A stretch of 64,000 bases of DNA, from positions 672,001-736,000 of the forward strand of contig CBDDFZ010000001.1 in the NCBI GenBank assembly GCA_965227515.1. Direction: 5' to 3'. The first letter of the stretch is position 1. Every line of letters starts with the position of its first letter. Source of the DNA: Alphaproteobacteria bacterium. Its GTDB lineage: Bacteria > Pseudomonadota > Alphaproteobacteria > CALKHQ01. Of this stretch, positions 1-64,000 are shown piece by piece. The position numbers and the translations under genes are program-made. The notes beneath the pieces are model-generated. The model did no database searches and was not told the origin of the DNA. It saw nothing but the letters and a program-made list of their open reading frames with translations.

Positions 1-1
1 C

Positions 2-838
2 AGCATGGGTGCGGGCGGCCGGGTGGCGTTCGATCTCTACCTGCAGCCGGAGACGTGGCAGGGCCAGGTCGACGAGGCGGTGCGCCAGGCGCTGGTGAAC
101 CTGGAGTCGGTGCCGGCGCCGGCCGGCGAGATGACCGTGGTGCTGGGGCCCGGCTGGCCCGGCATCCTGTTGCACGAGGCCATCGGCCACGGCCTGGAGG
201 GCGACTTCAACCGCAAGAAGACCAGCGCGTTCTCCGGCCTGATGGGCGAGCGCGTCGCGGCCCCCGGCGTCACCGTGGTCGACGACGGCACCATCCCCGA
301 CCGCCGCGGGTCGCTGACCATCGACGACGAGGGCACGCCGACCAGCCGCACGACGCTGATCGAGGACGGATTGCTGGTCGGCTACATGCAGGACCGCCAG
401 AACGCCCGGCTGATGGGCATGCGGCCCAGCGGCAACGGCCGCCGTCAGTCGTACGCCCACGTGCCGATGCCGCGGATGACCAACACGGTGATGCTGAACG
501 GCGACAAGTCGCCGGACGAGATCCTGGCCAGCGTCGACAAGGGCCTCTATGCGGTCAATTTCGGCGGCGGCCAGGTCGACATCACGTCGGGCAAGTTCGT
601 GTTCTCCGCGTCGGAGGCCTACCTGATCGAGGGCGGCAAGGTGGGCGCGCCGGTGAAGGGCGCCACCCTGATCGGCAATGGCCCGGACGTGCTGACCAAG
701 GTCGGCATGATCGGCAACGACATGGCGATGGATCCCGGGGTCGGCACCTGCGGCAAGGAAGGCCAGGGCGTGCCGGTTGGCGTCGGCCAGCCGACCATGC
801 GGGTCGACGGCCTGACCGTCGGCGGCACGGCGCAGTAG
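2..838 (+). CDS. tldD: Metalloprotease TldD, 5' part outside the window
   Basis: [27 protein letters not shown] and C-terminal [18 protein letters not shown] motifs; frame open from the window start. Confidence 0.95.
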
Positions 839-862
839 GCCATTCGGCTGGCGGGCGCCGCG

Positions 863-1390
863 ATGGGGTCGCAGGCAGCGGTGGCCCGGCTGCGGGTGGC
901 GCGCGGGGCCGACGACGTCGCCCATATCCGCCGGCTGTTCCTGGCCTACGGCGAAAGCCTGGGTTTCAGCCTGTGCTTCCAGAACTTCGACGACGAGCTG
1001 GCCGGCCTGCCGGGCAAGTATGCGCCGCCGCGCGGCGAGCTGTGGCTGGCCTTTGCCGGCGACGATGACGCGGTGCCCGTGGGGTGCGTCGGCGTGCGGC
1101 CGTTCGACGATACGACCGCGGAGATGAAGCGGCTCTATGTTGCGCCGGCCGGGCGGGGACTGGGTCTCGGTCGCCGGCTGGCCGAGGCCGCGACCGGGTT
1201 TGCGCGCGACGGCGGCTATCAACGAATTGTGTTGGACACCATCAGCCGGACCATGGGCACGGCCGAGCGGATCTATCGCACGCTGGGCTACGCGCCGTGC
1301 CAGCCCTACTACCACAACCCGGTGGAGGGCGCGGTCTACTACGAATGCGCCTTCACGCGTGCCGGGCTGGCGCCGGACGCAAATGCGTAG
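863..1390 (+). CDS. GNAT family N-acetyltransferase
   Basis: EMKRLYV..GRGLGLGRRL acetyl-CoA binding motif; LCFQNFDDELAGLPGKY N-terminal motif. Confidence 0.9.
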   Translation: MGSQAAVARLRVARGADDVAHIRRLFLAYGESLGFSLCFQNFDDELAGLPGKYAPPRGELWLAFAGDDDAVPVGCVGVRPFDDTTAEMKRLYVAPAGRGLGLGRRLAEAATGFARDGGYQRIVLDTISRTMGTAERIYRTLGYAPCQPYYHNPVEGAVYYECAFTRAGLAPDANA

Positions 1391-1545
1391 AAAACTAACC
1401 TTTCGTAAACGTCACGGTTAACAGTTCTTAACGGGATTATGATATACCGTCCGCGCGTCACGAAGCGGTCCAAACGCCGGCAGGTACCGCCAGCGTCGGG
1501 CCGCGGTTGATTCCGGCGGTTGATCGAGGATCCCCCTTGGTAAAC

Positions 1546-2958
1546 ATGCGCAATGCGCACCTTTCCAGCGACATGCAGGCCATCCTGGCCGGTTGCCTGC
1601 GGATCGCCGATGTCATCGGGGTCGGGCTGGCTGGCGTCGTCGCCTACCTGATCCGCGAGGGTCATGCCGACATGGGCGTCACCTATCTGGTGGCGCTGGC
1701 CATCGGCATGCTGCTGATCCTCAACTTCATGCAGTTCGCCAAGCTCTACACGGTGCAGTCGCTGCGCAGCGGCAGCGCCCTGCTGGGCCGCCTGATCGGC
1801 GCCTGGATCGCGGTGCTGGTGGTGGTGCTGGCGTTCGGCTTCTTCTCCAAGACGTCGGAAGGCATCTCGCGTATCTGGTTCCTGCTGTGGGCGCTGAGCG
1901 GGCTGTCGTTCCTGCTGTTCAACCGGGTCGTCGCGTCGCGCATCCTGGCGCACTGGAACCGGCAGGGCCGGCTGCGCGCGCGGGTCGCCATCGTCGGTGC
2001 CGGCGGGCTCGGCGAGCGGCTGGTGGAGCACTTGCGCGAGCATGGCGGCAACGCGATGTCGGTGGTGGGCGTTTGGGACGACCGGCTGAGCCGGGTGCCC
2101 GAGAAGATCGGCGGGTTCGACGTGCGCGGCACCATCGACGACTTGATCGCCTACACCCGCAACAATCCGGTCGACGACATCATCGTGGCGCTGCCTTGGA
2201 GTGCCGGGCCACGAATCCGCCAGATGGCGCGCAAGCTCTATGTCGTGCCGGCGAACGTGCGCGTGTGCCCGGACCTGGTCGGCTTCGGCATCCCGCTGCG
2301 CGGCTTCTCATCGTTGCAGGGCGTGCCGCTGCTCAACGTCTACGAGCGTCCGCTCGGCGGCTGGGGCGTGATCCTGAAGGCGATCGAGGACAAGGTGGGT
2401 GCGGCCCTGATGCTGGCGCTGTTCGCGCCGCTGATGCTGCTGGTGGCGCTGGCGGTGAAGCTGGACAGCCCCGGCCCGGTGCTGTTCCGGCAGAAGCGCT
2501 ACGGCTTCAACAACAATGAGTTCAGCGTCTTCAAGTTCCGCACCATGTACCAGCGCACGGTCAAGGACGAGGACGGCGTGCCGCAGGCAACCAAGGGGGA
2601 CGCGCGCATCACGCGGGTCGGCGCCTTCCTGCGCAAGACCAGCCTGGACGAGCTGCCCCAGCTCTTCAACGTGCTCAGGGGCGAGATGTCCATCGTCGGC
2701 CCCCGGCCCCATGCGGTGGCGCACAACGAGAAGTACGGCCGCATCATCGACGAGTATATGTGCCGTCACCGGGTCAAGCCCGGCATCACCGGCTGGGCCC
2801 AGGTCAATGGCTGGCGCGGCGAGACCGAGACGCCTGAAAAAATGAGCATGCGCGTCCAGTACGACCTGTATTACATAGAGAACTGGTCGTTGTTGCTCGA
2901 CGTCCGAATCCTGTTCATGACCGCATTCGTCGGTTTTGCGCACCGCAACGCCTATTAG
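1546..2958 (+). CDS. wcaJ: Undecaprenyl-phosphate glucose phosphotransferase (WcaJ-like priming glycosyltransferase)
   Basis: Four N-terminal TM helices, IVGAG Rossmann-like segment, [30 protein letters not shown] and [13 protein letters not shown]; start set at ATG 1546. Confidence 0.9.
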
Positions 2959-2993
2959 CCGCTTCCCCCGCCACCGATCCGAGCTGTCCATTC

Positions 2994-4451
2994 GTGGCCG
3001 ACAAGCCTGATACCAGCCCGCCGCGCGACGGATTCGCGTTCGTGATGTTCGCGCTGATGCTGGCGTGGGCGCCGCTGCCGTTCGCCAGCAACACGGTGAT
3101 GTTCAGCAACGTTCTGGTCGTGCTGGTCGGCTTGGCGGCCCTGGCGTGGGCGCTGTGCGCGTTCCGCGACGCCCGGGTGAACATGGTGCCGTTCCGCCGC
3201 TACCGCTGGTTCGTCTGGCTGACGCTGGCGCTGACGGTGTGGGTGATCGTCCAGAACGCAAACTGGACGCCGTCCGACTGGCACCATCCGTTCTGGCGGT
3301 CGGCGGGCGCGGTGCTCGGCATGCCGGAGATCGGGTCGATCGGGTTGACGCCGAACGCCGGCTACCAGACCCTGCTGCGCATCCTGGCCTATATCCTGAC
3401 GTTCCTGCTGGCGATGCAGCTCGGCCGGTCCGGCGAGGGCGCGGCGCGGGTGACCTGGCTGGTGATCCTGATCGCCATCGCCTATGCGCTCTATGGCCTG
3501 ATCATCAAGGTCGGCGATCTGGAGATGGTCGCCTGGGAAGAGAAGATCTTCTACCAAGACAGCCTGACCAGCACGTTCATCAACCGCAACAGCTACGGCA
3601 CCTTCGCGGCCCTTGGCCTGCTGGTGATCTGCGGCATGCTGTCCAGGCGGATGCGCGCCACCGGCGCCCTCGGCTCGCTGCGCGGCGGCGCGCTGGCCGC
3701 GTTCATCGACCGGCTGACCGCGCGCGACTTCGTGCTGTTCGCGGGTTTCATCATGGTCGGCAGCGCGCTGTTGCTGACCAATTCGCGCGGCGCCAGCCTG
3801 TCGTTCCTGGTTGCCGTCATCGTGCTGTTCCTGCTGATCGCGGCGGGCCGGCGCTCCTGGCGGGCCAGCACCCTGATCGCCGGCGCCATCATCCTGGCCG
3901 GCGGCTATCTGGTGTTCAGCGCGTCCAGCGCCGGGCTGATCAGCCGGCTGCTGGAATTCGATCGCGACATCGTCGCCCGGCAGGAGGTGGCGGCGATCAC
4001 GATCAGGGCGATTGGCGACCATCCCTGGGTCGGCACCGGCTTCGGCAGCTTCCAGGGCCTGTTCGCGGCCTATCGCGATGCGTCCATCGACCCCGCGGTC
4101 GCGATCTACGACAAGGCCCACAACACCTATCTGGAATGGGCGTTGGAGGCGGGCTTGCCGGCGACCGTGCTGATGGTCGGCACCATCGGCTTCATCGCGA
4201 TCATGTGCGCGCGCGGTGCCGTCGTGCGCCGCCGCAATACGATCTACCCGGCGGTGGGCGCGGCGGCGACCACGCTGGTCGCGGTGCACGCCCTGGTCGA
4301 TTTCAGCCTGCAGATCCCCGCGGTCACCGTCTACTACGCCGCCATCCTGGGTGTCGGCTACGCCCAGTCCTGGTCGACCGCCGGTGACGAGCCGGTCTCG
4401 CGGCGGCCGGTGGGCGGGCTGGAGGACTGGCGCGCGCCCGAACGCGCCTGA
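2994..4451 (+). CDS. O-antigen ligase / Wzy-like polymerase family membrane protein
   Basis: Multiple TM helices, TFINRN, LTNSRG, PWVGTGFGSF and AHNTYLE motifs. Confidence 0.85.
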   Translation: MADKPDTSPPRDGFAFVMFALMLAWAPLPFASNTVMFSNVLVVLVGLAALAWALCAFRDARVNMVPFRRYRWFVWLTLALTVWVIVQNANWTPSDWHHPFWRSAGAVLGMPEIGSIGLTPNAGYQTLLRILAYILTFLLAMQLGRSGEGAARVTWLVILIAIAYALYGLIIKVGDLEMVAWEEKIFYQDSLTSTFINRNSYGTFAALGLLVICGMLSRRMRATGALGSLRGGALAAFIDRLTARDFVLFAGFIMVGSALLLTNSRGASLSFLVAVIVLFLLIAAGRRSWRASTLIAGAIILAGGYLVFSASSAGLISRLLEFDRDIVARQEVAAITIRAIGDHPWVGTGFGSFQGLFAAYRDASIDPAVAIYDKAHNTYLEWALEAGLPATVLMVGTIGFIAIMCARGAVVRRRNTIYPAVGAAATTLVAVHALVDFSLQIPAVTVYYAAILGVGYAQSWSTAGDEPVSRRPVGGLEDWRAPERA

Positions 4452-4452
4452 A

Positions 4453-4484
4453 CGCCATGTCTGACCCTCGCCATGTCTGACTCT
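4453..4484 (+). repeat. 16-bp tandem duplication over the thioesterase start
   Basis: cgccatgtctgaccct / cgccatgtctgactct. Confidence 0.8.
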
Positions 4485-4919
4485 CGACCGGGCCGCGCCG
4501 ATTTCGCGCACCTGATGGAAATCACCACCCGCTGGCACGACAACGATGCCTATGGGCACATCAACAACGTCGTCTACTACGCGTTCTTCGACACCGCGGT
4601 GAACCGCTACTTGATCGACAACGGGCTGCTCGATATCGACCACAGCCCGGTGATCGGCCTGGTGATCGAGACCAAGTGCACCTACTTCCAGCCGATGGCG
4701 TTCCCCGACCTGGTGACCGCGGCGCTGCGGGTCGCCCGCCTGGGCACTTCCAGCGTGACCTACGAGATCGGGCTCTATCGCAACGACGATGACGAGCCGG
4801 CGGCACTCGGTACCTTCACCCACGTCTATGTCGACCGACAGACCCGCCGGCCATGCCCGCTGCCCGACAACGTGCGTGCCGTGCTCAGCCGACTGGTGAT
4901 GCCGCCAACTCCAGGCTGA
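4473..4919 (+). CDS. Acyl-CoA thioesterase (4HBT/YbgC hot-dog family)
   Basis: RWHDNDAYGHINNVVYY motif. Confidence 0.9.
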   Translation: MSDSRPGRADFAHLMEITTRWHDNDAYGHINNVVYYAFFDTAVNRYLIDNGLLDIDHSPVIGLVIETKCTYFQPMAFPDLVTAALRVARLGTSSVTYEIGLYRNDDDEPAALGTFTHVYVDRQTRRPCPLPDNVRAVLSRLVMPPTPG

Positions 4920-5037
4920 GCCGCTTATGCGGACCGTTTGCGCCAGGATGTCGCAAGCGAAGACGCTGGCCACCGGTCGCAGCCTTGCCACATTGTGTGG
5001 TCAGCCTCCGCGCGAACCGAACGGATGTTAGGCGGGT

Positions 5038-5565
5038 ATGACATCGCAACACGCCACCTATATCGGCACCGGCAGCCGGCGCATTTCGGCGACGGCCGTG
5101 GGTCTCGGCGTCTGCATCGTCAGCGCCGCCATGCTGGTCGGCGCCCTGGCGTTCCAGTACATCGGCGGGCTCGACCCCTGCCCGCTCTGCCATCTGCAGC
5201 GCTATCCCTACATCGCCGCCCTGATTCTGGGCGCGGCCTCGATCTGGGTATCCGGCGGCATGCGCGCGCCGCTGCTGGTGCTGGCTGCGCTGGCGTTCTG
5301 GACCACTGCCGGCATCGGCTTCTACCACGCGGGCGTCGAATACGGGTTCTGGCCCGGTCCCGATACGTGCTCCGGCGCCGCTGAGCTGTCGGTCGACATG
5401 CTGCAGGACTTCTCCACCGGACAGATCGAAGTGCCGACCGTGAGCTGCTCCGACGCGGCATGGACGCTGATGGGCATCTCCATGGCCGGTTACAACTTCC
5501 TAATCGCCGGCTTCGTCGGGCTCGTCACCCTGGTCGCCGCACTGCGCACGCGGAGCGCGCGATGA
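5038..5565 (+). CDS. dsbB: Disulfide bond formation protein B family
   Basis: PCPLCHLQRYPY, YHAGVE, second periplasmic Cys pair, four TM helices. Confidence 0.85.
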   Translation: MTSQHATYIGTGSRRISATAVGLGVCIVSAAMLVGALAFQYIGGLDPCPLCHLQRYPYIAALILGAASIWVSGGMRAPLLVLAALAFWTTAGIGFYHAGVEYGFWPGPDTCSGAAELSVDMLQDFSTGQIEVPTVSCSDAAWTLMGISMAGYNFLIAGFVGLVTLVAALRTRSAR

Positions 5566-6119
5566 CGGATGCGCCCCGCCGCCCGCCGGCCCTGCCCGGC
5601 GATCCCGATTGGGATGCGCAGGTCGCCCGCATGGTGCGGGTGGACCACGCCGGCGAGTACGGCGCGCGGCGCATTTACGACGGGCAGCTCGCTGTGCTCG
5701 GCAAGACCGCGCACGCGGAGACCATCCGCCATATGCGCGACCAGGAGACCGAGCACCTGGAAACCTTCGACCGCCTGGTTGTGGAGCGGGAGGTGCGGCC
5801 GACCGCGCTGCATCCGCTGTGGCATGCGCTCGGCTACGCGCTGGGGGCGGCCAGTGCCGCCATGGGGCCGAAGGCGGCGATGGCGGTGACCGTCGCGGTC
5901 GAAGAGGTGATCGACGAGCACTACAGCAAGCAGGCCGAGAAGCTGGCCGGCGAGGACCCGGAGCTGCACGGCATCGTCGAGAAGTTCGCCGCCGACGAGC
6001 GCGAGCACCGCGACATCGGCCTCGACCACGGGGCGCGGGAGGCGCCGGGCTACGAACCGCTGTCCGCCGCCGTCAAGGCTGGTTCAAGACTGGCAATCTG
6101 GCTGTCGGAGCGGATTTGA
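5562..6119 (+). CDS. coq7: Demethoxyubiquinone hydroxylase (di-iron)
   Basis: RVDHAGEYGA, EXXH motifs (ETEH, IDEHY, DEREH); ATG overlaps the dsbB stop (ATGA). Confidence 0.92.
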   Translation: MTDAPRRPPALPGDPDWDAQVARMVRVDHAGEYGARRIYDGQLAVLGKTAHAETIRHMRDQETEHLETFDRLVVEREVRPTALHPLWHALGYALGAASAAMGPKAAMAVTVAVEEVIDEHYSKQAEKLAGEDPELHGIVEKFAADEREHRDIGLDHGAREAPGYEPLSAAVKAGSRLAIWLSERI

Positions 6120-6143
6120 GCGATGTAAATCGATTGTGGATGG

Positions 6144-6419
6144 TCACAACGTCGGCTCAGCTTGCCTACCATTGCGGATCATCACGATCAGTACGACATC
6201 CTCTACATTTCGGTAGTAGATGTGGTGTGAGCGATAAACATATCTGCGATGGGTGTCGTTGAACCTGACCCCGATATCGGGATTCCTGCCAAGTAGCTCG
6301 AACGCCTGATAGAGGCCTCGCAAGTATTTCTCTGCCTGATTGGCGCCAAATGTCCGGTCGGTGTAGCGCGCAATGTCCACAACTTGGGCGATTGCCCGCC
6401 GACTCAACCGGAATGTCAT
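6144..6419 (-). CDS. parE: Type II toxin, RelE/ParE family
   Basis: FRLSRRA..DIARYT..FG..QAEKY, NPDIG, HHIYYR pattern; 91 aa. Confidence 0.85.
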   Translation of the reverse strand: MTFRLSRRAIAQVVDIARYTDRTFGANQAEKYLRGLYQAFELLGRNPDIGVRFNDTHRRYVYRSHHIYYRNVEDVVLIVMIRNGRQAEPTL

Positions 6420-6637
6420 GGAGACTTATCGTTCTCCGCGCGCACTTCGGCGAGGATATCCTCTACGGTGTGGTGCTCAGCGATTCCGCTCGCATCAGCC
6501 TCCGCTAGGTCACGCTCAATTAGGGCGCGTTGTTGCTGGGGCGTCAGGCTTTCCCAGAGCGCAATGTCGGCTTCGGTCGGATTGACCGTCGACGAGAATC
6601 TGATCGCGGAGATGTCGAGGGTTTTCGTGTCGTCCAT
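6416..6637 (-). CDS. Putative antitoxin (73 aa, acidic)
   Basis: AGGAG RBS before ATG 6637; stop overlaps the toxin start (ATGA); C-terminal LAEADASG resembles ParD-type helices. Confidence 0.7.
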   Translation of the reverse strand: MDDTKTLDISAIRFSSTVNPTEADIALWESLTPQQQRALIERDLAEADASGIAEHHTVEDILAEVRAENDKSP

Positions 6638-6715
6638 GGAGGCAACTCCTTCGCCACCCAAGATAACGCCGCTGGAGGCACATTCAACCGACATCGGCCT
6701 CTGTCCCAATCAGGA

Positions 6716-7948
6716 TCAATCCACCTGCAGCAACTGACCTTTCAAATACGCGGTTTCCGGCAGGTGCGGGTGGACCGGATGATCGGGGGCGGCGCCGACA
6801 GTGGCCAGCACCCGGCCGGTGCGCCGGGTGTCGTTGAGCCCCTTGGCGACGCAGTCCGCGAATGTCTCCGGCGAAATGTTGTGGGAGCATGAGGCGGTGA
6901 ACAACAGGCCGCCCGGCGCCACCAGGCCGGCGCACTGGCGCGCAAGCTTGCGGTAGCCGCGCGCCGCCGCCGGCACGTCCTTCTTCGACTTGGCGAACGC
7001 CGGCGGGTCGCAGACCACAATATCGTAGCGCTCCCCCGCCTCCCGCTTGGCTTCCAGCGCGGCGAATGCCTCCGCCCGCTCGAACCGGCAGCGCGCCGCG
7101 ACACCGCTGGCGTCGGCAGCCTGTTGCGCCAACTCCTGCGCCGGTGCCGACCGGTCGACACCGACTACCTGGGCCGCGCCGGCCACCGCCGCCTGCACCG
7201 CGAAGCCGCCTGTGTGGCAATAGACGTCCAGCACCCGCGCGCCGGCGGCGAAGCCGGCGACCAGTGCCCGATTGGCCCGCTGGTCGAAGAACCAGCCGGT
7301 CTTCTGCCCGCCCGTCAGGTCGGCCAGGAAGGTGGCCCCGCCCTCCGGCACCTCGACCGGCGCATCGGGCGGCGTGCCGACGACATGGGGGGTCGCGTCC
7401 AGCCCCTCCAGCGCGCGGGCCGGCGTATCGTTGCGGAACTGAATCGACTGCGGCCGGAAGCGCTCGGTCAACGCTTCCTCCAGGGCGGGCCGCAACCGCT
7501 CGAACCCGGCGACGTTCACCTGCACCACGAGATGGCGGTCGAACCGGTCGACGATCAGGCCGGGCAGGCCATCGCCCTCGGCGTGGACCAGGCGATAGAA
7601 TGGCGCCCCGGTCAGCCGGGCGCGCAATGCCGCGGCGCGCTCAAGGCGCGCATCGAGCCAGCCGGCGTCGATCGGCGTGTCGGCCTTGGTCGTCAGCAAT
7701 CGCGCCGCGATCAGCGGCCGGGGGTTGAAGAACGCGGTGCCGAGGTGCCGGCCCGTGCTGGCCACCAGATTGACCAGCGTGCCGGGCGGCAGCTTGCGCT
7801 CGGCGTCGCCCAGGCGCAGCTCGTTGGAATACACCCAGGGGTGGCCGGCCAGCAGCCGCCGCTCGCGTTTCGGCGCCAGATGCAACTGGGGATAGGGCGG
7901 CGTGTCTTGCGAAACCGCCGCTTTGGCCTGCGCCGTCGCTTCGCTCAC
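6716..7948 (-). CDS. rlmI: Class I SAM-dependent rRNA methyltransferase (RlmI-like)
   Basis: [12 protein letters not shown]-like start, [32 protein letters not shown]; GTG overlaps the gpt stop. Confidence 0.88.
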
Positions 7949-8433
7949 GCCGGCGCTTTGGCGGCCAGCGGTTGGGCGAACTGCAGCTCCAGGTCCCATG
8001 GGAAATAGATCCAGGTGTCCTGGCTGACCTCGGTGATGAAGGTGTCGACCAGCGGCCGGCCTGCGGGCTTGGCGTAGACCGTGGCCAGATGCGCCTTCGG
8101 CAGCATCTCCTTGATCACCCGCGCGGTCTTGCCGGTGTCGACCAGGTCGTCGACGACCAGCAGGCCCGTACCGTCGCCCTCCACCGATTTCAGGATGCTG
8201 ACCTGCCCCTGCCGCTTCTCGTCGTGGTAGCTGGAGATGCACACGGTGTCGATCAGCCGGATGTCCAGCTCCCGCGCGACAACGGCCGCCGGCACCAGGC
8301 CGCCGCGGGTGATGGCGACGATGCCCTGCCATGGCTGTTGCGCCATCAGGCGCCAGGCCAGCGCCCGCGCGTCGCGGTGCAGTTGCTCCCAGGAAACCGG
8401 ATAGTTCTTGGTGTAGGTCGGCTCGTCGGCCAT
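7945..8433 (-). CDS. gpt: Xanthine-guanine phosphoribosyltransferase
   Basis: [25 protein letters not shown] motif, [10 protein letters not shown]. Confidence 0.93.
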
Positions 8434-8550
8434 GGCCACTCCCGCAGCGACGTGATCGGTGAAGGCCCGGACTATGGGCCAGCCGAGTCTGTGGCCCAGC
8501 CGACGCGCCCGCGTCAAGGGGAATGGGTCAGGAATTCACGCCCGAGGCAA

Positions 8551-8991
8551 TCAGGCGCTGAGCCCTGGCTTTTCCAGATAGCAGCCGCTGATCCGCCAGC
8601 TTCCGTCGGGCTGGCGCTCCATCCGGTAGCGCGCGATCACCGGCTCGCCGTCCGGCCCGACCAGATAGACGTCCTGGATCGGCTCGGCGCCGGTGGTATC
8701 CAGGTACTGGAACTCGACATATTGCGGCCGGTAGACCGGCATGTAGCCGGAGATCACCATGTCCATGAAATAGTCGGGGCTCTGGAACTGCAGCTGCAGC
8801 ATCGGCGATGCGTAGGAAAAAGCTTCCACGCGATCGTCGCGCTGGAAGGCGTCGAGCTGCGACTGGATGGTGGCGATGATCTGGGAACGGTCGGCCTCGC
8901 TGACGGATTGCGCGAGCGCCGGCTGGGACAGGGCGGTACCCATCCAGGTGACCGCCGCAACGAACAAGGCTCGTGCGATTAGGCGATGCAT
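8551..8991 (-). CDS. Exported DUF4864-like protein
   Basis: Signal peptide; IQSQLDAF..AFSYASP..F..MV..GY.PVYRP and WRISGC pattern. Confidence 0.75.
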   Translation of the reverse strand: MHRLIARALFVAAVTWMGTALSQPALAQSVSEADRSQIIATIQSQLDAFQRDDRVEAFSYASPMLQLQFQSPDYFMDMVISGYMPVYRPQYVEFQYLDTTGAEPIQDVYLVGPDGEPVIARYRMERQPDGSWRISGCYLEKPGLSA

Positions 8992-9149
8992 GGTCGCTCT
9001 CCGCGTGTCGTTCGTAAGAAAGGTTAACCCATGCGGCGGGCAACGTCATGTGACAGGGCGCACACTTGACGGCAATGGTTTTGTAAGCGCGATATGCGGC
9101 GGTGCGGTCGAACCCGCGCGACGCCGTTCGATTTCTTGGGGAGAACACC

Positions 9150-10529
9150 ATGGCCTCCGTCGCAAACTCGCCGGAAGCGCGGGACATTGCCTACCACCTG
9201 CACCCGTACACGAACCTGCGCAAGCTGGCCGAGGACGGGCCTTTGGTGATCGCCCGGGGCGAGGGCATCCACGTCTACGACACCAACGACAAGCCGTATA
9301 TCGAGGGTCTGGCCGGCCTGTGGTGCGCCGGGCTGGGCTTCTCCGAGCAGCGCCTGGTGGAGGCGGCGACCCGCCAGATGGAGAAGCTGCCGTTCTACCA
9401 TGCCTTCACCAACAAGGTGTCGGACGTGTGCACCGAACTGGCCGAGCGGCTGGTCAGCCTGGCGCCGGTGCCGATGTCGAAGGCGATCTTCGAAAGCTCC
9501 GGCTCCCAGGCCAACGACACCGTCATCAAGATCGTCTGGTACTACAACAACGCGCTCGGCCGGCCGGAGAAGAAGAAGTTCATCAGCCGCAAGCGCGGCT
9601 ATCACGGCGTCACCCTGGGCGCGGCGAGCCTGACCGGCCTGCCCTATGCCCAGGTCGACTTCGATGTGCCGTTCCCGTTCGTGCGCCACGTCACCCCGCC
9701 CCACACCTTCCGCGAGATGCAGCCGGGCGAGGACGAGGCCGCCTTCGTAGACCGGCTGGCGCAGGAGCTGGACGACCTGATCGAGGCCGAGGGGTCGGAG
9801 ACGGTGGCCGCCTTCATCGCCGAGCCGGTTCAGGGCGCGGGCGGCGTGATCCTGCCGCCTGAGGGCTATTTCCCGAAGATCCAGGCGGTGCTCAACAAGC
9901 ATGACGTGCTGATGATCGCCGACGAGGTGATCTGCGGCTTCGGGCGCACCGGCAACTGGTGGGGCAGCCAGACCTTCGACATCAAGCCGAACATCATGTC
10001 GATGGCCAAGCAGCTGACCGCCGCCTACATGCCGCTGTCGGCGGTGATGATCGACGACAAGGTGTTCCAGGTGCTGGCCGACAACAGCGCCAAGCGCGGC
10101 AATTTCGGCCACGGCTACACGTACTCGGGGCACCCGGTGCCGTCGGCGGTGGCGCTGGAGACGCTGAGGATCTACGAGGAGGACGGCATCATCGAGCGGG
10201 TGGCGGCCATCGGCCCGCACCTGCAAGCCGGGCTCCGCGCGCTGGGCGACCATCCGCTGGTCGGCGAGGCACGCGGCATCGGGCTGATCGGCGCGTTGGA
10301 ACTGGTCGCCGACAAGGAAACCAAGGAGGCCTTCCCGCCGGAGCGCATGGTCGGGCCGGCCGTCGTCGCCCACTGCCAGCGCCACGGGCTGATCCTGCGC
10401 AATCTGCCGGGCGATGTCGTCGCGGTGTGCCCGCCGATGATCATCACCACCGCCGAGATCGACGAGTTGCTGAAGCGCCTGGGTGCTGCGCTGGACGATG
10501 CCTACGCCGATATCCAGGCGGCGGCCTGA
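9150..10529 (+). CDS. Class III (omega-amino acid) aminotransferase
   Basis: GLWC, YHG, FIAEPVQGAGG, IADEVICGFGRTG, MAKQLT (PLP Lys), HGYTYSGHP. Confidence 0.92.
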   Translation: MASVANSPEARDIAYHLHPYTNLRKLAEDGPLVIARGEGIHVYDTNDKPYIEGLAGLWCAGLGFSEQRLVEAATRQMEKLPFYHAFTNKVSDVCTELAERLVSLAPVPMSKAIFESSGSQANDTVIKIVWYYNNALGRPEKKKFISRKRGYHGVTLGAASLTGLPYAQVDFDVPFPFVRHVTPPHTFREMQPGEDEAAFVDRLAQELDDLIEAEGSETVAAFIAEPVQGAGGVILPPEGYFPKIQAVLNKHDVLMIADEVICGFGRTGNWWGSQTFDIKPNIMSMAKQLTAAYMPLSAVMIDDKVFQVLADNSAKRGNFGHGYTYSGHPVPSAVALETLRIYEEDGIIERVAAIGPHLQAGLRALGDHPLVGEARGIGLIGALELVADKETKEAFPPERMVGPAVVAHCQRHGLILRNLPGDVVAVCPPMIITTAEIDELLKRLGAALDDAYADIQAAA

Positions 10530-10544
10530 GGCGGTATCTCATTT

Positions 10545-10722
10545 GACGCCCTCCGCCTTGTGCCGAGGGCCATGCTCTTGCAAGGCTGGTCACGAATGTC
10601 GTTTGTGCGTGGCGAGGGTGCCATGCTGGCCGCCAGCCGTCTGCCATCTACGCGGCGTAACGCCAGGCAGTCGGTACGCGTTCGGGACATGGATGGGTCC
10701 TCGCCACAAGGGCGAGGACGTC
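10545..10722. repeat. Inverted REP-like hairpin dimer, copy A (178 bp)
   Basis: gacgccctccgccttgtgccgagggcc ... gggtcctcgccacaagggcgaggacgtc. Confidence 0.85.
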
Positions 10723-10779
10723 GATGGTGTTTTTGATCAGATAGAGTCCGTCGCGGCCTGATCCAATCAGGCCCGCGGC

Positions 10780-11034
10780 CTATTCGACCGGCTCGCCGTC
10801 GACCACGGTCTCGTTGTCAACCGCCGCGTCGTCGTCGACGGTCATTTCCTCCGGCAGCGCGTCTTCCTCGGCCGCTGCGTCGTCCTCCGCATCGGCCGCG
10901 TCGATCATCGAGCCGAAGGCGGGGCGCGGCGGCTCGGTGCCGCGCCAGTTCCAGTCGCGGTCGAACATGATCGGCAGGCACCCGGACACGGCGACGCCAA
11001 GCGCGATGGTCGTGGACAAGGTGAGAAGGCGCAT
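10780..11034 (-). CDS. Small acidic lipoprotein, hypothetical
   Basis: MRLLTLSTTIALGVAVSG-C lipobox followed by a D/E-rich tail. Confidence 0.65.
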   Translation of the reverse strand: MRLLTLSTTIALGVAVSGCLPIMFDRDWNWRGTEPPRPAFGSMIDAADAEDDAAAEEDALPEEMTVDDDAAVDNETVVDGEPVE

Positions 11035-11181
11035 CGGGTTACCGTCCTTGATCTTGTACTGAACGCGTTGTCCGGCTGTGGGCGGCGGAGAATCGCACGT
11101 GCCCTGAGATTGAGCACGCCGAACATGGCAGCGGACGCGCGCCAAGGCAAGACCGTCGGTAACGCGCGCGCCAACGGCCAC

Positions 11182-11802
11182 TCACTCCACAATCAGCGCT
11201 TCGACAAAGTACTCGATGTTGTCGGCGTTGCGCATGGCCAGGGCGGGGTCGTCGCGGGCCAGCGCCAGCGCGTCGTTGACGCCATAGACGATGTCGTCGG
11301 ACGCGACGCCGCGCTCCATGTGCGAGACCTCGTGGATAACGGTGCCCATGCGGGTGTCGAACCCGCCCTTCAGGTTGGTCTCGAAGAACGAGTTGCCGAA
11401 GCCGATCCACGCGTTGCCGTCGATCTCGATCATCGTCCAGCCGTAGAGCGGCTCGTTGCGGTCGCACACCATCTCGATCGGATCGGCGTCGTGGCGCAGG
11501 CGCTTGTGCAGGTAGCGATAGATGCGCAGCACCTGGTTGACGTTGGCGCCGGTGCCGAACCAGCGGTCGAGCTCCCAGAGCGTGATCTTGCTGGGATGGG
11601 CGCTGCCCAGGTCCAGGATTACGCTGACCAGCGCCTCCTCCGCCGCGACCATCGCCTCCAGCACCTGCGCGCGCTCCGCCGGGCTGCACTTTTCGTAGGT
11701 CAGCGGGACGCCCTTGCCCTCGGCGTGGGCCGCGGGCGTGCCGGCAGGCAGGGCAAGCGCAATCAGCACGGCGACGGCGACAAGGCGGAGGGTCAAGCGC
11801 AT
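11182..11802 (-). CDS. Secreted M35-family (aspzincin-like) metallopeptidase
   Basis: Signal peptide; HEVSH zinc motif, then SDDIVYG and NADNIEYF. Confidence 0.8.
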   Translation of the reverse strand: MRLTLRLVAVAVLIALALPAGTPAAHAEGKGVPLTYEKCSPAERAQVLEAMVAAEEALVSVILDLGSAHPSKITLWELDRWFGTGANVNQVLRIYRYLHKRLRHDADPIEMVCDRNEPLYGWTMIEIDGNAWIGFGNSFFETNLKGGFDTRMGTVIHEVSHMERGVASDDIVYGVNDALALARDDPALAMRNADNIEYFVEALIVE

Positions 11803-11813
11803 GGCTGGACTTC

Positions 11814-13184
11814 CTATCCCATCTTGCGGCGCAGATGGTTGATCAGGTCGACCTTTGTGATCAGGCCCAGGAACGCGCCCTTGTCCGCGATCACCGCAAC
11901 GCGCCCGGCGCGGAAGATCGGCAGCAGGTCGGCGATGTCGGCATCGGGGGCCAGGGTGTCGACCCGGCGCGACATGGCGCTGACCACCGGGCGCTGGAAG
12001 GCGGACGCCTCGCCGAACGCCATCGCCAGCACGTCGCTCTCGTCGATCAGGCCGATCACCTGGTCGCCCTCCATCACCGGCAATTGCGATACGTCGGCCA
12101 TGCGCATGCGGCCATAGGCCGACAGCAGGCTGTCGTCGCGGTCGGCGGAGACCACGCCCCCCGCACCCACAGGCCGGGCGATCAGGTCGCGCAGGTCGCC
12201 GTGACGGTCGCGCTCCTGGAACCCCTGCTCGGTCATCCAGGCATCGTTGAACATTTTCGACAGGTACTTGTTGCCGCTGTCGCAAATCAGGGTCACCACG
12301 CGCTTCGGCGCGGTCTGTGCCCGGCAGTAGCGCAGCGCCGCCGCCACCAGGGTGCCGGACGACGAGCCGGCCAGAATGCCCTCGCGCAGCAACAGGTCGC
12401 GCCCGGTCGCCAGTGCCTCGGCATCGGAAATGCGGATCGCGCTCGTGGCCAGCGAGATGTCGCAGTTCGGCGGCACGAAGTCCTCGCCGACGCCCTCCAC
12501 CACCCAGCTCCCCACCGGCTGGCGCTGCTCGCCGAACTCGACCATGTCGGCGATGACCGAGCCTTCCGGGTCGGCCACCACCATCTCCACGTCCGGCGCG
12601 GTCTCGCAGAAATAGCGGCCGAGGCCGGTCAGCGTGCCGCCGGAGCCGACGCCGCAAACCATGGCGTCCATGGTCCCGTCCATCTGCCGCCAGATCTCCG
12701 GGCCGGTGGTGGTCTCGTGCGCCTTCGGATTGGCCGGGTTGGCGAACTGGTTGATCCAGAACGCGCCGGGCGTTTCGGCGGCCAGGCGCTCGGCCATGTC
12801 CTGGTAATAGGCGGGGTGGCCGCGCTCGACATCGGAGCGGGTGGTCACCACCTTGGCGCCCAGCGCGCGCAGGTGGTGCATCTTCTCCTGGCTCATCTTG
12901 TCGGGCATGACGATGGTCAGCCGATAGCCCTTTTGCGCCGCCACCAGCGCCAGGCCGAGCCCGGTGTTGCCGGCGGTCGCCTCGACCAGGGTGCCGCCGG
13001 GCGCGATGCTGCCGTCCGCTTCCGCCGCCTCGATCATCGAGAGCGCCACCCGGTCCTTGATCGAGCCGCCGGGATTCTGGCTTTCCAGCTTGACGAACAG
13101 CCGGCACGGGCCGGTATCGAGCTTGGTCAGCTCCAGCATCGGCGTGTTGCCGATCAGGTCCAGGACGGAACGCGGTGGGGTCAT
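11814..13184 (-). CDS. Cystathionine beta-synthase (PLP enzyme with C-terminal CBS pair)
   Basis: IGNTP, NPGGSIKDR, EATAGNTG, GVGSGGT, DSGNKYLSK, then CBS domains. Confidence 0.9.
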   Translation of the reverse strand: MTPPRSVLDLIGNTPMLELTKLDTGPCRLFVKLESQNPGGSIKDRVALSMIEAAEADGSIAPGGTLVEATAGNTGLGLALVAAQKGYRLTIVMPDKMSQEKMHHLRALGAKVVTTRSDVERGHPAYYQDMAERLAAETPGAFWINQFANPANPKAHETTTGPEIWRQMDGTMDAMVCGVGSGGTLTGLGRYFCETAPDVEMVVADPEGSVIADMVEFGEQRQPVGSWVVEGVGEDFVPPNCDISLATSAIRISDAEALATGRDLLLREGILAGSSSGTLVAAALRYCRAQTAPKRVVTLICDSGNKYLSKMFNDAWMTEQGFQERDRHGDLRDLIARPVGAGGVVSADRDDSLLSAYGRMRMADVSQLPVMEGDQVIGLIDESDVLAMAFGEASAFQRPVVSAMSRRVDTLAPDADIADLLPIFRAGRVAVIADKGAFLGLITKVDLINHLRRKMG

Positions 13185-13254
13185 GAGAAGTTCGGGACTC
13201 GCGTCGGGTCGGTCGGCGCAGGCTTGATCTTACATGCACAAGAGCATGATCGCT

Positions 13255-13373
13255 GAAGTCTGCGCCAGCCCGCTCCCCCACCCGGCCGCCCAGCAGCATA
13301 CTCTCGTGGGCGGCCGGGTGGGGGAGCGGGCCGGTGCCGGCTTCGGCGCAAGCTGATCCTGCGCAAGCTGATC
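13255..13373 (+). repeat. Long-hairpin repeat, copy 1
   Basis: ~38-bp imperfect stem around gcagcatactctcg, followed by gcgcaagctgatc x2; second copy at 39055-39158. Confidence 0.85.
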
Positions 13374-13396
13374 TAACTCATACATGGACCGGTGGC

Positions 13397-13425
13397 CTTG
13401 TCAGAGCAAGCCGGCTTGCGCATAT
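13397..13425 (+). promoter_or_regulatory. Possible RpoH promoter of htpG
   Basis: CTTG-N18-CGCATAT, a loose match to the alphaproteobacterial CTTG-N17/18-CYTATNT. Confidence 0.4.
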
Positions 13426-13496
13426 GTTGGGCAAATCCCGCGCGCGGCCCTCCCTCCACCGGCCGCGCTACCTAACGCAGATTCAAGGGACCTGTC

Positions 13497-15431
13497 ATGG
13501 CAGAAACCCATACCTTCCAGGCGGAGGTCAGCCGCCTGTTGGATATCGTCGCCCACTCGCTCTATTCCGATAAGCAGATCTTCCTGCGCGAACTGATCGC
13601 CAATGCCGCCGACGCTTGCGACAAGCTGCGCTATGCGGCGCTGACCGACCCGGACCTGGCGGGCGACGGCAACTACGCGATCACGCTGACCGCGGACAAG
13701 GACAGCCGCACCGTCAAGGTCGCCGACAACGGCATCGGCATGAGCCACGACGACATGGTCGGCAATCTCGGCACCATCGCCAAGTCCGGCACCTCCGACT
13801 TCCTGGCCCAGATCAGCGGCGATGCGAAAAAGGATACCAACCTGATCGGCCAGTTCGGCGTCGGCTTCTATTCTGCGTTCATGGTCGCCGAGAAGGTGGA
13901 GGTGGTCAGCCGCAAGGCCGGCGAGGACGAGGCCTGGCGCTGGACGTCCGACGGCAAGGGCAGCTTCGAGATCGAGCCGGCGATCGCCTCGCCGCTGCTG
14001 GAGGTGCCGGAGCGCGGCACGGTGGTGATCGTTCACCTGACCGAGGACCACGCCGAGTTCGCCGATGCCGCGCGCCTGCGCGAGGTGGTGCGCGCCTATG
14101 CCGACCACATCGCGGTGCCGGTGTCGCTGGCCGCCACGGACGAAGCGGGCGAGGACGGCGCGCCGGAGGTGCTGAACAAGGCCTCGGCGCTGTGGACCCG
14201 GCCGAAGTCGGAGATCGACGACGACCAGTACAAGGAGTTCTACCAGTATGTCGGCCAGGCGTTCGACGACCCGTGGCTGACCATCCATTTCCGCGCCGAG
14301 GGCGTGATCGAATACACAGCCCTGATGTTCGTGCCGACCTCGCGGCCGTTCGACCTGTTCCGGCCCGAGCGCAAGCACGGCCTGAAGCTCTACGTGAAGC
14401 GGGTGTTCATCACTGACGATTGCGAGGGGCTGGTGCCGGGCTGGATGCGCTTCGTGCGCGGCGTGGTCGACAGCCCCGACGTGCCGCTGAATGTCAGCCG
14501 CGAGATGCTGCAGCACAACCCGGTGCTGGGCAAAATCCGCTCCGGCCTGGTCAAGCGCGTGCTCTCCGAGCTCGACAAGAAGGCGGAAAAGGCGCCGGAC
14601 GACTACGCCACCTTCTGGGAGGCGTTCGGCCCGGTGATGAAGGAGGGCATCTATGAGGACGATGCCAACCGCGACGCGCTGTTGAAGCTCGCCCGCTTCA
14701 CCACCACCCGCACGGTGAAGGAGGGCGGCAAGCCGATCTCGCTGGCCGACTACATCGGGCGGATGGCCGAGGGCCAGGAGGCGATCTTCTACGCCACCGG
14801 CGACAATCTGGAGGCGTTGAAGCGCAGCCCGCAGCTCGAGGGCTTCGCCGCCCGCGATGTCGAGGTGCTGCTGCTGACCGACCCGGTGGACGAGTTCTGG
14901 GTGCCGGCGGTGCACGAGTTCGAGGGCAAGGCGCTGACCAGCGTGGCGCGCGGCGGCGCCGACCTGGACAAGATCGCCAGGAAGGACGCGGCGGCCGAGG
15001 AAAGCGACGGCAAGGACAAGAAAGAGCAGAAAAAGGACGACGCGGCGCCGGCCGCCATCGATGCCGTTATCGCCGCCTTCAAGGTGGCGCTGGGCGACGC
15101 GGTGGAGGACGTGAAATCGTCGAACAGGTTGACCGACAGCCCGGTCTGTCTCGTCGCCGGTGAGAACGCGATGTCGATGCACCTGGAGCGGCTGCTGAAA
15201 TCCCACGGCCAGCTCGAAAACCTGAGCCAGCGGGTGCTGGAGCTGAACCCCGGCCATCCGCTGGTCAAGCGGTTGAACGACATGGCGGCGAAGGACGCCA
15301 AGGACCCGGTGCTGGACGAGGCGGCGCACCTGCTGCTGGACCAGGCCCGCATCCTGGAGGGCGAGCCGGTGCCCGACCCGGCCGCCTTCGCCCGCCGCAT
15401 GAGCCAGGTGATGGTCGCGGGATTGGCGTAG
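13497..15431 (+). CDS. htpG: Chaperone HtpG (Hsp90)
   Basis: FQAEV..LYSDKQIFLRELIANAADA, DNGIGM, IGQFGVGFYSAF, LNVSREMLQ. Confidence 0.97.
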   Translation: MAETHTFQAEVSRLLDIVAHSLYSDKQIFLRELIANAADACDKLRYAALTDPDLAGDGNYAITLTADKDSRTVKVADNGIGMSHDDMVGNLGTIAKSGTSDFLAQISGDAKKDTNLIGQFGVGFYSAFMVAEKVEVVSRKAGEDEAWRWTSDGKGSFEIEPAIASPLLEVPERGTVVIVHLTEDHAEFADAARLREVVRAYADHIAVPVSLAATDEAGEDGAPEVLNKASALWTRPKSEIDDDQYKEFYQYVGQAFDDPWLTIHFRAEGVIEYTALMFVPTSRPFDLFRPERKHGLKLYVKRVFITDDCEGLVPGWMRFVRGVVDSPDVPLNVSREMLQHNPVLGKIRSGLVKRVLSELDKKAEKAPDDYATFWEAFGPVMKEGIYEDDANRDALLKLARFTTTRTVKEGGKPISLADYIGRMAEGQEAIFYATGDNLEALKRSPQLEGFAARDVEVLLLTDPVDEFWVPAVHEFEGKALTSVARGGADLDKIARKDAAAEESDGKDKKEQKKDDAAPAAIDAVIAAFKVALGDAVEDVKSSNRLTDSPVCLVAGENAMSMHLERLLKSHGQLENLSQRVLELNPGHPLVKRLNDMAAKDAKDPVLDEAAHLLLDQARILEGEPVPDPAAFARRMSQVMVAGLA

Positions 15432-15496
15432 GGGCTGCGGTTCGACCGATACGCCCCTGTTATCGTTGGGTTCGACCGCCACTATCCATAATCATT

Positions 15497-15670
15497 GTCG
15501 TCCTCGCCCTTGTGGCGAGGACCCATTTATGTCATATATATCAATAGGTTGAAGTATCTCGTCACCCTAAGTGGCACTTGCGAGCCTGCGACGGGCCTTT
15601 CTGCCGGATTCTGTCGGCACCAGCCCGGATCGCCCCGCAAATGGGCCCTTGCGACAAGCGCAAGGGCGAC
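15497..15670. repeat. Inverted REP-like hairpin dimer, copy B (174 bp)
   Basis: gtcgtcctcgcccttgtggcgaggacccattt ... aaatgggcccttgcgacaagcgcaagggcgac. Confidence 0.9.
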
Positions 15671-15715
15671 GGCGGACGAAAGCAAGAGTGGGGCCCAAAT
15701 GAAATGCCGCTGCCC

Positions 15716-15745
15716 TTGACATTTGGGCCCCGGACCCACTAATAC
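15716..15745 (+). promoter_or_regulatory. Likely sigma70 promoter of rpmJ
   Basis: TTGACA-N17-CTAATAC. Confidence 0.5.
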
Positions 15746-15812
15746 CCACCGCTCGGCATCAGCCTGCAGCCGGAAGAGCGGGCCGTTGATCTATTGACCG
15801 AAGGCGGATCCG

Positions 15813-15938
15813 ATGAAAGTCGTGAGCTCCTTGAAGACGATTAAGAAGCGCCACAAGAACTGCCGTGTCGTGCGGCGGCGTGGGCGCGTCTACGTCATCA
15901 ACAAGACCAACCCGCGGTTCAAGGCCCGCCAGGGCTGA
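15813..15938 (+). CDS. rpmJ: 50S ribosomal protein L36 (Zn-independent type); absent from the ORF track
   Basis: Hand translation [41 protein letters not shown]. Confidence 0.96.
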
Positions 15939-15966
15939 CCGCGCGGTCGCAAGTTTCCCCATCGTT

Positions 15967-16000
15967 GTCATGCGCGGACTTGATCCGCGCATCCACGTCT
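15967..16000 (+). repeat. Solo CGTC-type REP hairpin
   Basis: gtcatgcgcggacttgatccgcgcatccacgtct; homologous to the arms at 50701-50790. Confidence 0.8.
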
Positions 16001-16080
16001 TGGTGCGTCTGCGCCATTTGACACCCGTGCGCCGTGCGCCCCATTCTCCGGCCATGCCTTCGTAACACCGGAGCGGCCCC

Positions 16081-17568
16081 ATGCGCATGCCCACGCCCGA
16101 TGCCGGCACCATCGCCCGGCGCCACCAGATCGCCGCCGACCTGCGCGCCATCGTGCCCGGCGAGGGCGTGATTGATGCCGCCGAGGAACTCGCGGTCTAT
16201 GAGAGCGACGGGCTGACCGCCTACAAGCAGCCGCCGCTGCTCACCGTGCTGCCGGAAACGGTCGACCAGGTCAGCCGCGTCCTCGCCTACTGCCACAAGC
16301 ACAAGATCAAGGTGGTGCCGCGCGGCGCCGGCACCTCGCTGTCGGGCGGCGCGCTGCCGCTGGCCGACGGCATTCTGCTCGGCATGGCCAAGTTCAACCG
16401 GGTGCTGGAGATCGACTACCCCAACCGCTGCGCCGTGGTGCAGCCGGGCGTCACCAACCTCGGCGTTACCCAGGCGGTGGCGGCCGACGGCTTCTATTAC
16501 GCGCCCGACCCCTCCAGCCAGATCGCCTGCACCATCGGCGGCAACGTTGCGGAGAACTCCGGCGGCGTGCACTGCCTGAAATACGGGCTCACTACCAACA
16601 ACGTGCTCGGCCTGCAAGTGGTGCTGATGGACGGCGAGGTGGTGCGCATCGGCGGCAAGCACCTGGATGCGGAGGGCTATGACCTGCTCGGCCTGATGAT
16701 CGGGTCCGAGGGGCTGCTGGGCGTGGTGACCGAGGTGACGGTGCGCCTGTTGAAGGCGCCGACCACCGCCCAGGCGCTGCTGATCGGCTTCCCGTCCAGC
16801 GAGGACGCCGGCGAGGCGGTGGCCCAGATCATCGGCGCCGGCATCGTGCCCGGCGGCATGGAGATGATGGACAAGCCCGCCATACACGCCGCCGAGGCGT
16901 TCGTCCATGCCGGCTACCCGATGGACTGCGAGGCGCTGCTGATCGTGGAGTTGGACGGCCCGCCGGCCGAAGTCGCGCACCTGATCGGCGCGGTCGGCGA
17001 CATCGCGAACGGCTGTAAGGCGACCTCGGTCCGGGTCAGCAACGACGAGGCCGAGCGGCTGCAGTTCTGGGCCGGGCGCAAGGCGGCGTTCCCGGCGGTC
17101 GGCCGCATCTCGCCCGACTACTACTGCATGGACGGCACCATTCCGCGCAAGCAGCTCCCCTTCGTGCTGAAGCGGATGACAGAGCTGTCGGAGAAGCACG
17201 GGCTCAGGGTCGCCAACGTGTTCCACGCCGGCGACGGCAACCTCCACCCGCTGATCCTCTATGACGCCAACAAGCCCGGCGAGCTGGAACGGGCCGAGGC
17301 GTTCGGGTCCGACATCCTGACCCTGTGCGTGGAGGTCGGCGGCGTGCTGACCGGCGAGCACGGCGTCGGCGTGGAGAAGCGCGACCTGATGCCGGTGCAG
17401 TTCGGCGAGGACGACCTGAAGCAGCAGCAGCGGGTGAAGTGCGCCTTCGACCCCGACGCGCTGCTCAACCCCGGCAAGGTGTTCCCGCAACTCCACCGCT
17501 GCGCCGAACTCGGCCGCATGCACATCCACCGGGGCCAGCTGCCGTTCCCCGAGCTGGAGAGATTTTGA
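16081..17568 (+). CDS. glcD: Glycolate oxidase FAD subunit
   Basis: PRGAGTSLSGG, YAPDPSSQIACTIGGNVAENSGGVHCLKYG, FHAGDGNLHP, TGEHGVG. Confidence 0.93.
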   Translation: MRMPTPDAGTIARRHQIAADLRAIVPGEGVIDAAEELAVYESDGLTAYKQPPLLTVLPETVDQVSRVLAYCHKHKIKVVPRGAGTSLSGGALPLADGILLGMAKFNRVLEIDYPNRCAVVQPGVTNLGVTQAVAADGFYYAPDPSSQIACTIGGNVAENSGGVHCLKYGLTTNNVLGLQVVLMDGEVVRIGGKHLDAEGYDLLGLMIGSEGLLGVVTEVTVRLLKAPTTAQALLIGFPSSEDAGEAVAQIIGAGIVPGGMEMMDKPAIHAAEAFVHAGYPMDCEALLIVELDGPPAEVAHLIGAVGDIANGCKATSVRVSNDEAERLQFWAGRKAAFPAVGRISPDYYCMDGTIPRKQLPFVLKRMTELSEKHGLRVANVFHAGDGNLHPLILYDANKPGELERAEAFGSDILTLCVEVGGVLTGEHGVGVEKRDLMPVQFGEDDLKQQQRVKCAFDPDALLNPGKVFPQLHRCAELGRMHIHRGQLPFPELERF

Positions 17569-17618
17569 TAGGTCCCATCTCTGACTACACCTGCGATTAC
17601 TTGAACAACCAATAGTGC

Positions 17619-18371
17619 CTATCCAAATGGCTCCGTGGAATCATCCGAGTCCTGCTCATCTGGCTTTGGCATTGGTCGCGTAATTTCTGCTTCTCTTATG
17701 AGCTCTGACCGAAGATCTCTTCTTGAGATAACCCAATTGATATGAGACGAGAGACCATCAAGATCAGGAAATATCGACGCAACATTAATCCCAAAATGAT
17801 CCAGGTCGAGCAAGAGGTCAGATTTTATACATGCAGGCACCTCAAATTTTTTGATTTTTCCGTATGAGCCGCCTAGTACCATTTTTTTGTCGGGTGGGCC
17901 ATGAATTGTGAAAACTCCCGATTGTCTTGATATTCGAGAAGCGTATGCGGTCGGACGGAATAGGCTGAGACCTTCGTATTCGAGCGGGTGGATATTTTCG
18001 CGCTTCACATAGCTGTTGGGCTGAAATGCATAGATTGCACCATCCAAGTCGTTGTGAGCATTTGCAGCAAAGTACGCTGCTATCAACGGGTTGGTTGACC
18101 AATCAAGCAAGCGGGTCGGAAAGCCATGGTGTTGCGCAACTGAAAGCCAATCCCAGCCATCATTCGGGCTGAACCGAATGTATTCAACTGCCCTACGTTT
18201 CCATGACTCAAAATGCAGCTTTTCATTTTTTGACATAACTTTCGATCTACCGGCTTTGGGAAGCAAGGACCAACTAGAGTTTGAATGACCTCGATAGAAC
18301 CAATCATAACCGCCCCGCATGTCTTTAGTATTAGCATAGAGGTCAGCTAAGTTTTTGATCTTTTCTGGCAT
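17619..18371 (-). CDS. FRG domain-containing protein (AT-rich, probably foreign)
   Basis: FYRGH, AQHHGFPTRLLDWSTNPLIAAYFA, RISRQSGVFT, SIFPDLDG. Confidence 0.88.
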   Translation of the reverse strand: MPEKIKNLADLYANTKDMRGGYDWFYRGHSNSSWSLLPKAGRSKVMSKNEKLHFESWKRRAVEYIRFSPNDGWDWLSVAQHHGFPTRLLDWSTNPLIAAYFAANAHNDLDGAIYAFQPNSYVKRENIHPLEYEGLSLFRPTAYASRISRQSGVFTIHGPPDKKMVLGGSYGKIKKFEVPACIKSDLLLDLDHFGINVASIFPDLDGLSSHINWVISRRDLRSELIREAEITRPMPKPDEQDSDDSTEPFG

Positions 18372-18472
18372 GGCACGCACAATGCCTCTTATTCTCGTTA
18401 GCAAGCATAAGCTGGGAGATGCACAGTGGAAAACCGGATACCGCTCCATTCGACGCAAGTTGCCGACTCTGT

Positions 18473-19522
18473 CTAAGCCGCACCATACCACGCCCCTCGG
18501 CCGCGGCCGTGGAGTTGCAGATGGCCGCGTTCCACGAGCTGGCGGAAGTGGCCTTTCAGGGTGTTACGGCTGGCGCCGGTCAGGGTTGCGGCCTCGCCGA
18601 TGGTGATGCGGCCGTGGTCGCGGACGTGGTCGAGCAGGCGCAGCGACAAAGGCGGCAGTTGGTCCGCCAGCAGCTTCTCGTTCTCGACCTTGGTGCGCAG
18701 GCGCCGCATCTGGGTGTGCAGGGCCCGCATGAAATAGGTCAGCCACGGCTGCCAGTCCGGGGCATCGGACTTGAGCGTCGCTTGGGTGCGCCGCAATGCT
18801 AGGTAATAGCCCTCCTTGGTGCGTTCCACGACGCTTTCGAGCGAGCTGTACGGCGCGTACGCGTACCCTGCCCGCAGCAACAGCAGCGTGGTCAGGATAC
18901 GGCTGAGGCGCCCGTTGCCGTCCTGGAATGGGTGGATGGCGAGGAAATCGACCACGAACGCGCCGATGACGATCAGGGGATGCAGTTTGCCTTCGCTCAG
19001 TGCGGCGCGCGTCCAGTCCACGAGCGCGGTCATGCGCCGTGGGGTTTCGAATGGCGTAGCCGTCTCAAACACCACCGCAATCTGCCTGCCTTCCTCGTCG
19101 AAGGCGGCGACGTTATTCGGCGTGGTCTTGTAGCTGCCGCGATGCCAGTCGTCCTTCTCGCTGTGGCGCAGCAGATCGCGATGAAGCTGTCGGATGTGGT
19201 TCTCGGTCAGGTCGATCTCTGACCAGGAGGCAAATATCGTCTCCATCGCCTCGGCGTAGCCGGCCACTTCCTGTTCGTCGCGGGTGGCGAAGGCCCGGAT
19301 GTCGAGGTTGGCCAACAGGCGCTCAACCTCGCGGTCGGACAGCTGAGCGCCCTCGATGCGGGTGGACGAGCCAACGCTCTCGATGGTCGCGATCCTGCGC
19401 AGCGCCGACAACCGCTCCGGCGCCAATCGGCCCAGCGCCTGCCAGGCGCCCTTGAACTCGTCGATCTCGGCGATCAACGACAACAGTTCGGGCGTGATGT
19501 GCAATGAGCCAATGGCGACCAT
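18473..19522 (-). CDS. Fic family protein with C-terminal HTH
   Basis: HPFQDGNGRLSR Fic motif, N-terminal SSTRIEG inhibitory motif, C-terminal wHTH (ITIGEAA..SRNTLK..GRGRGAWY). Confidence 0.92.
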   Translation of the reverse strand: MVAIGSLHITPELLSLIAEIDEFKGAWQALGRLAPERLSALRRIATIESVGSSTRIEGAQLSDREVERLLANLDIRAFATRDEQEVAGYAEAMETIFASWSEIDLTENHIRQLHRDLLRHSEKDDWHRGSYKTTPNNVAAFDEEGRQIAVVFETATPFETPRRMTALVDWTRAALSEGKLHPLIVIGAFVVDFLAIHPFQDGNGRLSRILTTLLLLRAGYAYAPYSSLESVVERTKEGYYLALRRTQATLKSDAPDWQPWLTYFMRALHTQMRRLRTKVENEKLLADQLPPLSLRLLDHVRDHGRITIGEAATLTGASRNTLKGHFRQLVERGHLQLHGRGRGAWYGAA

Positions 19523-19532
19523 GCGCCATTTA

Positions 19533-19549
19533 TACACCCATTTACACCC
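19533..19549. promoter_or_regulatory. TACACCC direct repeat just upstream of fic, possible autoregulatory operator
   Basis: Two copies 10 bp apart (one helical turn). Confidence 0.35.
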
Positions 19550-19657
19550 GATTAGGAGCGGCAGTTGACCAAGGGGTGACAGTGACGCGCGGTTGCGCCG
19601 ACGCCTGCTTCCGGGCCACCATCGATTGGACGAATTGACATGGCATGGGGGCCTGAC

Positions 19658-20500
19658 ATGTACGACCGAGAGTGTGTGACCTGGATTGCCCTGGCGGCAT
19701 CGTCCCTGTTGGCGGCCAACGCGGCGGCCCAGGAACCGTGTGGCGGGGTGGAGCAACCCTGCGAGGTCGAGGAGGGCGTCTATCACGTCGCCCTGCCTGA
19801 CGGGGTCGAGAACCCGCCCGCCGTCATCTACTTGCACGGCTATGGCGGCGCGGGCCACAAGACGCTGGCGAAAGAGGCATTCGTCAACCAGTTCACCGAC
19901 CGCGGCTACGCGCTGATCCTGCCGACCGGCCAGCCCGACAAGGCGGAGAACCCGGGGTTGGACTGGGGCGCGCTCGACAATCTGATCCTGCCGCGTGACG
20001 ACGTGGCGTTCCTGCAGGACGTGCGCGCCGACGCGCTGGCGCGCTTCGGCCTCGATCCGGACCGCATCCTGATCGCCGGCTATTCGCGCGGCGGTTCGAT
20101 GGTGTGGGAGATGGCCTGCGAGGCGCCGGACAGCGCGCGCGGCTTCGCGGCATTGGCCGGCACGTTCTGGGAGCCGATGCGGGCCACCTGCGCCGGCCCG
20201 GTCGACCTCCACCACACCCACGGCTTCACCGACCGTACCTTGCCGCTGGAGGGCCGCGTGCTGCCGTTCGCCGGCATGCGCTTCCAGCCGATCGACATCC
20301 TGACCGCGCTCCGGCTGATGACCGGGGTCAACGGGTGCAGCCAGCAGGCGAATACGAGCGACACCGAGGGCGCGTTCTGGGTCAAGTCGTGGACCGACTG
20401 CGCCGCCGGATCGCTGACCCTGGCGCTCTCGCCCGGGGGCCACGGCATGCCGGATGGCTGGGCCAACCTGATCCTGGATTGGTTCGAAACGCTGGAGTAG
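19658..20500 (+). CDS. Exported alpha/beta hydrolase (PHB-depolymerase/LpqC-like esterase)
   Basis: Signal peptide, LHGYG, GYSRGG nucleophile elbow, HGFTD, GGH. Confidence 0.8.
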   Translation: MYDRECVTWIALAASSLLAANAAAQEPCGGVEQPCEVEEGVYHVALPDGVENPPAVIYLHGYGGAGHKTLAKEAFVNQFTDRGYALILPTGQPDKAENPGLDWGALDNLILPRDDVAFLQDVRADALARFGLDPDRILIAGYSRGGSMVWEMACEAPDSARGFAALAGTFWEPMRATCAGPVDLHHTHGFTDRTLPLEGRVLPFAGMRFQPIDILTALRLMTGVNGCSQQANTSDTEGAFWVKSWTDCAAGSLTLALSPGGHGMPDGWANLILDWFETLE

Positions 20501-20513
20501 GCAGCGGCGCGCC

Positions 20514-21284
20514 TTAGCTCACCGGATCGAGGCCGACCGCCGCGCGGCCCTCGTCGGTCTTCAGCGAGAAGTCGGTGCCGAGCCAGTCGTCGGCGCCCGG
20601 CCCGCACAGATAGGCGATGGCGCGCGCCACCCATTCCGGCGGGATGTGCACCGAGAAATCGAGCTGGCTGACCGGGTTGATGCCCGACGCCTTGATCTGC
20701 ACCTGCATCTCGGTCGCCACCGTGCCGGGGCTCAGCCCGACCGCGCGGATGCCCTGGTCGCGGTACTCCTTGTCGACGCAGCGGGTGAGCGACAGCACGC
20801 CGGCCTTGGTGGCGCAATAGTGGCTCCACCCCTCCAGCGCGCCGGTCGCCGCACCCGAGCTGATGTTGATGATGGTGCCGCCGCCGCGCGACACCATCTC
20901 CGGAATCGCGAAACGCAGGCCGTAATAGACGCCCTTCAAGTTGATATCGACCACATGGCTCCATTCGGCCGGGTCGCTGTCGGCCAGCCGCGCCACCGGC
21001 TCGATGACGCCGGCATTGTTGACCAGCACGTCGAGGCGGCCGGTGCGGTCGACGGCTGCTGCCACCAGGTCGCGAACGTCATCGGCGCTGGCGACATCGC
21101 AGGCGACTGCGATGGCACTGCCGCCGCCGGCCCCGATCTCGAGCGCGATCTCGCCGATCCGGCTTTCGGTCCGCGCGGCGAGCACCACGGTCGCGCCTGC
21201 CTCGGCCAGATGGCGGGCGGCGGCCTCGCCGATGCCCCGGCTGGCGCCGGTCACGATGATGGTCTTGCCGGCAATGTCGGTCAT
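20514..21284 (-). CDS. Short-chain dehydrogenase/reductase
   Basis: TGASRGIG, NNAG, YCATK. Confidence 0.92.
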   Translation of the reverse strand: MTDIAGKTIIVTGASRGIGEAAARHLAEAGATVVLAARTESRIGEIALEIGAGGGSAIAVACDVASADDVRDLVAAAVDRTGRLDVLVNNAGVIEPVARLADSDPAEWSHVVDINLKGVYYGLRFAIPEMVSRGGGTIINISSGAATGALEGWSHYCATKAGVLSLTRCVDKEYRDQGIRAVGLSPGTVATEMQVQIKASGINPVSQLDFSVHIPPEWVARAIAYLCGPGADDWLGTDFSLKTDEGRAAVGLDPVS

Positions 21285-21323
21285 GGCGCGGTCCTTCAAC
21301 TGAAAGATGTTCGATAGGGCCGG

Positions 21324-22358
21324 TCAGCCCACGGCGGGGATGATGTCCTCCGCCAGCATGGCGCGCAAGTCGCCGACGTAACCGTCGGAGCGTGCCGGGC
21401 GGTTGGGGTCGGAGGTGATGGCGACGGTCAGTGCCGCGTCAGGCACCACGTAGAGGAGCTGGCCGCCATAGCCCCTTGCGTAGCGCACTTCCGCGCCGCC
21501 CAGCTCGGTCGCGAACCAGCCATAGCCGTACCGGTCGCCGGAATAGGGCGAGCGGGTGCGCGGCTGCCAGCTCGCCTCGATCCAGCCCTCGCTGACCACC
21601 CGCTGGCCGTTCCACACCCCGCCCATGCGCGCCATCTCGCCGAAGCGCCACAGCGCGGTCGGCGCCAGCGCCATGTTGTTGCCGCCCATGTAGAAGCCCT
21701 GCGGGTCGCGGGTCCATGGCGGCACTTGGATCTCCAGCGGCGTGCCCAGCCAGTCGCGGGCCAGCGCCAGCAGGCTCTGACCGGTCACCTGCGACAGCAC
21801 CGCGCCGAGCACGTGGTAGCTGCCGGTGGAATAGAGCATGCGCCCGCCCGGCACGTCGATGAACGGGCGGGTCAGCACATAGCGCACCCAGTTGCCGCTG
21901 CCGACCCAGGCGCCGTAGTTGGGGCCGGAGGTGCGGTCGAGCCCGGCGCGCATGGTCAGCAAATGGTCGACGGTGATGTCCTGGACCAATGGATCGGCAT
22001 CGGCCGGCACCAGGTCGCCCAGCAACGGCGCTACCGGCGTGTCGGGCCCGGCGATCAGGCCACGGTCGATGGCGATGCCGGTCAGGATGGCGACGATGGT
22101 CTTCGACGCCGACTTGACGTTGGCCGGGTAGTCGAGCGACGGGCCGCGAAACGCCTCCGCCGCAACCACCTCGCCGCGATGGCCGACGATCATGCTGTGG
22201 AGCTGGTCGAGGCCGCGGGCGCGTTCGACCGCGCGGGCCAGCACGTCGGTGTCCAGGGCCGGCAGCGCCGCGCGCGCGAGCGGAGCGGCAGCGAGCGTCC
22301 CCGCCGCCGCGGCGCAACCGGCAAGCACGTCCCGCCGGCGAAGTTTCGTTTTTGCCAT
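21324..22358 (-). CDS. Tat-exported serine hydrolase (class C beta-lactamase-like)
   Basis: LRRRDVL twin-arginine signal, SASK (SxxK), LLTMRAG, YST. Confidence 0.85.
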   Translation of the reverse strand: MAKTKLRRRDVLAGCAAAAGTLAAAPLARAALPALDTDVLARAVERARGLDQLHSMIVGHRGEVVAAEAFRGPSLDYPANVKSASKTIVAILTGIAIDRGLIAGPDTPVAPLLGDLVPADADPLVQDITVDHLLTMRAGLDRTSGPNYGAWVGSGNWVRYVLTRPFIDVPGGRMLYSTGSYHVLGAVLSQVTGQSLLALARDWLGTPLEIQVPPWTRDPQGFYMGGNNMALAPTALWRFGEMARMGGVWNGQRVVSEGWIEASWQPRTRSPYSGDRYGYGWFATELGGAEVRYARGYGGQLLYVVPDAALTVAITSDPNRPARSDGYVGDLRAMLAEDIIPAVG

Positions 22359-22511
22359 GACGGCAGAATTGCGCCAGCGCGACCGTGAGATCAACTCATC
22401 GACGCTTCACACCCGCGTCATCTCGCCGACTCGATGAAGACGCCCTTGCCACATGGGTTATGCCATTCACACATCTCGATTGCGGTTGCTCCATTTCTCC
22501 AAAAGACGCTC

Positions 22512-22688
22512 GACTCCCTCGGCCTTGTGCCGAGGGTCCATAGCAACGCCGGACGCGATTGGCGGGCGGGAAGGCATCAACATCTGATGCAGCAACCACT
22601 CCAAGGACAATATCCAGGATCGGTGGCATATCGCCAAACCATTGGAGCGAATGCGAAAATAGGCCCTCGGCACAAGGCCGAGGGCGTC
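22512..22688. repeat. Inverted REP-like hairpin dimer, copy C (177 bp)
   Basis: gactccctcggccttgtgccgagggtccat ... ataggccctcggcacaaggccgagggcgtc. Confidence 0.85.
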
Positions 22689-22697
22689 AACTTTCTA

Positions 22698-22775
22698 GGC
22701 GCGTAGCCTGGGTGAAGCGTAGCGAAACCCGGGTTCCACTTCGTTCCACCCAGGCTACGGGGTTCCATCCAGGCT
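22698..22775 (+). repeat. GTAG-type composite REP, copy 1, interrupted by the IS (last 7 bp at 24205-24211)
   Basis: ggcgcGTAGcctgggtgaagcgtagcgaaacccggg...ggttccatccaggCT; colinear with 24808-24892. Confidence 0.9.
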
Positions 22776-22799
22776 TCTGTAACGGACCGTTGTTGGTCA

Positions 22800-23040
22800 A
22801 TCCCTTTTTCGTCGTCCCGGCGCCTGGGTCATGCTTCTGTACGGGGTCGGCGCAGGGCCGCCGCCAAGATGGATATGCGAGGATCGGTCGGTCCAATCTA
22901 CGGAAGCGTGCTCTCGTGCGAGGCGACATCCTGGATGGCGGCCTGACCTGATCCATCGTCCCGGCGCGGGACGGCGCTTGACGGGCCGGTGTCAGCGCCC
23001 GCCGAAGCTCGTGTGTTGGTTCTCCCTATGCGGCGGTCGT
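22800..23040 (-). ncRNA. Putative bridge/seek RNA in the downstream non-coding end of the IS (boundaries approximate)
   Basis: Target-matching segments at 22930-22938 and 22898-22905 and donor-matching segments at 22866-22872 and 22834-22841, each pair separated by a hairpin. Confidence 0.8.
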
Positions 23041-23048
23041 CTTTGCCA

Positions 23049-24092
23049 TTAGGCCGCGGCCATCGCCGGGCGCACCGGTCCGGCATGGTTGAACACGGTG
23101 CCGTCAACCCACATCCGGTGCATGATCACGGCCAGCCGGCGCGCCAGGGCCACCTTCGCCTTCCTCATGCCGGCTCGCCTGGCCAGCTTCATCGCCCAGC
23201 TCTTCAACCACCCGCCCTTGATCGGCCGGGTCAGGATCACGTGCGCCGCCTCGTAAAGCGCTGCACGCACGTCCGCATCGCCCACCTTCGAGATCCGCCC
23301 CGTCATCTCGCTCTCGCCCGACTGGCGCTTGGTCGGCGTCAGACCGAAGTGCGCCCCCACCAGGCGCGACGACGCAAACCGCCCAGGGTCGTCCACCCCC
23401 GACAAGTAGGTCAGACCGACAATCTCCCCCACCCCCGGCACCGTCATCAGCAGACGCACCCGAGCGTCCGCCTGCGATGCCGCTCGGACCTGCCGGTCCA
23501 GCGCCGTGAACGAATGCAGCAACCCATCTCGTGCCGCCAGCAACGCACCCGCCACCGCCTCCAAGACAGGATGCCCAGACACCAATGTCGCAATACGCGC
23601 GGCAAAGCGGCGCCGCGTCGTGGGCCCTACCTTCAGCCCGAAGTTCCGCAGCTGACCGCGAAGGTGCATCTCAAGGTCGTGCAGTTTGCAGCGAAGCTGA
23701 TCGCGCCCCTTCAAGAGCGCGCGCATCTCCTGAGCCGCCAAAGACTTGCAATGAACAGGCCGAAACCAACCCACACGCATCATCTGAGCAATCCCACGCG
23801 CGTCCGAGCGATCCGACTTCACCGGCATCGTCGAAAGCGCTCGCGCAACGTGACGCGTCTCCAGCAACTCAACCGAAAGACCACCCTGCGCGCACTCCCG
23901 CACAAGCCATTGCGACAATGGACCCGCCTCAAGACCAATCCGCTCAACCGAAAAACCCAGACCCTCAAACCAAGCCAATAAACCCGAAGGCGTGCTCGCA
24001 ATACGAGCCTCGCAGACAATCCCGCCCGCGCCGTCAACAACGCACACCGATGACCATTCCAAAGAAACGTCAATCCCGGCATAGTAGTTCAT
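23049..24092 (-). CDS. IS110-family DEDD recombinase/transposase
   Basis: YAGIDVS, GLEAG, KSDRSDA (DEDD); LMTVPGVG, FGLTP..RQSGE catalytic Ser, GRISKVG. Confidence 0.96.
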   Translation of the reverse strand: MNYYAGIDVSLEWSSVCVVDGAGGIVCEARIASTPSGLLAWFEGLGFSVERIGLEAGPLSQWLVRECAQGGLSVELLETRHVARALSTMPVKSDRSDARGIAQMMRVGWFRPVHCKSLAAQEMRALLKGRDQLRCKLHDLEMHLRGQLRNFGLKVGPTTRRRFAARIATLVSGHPVLEAVAGALLAARDGLLHSFTALDRQVRAASQADARVRLLMTVPGVGEIVGLTYLSGVDDPGRFASSRLVGAHFGLTPTKRQSGESEMTGRISKVGDADVRAALYEAAHVILTRPIKGGWLKSWAMKLARRAGMRKAKVALARRLAVIMHRMWVDGTVFNHAGPVRPAMAAA

Positions 24093-24210
24093 GGTCGTCT
24101 CTCCTCGATGTCTTGGAGCGGCAAACCCGACTCCGTGTATGACACCGACATCTTGAGGGACGACCACTCAACTCAGCCAAAAAAACAGGACCGTTAGCCC
24201 ATCTACGGGA

Positions 24211-24699
24211 TTAGGCCGCTTTCTTGTTCAGAGTCACCTCGGCCAGCGAGGTCAGCTCGCGGTCGACATCGTATTCGTTGTCCAGGTTCTGCTGCAGCAG
24301 GGTCTTGGCGGTGTCGTTACCCAGCAAGTCGGCCCATGAGACCAGCGTGCCGTAGCGCGCGATGCCATAGTGCTTGGCGGCCTGCAGCGCGGCCACGATG
24401 GCGGCGTCCATCGCCTGGTCGTCGTCGCAATCGGCGATGATTTCGTCGGTCTCGTCGATGATGCCGTTGATCGCCGGACAGGTCTCGCCGCGCGGCTTCA
24501 GGTCGATGGTCTCGAACACGCTTTCCAGGCGCTCGACCTTCTTGTCGACCTCGTCGCCGTGGGTGTTCAGGAAGTTGGTCAGCGTGTCGAAATTGGCCTT
24601 GGCCTGCATCTTCGGCATCGTCGTGCGCATGCGCTTCTCGGCGTAGTAGATGTCGCGCAGGAAGTGCTTGAACAGGTCGTCGAGCGAAGTCATTGCCAT
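24211..24699 (-). CDS. DUF892/YciF ferritin-like stress protein
   Basis: LRDIYYAEK, CPAINGII.E, HYGIARYGTL..WA; GGAGG RBS. Confidence 0.9.
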   Translation of the reverse strand: MAMTSLDDLFKHFLRDIYYAEKRMRTTMPKMQAKANFDTLTNFLNTHGDEVDKKVERLESVFETIDLKPRGETCPAINGIIDETDEIIADCDDDQAMDAAIVAALQAAKHYGIARYGTLVSWADLLGNDTAKTLLQQNLDNEYDVDRELTSLAEVTLNKKAA

Positions 24700-24773
24700 G
24701 TCGTCCTCCGGAGCGTTCCGGGAGCCGGCGCACCAGGACGCGACAACGCTCCCGTTGTTGGGGTCAATCCCAC

Positions 24774-24798
24774 AACGGAGGAAAGGCTCGAAGGTTCC
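24774..24798 (-). promoter_or_regulatory. EcfG/sigmaT (general stress response) promoter
   Basis: Minus strand GGAAC-cttcgagcctttcctc(16)-CGTT, matching the consensus, upstream of DUF892. Confidence 0.75.
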
Positions 24799-24807
24799 GG
24801 CTGTACC

Positions 24808-24892
24808 GGCGCGTAGCCCGGGTGAAGCGCAGCGAAACCCGGGTTCCATTTCGTTCCACGCAGGCTACCGGGTTCCACCCGGGCTACGGGAT
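24808..24892 (+). repeat. GTAG-type composite REP, copy 2 (intact, 85 bp)
   Basis: ggcgcGTAGcccgggtgaagcgcagcgaaacccggg...ggttccacccgggCTacgggat. Confidence 0.9.
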
Positions 24893-24907
24893 CGACAAGT
24901 CCCTGAT

Positions 24908-25501
24908 CTAGTGCTCCCGGGGCGCGTGCTTGTTCAGGATGCGCTGCAGGGTGCGGCGGTGCATGTTCAGGCGCCGCGCCGTTTCCGAGACGTTGCGGTC
25001 GCACTGCTCGAACACGCGCTGGATGTGCTCCCAGCGCACGCGGTCGGCCGACATCGGGTTTTCCGGCGGCGGCGGCAGCGAGCCCTCGTGCGCGGTGAGC
25101 GCGGCGGCCACCTGGTCGGCGTCGGCGGGCTTGGGCAGATAGTCGACCGCGCCGGCCTTGATCGCGCTGACCGCGGTGGCGATGTTGCCGTACCCGGTCA
25201 GCATGACGATGCGGCAGTCCGGGCGCGCGTCGCGCAGCACCGGCACGATGGACAGGCCATTGCCGTCCTCCAGCCGCATGTCGATGACCGCGAAGGCGGG
25301 TGGCTTGACTGCAATCGCCTCCATCGACTCCGCCACCGACGCCGTGCCGACCACGGTGAAGCCGCGCTTCTCCATCGCCCGGCTCAGGCGGTTGCGTAGC
25401 GGCGCATCGTCGTCGACGATCAACAGATGGCGGTCGTCGGCGGCGTTGGGACCCGCATTGGTTGTGTGGGGTGACGATCCGCCGGGTGGCGTTGTTGTCA
25501 T
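24908..25501 (-). CDS. regA: Redox response regulator RegA/PrrA/ActR
   Basis: Receiver domain plus PPENPMSADRVRWEHIQRVFEQCDRNVSETARRLNMHRRTLQRIL. Confidence 0.96.
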   Translation of the reverse strand: MTTTPPGGSSPHTTNAGPNAADDRHLLIVDDDAPLRNRLSRAMEKRGFTVVGTASVAESMEAIAVKPPAFAVIDMRLEDGNGLSIVPVLRDARPDCRIVMLTGYGNIATAVSAIKAGAVDYLPKPADADQVAAALTAHEGSLPPPPENPMSADRVRWEHIQRVFEQCDRNVSETARRLNMHRRTLQRILNKHAPREH

Positions 25502-26973
25502 ATCCGGCTGCCTCCGGTTGGGCTGGCATTGGGCGCCACGTTCGCGGCCGCCCCTGTTGTGATCGCCCCTGTTGTGATCATTGACAATTGTTCGGGGGAC
25601 CAGGTGATGGTGACCGCGGCACCACCTCCTAATTCGCGCGGAACGTTGCCATAAGTCAACTCGGCACCGGTTCGGGCGAGCAGGGTTTCGGCGATGAACA
25701 CGCCCAATCCCATGTGTCCGGTGCGTACCCGCTTGCCGCCGCGATGGGTGGCCCGCCGGCTGGACACATAGGGCTCGCCGAGCCGGCCCAGGATGGACGG
25801 CGCGAAGCCCGGCCCGTCGTCGGACAGCACCACGCTGACCGATTTCGGGGTCCAGCTTGCGGTCAGCGTCACATTGGTGCGGGCAAACTGCACGGCGTTC
25901 TCGATCAGCGTGCCGAGGCCCTGGCGCAGTTCGGCGGAGTTGGCGGCGATCGGCTCCTCGCCCTCGCTGTCCTCGCACACCACCTCCACCGTGACCGTCT
26001 CGTGCTCGTGCGCCATCGCGATGTCGTTGAGCAGGGTGCTCAGGGGCAGGCGGGCAAACGTGGTGTCGGTGCCGGTGGTGGAGTCCAGAGGGCGGGTGGA
26101 CAAGCCGGTCAGGATCTCGCGGCAGCGGTCGGTCTGGCTCAGCAGCAGGGTGATGTCCTCGCGCAGCGGCCCTTCCGCCGGCAGATCGTCCTTCAGCTCG
26201 TTGGCGACCACCGCGATGGTGGCGAGCGGAGAGCCCAGCTCGTGCGCCGCCGCGGCCGCCAGCGCGCCGACCGCCGACCGGCGCTGTTCGCGCGACAGGG
26301 CGACCTGGGTCACCGCCAGCGCGTCGCTGATGCGGCGCCCCTCCTCCGCCACCCGGCCGACATAGACCGCGATGAAGGCGGCGCTGATGCACACCGCCGT
26401 CCACAGCCCCAACAGATAGATCGACGGCACCGAGAAGCCCATTTCGTCGGGCAGCGGTAGCGGTTCGTGGAAAAAGGCGATGAAGCTCATGCACAGGATC
26501 GCGAGCAGCATCAACGCGACAGTGATCCAGCGCGACAGGATGGAGGCGGAGATCACCACCGGCGCGATCACCAGGAACACGAACGGGTTCTCGATCCCGC
26601 CGGTCAGGTAGAGGAGGGCCGTGAGCTGGATGATGTCGTAGCCCAGCATGAACGCGGCATCGCGGTCCGAGACCCGCGGCAATGTCGGCCCGAACAGCTG
26701 CACCGCCACGTTGAGCACCACCGACGAGGCGATCACCAGCATGGCGGCGATGATCGGCAGTTCGTAGCCGAAGCCATAGCGCACCACCAGGACCGCCGCG
26801 AACTGGCCGGCGATCGCGCCCCACCGGATCAGGACCAGGGTGCGCAGGCTGACCGGCGCCGGGGTTTCGCCGTGCATCTCCGGCGGCACCGCGCGCACGA
26901 CGCGGCCCTCCAGGCTCTCCCGCGCCGGGGTGGGCGGGTCGTTCTGTGCTCCCGCGGTTGCGGTCGCCGTCAT
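25498..26973 (-). CDS. regB: Sensor histidine kinase RegB/PrrB/ActS
   Basis: TGGIENPF quinone-binding motif, AAHELGSPL, DRCREIL redox Cys, DDGPGF, GMGLG-like G2 box. Confidence 0.95.
   Translation of the reverse strand: MTATATAGAQNDPPTPARESLEGRVVRAVPPEMHGETPAPVSLRTLVLIRWGAIAGQFAAVLVVRYGFGYELPIIAAMLVIASSVVLNVAVQLFGPTLPRVSDRDAAFMLGYDIIQLTALLYLTGGIENPFVFLVIAPVVISASILSRWITVALMLLAILCMSFIAFFHEPLPLPDEMGFSVPSIYLLGLWTAVCISAAFIAVYVGRVAEEGRRISDALAVTQVALSREQRRSAVGALAAAAAHELGSPLATIAVVANELKDDLPAEGPLREDITLLLSQTDRCREILTGLSTRPLDSTTGTDTTFARLPLSTLLNDIAMAHEHETVTVEVVCEDSEGEEPIAANSAELRQGLGTLIENAVQFARTNVTLTASWTPKSVSVVLSDDGPGFAPSILGRLGEPYVSSRRATHRGGKRVRTGHMGLGVFIAETLLARTGAELTYGNVPRELGGGAAVTITWSPEQLSMITTGAITTGAAANVAPNASPTGGSRI
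25550..25579. repeat. Perfect 15-bp tandem duplication in the regB 3' tail (ITTGA x2)
   Basis: gcccctgttgtgatc x2. Confidence 0.85.
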
Positions 26974-27243
26974 TCGGGACTCCAGCGCTCTGTCCTGCAC
27001 AATCCTGGGTGCGCGCAAGGTTTGCGCCGATTTGGCCCCGAAAGGCAAGCGTGCCGGCGCCAATCGTGCCGCGTCGTGCTGCCAGTCTGGACGGAAAAGC
27101 GTATACTTCTGGCCAACCGAGTCGCGCCGTCGTGCGGGGGCATGGCAGTTCACTTGCCGAGCGATTGATAAGTAGCTCGGCCCATGGGGTGATGGAACTG
27201 GGCGGCGGTCTCTGGCAACCCTTAACGCGGTTGGAGATCCAAC

Positions 27244-27942
27244 ATGCTGAAGACACTGCACGCCATCACCCTGGCCGCAGGCTTGGCCCTCGTCGCCGCC
27301 TTGGCGCCGGCACCGGCCGACGCCCAGGGCTATTCCGACGAGCAGCAGCTGGTCGACGAGGCGGCGCTCACCCTGCACACCCTGCTCAACGACCCGAATT
27401 TGCGGCCGCTGCGCCAGTTCATCAAGGACGCGCGCGCGGTGCTGATCGTGCCCGAGCTGCTGAAAGGCGGTTTCGTGTTGGGCGCGGAAGGCGGCAACGG
27501 GGTGTTCCTGGTCCGCGGCGCCAACAACACGTGGAGCGATCCGGCCTTCTACACCCTGGGCGCGGGCAGCATCGGCCTCCAGATCGGGTTCGAGGCCAAG
27601 GAAGTGGTGTTCACCATCATGAACGATGGTGCGGTGATGTCGATCCTGGACGACCAGGCCAAGCTGGGCGTCGACCTGAGCGGCGCGATCGGCCCGATCG
27701 GCGCCGGCCTGGAAGTGGCGACCACGACCAACTTCGACCAGGACATCTTCGCGTTTTCCAACGGTGTCGGCCTGTTTGCCGGCGGCGCGTTCGAGGGCGC
27801 GGTGATCGCCCGTCGCGACGACATGAACGAGGCGTATTACGGCCCCGGCGCCAACGCCTACACCATCACCCAGCAGTGGCTGCATACCAACCCGGGGTCG
27901 TCGGGACTGCGCTCGATCCTGGCGCTGACTGCGATGAACTGA
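27244..27942 (+). CDS. Exported SYLF/Ysc84 lipid-binding domain protein
   Basis: Signal peptide; KGGFVLGAEGGNGV, WSDPAF, SIGLQIG, GLFAG, NEAYYG. Confidence 0.85.
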   Translation: MLKTLHAITLAAGLALVAALAPAPADAQGYSDEQQLVDEAALTLHTLLNDPNLRPLRQFIKDARAVLIVPELLKGGFVLGAEGGNGVFLVRGANNTWSDPAFYTLGAGSIGLQIGFEAKEVVFTIMNDGAVMSILDDQAKLGVDLSGAIGPIGAGLEVATTTNFDQDIFAFSNGVGLFAGGAFEGAVIARRDDMNEAYYGPGANAYTITQQWLHTNPGSSGLRSILALTAMN

Positions 27943-28113
27943 CGGTTGCGCGGGCTGCAAGCCGCCCGCGCCTCGCAGCAGCGGGCCACCCAAGGCATGC
28001 GTGCGCGCGGTCCAGGTGAGCCCGATTTTTAGCGTCGTGCTCGCGCCCGTTTACCTGCCATTTAGCGATCTTGGCTAGGCTCGCACCGAGATGAGCCTCA
28101 TCCGTGTGTCGCC

Positions 28114-28668
28114 ATGAGCCAGAAACCGCCGCCCCGCCCTATCGACGAGGAACGCCGACAGCAAGTGCTGAACGGCCTGTCGTTGCTCGACACCGAGCAG
28201 ACGCCGGAATTCGATCGCGTGGTTTGGCTTGCGAAGCGATTTTTTCGAACGAAAATCGCGCTGATCTCCCTGATAGACAACGATCGTCAGTGGTTTCTCG
28301 CGGCCGATGGCCTCAGCCAACGCCAAACGCCGCGGGACCACGCGTTTTGCGCTCACGCCATCATGTCCGAAGAGGCGCTGGTCGTGCTCGATGCCGCGCA
28401 GGACGCGCGTTTTGCCGGCAATCCGCTGGTCGTTGGGCCGCCGCACATCCGGTTCTACGCCGGCGTGCCGATCAAGATCGACGGTGCGACGCTCGGCACG
28501 CTGTGCGTCATCGACGACCAGCCTCGGCAGGACCCGAGCGCGGAGGATCTGGCCATTCTGGTCGAGCTGGCGCACGTGCTCGAGGATGAAATCAACCTGT
28601 GGCGGCACGGGCGCAGGACGGTCGTGGCGCTGGAACGCGAGCTGCGCGAGGCCAGGAAACGCGCGTAG
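28114..28668 (+). CDS. Stand-alone GAF domain protein
   Basis: LLDT..FDR, ISLID..RQWF, FCAHAI, DARF..NPLV..PHIRFYAGVPI, GTLCVID. Confidence 0.85.
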   Translation: MSQKPPPRPIDEERRQQVLNGLSLLDTEQTPEFDRVVWLAKRFFRTKIALISLIDNDRQWFLAADGLSQRQTPRDHAFCAHAIMSEEALVVLDAAQDARFAGNPLVVGPPHIRFYAGVPIKIDGATLGTLCVIDDQPRQDPSAEDLAILVELAHVLEDEINLWRHGRRTVVALERELREARKRA

Positions 28669-28756
28669 GCTGTTGTTGCCGCGAAGGCGCGACGTCGCGC
28701 CCTCCCGAGCCACCATCCGCAAACCCTGCCCAAGGCCGCATGGTCCGCTCGCGCGG

Positions 28757-28791
28757 CGCCCCACCCCAAGTGACGCCCCACCCCAAGTGAC
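28757..28791. repeat. 17-bp tandem repeat upstream of dppA
   Basis: cgccccaccccaagtga x2. Confidence 0.85.
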
Positions 28792-28982
28792 AATGCCGTG
28801 TGCGGTGCACACACGGAGGTTTGCGGGCTCCCGCCAGCCGTGTAATGTCGTCGCCAATCGGCCCGCCGATCGCGCGGGCCATAACGATGGCGCCCCCAAG
28901 ACATATTCGGCCCATCGTCGAGGATGGAAACGGCCTCAGATCGGCACGGAACCGGACGCGGCCGTCATAATGGGAGACACCT

Positions 28983-30578
28983 ATGCACCAAGTGCTTCGC
29001 ACACTATTGCTCGGCACCGCGCTCAGCGTCGGCGCCGCGACCGCGGCCTCAGCCGCGACCCTGGTCTATTGTTCCGAAGGCAGCCCCGAGGGCTTCAATC
29101 CCTCGCTCTACACCGCCGGCACCACCTTCGACGCTTCGTCGAAGCCGATCTTCAACCGTCTGGTCGAGTTCGAGCTCGGCACCACCAACGTGGTCCCCGG
29201 CCTGGCGGAGTCCTGGGAAGTCTCCGAGGACGGCCTGGAGTACACCTTCCACCTGCGCGAAGGCGTGGCGTTCCACAGCAACGACGACTTCACGCCCAGC
29301 CGCAACTTCAATGCGGACGACGTCGTGCACAGCTTCATGCGCCAGTGGGATGAGGGGAACCCCTACTTCGCTGTCACCCCCGGCAGTTACGAGTATTTCG
29401 CCGCGATGGGCATGCCGGACCTCTTGGCGTCGGTCGAGAAGGTCGACGACATGACGGTCAAGTTTGTGCTGAACGCGCCCGCGGCGCCGTTCCTGGCCAA
29501 CATGGCGATGGACTTCGCGTCCATCATGTCGCTGGAGCATGCCGAGGCGATGATGGAAGCCGGCACGCCGGAGCTGATCGACCTGGAGCCGGTCGGTACC
29601 GGGCCGTTCCAGCTGGTCGACTACCAGACCGACGCGGTGATCCGCTATCAGGCAAACGCCGACTACTGGGCCGGCGCCCCGGCGCTCGACATGCTGATCT
29701 TCTCGATCACGCCCGACGCCAGCGTGCGCTATGCCAAGCTGCAGGCCGGCGAATGCCATGTGATGCCCTATCCGAACCCCTCCGATATCGAGGACATGCG
29801 GGCCAATCCGGACATCAACATGATGGAGCAGGAAGGCCTGAACGTCGGCTATCTCGCCTTCAACACCGAGAAGGAGCCGTTCACCGACGTGCGGGTGCGC
29901 CAGGCGCTGAACATGGCGATCGACAAGCAGGCGATCCTGGACATCATCTTCCAGGGCGCCGGCTCGATGGCCAAGAACCCGATTCCGCCGACCATGTGGT
30001 CGTACAATGACGCCGTCGAGGACTATCCCTACGATCCGGAGGCGGCCAAGGCGCTGCTGGCCGAAGCGGGCTTCCCGGACGGCTTCACGACCGACATCTG
30101 GGCGATGCCGGTGCAACGCCCCTACAACCCGAATGCAGGGCGCATGGCCGAGCTGATCCAGGCCGACTGGGCCGAGGTCGGCGTCGAAGCCGAGATCGTG
30201 TCCTACGAGTGGGGCGAGTATCTTCAGCGCTCGCGCGACGGTGAGCACCAGACCGTGCTGCTCGGCTGGACCGGCGACAACGGCGACCCGGACAATTTCC
30301 TGTACGTGCTGCTGAGCTGCGATGCGGCGAGCGGGGCGAACCGGGCCCGCTGGTGCTATGAGCCGTTCGACGAGCTGCTCATCCAGGCTCAGCGCAGCAC
30401 CGATCAGGCGGAGCGGACAGCGCTCTACGAAGAGGCGCAGGTCATCTTCAAGGAGCAGGCGCCGTGGGTGACCACCGCGCACTCTGTGGTGTTTATGCCC
30501 ATGCGCCCCGAGGTGCAGGGCTATGTGATCGATCCGCTGGGCGGTCACAACTTCTACGGCGTGTCGCTGGCCGAGTAG
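28983..30578 (+). CDS. dppA: Dipeptide ABC transporter substrate-binding protein
   Basis: TLVYCSEGSPEGFNP, WAMPVQRPYNPNA, GWTGDNGDPDNF. Confidence 0.93.
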   Translation: MHQVLRTLLLGTALSVGAATAASAATLVYCSEGSPEGFNPSLYTAGTTFDASSKPIFNRLVEFELGTTNVVPGLAESWEVSEDGLEYTFHLREGVAFHSNDDFTPSRNFNADDVVHSFMRQWDEGNPYFAVTPGSYEYFAAMGMPDLLASVEKVDDMTVKFVLNAPAAPFLANMAMDFASIMSLEHAEAMMEAGTPELIDLEPVGTGPFQLVDYQTDAVIRYQANADYWAGAPALDMLIFSITPDASVRYAKLQAGECHVMPYPNPSDIEDMRANPDINMMEQEGLNVGYLAFNTEKEPFTDVRVRQALNMAIDKQAILDIIFQGAGSMAKNPIPPTMWSYNDAVEDYPYDPEAAKALLAEAGFPDGFTTDIWAMPVQRPYNPNAGRMAELIQADWAEVGVEAEIVSYEWGEYLQRSRDGEHQTVLLGWTGDNGDPDNFLYVLLSCDAASGANRARWCYEPFDELLIQAQRSTDQAERTALYEEAQVIFKEQAPWVTTAHSVVFMPMRPEVQGYVIDPLGGHNFYGVSLAE

Positions 30579-30603
30579 GGCCGACCCGCTGAGGTAACGA
30601 CGC

Positions 30604-30641
30604 GAGGGCCGTCCGGACGAAACGGGCGGCCCTCCGTGTTT
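30604..30641 (+). terminator. Stem-loop between dppA and dppB (terminator or mRNA stabiliser)
   Basis: gagggccgtccg-gacgaaa-cgggcggccctc followed by a weak T tract. Confidence 0.55.
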
Positions 30642-30666
30642 CCGGGCTTGGACCGCAAACCGCGCG

Positions 30667-31677
30667 ATGCTGCAGACGCTAGTTAGACGTGCCGTCATCA
30701 TCCTCACCACCTTCATAGGGGTGACGCTGCTGGCCTTCGCGCTGATCCGCCTGATCCCGGGCGACCCGGTGCTGCTGTTGGCGGGCGAGCGCGGTCTGGA
30801 CGAGGAGCGGTATGCCGAGCTGCAGGCGCAGTTCGGATATGACCGGCCGATCCTGGAGCAGTACGCGATCTACATCTCCGGCGTCGTGCAGGGCGACCTT
30901 GGCGTCTCGATCAAGACCAAGCGGCCGGTGCTGGAGGAATTCTTCAGCCTGTTCCCGGCGACCCTGGAGCTTTCGTTCTTCGCCATGGTGTTCGCGATCG
31001 TGCTCGGCATACCCGCCGGCGTGTTCGCGGCCCTCAAACGCGGGTCGGTGGGCGACCATCTGGTGATGGGCACGTCGCTGGCCGGCTATTCCATGCCCAT
31101 CTTCTGGTGGGCGTTGCTGCTGATGCTGCTGTTCTCGGTCACCTGGGACATCACCCCGGTCTCCAGCCGGCTGAACGTGATGTACTGGGTGCAGCCGGTG
31201 ACCGGGTTCATGCTGATCGACACGCTGCTGTCCGACCAGCCGGAGGCGTTCTGGTCGGCGCTGCACCACCTTGTGCTGCCGTCTATCGTGCTCGGCACCA
31301 TCCCGCTCGCTGTTATCGCCCGCATGACCCGCTCGTCGATGCTGGAAGTGCTGAACGAGGACTATGTGCGCACCGCCCGCGCCAAGGGCCTGAAGCCGCT
31401 GCGGGTGGTCGGCCTGCATGCGCTGCGCAACGCCCTGATCCCGGTGGTGACCGTGATCGGCCTACAGGTCAGCGTGTTGTTGACCGGCGCCATCCTGACC
31501 GAGACCATCTTTGCATGGCCCGGCATCGGCAAGTGGATGGTCGATGCCATCGGCCGCCGCGACTACCCGGTGGTGCAGGGCGGCGTTCTGCTGATCGCCA
31601 CCACGGTGATCCTGGTCAATCTGCTGGTCGATATCCTGTACGGGTTGATCAACCCGCGCGTCCGCCGCGCCGCCTGA
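30667..31677 (+). CDS. dppB: Dipeptide ABC transporter permease
   Basis: IPGDPV, FPATLEL, RMTRSSMLEVL.EDYVRTARAKG, HALRNA. Confidence 0.93.
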   Translation: MLQTLVRRAVIILTTFIGVTLLAFALIRLIPGDPVLLLAGERGLDEERYAELQAQFGYDRPILEQYAIYISGVVQGDLGVSIKTKRPVLEEFFSLFPATLELSFFAMVFAIVLGIPAGVFAALKRGSVGDHLVMGTSLAGYSMPIFWWALLLMLLFSVTWDITPVSSRLNVMYWVQPVTGFMLIDTLLSDQPEAFWSALHHLVLPSIVLGTIPLAVIARMTRSSMLEVLNEDYVRTARAKGLKPLRVVGLHALRNALIPVVTVIGLQVSVLLTGAILTETIFAWPGIGKWMVDAIGRRDYPVVQGGVLLIATTVILVNLLVDILYGLINPRVRRAA

Positions 31678-31691
31678 GCGGAAGGGCAGAC

Positions 31692-32621
31692 ATGGTCCAG
31701 CGCGACATCGCCATTATCGGGGTCGATTGGGGCACCAGCAACCTGCGCGCGGTGGCGATGGCCGCCGACGGCACTGTTCTGGACGAGCGGGCGGCGGCCA
31801 GGGGCATCATGAAGGTGCCGGCCGACGGGTTCGGCGCGGTGCTGGACGAGACCATCGCCGGCTGGTGCGCGGACAGCGGTGCCATGCCACCCATCGTGCT
31901 GTCGGGCATGATCACCAGCCGCCAGGGCTGGGTCGAGACCAGCTATTGCGCCTGCCCCTGCGACGCGGCGATGCTGTCGGCGGCGATGGTGGCCCACACC
32001 GTGCCTGACGGGCGCGTGCTGCATTTCGTGCCCGGCCTGTGCTGGAACGCGCCCGACGGCACGCCGGACGTCATGCGCGGCGAGGAAACCCAGCTCATCG
32101 GCATGCTGGGGCGAGACGCTCAGGTGGTCTGCCTGCCGGGCACCCACAGCAAGTGGGTGTGGATCGAGGGCGGGCGCATCGACCGCTTCCGCACCTACAT
32201 GACCGGCGAGGTGTTCGAGGCGCTGCGCGACCACACCATCCTCGGCCGCCTGATGGAAACCGGCGGCCATGCGCCGGATGCGTTCGCCGCCGGCCTGTTG
32301 CAGGCGGCGCGGCCCGGCGGACTGCTGAACCACCTGTTCTCGGTGCGCACCAATGGCCTGTTCCAGCGCCTGGCCGCGGCCGACCTCACCTCCTACCTGT
32401 CAGGCCTGCTGATCGGCCACGAACTGCACGCGGCCCTGGTCGACGTCCCCGCCGGCACCCCTGTCACCCTGGTCGGCAGCCCGCACCTGACCGGGTCCTA
32501 TGCCGATGCGCTGCACGCGCTCGGCCGGCGAACGGCTATCGCCGATCAGGATGCGGCGGCACGGGGCCAATGGGCGCTGGCCAACGCCGCCGGTTTGATC
32601 GCCTCAGGAAGCGCGTCATGA
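31692..32621 (+). CDS. dgoK: 2-dehydro-3-deoxygalactonokinase
   Basis: VDWGTSNLR, GMITSRQGW, DVMRGEETQ, LPGTHSKW, MTGE. Confidence 0.92.
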   Translation: MVQRDIAIIGVDWGTSNLRAVAMAADGTVLDERAAARGIMKVPADGFGAVLDETIAGWCADSGAMPPIVLSGMITSRQGWVETSYCACPCDAAMLSAAMVAHTVPDGRVLHFVPGLCWNAPDGTPDVMRGEETQLIGMLGRDAQVVCLPGTHSKWVWIEGGRIDRFRTYMTGEVFEALRDHTILGRLMETGGHAPDAFAAGLLQAARPGGLLNHLFSVRTNGLFQRLAAADLTSYLSGLLIGHELHAALVDVPAGTPVTLVGSPHLTGSYADALHALGRRTAIADQDAAARGQWALANAAGLIASGSAS

Positions 32622-33268
32622 CCACATTCGCCGAAGCCGCCAGCGTCCTGCCTCTGGTCGCGATCCTGCGCGGCATCCAGCCCGACGAGGCGCCGGCCAT
32701 CGGCCAGGTGCTGGTCGACGCCGGGTTCCGGCTGATCGAGGTGCCGCTGAACTCGCCGCGCCCGTTCGACAGCATCGCGGCATTGGCCGACGGGTTCGGC
32801 GACCGGGCGATGGTTGGCGCGGGCACCGTGCTGAGGGCCGAAGACGTGGCGCGGGTGGCCGATGCCGGCGGGCGGCTGATCGTGATGCCCCATGGCGATG
32901 TCGAGGTGATCCGGGCGGCGAAGGATGCCGGGCTGGTGGCGATGCCGGGGATCGCCACGCCGACCGAGGCGTTCGCGGCGCTGGCGGCCGGGGCCGACGG
33001 CCTAAAGCTGTTCCCGGCCGAAGCCAGTCCGCCGCCGGTACTGAAGGCGATGCGGGCGGTGCTGCCGCCGCAGGTGCCGGTATATCCGGTCGGCGGCATC
33101 ACGCCGGAGGCGATGGAGCCTTATGTCCGCGCCGGGGCCAGCGGCTTCGGGCTTGGCTCCGCCCTCTACCAGCGCGGGGCCAAGCCGGAGCATGTGCAGA
33201 TCAGGGCGATATCGTTCGTGCGCGCCTGGCAGCGCATCCACGGCCAGGACGGATCGATCCAGGTTTGA
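32618..33268 (+). CDS. dgoA: 2-dehydro-3-deoxy-6-phosphogalactonate aldolase
   Basis: LVAILRG, IEVPLNSP, GAGTV, LKLFPAE, PVGGI; overlaps the dgoK stop. Confidence 0.92.
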   Translation: MTTFAEAASVLPLVAILRGIQPDEAPAIGQVLVDAGFRLIEVPLNSPRPFDSIAALADGFGDRAMVGAGTVLRAEDVARVADAGGRLIVMPHGDVEVIRAAKDAGLVAMPGIATPTEAFAALAAGADGLKLFPAEASPPPVLKAMRAVLPPQVPVYPVGGITPEAMEPYVRAGASGFGLGSALYQRGAKPEHVQIRAISFVRAWQRIHGQDGSIQV

Positions 33269-33276
33269 TCGGGACT

Positions 33277-34947
33277 CTATAGCCCCGAGCCGATTTCCTC
33301 GTCGTCGTCGGTGCCGCCGCTCTCCAGCTCTGCCGCCTCGTCGGCGGCCTGCCCCGCCATCGGCATCGGCAATGGCTCGGCGGGCGTATCCGGGGATGGC
33401 TCAACGGCTCCGGTCAGCGGTTCCAGCAGCGCGACCAGATCGGCGCGGTCGTTGGCGGTGGCGTGCGCCAGCGCGGTGAACCCCTCGGCATCGGTGAAAT
33501 CGGCGTCGGCGCCATGCGCCAGCAGCAGCTCCACCATCGCGCGGTCATCCACCAGGACAGCCAGGATCAATGGGGTCAGGCCACCGGCGCCGAGACGGTC
33601 GAGCGGGTGGGCGACCGCAGCTTCATCGGCGTCGCCCTCGCCGATGGCTTCGCTATCGCGGCCGGTTGCCGGCATGGCGTCGAGAAGGCCTGCCACCACC
33701 ATCCGGTTGCGGCCGACAATGGCCCAGTCCAGGGCGGTCAGCCCGTCGCGGTCCGGCAGCATGGTGTCGGCCGCGACGCCGGCATCGATGTAGCCGAGTG
33801 CCGCCGCCACGTCGCCGAAGGCCACGGCGGCGCTGAAGCCGGTGGCCGGGCTGTTCTGGTTGCGCATCGCCTGCATGGTGTTGGCGCCCGGCACCACGGT
33901 GGCGACCGGGTCAGCGTCGTCCGCGGGGGATGTCTGCGTGCACGGGTACAGCGGCGCTGTCAGTCCCGGCGTGATCGTGATGTTGGCGATGGTCAGCCAG
34001 ACCAGCTCCAGCGTGCCGTCCTCGTTACGCAGATAGCGCGCGCTGGCCCCGTCCTGATAGCGCACGGTCGCGGCAGGCGTGTCGGCCGCCGGGGCATAGG
34101 CGGCGACGTCCCGCGCCGCCGGCCGTCCGGCGCCGTCGATCCGCACCTCCATGCCGGACAGGAACGCCACCGCATCGCGGTGACAGGTCTCCGGGCTCAG
34201 GGCCCACTGGCCGGCCAGCAGCCCCGGTTCGCTGGACGCGGTTTCCAGGGCAATGGCCGTGTCCTCCGCAACCGAACGGGGCACGCTCGGCTGCTCCAGG
34301 CCGCCGGCGGTGTCGCCGGCGATCCCGGCCAGCGCCTGCTCGACATCTTCCGCCAGGCTGCGGCTGATGCTGCCGCGCTCGCCGTCGTCGAACAGCCCCA
34401 GTGCCGTGTCGCGCATATCCACGGCCCATGGGTGGTCGGTTTGCAGGCCGACGACGAAGACCGCCGCCGCCAGGCCGAGCACGGACACGCCACCCAGCGC
34501 CGTGTGACGCCGCCCGAGCCCCATGCGGCGCGCCATCACGCCGGACCGCAGATCGGTCGCGCCCGAGGCCGGGCCCAGGCGCTTGGGTTTGGTCAGCGGC
34601 GCGGACGGCCGGGTGCCGGACGGCAATTGGCGTCCGTCGGCAAGGTGGTCGGTATCGGGGGGCACGTCGAAACTTCCTTCGGGGGCATGTCCGTCGGGCG
34701 CGGCAGGCGGCGGCTCGGGCATCGGCGGGCGCGCTTCGGCGACGATGGTGGCGACATCGCTGTTGGGTCGTCGCAGCGACGAGATGATCGCCAGCCGCAC
34801 CTGGGCTTCCGGCCGGCGCTCGCGCAGAACCGCCATCGCGCGACGCGCCTGGTCGGGCGTGTCGAACCGCGCGATCGTGGTCCATTGATCGCCCGCATAG
34901 GCCTCTACGTTGTATGCGGTGACAAGCTCTGTCGCGCCAGACGCCAT
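33277..34947 (-). CDS. Membrane-anchored ankyrin-repeat protein
   Basis: Single TM helix at about aa 150-168; DGLTALDWA, GLTPLILAV..MVELLLAHGAD and GFTALAHA ankyrin repeats. Confidence 0.7.
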   Translation of the reverse strand: MASGATELVTAYNVEAYAGDQWTTIARFDTPDQARRAMAVLRERRPEAQVRLAIISSLRRPNSDVATIVAEARPPMPEPPPAAPDGHAPEGSFDVPPDTDHLADGRQLPSGTRPSAPLTKPKRLGPASGATDLRSGVMARRMGLGRRHTALGGVSVLGLAAAVFVVGLQTDHPWAVDMRDTALGLFDDGERGSISRSLAEDVEQALAGIAGDTAGGLEQPSVPRSVAEDTAIALETASSEPGLLAGQWALSPETCHRDAVAFLSGMEVRIDGAGRPAARDVAAYAPAADTPAATVRYQDGASARYLRNEDGTLELVWLTIANITITPGLTAPLYPCTQTSPADDADPVATVVPGANTMQAMRNQNSPATGFSAAVAFGDVAAALGYIDAGVAADTMLPDRDGLTALDWAIVGRNRMVVAGLLDAMPATGRDSEAIGEGDADEAAVAHPLDRLGAGGLTPLILAVLVDDRAMVELLLAHGADADFTDAEGFTALAHATANDRADLVALLEPLTGAVEPSPDTPAEPLPMPMAGQAADEAAELESGGTDDDEEIGSGL

Positions 34948-35139
34948 TGGCCGTCGACACTTCCCTGCGCAGTTGGCGACTCGGGCTCAAATCGTGCCGG
35001 AGTTTAGCGCATTTCAGCGCCGATCTGCACAATGACCGCGCAGATGCGGTAGAGCCGCACCTGCGACATACTGGATATTGTGGGGCCGGTTTGGACGGCC
35101 GGCGGAGGTTTCAGCGCAAGCTGGTCAAGACCGACAGGG

Positions 35140-36030
35140 TCAGACGACGGGTACGCTGCACTCGTCCGGGATGCCCGGCAGCGGGTCGTCGACATTGTCC
35201 GGCACCGCCTGCGGCGCCGGCAGGCCCTCGGTCAGGCGGCGTTGCACCTCGCCGGCCAGCATCAGGCCCAGGCCTTCCGCGAAGTCGGCGCCATTGTCGC
35301 TCAGCGCTTGCGGTTCCTCCAGCAGGCGCATGGCGCGCTGCCACTGGTGTTGGGCGTCGAACGCGCGGCCCATCTGCCAATAGGCATCGCCCAGGTGCAG
35401 GCGCAGCTCGGGGTGGCCCGGCTCCAGGATCACCGCCTCGCAGATGAAACGCACCGATTCAGCGTATTCGCCGCGCTGGTAGAGCACCCAGCCGAGGGTA
35501 TCCAGATAGCTCGACTCTTCCGGCACCAGCTCGACCAGGTCCTGCATCGAGGCCAGCGCCTGATCCAGATTGCGGTTCTGTAGGGCCCACAGATAGGCCA
35601 GGTTGTTCAGGGCCATCAGGTTGCCCAGCTCGGCCGCCTGCTCGTACCAGTATTCGGCCAGGTCCGGATCGCGCGGGTGGCCGAGGCCGAGGTCTATGTG
35701 GAAGCCCAAATTGACCATGGCCTGGTCGTTGCCCAACAGGGCGGACTGCTCCAGCCACTCCACCGCGGCCGCGCGGTCCTGCTTGACCCCAAGGCCATCG
35801 GACAGCAGCAGGCCCATCCCGTATTGCGCGTCGGCGTCGCCGGCCTGCGCCTCCGGCAGAAACAGCTCGTAGGCCGAGCTGTAATCGCCTCGGTCGTAGG
35901 CGTCCCACGCCTCATAGGTATCGGCGACGGCCGACGGCGCAACGGCCAGAACGGCGATGGACGCAGCGATACCGAGTGCGGCGGCGGACGTGGTGGCCGG
36001 GAGTCGACGCGCGGCTTGGGTCGGGCGCAT
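35140..36030 (-). CDS. Exported Sel1/TPR repeat protein
   Basis: AQYGMG..GLGVKQD and WYEQAAELG (Sel1); YLDTLGWVLY and HLGDAYW (TPR). Confidence 0.85.
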   Translation of the reverse strand: MRPTQAARRLPATTSAAALGIAASIAVLAVAPSAVADTYEAWDAYDRGDYSSAYELFLPEAQAGDADAQYGMGLLLSDGLGVKQDRAAAVEWLEQSALLGNDQAMVNLGFHIDLGLGHPRDPDLAEYWYEQAAELGNLMALNNLAYLWALQNRNLDQALASMQDLVELVPEESSYLDTLGWVLYQRGEYAESVRFICEAVILEPGHPELRLHLGDAYWQMGRAFDAQHQWQRAMRLLEEPQALSDNGADFAEGLGLMLAGEVQRRLTEGLPAPQAVPDNVDDPLPGIPDECSVPVV

Positions 36031-36226
36031 GGATGCGAGCCTCCAGGATGTTTCAGGCGTGAAGGTGGGTCGTGTCAGCAACGACTTCAACGCAATATTC
36101 CGGATGAATGTGGCTCGACGATGACACTGTTGCGTGTTTGCACCTAACAATTTCGCGCCAGTGGCCGTGCGCCGGCGCGCCGCAGTGATACCCGGGCGAC
36201 ACCCGGACGACACCGGGACTCGTGCC

Positions 36227-36251
36227 GGAACAGCGCAAGACCTTGCCGGTT
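36227..36251 (+). promoter_or_regulatory. Possible ECF (EcfG-like) promoter upstream of the degP-like gene
   Basis: GGAAC-N16-GGTT, one mismatch to consensus. Confidence 0.3.
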
Positions 36252-36342
36252 GGTAAGAATAAATTGTTTGGCTGGGTCGAATGCTCGCTTGAATGCCGGG
36301 CCGCGATGACTAGTTTCGATGTCAGGAGGGCCCGATCGAAAG

Positions 36343-37494
36343 ATGATTCGGCACGCGCCCCAGCGCAGCGCGACGGAACGGAGTTGGCTGCCCGCACGGT
36401 TGCATTCGGCTGTCGGGATCGTGGCCGCTTGCGTTGGCGCCGCCCTGGCGGTGACCGCATGCCAGGGCCCCTCGGCGAGCGCGACCTCCGCCTTTCCTGC
36501 CACCACCGAAGAGGCCCTGCTGACGCTGGCGCCGATGCTGGAGCGCACGGCCCCGGCCGTCGTCAACATCTCCGTCGAGATCGATGTCGAGCAGGACCTG
36601 CCGCTGATCCTGCGCGATCCGGCGGTGCGCCGTTTCTTCGACCTGCCCGACGACCTGCCGACGGAACGGCAGATCACGGCGGGTTCCGGCGTCATCATCG
36701 ATGCCGACTCAGGCCATATCGTCACCAACCATCATGTCATCGCCGGCGCGGAGTCGATCTGGGTGACGCTGCGCGACGGGCGCAGCTTCCAGGCCGAGCT
36801 GCTGGGCAGCGATCCGCCGACCGACATTGCCGTCCTGCGCATCGACAGCGGTGGGCTGAGCGAGCTTGCGGTGGCGGACTCCGACGCGGTGCAAGTGGGC
36901 GACTTCGCGGTGGCGATCGGCAACCCGTTCGGGCTCGGCCAGTCGGTCACCACGGGCATTGTCAGTGGCTTGGGCCGGGCCGGCCTGCTGCGCGACGGCT
37001 ATGAGGACTTCATACAGACCGATGCGTCGATCAATCCGGGCAACTCGGGCGGCGCGCTGGTGAATTCGCGCGGCGAGCTGATCGGCATCAACACGGCCAT
37101 CCTGTCGCGCAATGGCGGCAATATCGGCATCAGTTTCGCGGTGCCGAGCAACATCGCGCGCGACGTGGCGCAGCGGCTGCTGCAATCGGGCGAGATCCAG
37201 CGCGGCAATCTGGGCGTCACGATCACCGATATCTCGCCCGGCCAGGCGCTGGAGCTTGGCCTTGGCACCACCAACGGCGCGATTGTGGCGGCGGTGGCGA
37301 ACGGTTCGGCGGCGGCTGCGGCGGGGCTGGAGGCCGGCGACGTGATCGTCGCGGTCGACGGTCGCGCGATCGTGAGCGCTGCGGCATTGCGCAGCCGGGT
37401 GGGCTTGCTGCGAATAGGCGACAAGATCGAATTGACGGTTATCAGGGACGGCGTCGAACGCCAGGTGGCGGCGGAGGTCGGTCAGCCGATCTGA
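36343..37494 (+). CDS. HtrA/DegP-family serine protease, one PDZ, probable lipoprotein
   Basis: VTAC lipobox, TNHHV, TDIAV, IQTDASINPGNSGGAL; start uncertain. Confidence 0.88.
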   Translation: MIRHAPQRSATERSWLPARLHSAVGIVAACVGAALAVTACQGPSASATSAFPATTEEALLTLAPMLERTAPAVVNISVEIDVEQDLPLILRDPAVRRFFDLPDDLPTERQITAGSGVIIDADSGHIVTNHHVIAGAESIWVTLRDGRSFQAELLGSDPPTDIAVLRIDSGGLSELAVADSDAVQVGDFAVAIGNPFGLGQSVTTGIVSGLGRAGLLRDGYEDFIQTDASINPGNSGGALVNSRGELIGINTAILSRNGGNIGISFAVPSNIARDVAQRLLQSGEIQRGNLGVTITDISPGQALELGLGTTNGAIVAAVANGSAAAAAGLEAGDVIVAVDGRAIVSAAALRSRVGLLRIGDKIELTVIRDGVERQVAAEVGQPI

Positions 37495-37658
37495 CCGCGC
37501 GCCAGAAGATATTGGCCCGCACGCCGGAAATGGCGGCCGGGCTCGGGGGAACCGGCAATGCCCGTAGAGGCGCGCCGGTTCGCACAGCGGCCACGGGGAA
37601 CAGACCCTCTGCTCCGGGTGGACCGCTAGAGATCAGGATTGGGGGAATTCTGCGAGGC

Positions 37659-39032
37659 ATGTTGCGCCGCGCCTTGGTGTTTATCCTAGCGCTGCTTGGT
37701 CCAGCCAACGCCTGGGCCGAGCTGCCGCCGTTCGTCAACGACGACGGCGTGCCCAGCTTGTCGCCATTGTTGCGCGACGCGTCGCCGGCAGTGGTCAGCA
37801 TCTCGGTGATCTCGAACTCGCCGGTGGAAGACAATCCACTGTTCCGCGACCCGTTCTATCGCCGCTTCTTCGACCTGCCGGGCTTGCCGCCGTTCGCGCC
37901 GGGCCCCGGTCCGCTGCGGGTCAGCGCCGGGTCGGGCGTCATTGTCGACGCCGACCAGGGCTTCGTGGTGACCAACCACCACATCGTGGCCAACGCCAGC
38001 GGCATCGAGGTCGTGCTACGCGACGGTCGCCGCCTGCCGGCGGATCTGGTCGGCACCGACGCGCCCACCGACATTGCGCTGCTGCGCGTGGCGGCCGACG
38101 GACTGCCGGCCCTGGTGCTCGACCGCACGGTGCCGCCGGTGATCGGCGACTTCGTCATCGCGATCGGCAACCCCTTCGGCACCGGCCAGGTGATCACCTC
38201 CGGCTTGGTCAGCGGTGTCGGCCGGGTCGGCATCGACCATATGGGCTTCGACGACTTCATCCAGACCGACGCACCGATCAACCCCGGCAACTCGGGCGGT
38301 GCGCTGATCGATCTCAGGGGGCGGCTGATCGGCATCAACAGCGCCGAGCTCGGGCCGGCGGGCGACCATATCGGCATCGGGTTCGCCGTGCCCAGCACCG
38401 TTACGGCGCTGGTGCTGGATCAACTGGCCGCGTATGGGGAGGTCCGGCGCGGCCGCCTGGGCATCGCGTTCCAGGACGTGACCCCCGACATCGCCGAAGC
38501 ATTTGCATTGGCAGCCGCGGACGGGGTGGTCGTGACCCGGGTCGAGCCGGGCTCGGTCGCGGCGATGGCCGGTATCGTCAGCCGGGACGTGATCGTCGCG
38601 ATCAATGGCCGGCCGATCCGCGACGGCGACGACCTGCGCAATGAGGTCGGGCTGGCGCCGGTCGGCGCGCCGATCGAGATCGGCATCGTGCGCAATGGCG
38701 AGCCGATGGCGCTGATCGCCGCCCTTGGCGACCTGGTGGAAGGCCCGATCGACGACGGCACCACCTTCGATGCCCTGCATGGCGCGGTGTTGCACGACAT
38801 CCTGCCTGGCATGTCGCTTTATGGCCGCGAGACCGGGGTCCTGGTGGGCACGCTGGACGCCGGCACCCGCGCCGCACGCCTCGGCCTGCGCGAAGGCGAC
38901 ATCATCATCGGCATCAACCAGCAGACCATAAATAATCTGGCCGAACTGGCGGGGGCATTGGCGCAGCCCGACCGCTCGCTGGCCCTGACCATCCGGCGCG
39001 CCGGGTCGACGATCTTCCTGGTGATCGGTTGA
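37659..39032 (+). CDS. HtrA/DegQ-family serine protease, two PDZ
   Basis: Signal peptide, TNHHI, TDIAL, IQTDAPINPGNSGGAL, two PDZ-like segments. Confidence 0.9.
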   Translation: MLRRALVFILALLGPANAWAELPPFVNDDGVPSLSPLLRDASPAVVSISVISNSPVEDNPLFRDPFYRRFFDLPGLPPFAPGPGPLRVSAGSGVIVDADQGFVVTNHHIVANASGIEVVLRDGRRLPADLVGTDAPTDIALLRVAADGLPALVLDRTVPPVIGDFVIAIGNPFGTGQVITSGLVSGVGRVGIDHMGFDDFIQTDAPINPGNSGGALIDLRGRLIGINSAELGPAGDHIGIGFAVPSTVTALVLDQLAAYGEVRRGRLGIAFQDVTPDIAEAFALAAADGVVVTRVEPGSVAAMAGIVSRDVIVAINGRPIRDGDDLRNEVGLAPVGAPIEIGIVRNGEPMALIAALGDLVEGPIDDGTTFDALHGAVLHDILPGMSLYGRETGVLVGTLDAGTRAARLGLREGDIIIGINQQTINNLAELAGALAQPDRSLALTIRRAGSTIFLVIG

Positions 39033-39054
39033 GTTGTTTGGACTTTTTGAGTTC

Positions 39055-39158
39055 AAGTCGGCACCGGCCCTCTCCCCCACCCGGCCACCCCGCAGGATAC
39101 TTTCGTGGGTGGCCGGGTGGGGGAGAGGGCTGGCGCAGATTCAGCGTAAGCTGATCCC
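39055..39158 (+). repeat. Long-hairpin repeat, copy 2
   Basis: Stem gcaccggccctctcccccacccggccaccc / gggtggccgggtgggggagagggctggcgc; tail gcgtaagctgatc. Confidence 0.85.
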
Positions 39159-39165
39159 GGACTAA

Positions 39166-39639
39166 CTATGACACCAAGTGCGCGAACGCTTTCGCCACGG
39201 CAGCGTAGACCGGGCGCTTGAACTCCACGATCAGCCCCGGCACCTCGTCCAGCGGCACCCAGCGCCAGGCGTCGAATTCCGGCGTGCCGTGGGCGGCGAG
39301 GTCGATCTCCGCCTCGTCGCCGGTGAACCGCATCGCGAACCAGCGCTGGGCCTGGCCGCAATGGCGGCCGCGCCCGACCCCCGGCGGGAAGTCGTAGGCG
39401 AGCCAGCCGTCGATCTCGTCGATCATTTCGACCGAAACGATGCCGGTTTCCTCGGCCAGCTCGCGCTGCGCTGCGAGCGCTGCGTCCTCGCCCTTGTCAA
39501 TCCCGCCCTGCGGCAACTGCCAGGCGTCGGCCACATCGGCGCGGCGCGCGACGAAGACGAGACCCGCCGGGTTGAACAGCACGACACCGGCGCAGCGGCG
39601 ATAGCCCTTACCGGGCTTGGCGGTCGGGCGAAGGCTCAT
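39166..39639 (-). CDS. rppH: RNA pyrophosphohydrolase
   Basis: WQLPQGGID.GE..AAQRELAEETG Nudix box, GQAQRWF, PEFDAWRW, FKRPVY. Confidence 0.92.
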   Translation of the reverse strand: MSLRPTAKPGKGYRRCAGVVLFNPAGLVFVARRADVADAWQLPQGGIDKGEDAALAAQRELAEETGIVSVEMIDEIDGWLAYDFPPGVGRGRHCGQAQRWFAMRFTGDEAEIDLAAHGTPEFDAWRWVPLDEVPGLIVEFKRPVYAAVAKAFAHLVS

Positions 39640-39655
39640 TCTAAGATGGATGAGG

Positions 39656-41683
39656 TCAGTTGACCGCGACCTGACGGGTCACCACGGCGGACAGGGGGGC
39701 CAGGCCATAGCCGCGTCGCACCATGTCGCGGGTCCAGATCGCCAGCCGGTCGATGGTCACCGGATAGGCGCTGCCGATGGCCACCGCCGTGCCGTCACGG
39801 CGCGCCATCGATTCCACCTCGTTGAGCGCGGCATCGATGGCCGGGCTGGCCGCCATGCTGTCGATCCGGGCGTCGCTGACCACCACCGGCAGCCCGATGG
39901 CGGCGCCGACGCGTTCCGCGACATCGCCGACCGCCGCCCGGTTGTCGAGGTAGACCAGGCCGCGCGAGCGAATCTCCTCCAGCACCGGCTGCATCGCCAG
40001 CTGGTCGGCGGCGAACCGTGAGCCCATGAAGTTGCCGACGCCGACATAGTTGGTGGCGCGCGACAGCACCCACTCCAGGCGCTCCATGTTCTGTTCCGGT
40101 GTCAGCGAGGTCATCAGCGCCCATGGGCCGGGGTCGCTGCCGGGGTAGTCCGACGGCTCCATCGGCAGGTCGATCAGCACCTCGTGGCCGGCTGCCCGGG
40201 CCAACGCGATCCATTGGTCGAGGCCACGGGCATAGGGTGAGAACGACAGCGTCACCGCGCCCGGAAGCTGCTGAATCGCGGCCTCTGTGGCGCTGCTGTT
40301 GAGCCCGAGGCCGGTGACGACGATGGCAATCAGCGGCGGGTCGCCGGTGTCGTCGAATGGCCGCGCATAGGCCTGCCAGGGCTGGTCGCCGGAGACGCTG
40401 ACCGTCGGCAACGGGCCGACATCGGCCAGTTCGACAAGCTGCGGATCGGGCTCGCTGGAAAGCGCCAGTTCCACCGACGGTGCATTGGATTGCGCGGGTT
40501 GCGGCGGCGCTGCCTCGACCGGCGGCGTCTCGACCACGGGAGCTTCGGCGACCTGCGGTGCGTCAGCGACCCGCGGTGTATCAGTCTCGTGGGTCTCGTC
40601 GTTCTCGTGGTTCTCGACTGCGGCATCGGCCACGTCGGCGGTTTGCTCGGGCGCGGTCGCGTGATCGTCGTCCGCGAGCTGTTCGTCGGTGGCCGGTTCC
40701 GGCCCATCGGTCTCGTGGACGTCGTCGGCCATCTCGGGCTGGCCGGCGTCGTGATCCGTTGCTGGGTCGTGGTCCATCGCGGCATCGTCGGCCGCCGCGA
40801 CAACGACCTCCGCTTCATCGTCCGGCGGCTGTTGCACCACCACGGCCGGCGGCGTCTGGCCGAGTGCCGGACCGGCATCGTCGCTTGCCGGCGCTGCGTC
40901 ATCTGCCGGTGCATCGCCGGCGTGGTCTTCTTCCAGCACCTCCAGGCCAAGCATGGAGACCAGATCGAGGGACTCGCGCGGCTGCACCGGCATCGGGCCG
41001 TGCAAGCTCGGCTCGCCAGGCGCGCGGGAGGGGTGCTCGGTTTCGTCCACCGCTGCGGTTTGTGTCGGCGCCTCGTCCACAACAGGCGCGGCATCATGCT
41101 CGTCGCTGCCAGTGTCCTCGGCGGGCACGGCATAGTCGTCGCCATGGTCGGCAACGTCGGCAGCCTCGGCCACCGCATCCGCGTGATCGTCCGGCGCGAC
41201 ATGGTCGTCGGGAGCGTGTTGATCGTTGGCGCCGTGCTCGGGCTCGGGCGCCGGCGGCAATGCCGCGACAGGCTCTGCCGTCTCGTCGCCGTGCTCATCA
41301 TTCGCACTGTCCGCCGGAACGTCTGAGTCGGCATCGGGATGGTCGACGCGCTGCCAGGGCAGATCGGCCTCCGCCATCATCGGGTCGGGGACGTGACCGG
41401 TTTCGGCTTGATCGCCACTGTCCGGCGCATCGGTATCGGCTGCCGGGGTATCGGCTGCCGGGGCGTCGGCTATCGGGGTATCGGCTGCCGGCGTGTCGTC
41501 AGGGCCGGATGGATCGGCCTCAGCCAGCGAAATGCCGCGATCGGACGTGTCGGAGGGCGCCTCCGCCGCGCCGTCCACGGACGCCGGGGCGCCGGGCACC
41601 GGGAGCTGGCTGACATAGACGGCGCCCGCGGCGAGCGCGCCGACGACCAGCAGCAGCAATACCCACGGGATGGCGCGCCACAT
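39656..41683 (-). CDS. Divergent polysaccharide deacetylase (YibQ-like) with a long acidic linker
   Basis: N-terminal TM; C-terminal IAIVVTGLG, VTLSFSPY, GHEVLIDLPMEP, NFMGSRF. Confidence 0.85.
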   Translation of the reverse strand: MWRAIPWVLLLLVVGALAAGAVYVSQLPVPGAPASVDGAAEAPSDTSDRGISLAEADPSGPDDTPAADTPIADAPAADTPAADTDAPDSGDQAETGHVPDPMMAEADLPWQRVDHPDADSDVPADSANDEHGDETAEPVAALPPAPEPEHGANDQHAPDDHVAPDDHADAVAEAADVADHGDDYAVPAEDTGSDEHDAAPVVDEAPTQTAAVDETEHPSRAPGEPSLHGPMPVQPRESLDLVSMLGLEVLEEDHAGDAPADDAAPASDDAGPALGQTPPAVVVQQPPDDEAEVVVAAADDAAMDHDPATDHDAGQPEMADDVHETDGPEPATDEQLADDDHATAPEQTADVADAAVENHENDETHETDTPRVADAPQVAEAPVVETPPVEAAPPQPAQSNAPSVELALSSEPDPQLVELADVGPLPTVSVSGDQPWQAYARPFDDTGDPPLIAIVVTGLGLNSSATEAAIQQLPGAVTLSFSPYARGLDQWIALARAAGHEVLIDLPMEPSDYPGSDPGPWALMTSLTPEQNMERLEWVLSRATNYVGVGNFMGSRFAADQLAMQPVLEEIRSRGLVYLDNRAAVGDVAERVGAAIGLPVVVSDARIDSMAASPAIDAALNEVESMARRDGTAVAIGSAYPVTIDRLAIWTRDMVRRGYGLAPLSAVVTRQVAVN
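41432..41491. repeat. 4 x 15-bp in-frame tandem repeat (PAADT)
   Basis: ggtatcggctgccgg units. Confidence 0.85.
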
Positions 41684-41883
41684 CAGCGTTGTCTCCCAAA
41701 CCACCCCCCGGCGCGGGGGGCCGTGCGACCCACCGCCATGCCAACAATCGCGTGCATGGTCGGTGCGCCGTCACCTTGTGCGTGGCCGGGCGTGCGGCCG
41801 GCGATTCCAGCATCGCCGGCCGCGCACGAGTCGGCCACGCGGGCCGTATGTCATTATGACTACACTATTTCGTGTGCGATTGC

Positions 41884-43134
41884 CTAATCGACCGAGGCAA
41901 ACAGCGAAATGCCATGGATCAAGTCGATGGCACGCTGCAGTTGATAGTCCTCGATCTCTTCGGCGACCTCTTCGGCCTGGTCTTCGTCTTCGCTGCTGTC
42001 CAGCGCACCGCGCAGGTCGGACTCGCGGATGCCCATCTCTTCCAGCGTCTCCAGGATCGCCTGTTCGACGATGATGTCCGGCACGATGCCGACGGCCTGG
42101 ATCGACCGGCCCGAAGGCGTGTAGTAGCGCGCCGTGGTCAGCTTCATCGCGACGTTGCCCGGCAGCTCCATGATGGTCTGGACCGAGCCCTTGCCGAAGG
42201 ACTGGGTGCCGACGATGATCGCGCGGCGGTGGTCCTGCAACGCACCGGCAACGATCTCCGACGCGGAGGCCGAGCCGCCATTGATCAGCACCACGACCGG
42301 CAGGCCGTTGGCCAGGTCGCCGGGGTCCGCATTGTGGCGGGTGGTGTCGTTCGGCCGGCGCCCGCGGGTGGAGACGATCTCGCCGTGCTCCAGGAACGCG
42401 TCGGCCACCTCGATCGCCTGGTCGAGCAGGCCACCGGGGTTGTTGCGCAGGTCCAGCACGAAGCCTTCCAGGTCGTCGCCCAGCTCTTCCTGCAGGTTCT
42501 CCAGCGCACGGGCCAGGCCGGGCTGGGTCTGCTCGGTGAAGCGGGTGATGCGGATGTAGCCGACGTTGCCCTCGGTGCGATAGCGCACGCTATCCACGGT
42601 GATCACCGCGCGGCGCAGGGTCACGTCGAACGGCTCGGTGTCCTCGCGCGCGATGGTCAGCACGATCTCGGTGTCCACCGGGCCGCGCATCAGGTCCACC
42701 GCCTCGTTGAGGGTGAGGCCCTGTACCGAGGTGCCGTCCAGGTGGGTGATGTAGTCGCCGGACTGGATGCCCGCCTCGGCCGCCGGCGTGTCGTCGATGG
42801 GCGTCACCACGCGGACGAAGCCGTTCTCCATCGTCACCTCGATGCCGAGCCCGCCGAATTCGCCACGGGTCTCGATCTGCATGTCGGAGAAGTTGGAGAG
42901 GTCGAGGAAGCTGGAATGGGGGTCGAGCGACGCCAGCATGCCGTTGATGGCGGCTTCGATCAGCTCTTCGTCGCTGACTTCCTCAACATAGTTGGCACGC
43001 ACCTGCTCGAAGGCCTCGCCGAAGCGATCCAGCATGCGGTACGTGTCGGAAGTGGTCTCTTGGCTGAGCGCGGAAGCCGCCCCCCAACCAAACAGTGCGA
43101 CCGCCGCCACGGCGACGACTGTGTTCCGGGTCAT
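41884..43134 (-). CDS. ctpA: S41 carboxyl-terminal processing protease
   Basis: LDPHS, FGGLGIEV PDZ, LDLRNNPGGLL, SASASEIVAGALQD, FGKGSVQ. Confidence 0.93.
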   Translation of the reverse strand: MTRNTVVAVAAVALFGWGAASALSQETTSDTYRMLDRFGEAFEQVRANYVEEVSDEELIEAAINGMLASLDPHSSFLDLSNFSDMQIETRGEFGGLGIEVTMENGFVRVVTPIDDTPAAEAGIQSGDYITHLDGTSVQGLTLNEAVDLMRGPVDTEIVLTIAREDTEPFDVTLRRAVITVDSVRYRTEGNVGYIRITRFTEQTQPGLARALENLQEELGDDLEGFVLDLRNNPGGLLDQAIEVADAFLEHGEIVSTRGRRPNDTTRHNADPGDLANGLPVVVLINGGSASASEIVAGALQDHRRAIIVGTQSFGKGSVQTIMELPGNVAMKLTTARYYTPSGRSIQAVGIVPDIIVEQAILETLEEMGIRESDLRGALDSSEDEDQAEEVAEEIEDYQLQRAIDLIHGISLFASVD

Positions 43135-44435
43135 TCGTCCATCCCGTCTTTGTCTAAGAGAAACCAATCTTTCGGATTGATCGGCACGCCATCGTGCCGC
43201 AACTCCACGCCAATCGACACCACGCCTGCGGTGCCGGGTGTGGGTGCATCTGCCGCAATTCCAATAGGCTCGCCGCTCAGAAGCCGGCGGCCAACCGCCG
43301 TGTCGATCCGCGACAATCCTGATATCACCGTATGATATCCCTCGCCATGATCGATGATCAAGACGAGCCCGCGCCCTGGGAACGGTGCCGCGTAGGCAAC
43401 GACCCCGCCATGCGGGCTGACAAGCTGCGCCCCCGGTCGGGCTGCGATGTGCAGGCCACGGCCGACCAGGCCGAATGCATCGACGACATCGAAGTCGAGG
43501 CTGACATCGCCGGTCGCGGGCAGGCGCAGTTGTCCCGACGCCGCGGCCATCGAAGCCCCATCCGCCAGATAGGGTGACAGGTCGGTTTCGATGGCGGCCA
43601 GAACCACTGGTGCCGCCGCGCCGAACTCGACGGTCACAGTGGGCGCGTCCACACGGGCAAGGCGCAGGTCGTCCATCAGGCCAGCCAGGGCGTCGACGTG
43701 CTCGGCCAGGGATTCGGAACGGTCGTGTGCCGCGGCGAGCGCGCTGTAGCGCGCACGATGCATGTCGTCCAATTCGGTGTGGATGCCGGCAAGGGTGGCG
43801 CGCTCCGCGTCCAGCCGGGCCGACGCCCGCGCCACCTTGGCACGCTGGTCCTCGGTCTCGCGGCGCAGTTCGGTCAGGTTCGCCGTGCGCTCTGCCATCG
43901 CGGCGACCTCGGCGCTGAGCGCCGGCGCCAGGGTGGAGAGCACGACACCGGCGCGCACCGCGCGATTGGGATCCTCGCCATTGGCCAGCAGGGCGAGCGG
44001 CGATGCGGCGGCCACCTGATAGAGCGCCAGGGTGGCGCCAGACAAGCGTGCCCGGTCCTCCACCAGTTGGGCCTGGGCAGTGGCCAGTTCGGCGTCGATG
44101 CGCACCAGGCGGGCCTCCAGTTCGGTCAGCAGGGCTTCGGCGTCCTGCACCGCGCGCGCGGCGACCACCAGCCGGTGCTGGGCCGCTTCCGCCTGTTCGC
44201 GCAACTGTTCGGCTTCCTGTTCCAGCGCCTGCTCTTCCAGTTCGGATGACGCCTGTTCGCTCGTGGTCTGCTCCAGCAGGGCCGCCACCGCGTCCATGTC
44301 CAGTGCTTCCGGTGCGTCCGGCCCGTCCGCTGCATCCTGCGCCAGGGCAGGCGCGACGCCGCCGAGCAATGCCACCGATGTCGCCATCATGGCTGCACGG
44401 CGTGCCCAGGTCGAAGCTCGAGGCAGGCGGTTCAC
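43131..44435 (-). CDS. envC: Murein hydrolase activator EnvC-like (coiled coil plus degenerate M23)
   Basis: Signal-like N-terminus, long coiled coil, LIIDHGEGYHTV, ELRHDGVPINP; envC-ctpA synteny; start uncertain. Confidence 0.8.
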   Translation of the reverse strand: MNRLPRASTWARRAAMMATSVALLGGVAPALAQDAADGPDAPEALDMDAVAALLEQTTSEQASSELEEQALEQEAEQLREQAEAAQHRLVVAARAVQDAEALLTELEARLVRIDAELATAQAQLVEDRARLSGATLALYQVAAASPLALLANGEDPNRAVRAGVVLSTLAPALSAEVAAMAERTANLTELRRETEDQRAKVARASARLDAERATLAGIHTELDDMHRARYSALAAAHDRSESLAEHVDALAGLMDDLRLARVDAPTVTVEFGAAAPVVLAAIETDLSPYLADGASMAAASGQLRLPATGDVSLDFDVVDAFGLVGRGLHIAARPGAQLVSPHGGVVAYAAPFPGRGLVLIIDHGEGYHTVISGLSRIDTAVGRRLLSGEPIGIAADAPTPGTAGVVSIGVELRHDGVPINPKDWFLLDKDGMDE

Positions 44436-44574
44436 GTCATTCACGCGGAGATTGATTCGCAAGCAGTATGGCAAACCTATGACGCATCGCAGGGCCCGGG
44501 CACACCGATTTCGCCACAAATGACGCAGCGGTGAAGGCGCGTGCGGTGTCGCCTCCGGCGAAGCTGATTCCAAC

Positions 44575-45147
44575 TTACCTGCCTGGATCGTCCAGCGCTT
44601 CGATGAAGATGGCGTCAACGCCAATCGCGATGCCCGGCGGATCGAGGACGATTTCGCCCGTGGAGACGATGTGGGTATCGAAACGGTCCGGCCCGGCACG
44701 GCGGTGATGGATGACCTTCCTGCGCTCCGTGTCGAACACAAGATAGTGTGCGATGGAGTTGACCTGGGCGTAGCCTTCGAGTTTGGCAACCAAGTCGATC
44801 GACTTCGAAGAGGGCGACATGACCTCGACGACCACGATGGGCGCGTTCAATTCCAAAGCGTCGGCAGGCGGTCTGGGCCCGCAGTTTACGGAGGCGTCGG
44901 GCTCGAACGCGGTTTGCGCGTTGATCCTGACGGTCATGCCGTCTGGATAGGCGCGGCATTCGACGCCGGCCTTTTGGATTGCGTCGCGCAGAGCCACTGC
45001 CACCGCCAGCTTGACGTCGGCATGCTCGACGCGTTCCGGCGCCATGGCGACCGGCGTGCCATCCAGCAGTTCGTACCGCGCGGCCTGCTGCGCTGCCCAT
45101 GGCAGGTACTCTTCCACTGTCATAAGTCTGGCAGCCGATTCGGACAT
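44575..45147 (-). CDS. Uma2 family (PD-(D/E)xK) endonuclease
   Basis: MTVEEYL, RYELLDG..MAP..H, EPD, VVEVMSPSS..D..KLEGY. Confidence 0.88.
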   Translation of the reverse strand: MSESAARLMTVEEYLPWAAQQAARYELLDGTPVAMAPERVEHADVKLAVAVALRDAIQKAGVECRAYPDGMTVRINAQTAFEPDASVNCGPRPPADALELNAPIVVVEVMSPSSKSIDLVAKLEGYAQVNSIAHYLVFDTERRKVIHHRRAGPDRFDTHIVSTGEIVLDPPGIAIGVDAIFIEALDDPGR

Positions 45148-45214
45148 GCTCATGGACCTCGGGCACCGGATTGCAGGCCGGCAGTCTAACACATCGGCGG
45201 TTGGGCTGGCGGCC

Positions 45215-45251
45215 AAAACAAAGGAGCCGCGGGCGTTGGCCCACGGCTCCC
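45215..45251 (-). terminator. Intrinsic terminator after groEL
   Basis: Minus strand ggagccgtgggc-caac-gcccgcggctcc followed by tttgtttt. Confidence 0.75.
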
Positions 45252-45313
45252 TGTCATTCCAGGTGGCCCGCCCCTGAAATCGATCGGGGCAGAGCCGGCA
45301 ACCGGGCGCGGGC

Positions 45314-47026
<1,713 letters not shown>

Positions 47027-47063
47027 TCATCTTGAATTGCTCGGAAACGAAAAAAGGCGCGCC

Positions 47064-47384
47064 TTAGGCCGCCTTCTTCTTCTTCGCCGCACCCGTGGTC
47101 TCGATCACGCCCATGATGTCGGACTCTTTCATGATCAACAGGTCTTCGCCGTCGATCTTGACCTCGGTGCCGGACCACTTGCCGAACAGAATGGTGTCGC
47201 CCGCCTTCACGTCCAGCGGCTCAACCTTGCCGGCATCGTTGCGCGCGCCGGGGCCAACTGCGACCACCGCACCCTGCATCGGCTTTTCCTTCGCCGTGTC
47301 CGGGATGATGATCCCGCCGGCCGACCGTTCCTCCGCATCGATGCGGCGGACCACAACACGATCGTGCAATGGCCGAAATTTCAT
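47064..47384 (-). CDS. groS: Co-chaperonin GroES
   Basis: [25 protein letters not shown]; GGAGG RBS. Confidence 0.98.
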
Positions 47385-47467
47385 ATCCATCCTCCAGTCG
47401 ATGTGCTTTTTCGAAACGAACCGCTTCGCGGGTTCGGGCGCCATAGCAGCAGCGTTGCCGCCATTTG

Positions 47468-47494
47468 TTAGCACTCTCCCCTCACGGCTGCTAA
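47468..47494. promoter_or_regulatory. CIRCE element (HrcA operator)
   Basis: TTAGCACTC-N9-GGCTGCTAA. Confidence 0.88.
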
Positions 47495-47498
47495 CGGC

Positions 47499-47527
47499 AC
47501 GTAGGAAATTGCGGAAGTCGTGTCAAG
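47499..47527 (-). promoter_or_regulatory. RpoH promoter of groESL
   Basis: Minus strand CTTG-N18-CCTACGT just upstream of CIRCE. Confidence 0.65.
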
Positions 47528-47894
47528 GTGAGTCGGCGGCCAGGGGCAAAAAATTTGCATTTACCGCAGCGATCGACCGCCGGCTGGCAGCAGTCAACGA
47601 CCAAGGCTGCTAAAGTATTGATTCAGCAAGACTTAACCGTTGCAGCCCAGACTCGTGGCCGGGATAATCGACCCCATGCAACGCCGATATGCCGGACCGA
47701 AGGCCTCGATCTGGCATGAATCTGGCAGTGCATGGAGAGCTGGCCCATGCCCAAGCTCAGCGGTTGCCTTCGCGGCGGCTGGGCTTGGGGGCGGGCCGGC
47801 AGGCAGCCCGCGCGATGCCGTTATGGCAGCGATGCGGTGCCGAATGCAAGCGCGCCCTTTGCAACCATGTCCATTCACTTGATGTGGGGGTGCC

Positions 47895-48215
47895 ATGCGC
47901 GACGTTCGACGGCCAACCTGGGAACAGCCGGACCGGCAACAGCCGATCGCAGGTTCGGGGCTTGCCCAGCAACTGAACGACTTCCGGCTGACCTTGGCCG
48001 AAATCACCTACCGAATGCCCGACCACCAGGCGATGTTGCAGACCTTTGTCTGGCAGGGCCTGGACCGGGCGCCCGACTATCCGCGCTTGCTGGCGTTCCT
48101 GAACTACTGGCGCGAGAACCTGGACGGGCCGCTGCATTCGGTGCGGGTCGGCCAGTCGCAGGTCCTGGCCGCGCCGCGCTACCGCAACCAGCAGTCCTCA
48201 CTCCTCGTCCACTGA
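47895..48215 (+). CDS. usg: Usg family protein
   Basis: LTLAEITYRMPDH..LQTFVWQ..D.APDYP.L..FL.YW..LDGPLHSV; divergent from groES. Confidence 0.85.
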   Translation: MRDVRRPTWEQPDRQQPIAGSGLAQQLNDFRLTLAEITYRMPDHQAMLQTFVWQGLDRAPDYPRLLAFLNYWRENLDGPLHSVRVGQSQVLAAPRYRNQQSSLLVH

Positions 48216-48479
48216 CCGCACATCCACCGCGCCGGTTTCGGGCGGCACCGTGCCGTCGCCGCCGTCCCAGTCGTCGGGATCGGGGGCGACCGGAATGACA
48301 TAGGCGCCGCCCAGCCAGCGATGCAGGTCGACATCGCGGCACCGCGCGGAACAGAACGGCCGAAATTTCCCATCGGCCGGCTTCCGGCACAGCGGGCATT
48401 TCGCGGCACCGGTTGCCGAGCCCGTGCCCGGTGCGTCGCCGGCATCGTCGTTCGCAGCAGTTCGCCGTGTATCGCTCAT
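48198..48479 (-). CDS. yacG: DNA gyrase inhibitor YacG
   Basis: CPLCRK..FRPFCSARCRDVDLHRWL..YVIP zinc finger. Confidence 0.88.
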   Translation of the reverse strand: MSDTRRTAANDDAGDAPGTGSATGAAKCPLCRKPADGKFRPFCSARCRDVDLHRWLGGAYVIPVAPDPDDWDGGDGTVPPETGAVDVRSVDEE

Positions 48480-48565
48480 GAAGGGCGGGATACCACACCA
48501 GGTGCGCGCCCCGTCAACCGCCTGCGTCAACTGCCTGGACCGCGGGCAGGGCCCTTCCGGTCGCG

Positions 48566-49201
48566 CTATTCCGGCATGGGCGGCATGGTGGCGGCGAAGC
48601 TGGGCCGGTCGGCAATCGCCGCCTGTACCGCCTTCACCCGCGGTGCGGCGTCCAGAAGGGCCGCGCCGTCGGGCATGTTGCCGACATAGAACAGGATCGG
48701 GGCCAGGAACGCGTCGGCCAGCGTGTATTGGGCGCCGCACAGATAGGGCCCCTCGCCACTCGCCAGCGCCTGCTCCATGGTGGCCAGCCGGCTGGCTGTC
48801 TTGTCTCGCCCGGCGGTCACCGCCGCCGCGTCGGGCGCGCCATCGGGCCCGGTGGGGAAGATATACTGCAGCACATAGGCGCGGATCGCGTCGTCATAGA
48901 GGTAGTCGCAGCAGACCGAGATCCAGCGGTCCATCTCCGCCTCGCCCTTCGCGTCGCGGGGCCGCAACGCAGGCCCGTCGAAGGCGGCGTCGATATATCG
49001 GGTGATCGCCGGCGTTTCGTGCAGCACCAGATCGCCATGGCGGAAGCCGGGCATCTTGCCATAGGGGTTGACCGCCAACAGCTCGGGCGCGCCCGGCCCG
49101 GCCGGCTCCAGGTCGTAGGCGACGCCCTTCTCCTCCAATGCCATCCGCGTGGTGCGGACGAACGTGCTCTGCGGCGCCCCAATAACCTTGACATCGGCCA
49201 T
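48566..49201 (-). CDS. Glutathione S-transferase
   Basis: STFVR..LEEKG, NPYGKMP, LHETPAI..YID, YTLAD. Confidence 0.9.
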   Translation of the reverse strand: MADVKVIGAPQSTFVRTTRMALEEKGVAYDLEPAGPGAPELLAVNPYGKMPGFRHGDLVLHETPAITRYIDAAFDGPALRPRDAKGEAEMDRWISVCCDYLYDDAIRAYVLQYIFPTGPDGAPDAAAVTAGRDKTASRLATMEQALASGEGPYLCGAQYTLADAFLAPILFYVGNMPDGAALLDAAPRVKAVQAAIADRPSFAATMPPMPE

Positions 49202-49241
49202 GCCGGCCTCCCTCGTTGCCGTGCACGGGTGCGCACGGACG

Positions 49242-49265
49242 TTATGTAAGATAGTGCTTACGTAA
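49242..49265. promoter_or_regulatory. AT-rich palindrome between the divergent GST and GFA genes, candidate operator
   Basis: ttatgtaag-N6-cttacgtaa (8/9 inverted match). Confidence 0.5.
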
Positions 49266-49305
49266 TGGGCGGCGGCTCGGCTGACAAGGTGTGAAAGGAC
49301 GGGTC

Positions 49306-49704
49306 ATGGACACGATTTCGGGAGGGTGCGAGTGCGGCGGCGTGCGGTTCCAGGTGGCCGGAGAACTGCGCGACGTGGTGAACTGCCATTGCGGGCAGTG
49401 CCGCCGGACCCACGGCCATTATGGCGCCTACTCGGGCTGCAAGCTGGAAAACCTGGCGTTCGACAACGATGAGACGCTGACATGGTACGACTCGTCCGAC
49501 GAGGCGCGGCGCGGCTTCTGCAACCGCTGTGGCGGCAGCCTGTTCTTCGAGTTCAAGGGCTCAGGCAGTATCGCGATCTCCGCCGGCATGCTGGACGAGC
49601 CGACAGGGCTGAAAACCTCGGGCGACATCTATCTGGCGTCCAAGGGCGACTACTACGACGTGCCAGACCAGGGCGGGTTCCGCTACGAGGGCTCCCATCG
49701 CTGA
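49306..49704 (+). CDS. GFA/CENP-V family Zn protein
   Basis: GGCECGGVRF, CHCGQCRR, RGFCNRCG. Confidence 0.9.
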   Translation: MDTISGGCECGGVRFQVAGELRDVVNCHCGQCRRTHGHYGAYSGCKLENLAFDNDETLTWYDSSDEARRGFCNRCGGSLFFEFKGSGSIAISAGMLDEPTGLKTSGDIYLASKGDYYDVPDQGGFRYEGSHR

Positions 49705-49893
49705 CGCTGTTGCGATGCGACCGGCCGTACGCGTACGTACGGGGGAACGCACGGGCTTCTTCGCCCGCCATGTCGGTGTGAAGACGGTATTGGACTAGCT
49801 GCTGCCGGAGCGTCAGCGAGGGCCGGCCTGCGACGTTTGGTGCGGCGGAGAGTGCGTGCCGGGGCAGAGGTTATGGCCTAACAATCCGGGGCA

Positions 49894-50661
49894 ATGGAAC
49901 TCCACGACGTCTCCGCCTGGTTCTATCCGATCGCGGCCTTCGCGGTCCTGATCACCGGCATCTCCAAAAGCGGCTTTTCCAGCGGCGTCGGCTCGCTCAG
50001 CGTGCCGATCATGGCGATCGCGATCTCGCCGTTGGCCGCCGCCGCCATCATGCTGCCGATCCTCTGCTTCATGGACCTGATGACGATCTGGGCCTATCGC
50101 CGGCAGTGGGACAAGCGCAACCTGTTGATCCTGCTGCCCGGCGCCATGGTCGGCATCGTCATCGGCGCGCTGATCTTCGACAGCATCGACGAGAATATGG
50201 TGCGCCTGATCCTGGGCCTGATCGCGCTGCTGTTCGCCCTCAACTACTTCGTCAGCCGGCGCGCCGCGCTGAAGCCGCGCCGGGGCCACCCGGCCGTGGG
50301 CGTGGCCTGCGGCACGGTTGCCGGCATCACCAGCTTCATTGCCCATGCCGGCGGGCCGCCGGTGCAGTTTTTCATGCTGCCGCAGCACTTGCACAAATCG
50401 GTATTCGTCGGCACCAGCGTGATCCTGTTCTTCGCCATCAACCAGGCGAAGATCATTCCCTACGCGCTGATCGGCCAGTTCTCGGCCGAGAACCTGACCA
50501 CGGCCCTGGTGCTGGCGCCAATGGCGCCGATCGGCATCTTCCTGGGCCTGAAACTGCACAAGCTGGTCAGCCAGGAGCTGTTCTACAAGCTGAGCTACGG
50601 CATGATGGTGATTGCCGCCGTCAAGCTGCTATGGGACGGCATCGCCGGCATGGTGGGGTAG
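49894..50661 (+). CDS. TauE/SafE family sulfite exporter
   Basis: GISKSGF, FIAHAGGPP, about 8 TM helices. Confidence 0.88.
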   Translation: MELHDVSAWFYPIAAFAVLITGISKSGFSSGVGSLSVPIMAIAISPLAAAAIMLPILCFMDLMTIWAYRRQWDKRNLLILLPGAMVGIVIGALIFDSIDENMVRLILGLIALLFALNYFVSRRAALKPRRGHPAVGVACGTVAGITSFIAHAGGPPVQFFMLPQHLHKSVFVGTSVILFFAINQAKIIPYALIGQFSAENLTTALVLAPMAPIGIFLGLKLHKLVSQELFYKLSYGMMVIAAVKLLWDGIAGMVG

Positions 50662-50700
50662 GCGACAGTCATGCGCAACGCATTGATCTCACACCAAGAT

Positions 50701-50790
50701 CGTCATCCTCGGGCTTGTCCCGAGGATCCACGAGAAGGCCGCGCAGCGGCCTATTAGACGTGGATGCCCGCATCAAGTGCGGGCATGACG
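50701..50790. repeat. Short inverted CGTC-type REP dimer between convergent genes
   Basis: CGTCatcctcgggcttgtcccgaggatcca ... tggatgcccgcatcaagtgcgggcatGACG. Confidence 0.88.
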
Positions 50791-50848
50791 GTATAGGAGA
50801 GGCTGCACAATAACAGCGATGTTGGCGCGCGCCTCTAACCCTTCACGC

Positions 50849-51700
50849 TCAACCCTTCACGGCGCCGGCAACCAGCCCGCGGATCAGGAAGCGCTGGATC
50901 AGGGCGAAGAACACGCAGGCGGGGATCAGCGCCAGGAAGCCAGCGGCCATCATCTGCCCCCAATTGACCGCGAACTTGGAGACGAAGTTGAGGAGGCCGA
51001 CTGGGAAGGTCGACGACCCCTCCGAATTGATCAGCATCAGCGCGAACAGCAGTTCCGACCAGGCGGCGATGAACACGAAGCCCAGGGTCGCGGCCATGCC
51101 GGGCAGCGTCAGCGGCAGGATGATCCGGCGCAGGGCGGCCGTGCGCGTACAGCCGTCGATCATCGCCGACTCTTCCAGTTCCTTCGGGATGCCCTCGATG
51201 AACGACTGCATCAGGAAGGTGGCGAACGGCACGTTGAAGGCGGAATAGACCAGCACCAGCCCCCACAGGGTGTTGGTCAGGCCCAGCGGGCTGAGGATCT
51301 GGTAGATCGGCGCGATCAGCATCACCAGCGGGAACATCTGGGTCAGCAGCAGCAGGAACACGATGGCCGCCTTGCCGCGGAAGCGGAACCGCGAGAACGC
51401 ATAGCCGGCGGCCGCTGCGATCAGGGTGACGATGATCGCGGTGGAGCCGGACACGATGACCGAGTTGGTGAAGTACTGCGGGAAGTCGGTCTGCGACAGC
51501 ACCACCCGGAAATTGTCCAGCGTGGAGAGCGACGGCCACAGTTGCACGCCTTCCGAATACAACAGGTCGTCGGGCGTGACCGCGATCTTGAGCAGCCAGT
51601 AGAGCGGGAACAGTGCGAACAGCACGTAGCCGGCGACCGCCACGTAGCGCCCCGCCGAGATGGTGATGCCCGTCGCCGAGCTGCGGTCGGTGACGATCAC
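50849..51700 (-). CDS. Carbohydrate (CUT1) ABC permease, MalG-like
   Basis: IPKELEESAMIDG EAA loop; GTG 51700 with GAGG RBS. Confidence 0.9.
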   Translation of the reverse strand: MIVTDRSSATGITISAGRYVAVAGYVLFALFPLYWLLKIAVTPDDLLYSEGVQLWPSLSTLDNFRVVLSQTDFPQYFTNSVIVSGSTAIIVTLIAAAAGYAFSRFRFRGKAAIVFLLLLTQMFPLVMLIAPIYQILSPLGLTNTLWGLVLVYSAFNVPFATFLMQSFIEGIPKELEESAMIDGCTRTAALRRIILPLTLPGMAATLGFVFIAAWSELLFALMLINSEGSSTFPVGLLNFVSKFAVNWGQMMAAGFLALIPACVFFALIQRFLIRGLVAGAVKG

Positions 51701-51710
51701 CCCACACCTC

Positions 51711-51889
51711 GTCGCCCTCGCCCTTGTGGCGAGGGCCCATCGCGGGGCGGCACAGGATCTATCCCCGAGTGGGCCGATGCGTTCTGGGCCGCGGCGCCCC
51801 ATGCATCATCGCGTCTCAGGGACTGATTGCGTTCAAGGCCATAAATGGGTCCTCGCCACCCAAGAGGTTTGATTGGCGGCGAGGACGAC
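51711..51889. repeat. Inverted REP-like hairpin dimer, copy D (179 bp, reversed, one loop expanded)
   Basis: gtcgccctcgcccttgtggcgagggcccat ... aaatgggtcctcgcc-N20-ggcgaggacgac. Confidence 0.85.
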
Positions 51890-51926
51890 GATGGGGGTGG
51901 TAGCATAGCGGCGCGACAACGCATCC

Positions 51927-52862
51927 CTAGTTCACCTTCGGCAGCACGCGGCGCATCCACAACAGCAGCACAGCGTAGGTCAGCAGCAGCGCCAGCAGCA
52001 CCGTCGCGACGGCGGAGGCGTAGCCGAAGTCGAGCTTCCGGTACGCGGTGGTGAAGATGTAGCTGGCGACCGTGGTGGTGGAATGGGCCGGCCCGCCGCC
52101 GGTCATGACGATGATGATGTCGGCGAAATTGGCGATCCAGATCGTGCGCAACAGCACGGTGATGGCGATCATCGGCGCCAGGTAAGGAAGCGTGATGCGC
52201 GCGAAGCGCTGCCACGGCGTGGCGCCGTCGATGGCCGCCGCCTCGTAGAGGTCGGTGGGGATGGATTGCAGCGCGGCCAGCAGCGTGATGGCGAAGAACG
52301 GGATGCCGAACCAGACGTTGGCGACGATCGGCCCCCACATGGCGAGCGCCGGGTCGCCCAGGATGTTGTAGGGCTCGTCCAGCAGGCCGAGGTCGAACAT
52401 CCAGTGCGGCAGCGGGCCGATCACCGGGTTGAACAGCCACGCCCAGTTCAGGCCGGACAGGAAGGTCGGCACCGCCCAGGGCAGGAACACCAGCGCCTGC
52501 ACCACGCGCCGTCCCAGGAACGGCCGGTTCAGCAGCAGGGCAAGCCCCAGGCCGAGCAGGAGCTGGAAGATCAGCGAGCCGCCGGTCCACCACCCGGTCT
52601 GCCACAGCGCGCGATAGAAATAGCGGTCGTCGACCAGCGCCTCGTAGTGATCGGTGCCGATCCATTCGGTCTGGGCGAACGGGTTCAGCAGCTCCATCTT
52701 CTGGAAGCCGAACGTCAGCCCCAGCACCAGCGGCACGAACATCACCGCCAGCAGCAGCACCAGTGCCGGCGACAGATAGGTCCACGGCTCCAGCGCGCGG
52801 GTCCAGTCGCCCCGCCCTCGAGAGGACTGGCGCCGGACCTTGCGATCCGGCGCCATCGGCAT
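51927..52862 (-). CDS. Carbohydrate (CUT1) ABC permease, MalF-like
   Basis: LAALQSIPTDLYEAAAIDGA EAA loop. Confidence 0.9.
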   Translation of the reverse strand: MPMAPDRKVRRQSSRGRGDWTRALEPWTYLSPALVLLLAVMFVPLVLGLTFGFQKMELLNPFAQTEWIGTDHYEALVDDRYFYRALWQTGWWTGGSLIFQLLLGLGLALLLNRPFLGRRVVQALVFLPWAVPTFLSGLNWAWLFNPVIGPLPHWMFDLGLLDEPYNILGDPALAMWGPIVANVWFGIPFFAITLLAALQSIPTDLYEAAAIDGATPWQRFARITLPYLAPMIAITVLLRTIWIANFADIIIVMTGGGPAHSTTTVASYIFTTAYRKLDFGYASAVATVLLALLLTYAVLLLWMRRVLPKVN

Positions 52863-52873
52863 GGTGGCGGAGC

Positions 52874-54148
52874 TTATTGTGCCGCCAGCCATTTCTGCTG
52901 GGCCTCGGTCAGGTAGTCGGCCCATTCGGTCACGACCTCGTCGACCGTGCGCTCACCGAGCAGCATCTCCTGCGCGGTCTGGATCGACAGCACGTCGGCG
53001 AAATAGGCGTACTCTTCCAGATAGGCCGGGTAGGGCAGCGGCTCCCAGCGCGGGTCGTTCAGCTCGGTCAGCCAGCCCGCGAACTGCTCGCCGGCGAAAT
53101 AGGGGTCGTCGGCCGCCGCGTTGCAGATCGGGATCACGCCGACCAGCTTGGCCCATTCAAGATTGGCCTCGCAGCCCGACAGGAAGGAGATCAGCTCGAA
53201 GGCCGCGTCCTGGTCCACCGTGCCCGTCATCATCGACCAGCCGGCGTAACCGATGGACGGGTACGACTTGCCGTTGGGGCCCAGCGGCAGCGGGGCGACG
53301 GCGAAGTCGTTCGGGTCCATGTACTGCGACACCGCGATCAGCGCGTCCGGATCCTGGTCCAGCATGGCGCAATTGCCGGAATAGAAGCCGGCGACGATCT
53401 CGTTGAAGCCCCAGTTCACGCTGTCGCGGGGCGCCCAGCCGTTCTGGTAGATGTCGACCAGCATCTGCGCGCCGGCCTTGGCCGCGTCGCTGTAGAAGAT
53501 CGACTGGCCGTCCTCGTCGAACCACTGGCCCGACCCTTCCATCGCGGTCATCGCCAGCAGCCAGCCGGTGGTGCCGCCGGGCCCGCCGCGCAGGCAATAA
53601 CCGGTCTTGCCGTCGCCGAGCGCGGTCACCGCCTCGGCCGCGGCGACGAAGTCGTCCCAGGTCTCCGGCGGCCCGTCGAGGCCGGCCTCGGCGAACAGCG
53701 TGGTGTTGTAGAACAGCGCGCGCAGATAGAAGCCGTAGGGCACCATGTGCAGGCTGCCGTCGACCACGCGGCCGTACTCGATCGCTGCTTCGCTGACCGT
53801 GTCCTTGCCGTCCCAGGCCTGGAACATCGCTTCCATGTCGACGAGCTGGCCGTTGTTGGCGTAGAGCGACATCCACCGCTCAGGCATCTCGACCACGTCG
53901 ATGGTCTGCCCGCCCTGCACCATGGTCGCCAGCTTCTCGAACGCCTGACCCCAGGGCAGCGAGATGATCTCCACCTCGACGCCGGGATTGGCGGCTTCGA
54001 ACTGGTCGACCAGCCCCTGCAGCAGCTCGGTGCGCGGCGGGCTGGTGATCACTTCGACCAGGGTCAGCTGGGTCTGGGCCAGTGCCGGGGTGGCGAAGGC
54101 GCCGGCCAGCAGCCCGGCAAGCGTGGTTTTAACAACCATGCGTTTCAT
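52874..54148 (-). CDS. Carbohydrate-family ABC substrate-binding protein
   Basis: Signal peptide, FEAANPGVEV, LFYNTTLF..AG..PPETWDDF. Confidence 0.9.
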   Translation of the reverse strand: MKRMVVKTTLAGLLAGAFATPALAQTQLTLVEVITSPPRTELLQGLVDQFEAANPGVEVEIISLPWGQAFEKLATMVQGGQTIDVVEMPERWMSLYANNGQLVDMEAMFQAWDGKDTVSEAAIEYGRVVDGSLHMVPYGFYLRALFYNTTLFAEAGLDGPPETWDDFVAAAEAVTALGDGKTGYCLRGGPGGTTGWLLAMTAMEGSGQWFDEDGQSIFYSDAAKAGAQMLVDIYQNGWAPRDSVNWGFNEIVAGFYSGNCAMLDQDPDALIAVSQYMDPNDFAVAPLPLGPNGKSYPSIGYAGWSMMTGTVDQDAAFELISFLSGCEANLEWAKLVGVIPICNAAADDPYFAGEQFAGWLTELNDPRWEPLPYPAYLEEYAYFADVLSIQTAQEMLLGERTVDEVVTEWADYLTEAQQKWLAAQ

Positions 54149-54152
54149 CGAT

Positions 54153-55448
54153 CTATCCTCCTTCGTTGACCAGATCTTGGTTCTCTCGGGTCTCTTGGTT
54201 CGGTGCGGCCGTCGTCGGGTTGTCCATTGTTTCGGCGGCCGTCGCGGCCGACAACGCCTGGGCGAGGTCGGCCCACAAATCGTCGGCCCCTTCCAGGCCG
54301 ACGCTGAGGCGTATCAGGCGGTCGGATACGCCGAATGCGATCAGGGAATTGGCGGTGTCCTGGGTCAGCCCCAGGCCGAGCTGGGCCGGAAACACCAGGC
54401 TCTCGTGGCCGCCCCAGCTCACGCCGAGCCGAAAGATCTTCAGGGCGTCGCAGAATGCGGGCACGTCAACGCCGGCAGCGACCTCGAAGCCGAACAGGCC
54501 GGAGTGGCCGCTGAGATAGGGGGACGCGTCGGGCCCGGGCAGACGCACCCGGGTGACATGCGGATGCGCACGCAGCCGCGCGGCCAGGGTGGCGGTGCTT
54601 TCCATGTGGCGGGCCATGCGCAGATGCAGCGTGCGCATGCCGCGCAACAGCAGCCAACCCTCGAACGGCGACAGCTTCGGCCCGAGCAGCGGGAAGGTCA
54701 GCGATTTGATGCGCGCCATGTGGTCGTGGTCGGTGACGATGACGCCGGCCACGGTGTCGGAATGGCCGGACAGGTACTTGCTGGCCGAATGCACGACGAT
54801 GTCGACGCCGTGCTCAAGCGGGCGCTGGAACACCGGGGTCGCCCAGGAATTGTCGATGATGCTGGTGACGCCGTGGCTGCGGGCGAGCGCGGCAAGGCGG
54901 GCGATATCCTGGGTCTCGAACGTCAGGCTGGTCGGGCTTTCCAGGTAGAGCAGGCGCGCGCCCGGCAGCGCCGCCGCGACCGCATCCTCGTCACGTCCGT
55001 CGACATACTCGGTGGTGATGCCGAACCGCCGGCAATGCTTCTCGAACAGGCGAAAGGCATCTGGGTAGACGTCGCGCACGCACACGATGCGGTCGCCGGC
55101 CGCCACATGGGCGAGCACGGCGGACGAGATCGCCGCCATGCCGGACGAGACGGCGCGGGCCGCGGTGCCGCCCTCCGCCACCAGCACCTTGTCCTCGAAC
55201 GCCTGGACGGTGGGGTTGCCGACCCGTGAGTAGACATGGGCGGTGTCGCGCTCGTGGAACCGGTCCTCCATCGCGCGGTAGCTGTCGAACGTGAACAGCG
55301 AGGACTGCACGATCGGCGGCACCACCGCGTTGAACGGCAGGTCCTCGTCGTGGGTCATCAGCGTGTCGAGCGACAGTGTGCGCGGCTCGTCCGGGGCGGG
55401 TGACGGGCCGGCAGGTGGTGGGCCTTTTGGGGGCATGTCGTCGGTCAT
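54153..55448 (-). CDS. Cys/Met-metabolism PLP enzyme (cystathionine gamma-lyase/synthase-like C-S lyase)
   Basis: YSRVGNPT, SSGMAAIS, LESPT, IDNSWATP, HSASKYLSGHSD, GVSWGGHESL. Confidence 0.9.
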   Translation of the reverse strand: MTDDMPPKGPPPAGPSPAPDEPRTLSLDTLMTHDEDLPFNAVVPPIVQSSLFTFDSYRAMEDRFHERDTAHVYSRVGNPTVQAFEDKVLVAEGGTAARAVSSGMAAISSAVLAHVAAGDRIVCVRDVYPDAFRLFEKHCRRFGITTEYVDGRDEDAVAAALPGARLLYLESPTSLTFETQDIARLAALARSHGVTSIIDNSWATPVFQRPLEHGVDIVVHSASKYLSGHSDTVAGVIVTDHDHMARIKSLTFPLLGPKLSPFEGWLLLRGMRTLHLRMARHMESTATLAARLRAHPHVTRVRLPGPDASPYLSGHSGLFGFEVAAGVDVPAFCDALKIFRLGVSWGGHESLVFPAQLGLGLTQDTANSLIAFGVSDRLIRLSVGLEGADDLWADLAQALSAATAAETMDNPTTAAPNQETRENQDLVNEGG

Positions 55449-56194
55449 GGGGCACCTATGGCGTCCAGCTCCTCGAGCAGGATGTCGAGGATGCGGCCGA
55501 TGGCGACGCGGGCCGCTTCGGCATCGCGCGCGGCGATGGCGTCGGCCAGCACGCGATGCAGCGGGAAGCTTGCGTCGCCATAGTCCTTGTCGCGGAACGG
55601 CGTGTCGTAGGCGGTGTCGAACGCCACCTGCAACTGGCCGATCAGATGGCTGAAAACCACGTTGTGGGCGCCGTCGTAAATCGCCTGGTGGAACGCGCGG
55701 TCGTGGTCGTGGGAAGCGCCATAACGCGCATGCGCGGCATCGAGCGCGCGAAAGCGCTCGGCGATGATCTCCAGCTCGGCATCGGTGGCGCGCTCGCAGG
55801 CCAGGCCCACCACCTCCAGCTCCAGTGCGCGCCGCACCTCCACCATCCGGCGCAGGGCCTCGCGCTCGAACTGTACCGCGACCGGCACGTGGCGGGTGTC
55901 CGGGTCGACCTTGGTCAACAGGAAGGTGCCGCTGCCCTTGCGCCGCTCGACCACGCCCAGCGCGGCCCAACGGCTCAGCGCCTCGCGCACGGTGGACCGG
56001 CCGACGCCCAGCCGCTCGGCCAGCTCGCGCTCGGCCGGCAGGCGGTCGCCCGGCTGCATGGCGGTGCCGCCGATCAGGGCGGCCAGCCGTTCCAGCACCA
56101 CGATGTCGCGCGACTTGGTCTCGACCGGGCGCAAATAGCGCGCGACGTCGTCGCTGGCATCGTTACCCGAGGGCGTGGGGTGGCTGTCGTTCAT
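55445..56194 (-). CDS. GntR/FadR family regulator
   Basis: PGDRLPAERELAERLGVGRSTVREAL..GSGTF plus FCD domain. Confidence 0.93.
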   Translation of the reverse strand: MNDSHPTPSGNDASDDVARYLRPVETKSRDIVVLERLAALIGGTAMQPGDRLPAERELAERLGVGRSTVREALSRWAALGVVERRKGSGTFLLTKVDPDTRHVPVAVQFEREALRRMVEVRRALELEVVGLACERATDAELEIIAERFRALDAAHARYGASHDHDRAFHQAIYDGAHNVVFSHLIGQLQVAFDTAYDTPFRDKDYGDASFPLHRVLADAIAARDAEAARVAIGRILDILLEELDAIGAP

Positions 56195-56208
56195 CGTTCC
56201 GACGCCAT

Positions 56209-56231
56209 ATTGGTCATGTTGTCAGACCAAT
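56209..56231. promoter_or_regulatory. FadR-type operator upstream of gntR
   Basis: ATTGGTC-N9-GACCAAT perfect inverted repeat containing GTCAGAC. Confidence 0.65.
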
Positions 56232-56358
56232 TTCAAGTGGCGGCAGTTAGTCACCTGGGGCTGGACGCTACCGGTCCCGTTGTGGCGGTCGGGCATGTGG
56301 CCCAGGGCAGCCACACATAACGGTTGGGGTTGCTCGATCGATGCAACATGAAGAACCT

Positions 56359-56532
56359 GTCGTCCTCACCCTTGTGGTGAGGACCCATTTATGTCCCGAA
56401 ACTCAATAGGTTGGCATCGATCGACATCTGAATTGGCGGTCGACCGAATGCGATAGGCCCTACAGCCCGTTGTCTTCAGCACTGGCTGGGACTGCCACGC
56501 AAATGGGCCCTCGCGACAGGTGCGAGGGCGAC
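56359..56532. repeat. Inverted REP-like hairpin dimer, copy E (174 bp)
   Basis: gtcgtcctcacccttgtggtgaggacccattt ... aaatgggccctcgcgacaggtgcgagggcgac. Confidence 0.9.
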
Positions 56533-56584
56533 GACACTTGTGTCTATTGAGGCAACCGTTACCGAACGCGCTTCGGCGACTGGC

Positions 56585-57424
56585 CTACCGGGTCGTCGCG
56601 GAGAAGTCCCAGTACAGTTCGCGGGCGCGGCGGAACATCGGCCCCGGCTGCAGGTCGCGGTCCTCGAACCGGGTGCACGGCATCACCTTGCCGTAGTTGC
56701 CGGAATTGAAGATCTCGTCGGCGTCATTGAGCTCGCCGGGCGCGATCACCCGCTCATGCACGGTGATGCCGTCATCGCGCAACAGCTTGATCACCCGCTG
56801 GCGGGTGATGCCGTTCAGGAAGGTGCCGTTGGAGACCGGGGTGTGCACCTCGCCGTCCTTGGCCATGAACAGGTTGGCGAACGCGAACTCGGCGATGTTG
56901 CCCATGGCATCGAGCACGACAGAGGCGAAATAGCCGCGCCGCTTCGCCTCTTTCATGGCGAGCCCGAGATTGGGGTAGTGGCACGACGCCTTGGCCAGGG
57001 TCGGCGCGGCGGCGGCCACGGGGCGGCGATGACCGGTGATGCAAGCGCTGAAGCCGTCGGCGGACGGCAGCGGCGCCACCCACATCACCAGCGCGAAGCG
57101 GGTGCTCTCCGGCTCCGGGGCGATGAAGCCTTCCTCGGCCCAGAACATCGGCCGCACATAGATCGCGGCGCCCTCGGCGAAGCGCCTGGCGCCGTCATGG
57201 ACCAGTTGCTCGATGTCACCGGCGGAGATGTCTGGCTCGAGCCCCAGCTCATGGGCCGAATTGATCGCCCGCGCGCAGTGGCGGTCCATATCCGGGGCCA
57301 TGCCGTCGAAGTGGCGCGCGCCGTCGAACACCACCGAGCCCAGCCAGGCGCCGTGGGTCGACGCCTTCATCAGATAGGGGTCGCCCTCGTGCCAGCGGCC
57401 CTCGAAATAGGTCAAGCGCTCCAT
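56585..57424 (-). CDS. Class IV (branched-chain amino acid type) aminotransferase
   Basis: VFDGAR, AKASCHYPN, FLNGITRQ, ADEIF. Confidence 0.9.
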   Translation of the reverse strand: MERLTYFEGRWHEGDPYLMKASTHGAWLGSVVFDGARHFDGMAPDMDRHCARAINSAHELGLEPDISAGDIEQLVHDGARRFAEGAAIYVRPMFWAEEGFIAPEPESTRFALVMWVAPLPSADGFSACITGHRRPVAAAAPTLAKASCHYPNLGLAMKEAKRRGYFASVVLDAMGNIAEFAFANLFMAKDGEVHTPVSNGTFLNGITRQRVIKLLRDDGITVHERVIAPGELNDADEIFNSGNYGKVMPCTRFEDRDLQPGPMFRRARELYWDFSATTR

Positions 57425-57494
57425 GCCGCCTCCCGGGGTTGCAGTCTGCCCCGGTTATGGCGCGGCACAGGCGCGTTTACAATAAGGGCGTCAC

Positions 57495-58097
57495 CTATTC
57501 CGGCGCGGTGTCCAGGTCGGAAATACGCGGGCGGAAGAACGCGCGGTGATAGACCGGCTCGTCCGGCTGCACGAACCGCAGCAGTATCGATTCATAGTCG
57601 TACCACGCCTCGCCGATAATCACGGTCTCGCCCTCCGGCAGCACGAAGCCTTCCGGCAGGTTGGCCGCCGCGCCGACGACGGTGCCGATATCGCTGTCCT
57701 GCACCAGGTCGCCCAGCTCGCTCAGCTGCCAGGCGATGCGGGCGATGTCGTCCTCCTCGCGGGTGACGGCGGTGATCGTCACCAGGCCGTTGGCCGAGAT
57801 GTCGAAGGGGGCGGCGATGTGCGGCGCGATGCCGAACAGGGACTGCACCTCGGCCAGGGTGACGTCGTCGTCGGACTGGGCGACCAGGTCGGCCACCGAC
57901 GAGGAGACGCGCTCCAGCTTCTGGTGCAGCAGGATATAGCGGCCGATCTCGACCGATCCGAGCAGCAGCACGATCAGGATCGGAAAGACGAAGGCGGATT
58001 CGACCAGAATGGCGCCGTTTTCCGCCCGCAGGAAACGGACGAACGGAGACATCGATCGCCGCGCCCATACCTGGGCGCTTTTCATGATCGCGGTCAT
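57495..58097 (-). CDS. TadE/TadF-like pseudopilin
   Basis: G/AILVESAFVFPIL prepilin cleavage motif. Confidence 0.85.
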   Translation of the reverse strand: MTAIMKSAQVWARRSMSPFVRFLRAENGAILVESAFVFPILIVLLLGSVEIGRYILLHQKLERVSSSVADLVAQSDDDVTLAEVQSLFGIAPHIAAPFDISANGLVTITAVTREEDDIARIAWQLSELGDLVQDSDIGTVVGAAANLPEGFVLPEGETVIIGEAWYDYESILLRFVQPDEPVYHRAFFRPRISDLDTAPE

Positions 58098-58717
58098 CAG
58101 ATGATATCCCATGGCTCGTTGCGCACAGCCACGCTGGCGCTGATGGTGAACAGGCCCTCCTGGCCCAGCAGGGACGCCATGAACGGCGTGAACAGCGCCC
58201 ATTCCGCGTTAACCCTGTACATCACGATCTCATTGGCATCGCCCGCGCCCGGCGTGCCGGGGTCGCCATCCCAACTGCCATTGCCGTTGGTGTCGACATA
58301 GGGCTCGCCGTCGTCGTACTCGCCATTGGTGTTGACGTCGGTATAGGGCTCGTCGTCGGCGATCTCGGCGAAGCTGTCATAGACGCTGACGTCGACGTTG
58401 CTGCTGTCGATGGTGAGCAGGCCCAGGGTGCGCTGTTCGACGATGGAGATGATGTACTCCTCGCGCGACTGGCCCTCCATCTCCAGGCCGGTCAGGCCGT
58501 AGCGCGCGGCGTCGCGCACGCTGCTCTCGACCATGATGTTAAGGAACATCACCATCGAGACCTCGACGATGCCGATCAGCGTCATGATCAGCAGCGGGCC
58601 GATCAGCGCGTATTCCACCATCGCGGCACCTTCGCGCTCGCGCCGCCAGCGTGCCGCCAGCCGCGCCATGCGCGACGCCGCGATTGCCCTGCCGAGCGCG
58701 CGTGCGTTAACGTTCAT
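58097..58717 (-). CDS. tadE: TadE-like pseudopilin with DxNxNG repeats
   Basis: G/AAMVEYALIGP, RDAARYG, C-terminal VRNEPW. Confidence 0.85.
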   Translation of the reverse strand: MNVNARALGRAIAASRMARLAARWRREREGAAMVEYALIGPLLIMTLIGIVEVSMVMFLNIMVESSVRDAARYGLTGLEMEGQSREEYIISIVEQRTLGLLTIDSSNVDVSVYDSFAEIADDEPYTDVNTNGEYDDGEPYVDTNGNGSWDGDPGTPGAGDANEIVMYRVNAEWALFTPFMASLLGQEGLFTISASVAVRNEPWDII

Positions 58718-58810
58718 TGCAACCCGTCCCGTGCTGTCCGCGCACGCCTTTGAACTTCTGTTCATGATGGTCACCGTTTACCAAGAAGTAATCTTGTCGG
58801 AGTACTGCCG

Positions 58811-58818
58811 TTAACCAT
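58811..58818 (+). promoter_or_regulatory. CtrA 8-mer site between the divergent tad genes
   Basis: TTAACCAT; Tad/Cpa pili are known CtrA targets in alphaproteobacteria. Confidence 0.45.
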
Positions 58819-58869
58819 AGACCGACCGAGAGGCCCTGAAGGATGAGACCGCCCCGGATGATCAAGTCC

Positions 58870-59856
58870 ATGAGCATTCGTCGATCCCTCGCCACGGCAG
58901 TTTGCTGTGTGGGATTGACGGCCTGCGGTAATTTCGACCTGAGCCGCATCTTCGATGGCGAGACCTCGCAGGCTGCCGAGGACTCCGAGCGACTGATCCG
59001 GATGGGCGACTACGCGCTGGGCCAGGGCGACCGCGCGACGGCGTTCGCGCTCTACCAGCAGGCCCACCTGCGCGACCCCAACGCGACCGACCCCCTGCTG
59101 CGCCTGGGTGCGATGAACTCGTCGCTGGGCGCTTACAGCTCGGCCGCGGAGGCTTACGAATTCGCGGCGGTCAACGACCCCGACAACGCCGATGCGCTGC
59201 GCGGCCTGGCCAACTCGCTGCTGGCGCAGACCATGCCGGAGCAGGCGCTGCCCTATCTGTTGCGGGCGGCGGAACTGGAAGACAGCGCGTCGCTGCGCAA
59301 CAGCCTGGGCGTCGCCTACGACCTTATGGGCGACCACCTCTCGGCCCAGCAGCACTACCAGCTCGGCCTGTCCGATGCGCCGGCCGACACCGACCTCACC
59401 AACAACATGGCGCTGTCGCTGGCGCTGGGCGGCCAGTACGACATGGCCATCGGCATGATCGAGCAGATCGTCAGCAGCGGCCGCGCCAATGTCCGCCATC
59501 GCCAGAACCTGGCGCTGGTGCTGGGCCTGGCCGGCCGCGACGACGAGGCCGCCGCGGTGGCGCGCATCGATCTCGGCCCGGCGCAAGTCGCCGCCAATCT
59601 GGACTACTACCAGCTCCTGCGCTCGATCGAGCCGTCGTCCGCCCGCGCGATCGCCATCGGCGGCGGCATGGGCGCGCCGGAGGAAAGCGCGTTCGCGCCG
59701 CAGGACGGCACGCTGATCGGCTGGCTGAACAGCGATCCCACCGCCCACGACTGGCGCATCGGCACCGACGACGTGGCGGCGCATCTGGCGCGCGCCTGGC
59801 TCGACGACGCCGGCGTGACCGAGATGGACACGCTGATCGCCAGCCATATCGAATAG
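58870..59856 (+). CDS. tadD: TPR lipoprotein, TadD/CpaO pilotin-like
   Basis: LTAC lipobox; NSLGVAYDLMG, NNMALSLAL and RQNLALVLGLAG typical of TadD. Confidence 0.8.
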   Translation: MSIRRSLATAVCCVGLTACGNFDLSRIFDGETSQAAEDSERLIRMGDYALGQGDRATAFALYQQAHLRDPNATDPLLRLGAMNSSLGAYSSAAEAYEFAAVNDPDNADALRGLANSLLAQTMPEQALPYLLRAAELEDSASLRNSLGVAYDLMGDHLSAQQHYQLGLSDAPADTDLTNNMALSLALGGQYDMAIGMIEQIVSSGRANVRHRQNLALVLGLAGRDDEAAAVARIDLGPAQVAANLDYYQLLRSIEPSSARAIAIGGGMGAPEESAFAPQDGTLIGWLNSDPTAHDWRIGTDDVAAHLARAWLDDAGVTEMDTLIASHIE

Positions 59857-59958
59857 CGGCCAACCGACAATTCGAGCGGCTGACGCCCTCGCCGGTGCGG
59901 CAGCCAGGGACCCAGTCTTCGCAGTCGGGTCGCTCAATCCCCGATACAATCCAGTGAT

Positions 59959-60133
59959 GTCGTCCTCGCCTTTATGGCGAGGACCCATTGTTGTCCCGCA
60001 TGCCGGGCGTTGAGTGACATGCTCTGTCTTGGAGGGCAGTTGCCCGTTCCCGATGGGCCCAATCCGCCAGCATTCTTCGGTGCTCGACCAAGACGCCCCG
60101 CAAATGGGCCCTCGCGACAAGCGCGAGGGCGAC
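59959..60133. repeat. Inverted REP-like hairpin dimer, copy F (175 bp)
   Basis: gtcgtcctcgcctttatggcgaggacccatt ... aaatgggccctcgcgacaagcgcgagggcgac. Confidence 0.9.
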
Positions 60134-60242
60134 GATGGTGTGTTTGCCCGCGTAGCAAAGCACATGGCGCCATTGCGGCTTGTCGCTCTCGGCACGGGGG
60201 CCGAGGCCGTCGCATATTTTGCGAAGCAGAAGGCCGACACCA

Positions 60243-61220
60243 TCAGAACACGTCCTTGATGGCGTCGATGGCGTTCAGCACCGACGGCGCCAGCAGCACG
60301 ATGAACAGCGGCGGCAGGATGAAGATGATCATCGGCACGGTCAGCACGGCCGGCAGCCGGGCCGCCTTCTCCTCCGCCTTCATCAGCCGCTCGTTGCGCA
60401 GCTCGGCGGCCAGAATGCGCAGCGAATGCGCCAGCGGCGTACCGTATTTCTCGGTCTGCATCAGCGTGTTGACCAGGGCGCGCATGGCCGCCAAGCCGGT
60501 CCGCTGGGCCAGATTGTCCAGCGCCTTGCGCCGTTCCGGCAGAAAGCTCAGCTCGACCGACGTCAGCGCCAACTCCTCGGCCAGGTCGGGATTGCTCAGG
60601 CTCATTTCGTCCGCGACCCGGTTGATCGCGGAATCCAGGTGCAGGCCGGCCTCGGCGCAGATCACCAGCAGATCCAGCGCATCGGGCAGGCCCTTCTGCA
60701 GCGATTGCTTGCGCTTGGAAGCCCGGTTGTAGACGTAGATGTCGGGGCCGAAATAACCCAGCAGGCCGGCGCCGATGACCGCCAGCATCTTGCCGAACCC
60801 GGACAGTTCGTAGAGCTCGGCGATGTAGACCGCGAACACCGCCACGCCGACGAACACGATCGGCAGCGCGATCTTGGCGAACATGAACTTGACCGGCGCA
60901 TCCGCGCTGCGGATGCCGCCGCGCGACAGCTTCATGTTGAGCGCTTCGGAGCTGTGCGACTTCATCAGCTTCAGTTTGCTGACGACAGTGCGCATCAGGC
61001 TCATCGCGGTTTCGCTGCTACGGCGCCGCTTCGGTGCCAGCGCGTCCTCGCGCAGGGCGGCGCGGTGTGCCAGCAGCTGGCGGGCGCGCTTGGCCATGGT
61101 GTTGTTGGGCACCAGCGCCATCCACAGCGCCAGCACCGTCAGCACGGCGGCCACCGCCGCCAGCGTGACGATGAAGTCGCCGGTCTCCATGCCGAACGGG
61201 ATCAGGTCTTCAAGGCTCAT
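60243..61220 (-). CDS. tadC: Tad pilus platform protein TadC
   Basis: LPDALDLLVICAEAG, QTEKYGTPL, AEEKAARLP. Confidence 0.92.
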   Translation of the reverse strand: MSLEDLIPFGMETGDFIVTLAAVAAVLTVLALWMALVPNNTMAKRARQLLAHRAALREDALAPKRRRSSETAMSLMRTVVSKLKLMKSHSSEALNMKLSRGGIRSADAPVKFMFAKIALPIVFVGVAVFAVYIAELYELSGFGKMLAVIGAGLLGYFGPDIYVYNRASKRKQSLQKGLPDALDLLVICAEAGLHLDSAINRVADEMSLSNPDLAEELALTSVELSFLPERRKALDNLAQRTGLAAMRALVNTLMQTEKYGTPLAHSLRILAAELRNERLMKAEEKAARLPAVLTVPMIIFILPPLFIVLLAPSVLNAIDAIKDVF

Positions 61221-62242
61221 ATCTCGAACCTCACCATCTTGGCCATCGCGGCAAAGCCGCAGAACAGCCACAACAGGCCGATCGCCAGCAGGACCTGACC
61301 GCGGGAATCGTAGAGCAGCGGATCGGAATAGCCGGCACTGATGGTGTTCAACAGGAAGAACATGACGAACGGCAGCGAGCCGATGATCAGCGCGCTGGCG
61401 CGTGCCTCCGACGACAGCGCCTTGATCTTCAGCTTGGCCTGCGCCCGCTTGCGCAGGATGTCGCTCAGGTTGGTCAGGGTCTCGGCCAGGTTACCGCCGG
61501 TCTCGCGCTGGATCGCCAGCGAGATGACGAAGAACTTGAACTCCGGCATGCCGATCCGCTCGGCCGCCGCCCACAAGGCTTCGTCCACCGACTTGCCGAA
61601 CTTGATCTGCTCGGTGATCGTGTGGAATTCGGTGCCCACGGGCGCGGCCATCTCGTTGCCGACCGTGGTCATGGACTCGGTGATCGGCAGGCCCGACTTC
61701 AGGCCGCGGACCAACAGGTCGATCGCCTCCGGAAACAGCTTGGTGAACTTGGCGCGCCGGCCTGCGATCATCCGGCCGACGACGAAGTGCGGCACCAGCA
61801 GCCCCATCACCAGGCCGAACAAGGCACTGGCGGCCAGCGGCAGGCCGATGAACTGCTTGATCAGGAACGTGAAGGCCATGATGGCGATGAACACCGCCAT
61901 CACGTACTCGCCGAGCTTGATGTTCTTGCCGGTGCGGCCCAGGCGGTATCGCAACAGGTCCGGACGCGGCACGAAGCGCTTCACCGCCATGTCGACGACG
62001 CCGAACGAACTGTCGGACGTCTTGATGCGCAGCTCCCGCGGCGCCTGCTGGGCGTCTTCCTCGACGTACTCGCCCTTGGCGCGCCGCATCACGGCGTTGG
62101 TGCGCCGCCGCCGCTTGGCACTGTTGTCGTTGCTGGCGGTCAGCGCGAGCCCGAGCAGCAGCACGACGAACACGGCGCCCACGCCGAGCAGCAGCATCGG
62201 CATCGGAATGCCGGCCACCTCCATCTCCATGAATCCGTCCAT
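61217..62242 (-). CDS. tadB: Tad pilus platform protein TadB
   Basis: FPEAIDLLVRGLKSG, IQRETGGNLAE, ALSSEARAS. Confidence 0.92.
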   Translation of the reverse strand: MDGFMEMEVAGIPMPMLLLGVGAVFVVLLLGLALTASNDNSAKRRRRTNAVMRRAKGEYVEEDAQQAPRELRIKTSDSSFGVVDMAVKRFVPRPDLLRYRLGRTGKNIKLGEYVMAVFIAIMAFTFLIKQFIGLPLAASALFGLVMGLLVPHFVVGRMIAGRRAKFTKLFPEAIDLLVRGLKSGLPITESMTTVGNEMAAPVGTEFHTITEQIKFGKSVDEALWAAAERIGMPEFKFFVISLAIQRETGGNLAETLTNLSDILRKRAQAKLKIKALSSEARASALIIGSLPFVMFFLLNTISAGYSDPLLYDSRGQVLLAIGLLWLFCGFAAMAKMVRFEI

Positions 62243-62274
62243 GCGTCGCGTCCTCGTCGCTGCCGGCGTCCGGG

Positions 62275-63936
<1,662 letters not shown>

Positions 63937-64000
63937 ACCTGCTCTCTTTCAGTGCGGCCATTGCATGCCCCCCCATGGGCGGCTGGTCGCTTCCTGGCCT

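Follow-up and report, generated by a model that had tools for sequence, protein, structure and literature searches.

An insertion sequence on the minus strand of the window (the whole stretch of 64,000 nucleotides that was analysed) is very probably an intact IS110-family element of the IS1111 type, encoding a DEDD/serine recombinase together with a two-loop bridge RNA (seekRNA) of approximately 125–145 nt in its 3' non-coding region. The anatomy of the element, its domain content, the guide matches, the covariation of guides with DNA and the covariation of the RNA stems were all observed directly. A bridge or seekRNA had been proposed here in a first-pass annotation, and this reading is supported by the IS110-family domains of the protein, by an RNA that lies on the 3' side of the gene, the arrangement of the IS1111 group, and by guides that covary with the DNA they address. 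The accompanying description of the element as intact holds for the open reading frame and the ends, given an open 347-aa frame and both junctions, and the recombinase may also be reprogrammable, an attribute drawn from its family.

Boundaries and copies of the element

When the genome of origin was searched with window positions 22776-24204, 20 full-length copies with 89–100% identity were recovered, along with one internally deleted copy. The likeness among the copies ends exactly at both AG junctions (...gt/AG-ATGGGCTAACGG... on the left and ...GTTACAGA-AG/CCYGGRTG on the right in the 20 copies, with the slash marking the limit), and the element was therefore defined as these positions, amounting to 1429 bp if the AG core (CT on the plus strand) is included once. 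Its features are collected in Table 1. Insertion is site-specific with a shared core dinucleotide and without a longer target duplication, as is typical of the IS110 family: all 20 copies lie directly 5' of a CCYGGRTG arm and have the right end AGA/AG in common, and the transposase frame is open in every one of them (345–347 aa). The left flank of the window copy begins right behind the TAA stop codon (24213..24211) of a DUF892 gene. As the non-coding DNA is longer downstream of the transposase gene (273 nt, 23048..22776) than upstream (112 nt, 24204..24093), the layout is that of the IS1111 type (PMC11187229).

The putative subterminal inverted repeats were read from the sequence, being too short and imperfect (9 bp, one mismatch) to appear in a repeat search of the window; in the sister copies, comparison shows the repeat reaching approximately 17 bp with mismatches. 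The terminal extensions beyond the repeats, outside the core, measure 6 nt on the left and 4 nt on the right, the published values being 7 and 3. The variable base at the centre of the repeat (GGNCC) is T in the window copy and C in the other 19, in each case at both ends; the ends changed together, with an identical substitution on one strand instead of a mirror-image pair.

The internally deleted copy (L021/L022, own genome, C1:998355-999179) keeps positions 1-719 and 1310-1429, and with them both ends and the donor-loop part, while the terminal part of the gene is missing, as is the LTG/RTG region; it could therefore be mobile only if RNA and protein are supplied in trans. The plus-strand word ATTAGGCCGC occurs twice as a perfect direct repeat of 10 nt, at 23048-23057 and 24210-24219, spanning the stop codons of the transposase and DUF892 genes, and may well be due to chance in G+C-rich DNA. 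The best match in a plasmid collection came from a plasmid of Acidiphilium multivorum; it is full-length at 67.6% identity and is annotated there only as 'IS110 family transposase'.

Table 1. Features of the insertion sequence and its flanks (window coordinates)
Feature	Position	Strand	Basis
Whole insertion sequence	22776..24204	-	Limits where likeness among 20 genomic copies ends; flanks differ per locus
Left flank tcccgt, target of RTG	24205..24210	-	gt before AG in 20/20 copies, cgt in most
Core dinucleotide AG, left junction	24203..24204	-	AG at both junctions, 20/20 copies
Left subterminal inverted repeat TAACGGTCC	24188..24196	-	Read from sequence; pairs 8/9 with right copy
5' UTR hairpin	24093..24170	-	Fold -47.8 kcal/mol, z = -2.94
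Transposase/recombinase gene, 347 aa + stop	23049..24092 (protein 24092..23052)	-	Pfam, NCBIfam, PDB matches
5' stem-loop GUCCCGCGCCGGGAC ahead of target-binding loop	22958..22972	-	Consensus helix 1 covers part
Target-loop closing stem, 5' half	22940..22954	-	Helix 2: 13 pairs, 7 with compensatory changes
LTG CCAUCCAGG, pairs with right-flank strand cctggatgg	22930..22938	-	Match and covariation
Inner hairpin CUCG/CGAG between LTG and RTG	22913..22922	-	Relatives have a variable-length hairpin at the same place
RTG UUCCGU + core-binding AG	22898..22905	-	Match; relatives
AU behind RTG, putative target-loop handshake guide	22896..22897	-	Equals element's first two bases (AT) past core
Target-loop closing stem, 3' half	22881..22894	-	Consensus fold
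LDG CCAUCUU, equals circle junction ...CCAT-CT-T	22866..22872	-	Match and covariation with left end
G+C hairpin between LDG and RDG	22845..22865	-	Helix 3: 5 pairs, 4 compensatory, 100% of cells paired
RDG UACAGA + core-binding AG	22834..22841	-	Match and covariation with right end
CA behind RDG, putative donor-loop handshake guide	22832..22833	-	First base equals first flank base
TTGACC, -35-like hexamer	22795..22800	-	19 nt from element's end; TTGAC in 27/33 elements
Right subterminal inverted repeat GGTCCGTTA	22780..22788	-	Read from sequence and copies
Core dinucleotide AG, right junction (second copy)	22774..22775	-	AG at both junctions, 20/20 copies
Right flank, REP arm cctggatgg, target of LTG	22765..22773	-	Strand reading, copy comparison

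The recombinase and its 5' UTR

The protein carries both domains of the family, the N-terminal RuvC-like DEDD domain (Pfam PF01548, DEDD_Tnp_IS110, E = 6e-13, residues 5-150) and the C-terminal transposase domain with the conserved serine (PF02371, Transposase_20, E = 1e-19), and it scores 239 bits against NCBIfam NF033542, 'IS110 family RNA-guided transposase', for which the cut-off is 140. Two solved structures were matched by the C-terminal domain, IS621 (PDB 8wt6, E = 7e-12) and ISCro4 (E = 2e-11). The serine motif QSGES is aligned to the catalytic SG of IS621, with GLTPTKRQSG standing against GLTPRRYESG in IS621, and the serine motif of the IS110 family is given as G--P----SG in the available part of PMC11187229. 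The alignment of the N-terminal domain to IS621 is weak; it sets D (YAGID), E (GLEAG) and D..D (KSDRSDA) opposite the acidic residues of IS621, whose numbering was taken from the accessible text of PMC11208158.

In the predicted fold of the 5' UTR, GGUCGUCCCUC... pairs with ...GAGGAGAGACGACC, and the GAGGAG ribosome-binding site and the AUG are buried. The regions upstream of the gene in relatives show the same complementary blocks. Judged by analogy, this putative hairpin recalls the translational control described for ISPpu9.

Four guide segments and their DNA partners

Four guide segments had been placed on the minus-strand RNA in the first-pass annotation, and each was recovered at its position (Table 1) along with its partner. 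LTG, CCATCCAGG as minus-strand DNA, is equal to the plus-strand flank at 22765-22773, as established by reading both strands, and RTG, TTCCGTAG, pairs with plus-strand CTACGGGA (24203-24210) over 8 positions with one U.G. On the donor side, LDG (CCATCTT) equals the rebuilt circle junction, namely ...CCAT-CT (24199-24204) followed by T (22776), and RDG, TACAGAAG, pairs 8/8 with plus-strand CTTCTGTA (22774-22781). The repeat search found two of these relations independently, that of RDG (22770-22781 against 22830-22841, 11/12) and that of RTG (22893-22903 against 24198-24208, 10/11). When the non-coding region was shuffled 5000 times, the observed match was reached 6 times for LTG, 80 for RTG, 16 for LDG and 8 for RDG.

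The naming of the segments in the order LTG-RTG-LDG-RDG is valid only if one reads the DNA strand opposite that of the RNA. In transposase orientation, the core reads AG and the segment complementary to the top strand precedes the other, the order reported for the IS1111 seekRNAs by Siddiquee et al. (PMC11187229).

The motif AGAU, comprising the core-binding AG of RTG and the two bases behind it, is invariant across 24 aligned RNAs. By analogy with positions 81-82 of the IS621 RNA, as described in the accessible part of PMC11208158, the AU at the end of this motif may act as the handshake guide of the target loop. An Rfam scan of positions 21500-25500 with E up to 1 returned no matches, which shows no more than the lack of a curated family for this RNA.

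Covariation of guides and DNA among relatives

From the genome collection, 80 loci with 38–68% aa identity were kept, mostly in soil alphaproteobacterial genomes, and 57 of them are near full-length matches. Right ends could be assigned in 44 of the 57; the other 13 (L024, L030, L036, L038, L051, L053, L054, L055, L058, L067, L071, L089 and L092) were left out of the flank tests because a right end or flank was absent or ambiguous, the copy was tandem, or the flank was too short. Near-identical elements were thinned by eye to 33 representatives for the LTG and handshake tests and 17, with a readable left end, for the donor tests. Two of the excluded elements have structures of their own: in L036, a complete right end leads straight into a further, partial non-coding copy and another right end, and in L067 the left end is tandemly duplicated. 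Both may be tandem or nested insertions.

Across these homologous insertion sequences, LTG, LDG, RDG and the handshake dinucleotide all fit their own DNA better than in permuted pairings. The LTG word sits at a homologous place, 160–200 nt from the 3' end, in many relatives, and scores at least 8/9 in 19 of 44. Two copies of a single genome, for example, carry AAUCCGCC and AACCCGCC next to the flanks ggcggatt and ggcgggtt, respectively, and further words complementary to their own flank at the homologous place are CAUGCGGG, GGAGCGCGC and GCAUGUCCG. Over the 33 representatives, the mean score of LTG was 7.30/9 against the element's own flank and 6.39 against the flanks of other elements, a difference reached in 0 of 20000 permutations, while the antisense control of this test had no effect (6.33 versus 6.41). 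The own target was best or tied best in only 14 of the 33 rows, and the best-match search sometimes lands at a non-homologous place (L002, L014, L018, L047 and L080). LTG does not fit the own flank in L029, L047, L049, L050, L052, L064 and L078/L082, exceptions that may be due to decay or to mobilisation in trans. Among relatives further removed (L040 and beyond), LTG continues into CU and covers the core; in the clade of the window, made up of its own copies and L023-L037, the bases past LTG are AU, CA, CC, AA or AG, leaving the core uncovered.

RTG, placed immediately 5' of the invariant AGAU, agrees with the left flank along 8 nt in L037, 6 in L049, 5 in L046 and 4 in both L032 and L078, with no fit to the left flank in L026, L027, L029 and L039. 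In most of the 20 copies of the genome of origin, only (c)gt and AG are matched, and support for this segment is thin outside the window copy.

For the donor guides, RDG follows the right end of the element (ACAGA, AGAGA or AGCGA) with 0 of 20000 permutations reaching the observed fit, and LDG follows the left end with 37 of 20000 (17 elements); the guide changes along with the DNA, AGATGGTG being paired up with CACCAUC and AGCATG with CAUGC. In addition, the two bases past RDG equal the first two bases of the flank in 39 of 66 comparisons among the 33 elements (28.7 expected; 6 of 20000 permutations).

Secondary structure of the RNA

The stems proposed in the first-pass annotation exist in the sequence, the halves of the target-loop closing stem being GGAUCaGGUCaGGCC (22954..22940) and GGaCCGACCGAUCC (22894..22881), but the structure drawn from them is not returned by single-sequence thermodynamic folding. 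Single-sequence folds were not significant (z = -1.2 and -1.0) and did not yield the two-loop structure, which amounts to -43.6 kcal/mol when imposed as a constraint versus -47.2 kcal/mol for the minimum free energy fold. Such folds being uninformative, comparative analysis was used, and the support for the structure comes from the relatives. The 24 aligned RNAs share a conserved stem-loop scaffold with 21 consensus pairs, 12 of which show compensatory changes; it consists of a 13-pair target-loop stem, a 5-pair hairpin between LDG and RDG, and part of the 5' hairpin, in which GGGACG is invariant among the 24 sequences. In this consensus, 91.9% of the cells are paired versus 81.9% in shuffles (0 of 500 reached the observed value), and the figure falls to 32–53% when the partners are slid by 1–3 columns.

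These results bear on the alternative that only the first loop guides, in the manner of a short target-finding seekRNA, with the ends being read by the protein via the subterminal repeats and with LDG and RDG being DNA-level copies, for example extra binding sites. This explanation is improbable, albeit the strongest of those considered. The main species co-purified by Siddiquee et al. is 82–96 nt long and only target matches are described in the available part of their report (PMC11187229), and the fit of LDG was reached by a number of permutations in the test above; the low diversity of donor ends among the relatives also makes the donor tests less powerful. However, RDG tracks the right end with no permutation reaching it, LDG follows the changes of the left end, and the hairpin between the two is compensatory in 4 of its 5 pairs, which is a constraint at the RNA level. 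A longer RNA of 154 nt also co-purifies in the case of ISEc11, according to the same part of PMC11187229, and both loops were modelled for IS1111 elements by Durrant et al. in the accessible text of PMC11208160.

Two sublineages and their REP targets

The 20 copies in the genome of origin fall into two sublineages that are one guide base apart, A or G, the other three guides being invariant. Seven copies (L001-L007, the window copy included) have the A guide, LTG CCAUCCAGG, and 13 (L008-L020) have the G guide, LTG CCAUCCGGG. All seven A-guide copies are situated in CCTGG(A/G)TG arms, and the G-guide copies are found in CCCGG(A/G)TG arms in 11 cases out of 13 and in CCTGGGTG in the remaining 2. 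The guide base hence tracks the T or C of the occupied REP arm (Fisher p = 4.6e-4, 20 copies), and the perfectly matching variant CCCGGATG, which makes up 20% of the sites, holds 9 of the 13 G-guide copies (binomial p = 1.8e-4). At LTG positions 2-9, the pairs that are not Watson-Crick are all rU.dG or rG.dT wobbles, and all 20 copies pair throughout these positions if such wobbles are allowed; position 1 is mismatched in 6 of the 20.

The empty arms noted in the first-pass annotation are present, ccacccagg at 22746 and ccacccggg at 24875. The added claim that LTG fits the occupied arm exactly and not the empty ones is true within the window, but it is no rule, as CCTGGGTG arms, with which the A guide pairs through one U.G wobble, are occupied by 6 of the 7 A-guide copies. 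As these sister copies sit in arms of the 'ccacccagg' type, an exact match between guide and target is not required.

Genome-wide, there are 114 empty GTAG+CCYGGRTG sites versus approximately 6 expected, in a genome of 67% G+C, and CCYGGRTG comprises four REP variants: CCTGGATG, CCTGGGTG, CCCGGATG and CCCGGGTG. A REP cluster is located beside the element at window positions 22663-22760 and 24813-24887, with unoccupied GTAG+CCYGGRTG sites starting at 22703 (+), 22758 (-), 24813 (+) and 24887 (-).

It is conceivable, at somewhat under even odds, that the guide exploits wobble pairing so that one RNA covers a degenerate REP family. The U at LTG position 4 would pair with either purine of CCYGGRTG; the G at position 7 in the G-guide sublineage (sublineage B) would pair with either pyrimidine, and the A at this position would limit the A guide to the CCT variants. 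With wobbles at positions 4 and 7, the B guide would therefore be able to address all four REP variants. If this proposal is true, the sublineages partition, and partly share, the 134 sites of the genome, and they could mobilise each other in trans, their donor guides and ends being identical; sharing or mobilisation in trans would account for the presence of two B copies in arms of the A type. The proposal would also mean that a natural single-base reprogramming has been caught within one genome.

Comparison of the copies also speaks to the notion of a decaying, immobile relic whose guides are kept only through the recency of the copies, which is very unlikely. One internally deleted copy is in keeping with it; against it, the frames of all 20 full-length copies are open, the codon differences are mostly synonymous (52 versus 20 and 70 versus 29), the RNA region is better conserved than the coding sequence (between the sublineages, identity is 98% in the final 200 nt of the non-coding region and 88–92% in the CDS), and the REP variant occupied accords with the guide base of the sublineage. 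The suggestion that the matches are due to chance or a by-product of the G+C-rich repeats around REPs, devoid of guide function, deserves next to no credence: REP-like words, such as the empty sites counted above, are indeed common in this G+C-rich genome and the single-sequence fold is not significant, but shuffles rarely reach the matches, relatives with quite different targets have a matching word at the same place of the RNA, and the antisense control was without signal.

Proposed mechanism and transcription

In the favoured reading of a two-loop bridge RNA, LTG CCAUCCAGG in the target-binding loop would pair with the REP arm to the right of the insertion point, and RTG (UUCCGU-AG) would pair with the opposite strand of the left flank and the core. 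In the donor-binding loop, LDG (CCAUCUU) and RDG (UACAGA-AG) would pair with the two termini of the element, which the excised circle brings together at the AG core. The RNA-bound recombinase would then exchange strands at the shared AG (CT) dinucleotide, with the circle landing directly 5' of the GCCYGGRTG arm of the REP. We infer from IS621, ISEc11 and ISPa11 that the RNA is probably made and bound by the recombinase, that a circle intermediate and a junction promoter are likely involved, and that a handshake step probably takes place in a similar manner.

With respect to transcription, 27 of 33 elements have TTGAC at a distance of 17–20 nt from their right end. This hexamer-like motif would face GAAGAT across the circle junction, where the two could drive both the gene and the RNA, and its placing agrees with a promoter that is completed only at the circle junction; a sigma-70 scan of the linear element found no promoter. 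The window copy is placed 6 nt behind the DUF892 stop codon and ahead of a terminator-like hairpin (22685..22663), and read-through is therefore another possible source of the transcript.

Comparison with known systems

The predicted RNA described here is judged to be a real bridge RNA or seekRNA of an IS1111-type element and opens no new mechanism. Given that the mechanism (bridge RNA, PMC11208160; seekRNA, PMC11187229; structures, PMC11208158, each as far as the available text goes), the downstream RNA and the targeting of REPs (IS621, ISPa11 and ISPpu9) have all been published, it constitutes a sound but ordinary addition to a known system.

The nearest description is that of ISPa11, ISEc11 and ISKpn4 of the IS1111 group by Siddiquee et al. 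2024 (PMC11187229). According to the accessible part of that paper, the RNA of IS1111 elements is found downstream of the gene, and the three elements have a downstream non-coding region as here, along with subterminal inverted repeats, to which the putative repeats of the present element would correspond; their seekRNAs likewise present the complement of the top strand first and a match to the top strand thereafter, the two overlapping where insertion takes place. REP targeting is a further point in common with ISPa11, whose seekRNA was co-purified with its transposase. In addition, 93% of IS1111 elements were predicted to have a bridge RNA in their right end (PMC11208160). The element in the window differs from the three in its host lineage and its REP word GCCYGGRTG, in a subterminal repeat of 9 bp with one mismatch compared with 11–13 bp in theirs (PMC11187229, same part), and in that its donor-side guides and handshake positions are backed by comparison.

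With IS621 of the IS110 group, as portrayed in the accessible text of PMC11208160 and PMC11208158, the element shares an RNA whose two loops hold LTG/RTG and LDG/RDG, a CT core in both target and donor, an LTG of approximately 9 nt, a short RTG, tolerance of rG.dT, and a DEDD and serine recombinase. The two bases past each right guide fit the other DNA in both (the handshake; PMC11208158), and the target of IS621 is also a REP, ATCAGGCCTAC. Unlike IS621, in which the RNA is upstream at the left end, the RNA is downstream in the present element and the guide geometry is inverted with respect to transcription, with the core being AG on the RNA strand; only the C-terminal domain aligns significantly, and the LTG of the window's clade leaves the core uncovered with AU where CU is expected, whereas the distant relatives have CU.

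ISPpu9 and ISPpu10 of Pseudomonas putida, again as presented in the available part of the source (PMC12288879), are similarly IS110-family elements with a fixed REP position and a structured 5' UTR, the latter limiting translation of the transposase in those elements. ISPpu9 has the small RNAs Asr9 and Ssr9 and a strong native promoter of its own, and it reportedly forms no junction promoter (PMC12288879).

Set against these systems, the added value of the present element resides in the single-base covariation of guide and target within one genome, in the wobble pattern, and in the support for a donor loop and a handshake in IS1111-type RNAs; the donor-loop and handshake covariation seen across approximately 40 relatives is not described in the available part of the seekRNA paper (PMC11187229). 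A natural bridge-RNA system from a G+C-rich alphaproteobacterial lineage, represented in a single genome by 20 intact copies with two variants of the guide, offers a ready natural experiment on the strictness of guide-target pairing, in particular on the tolerance of U.G and G.T.
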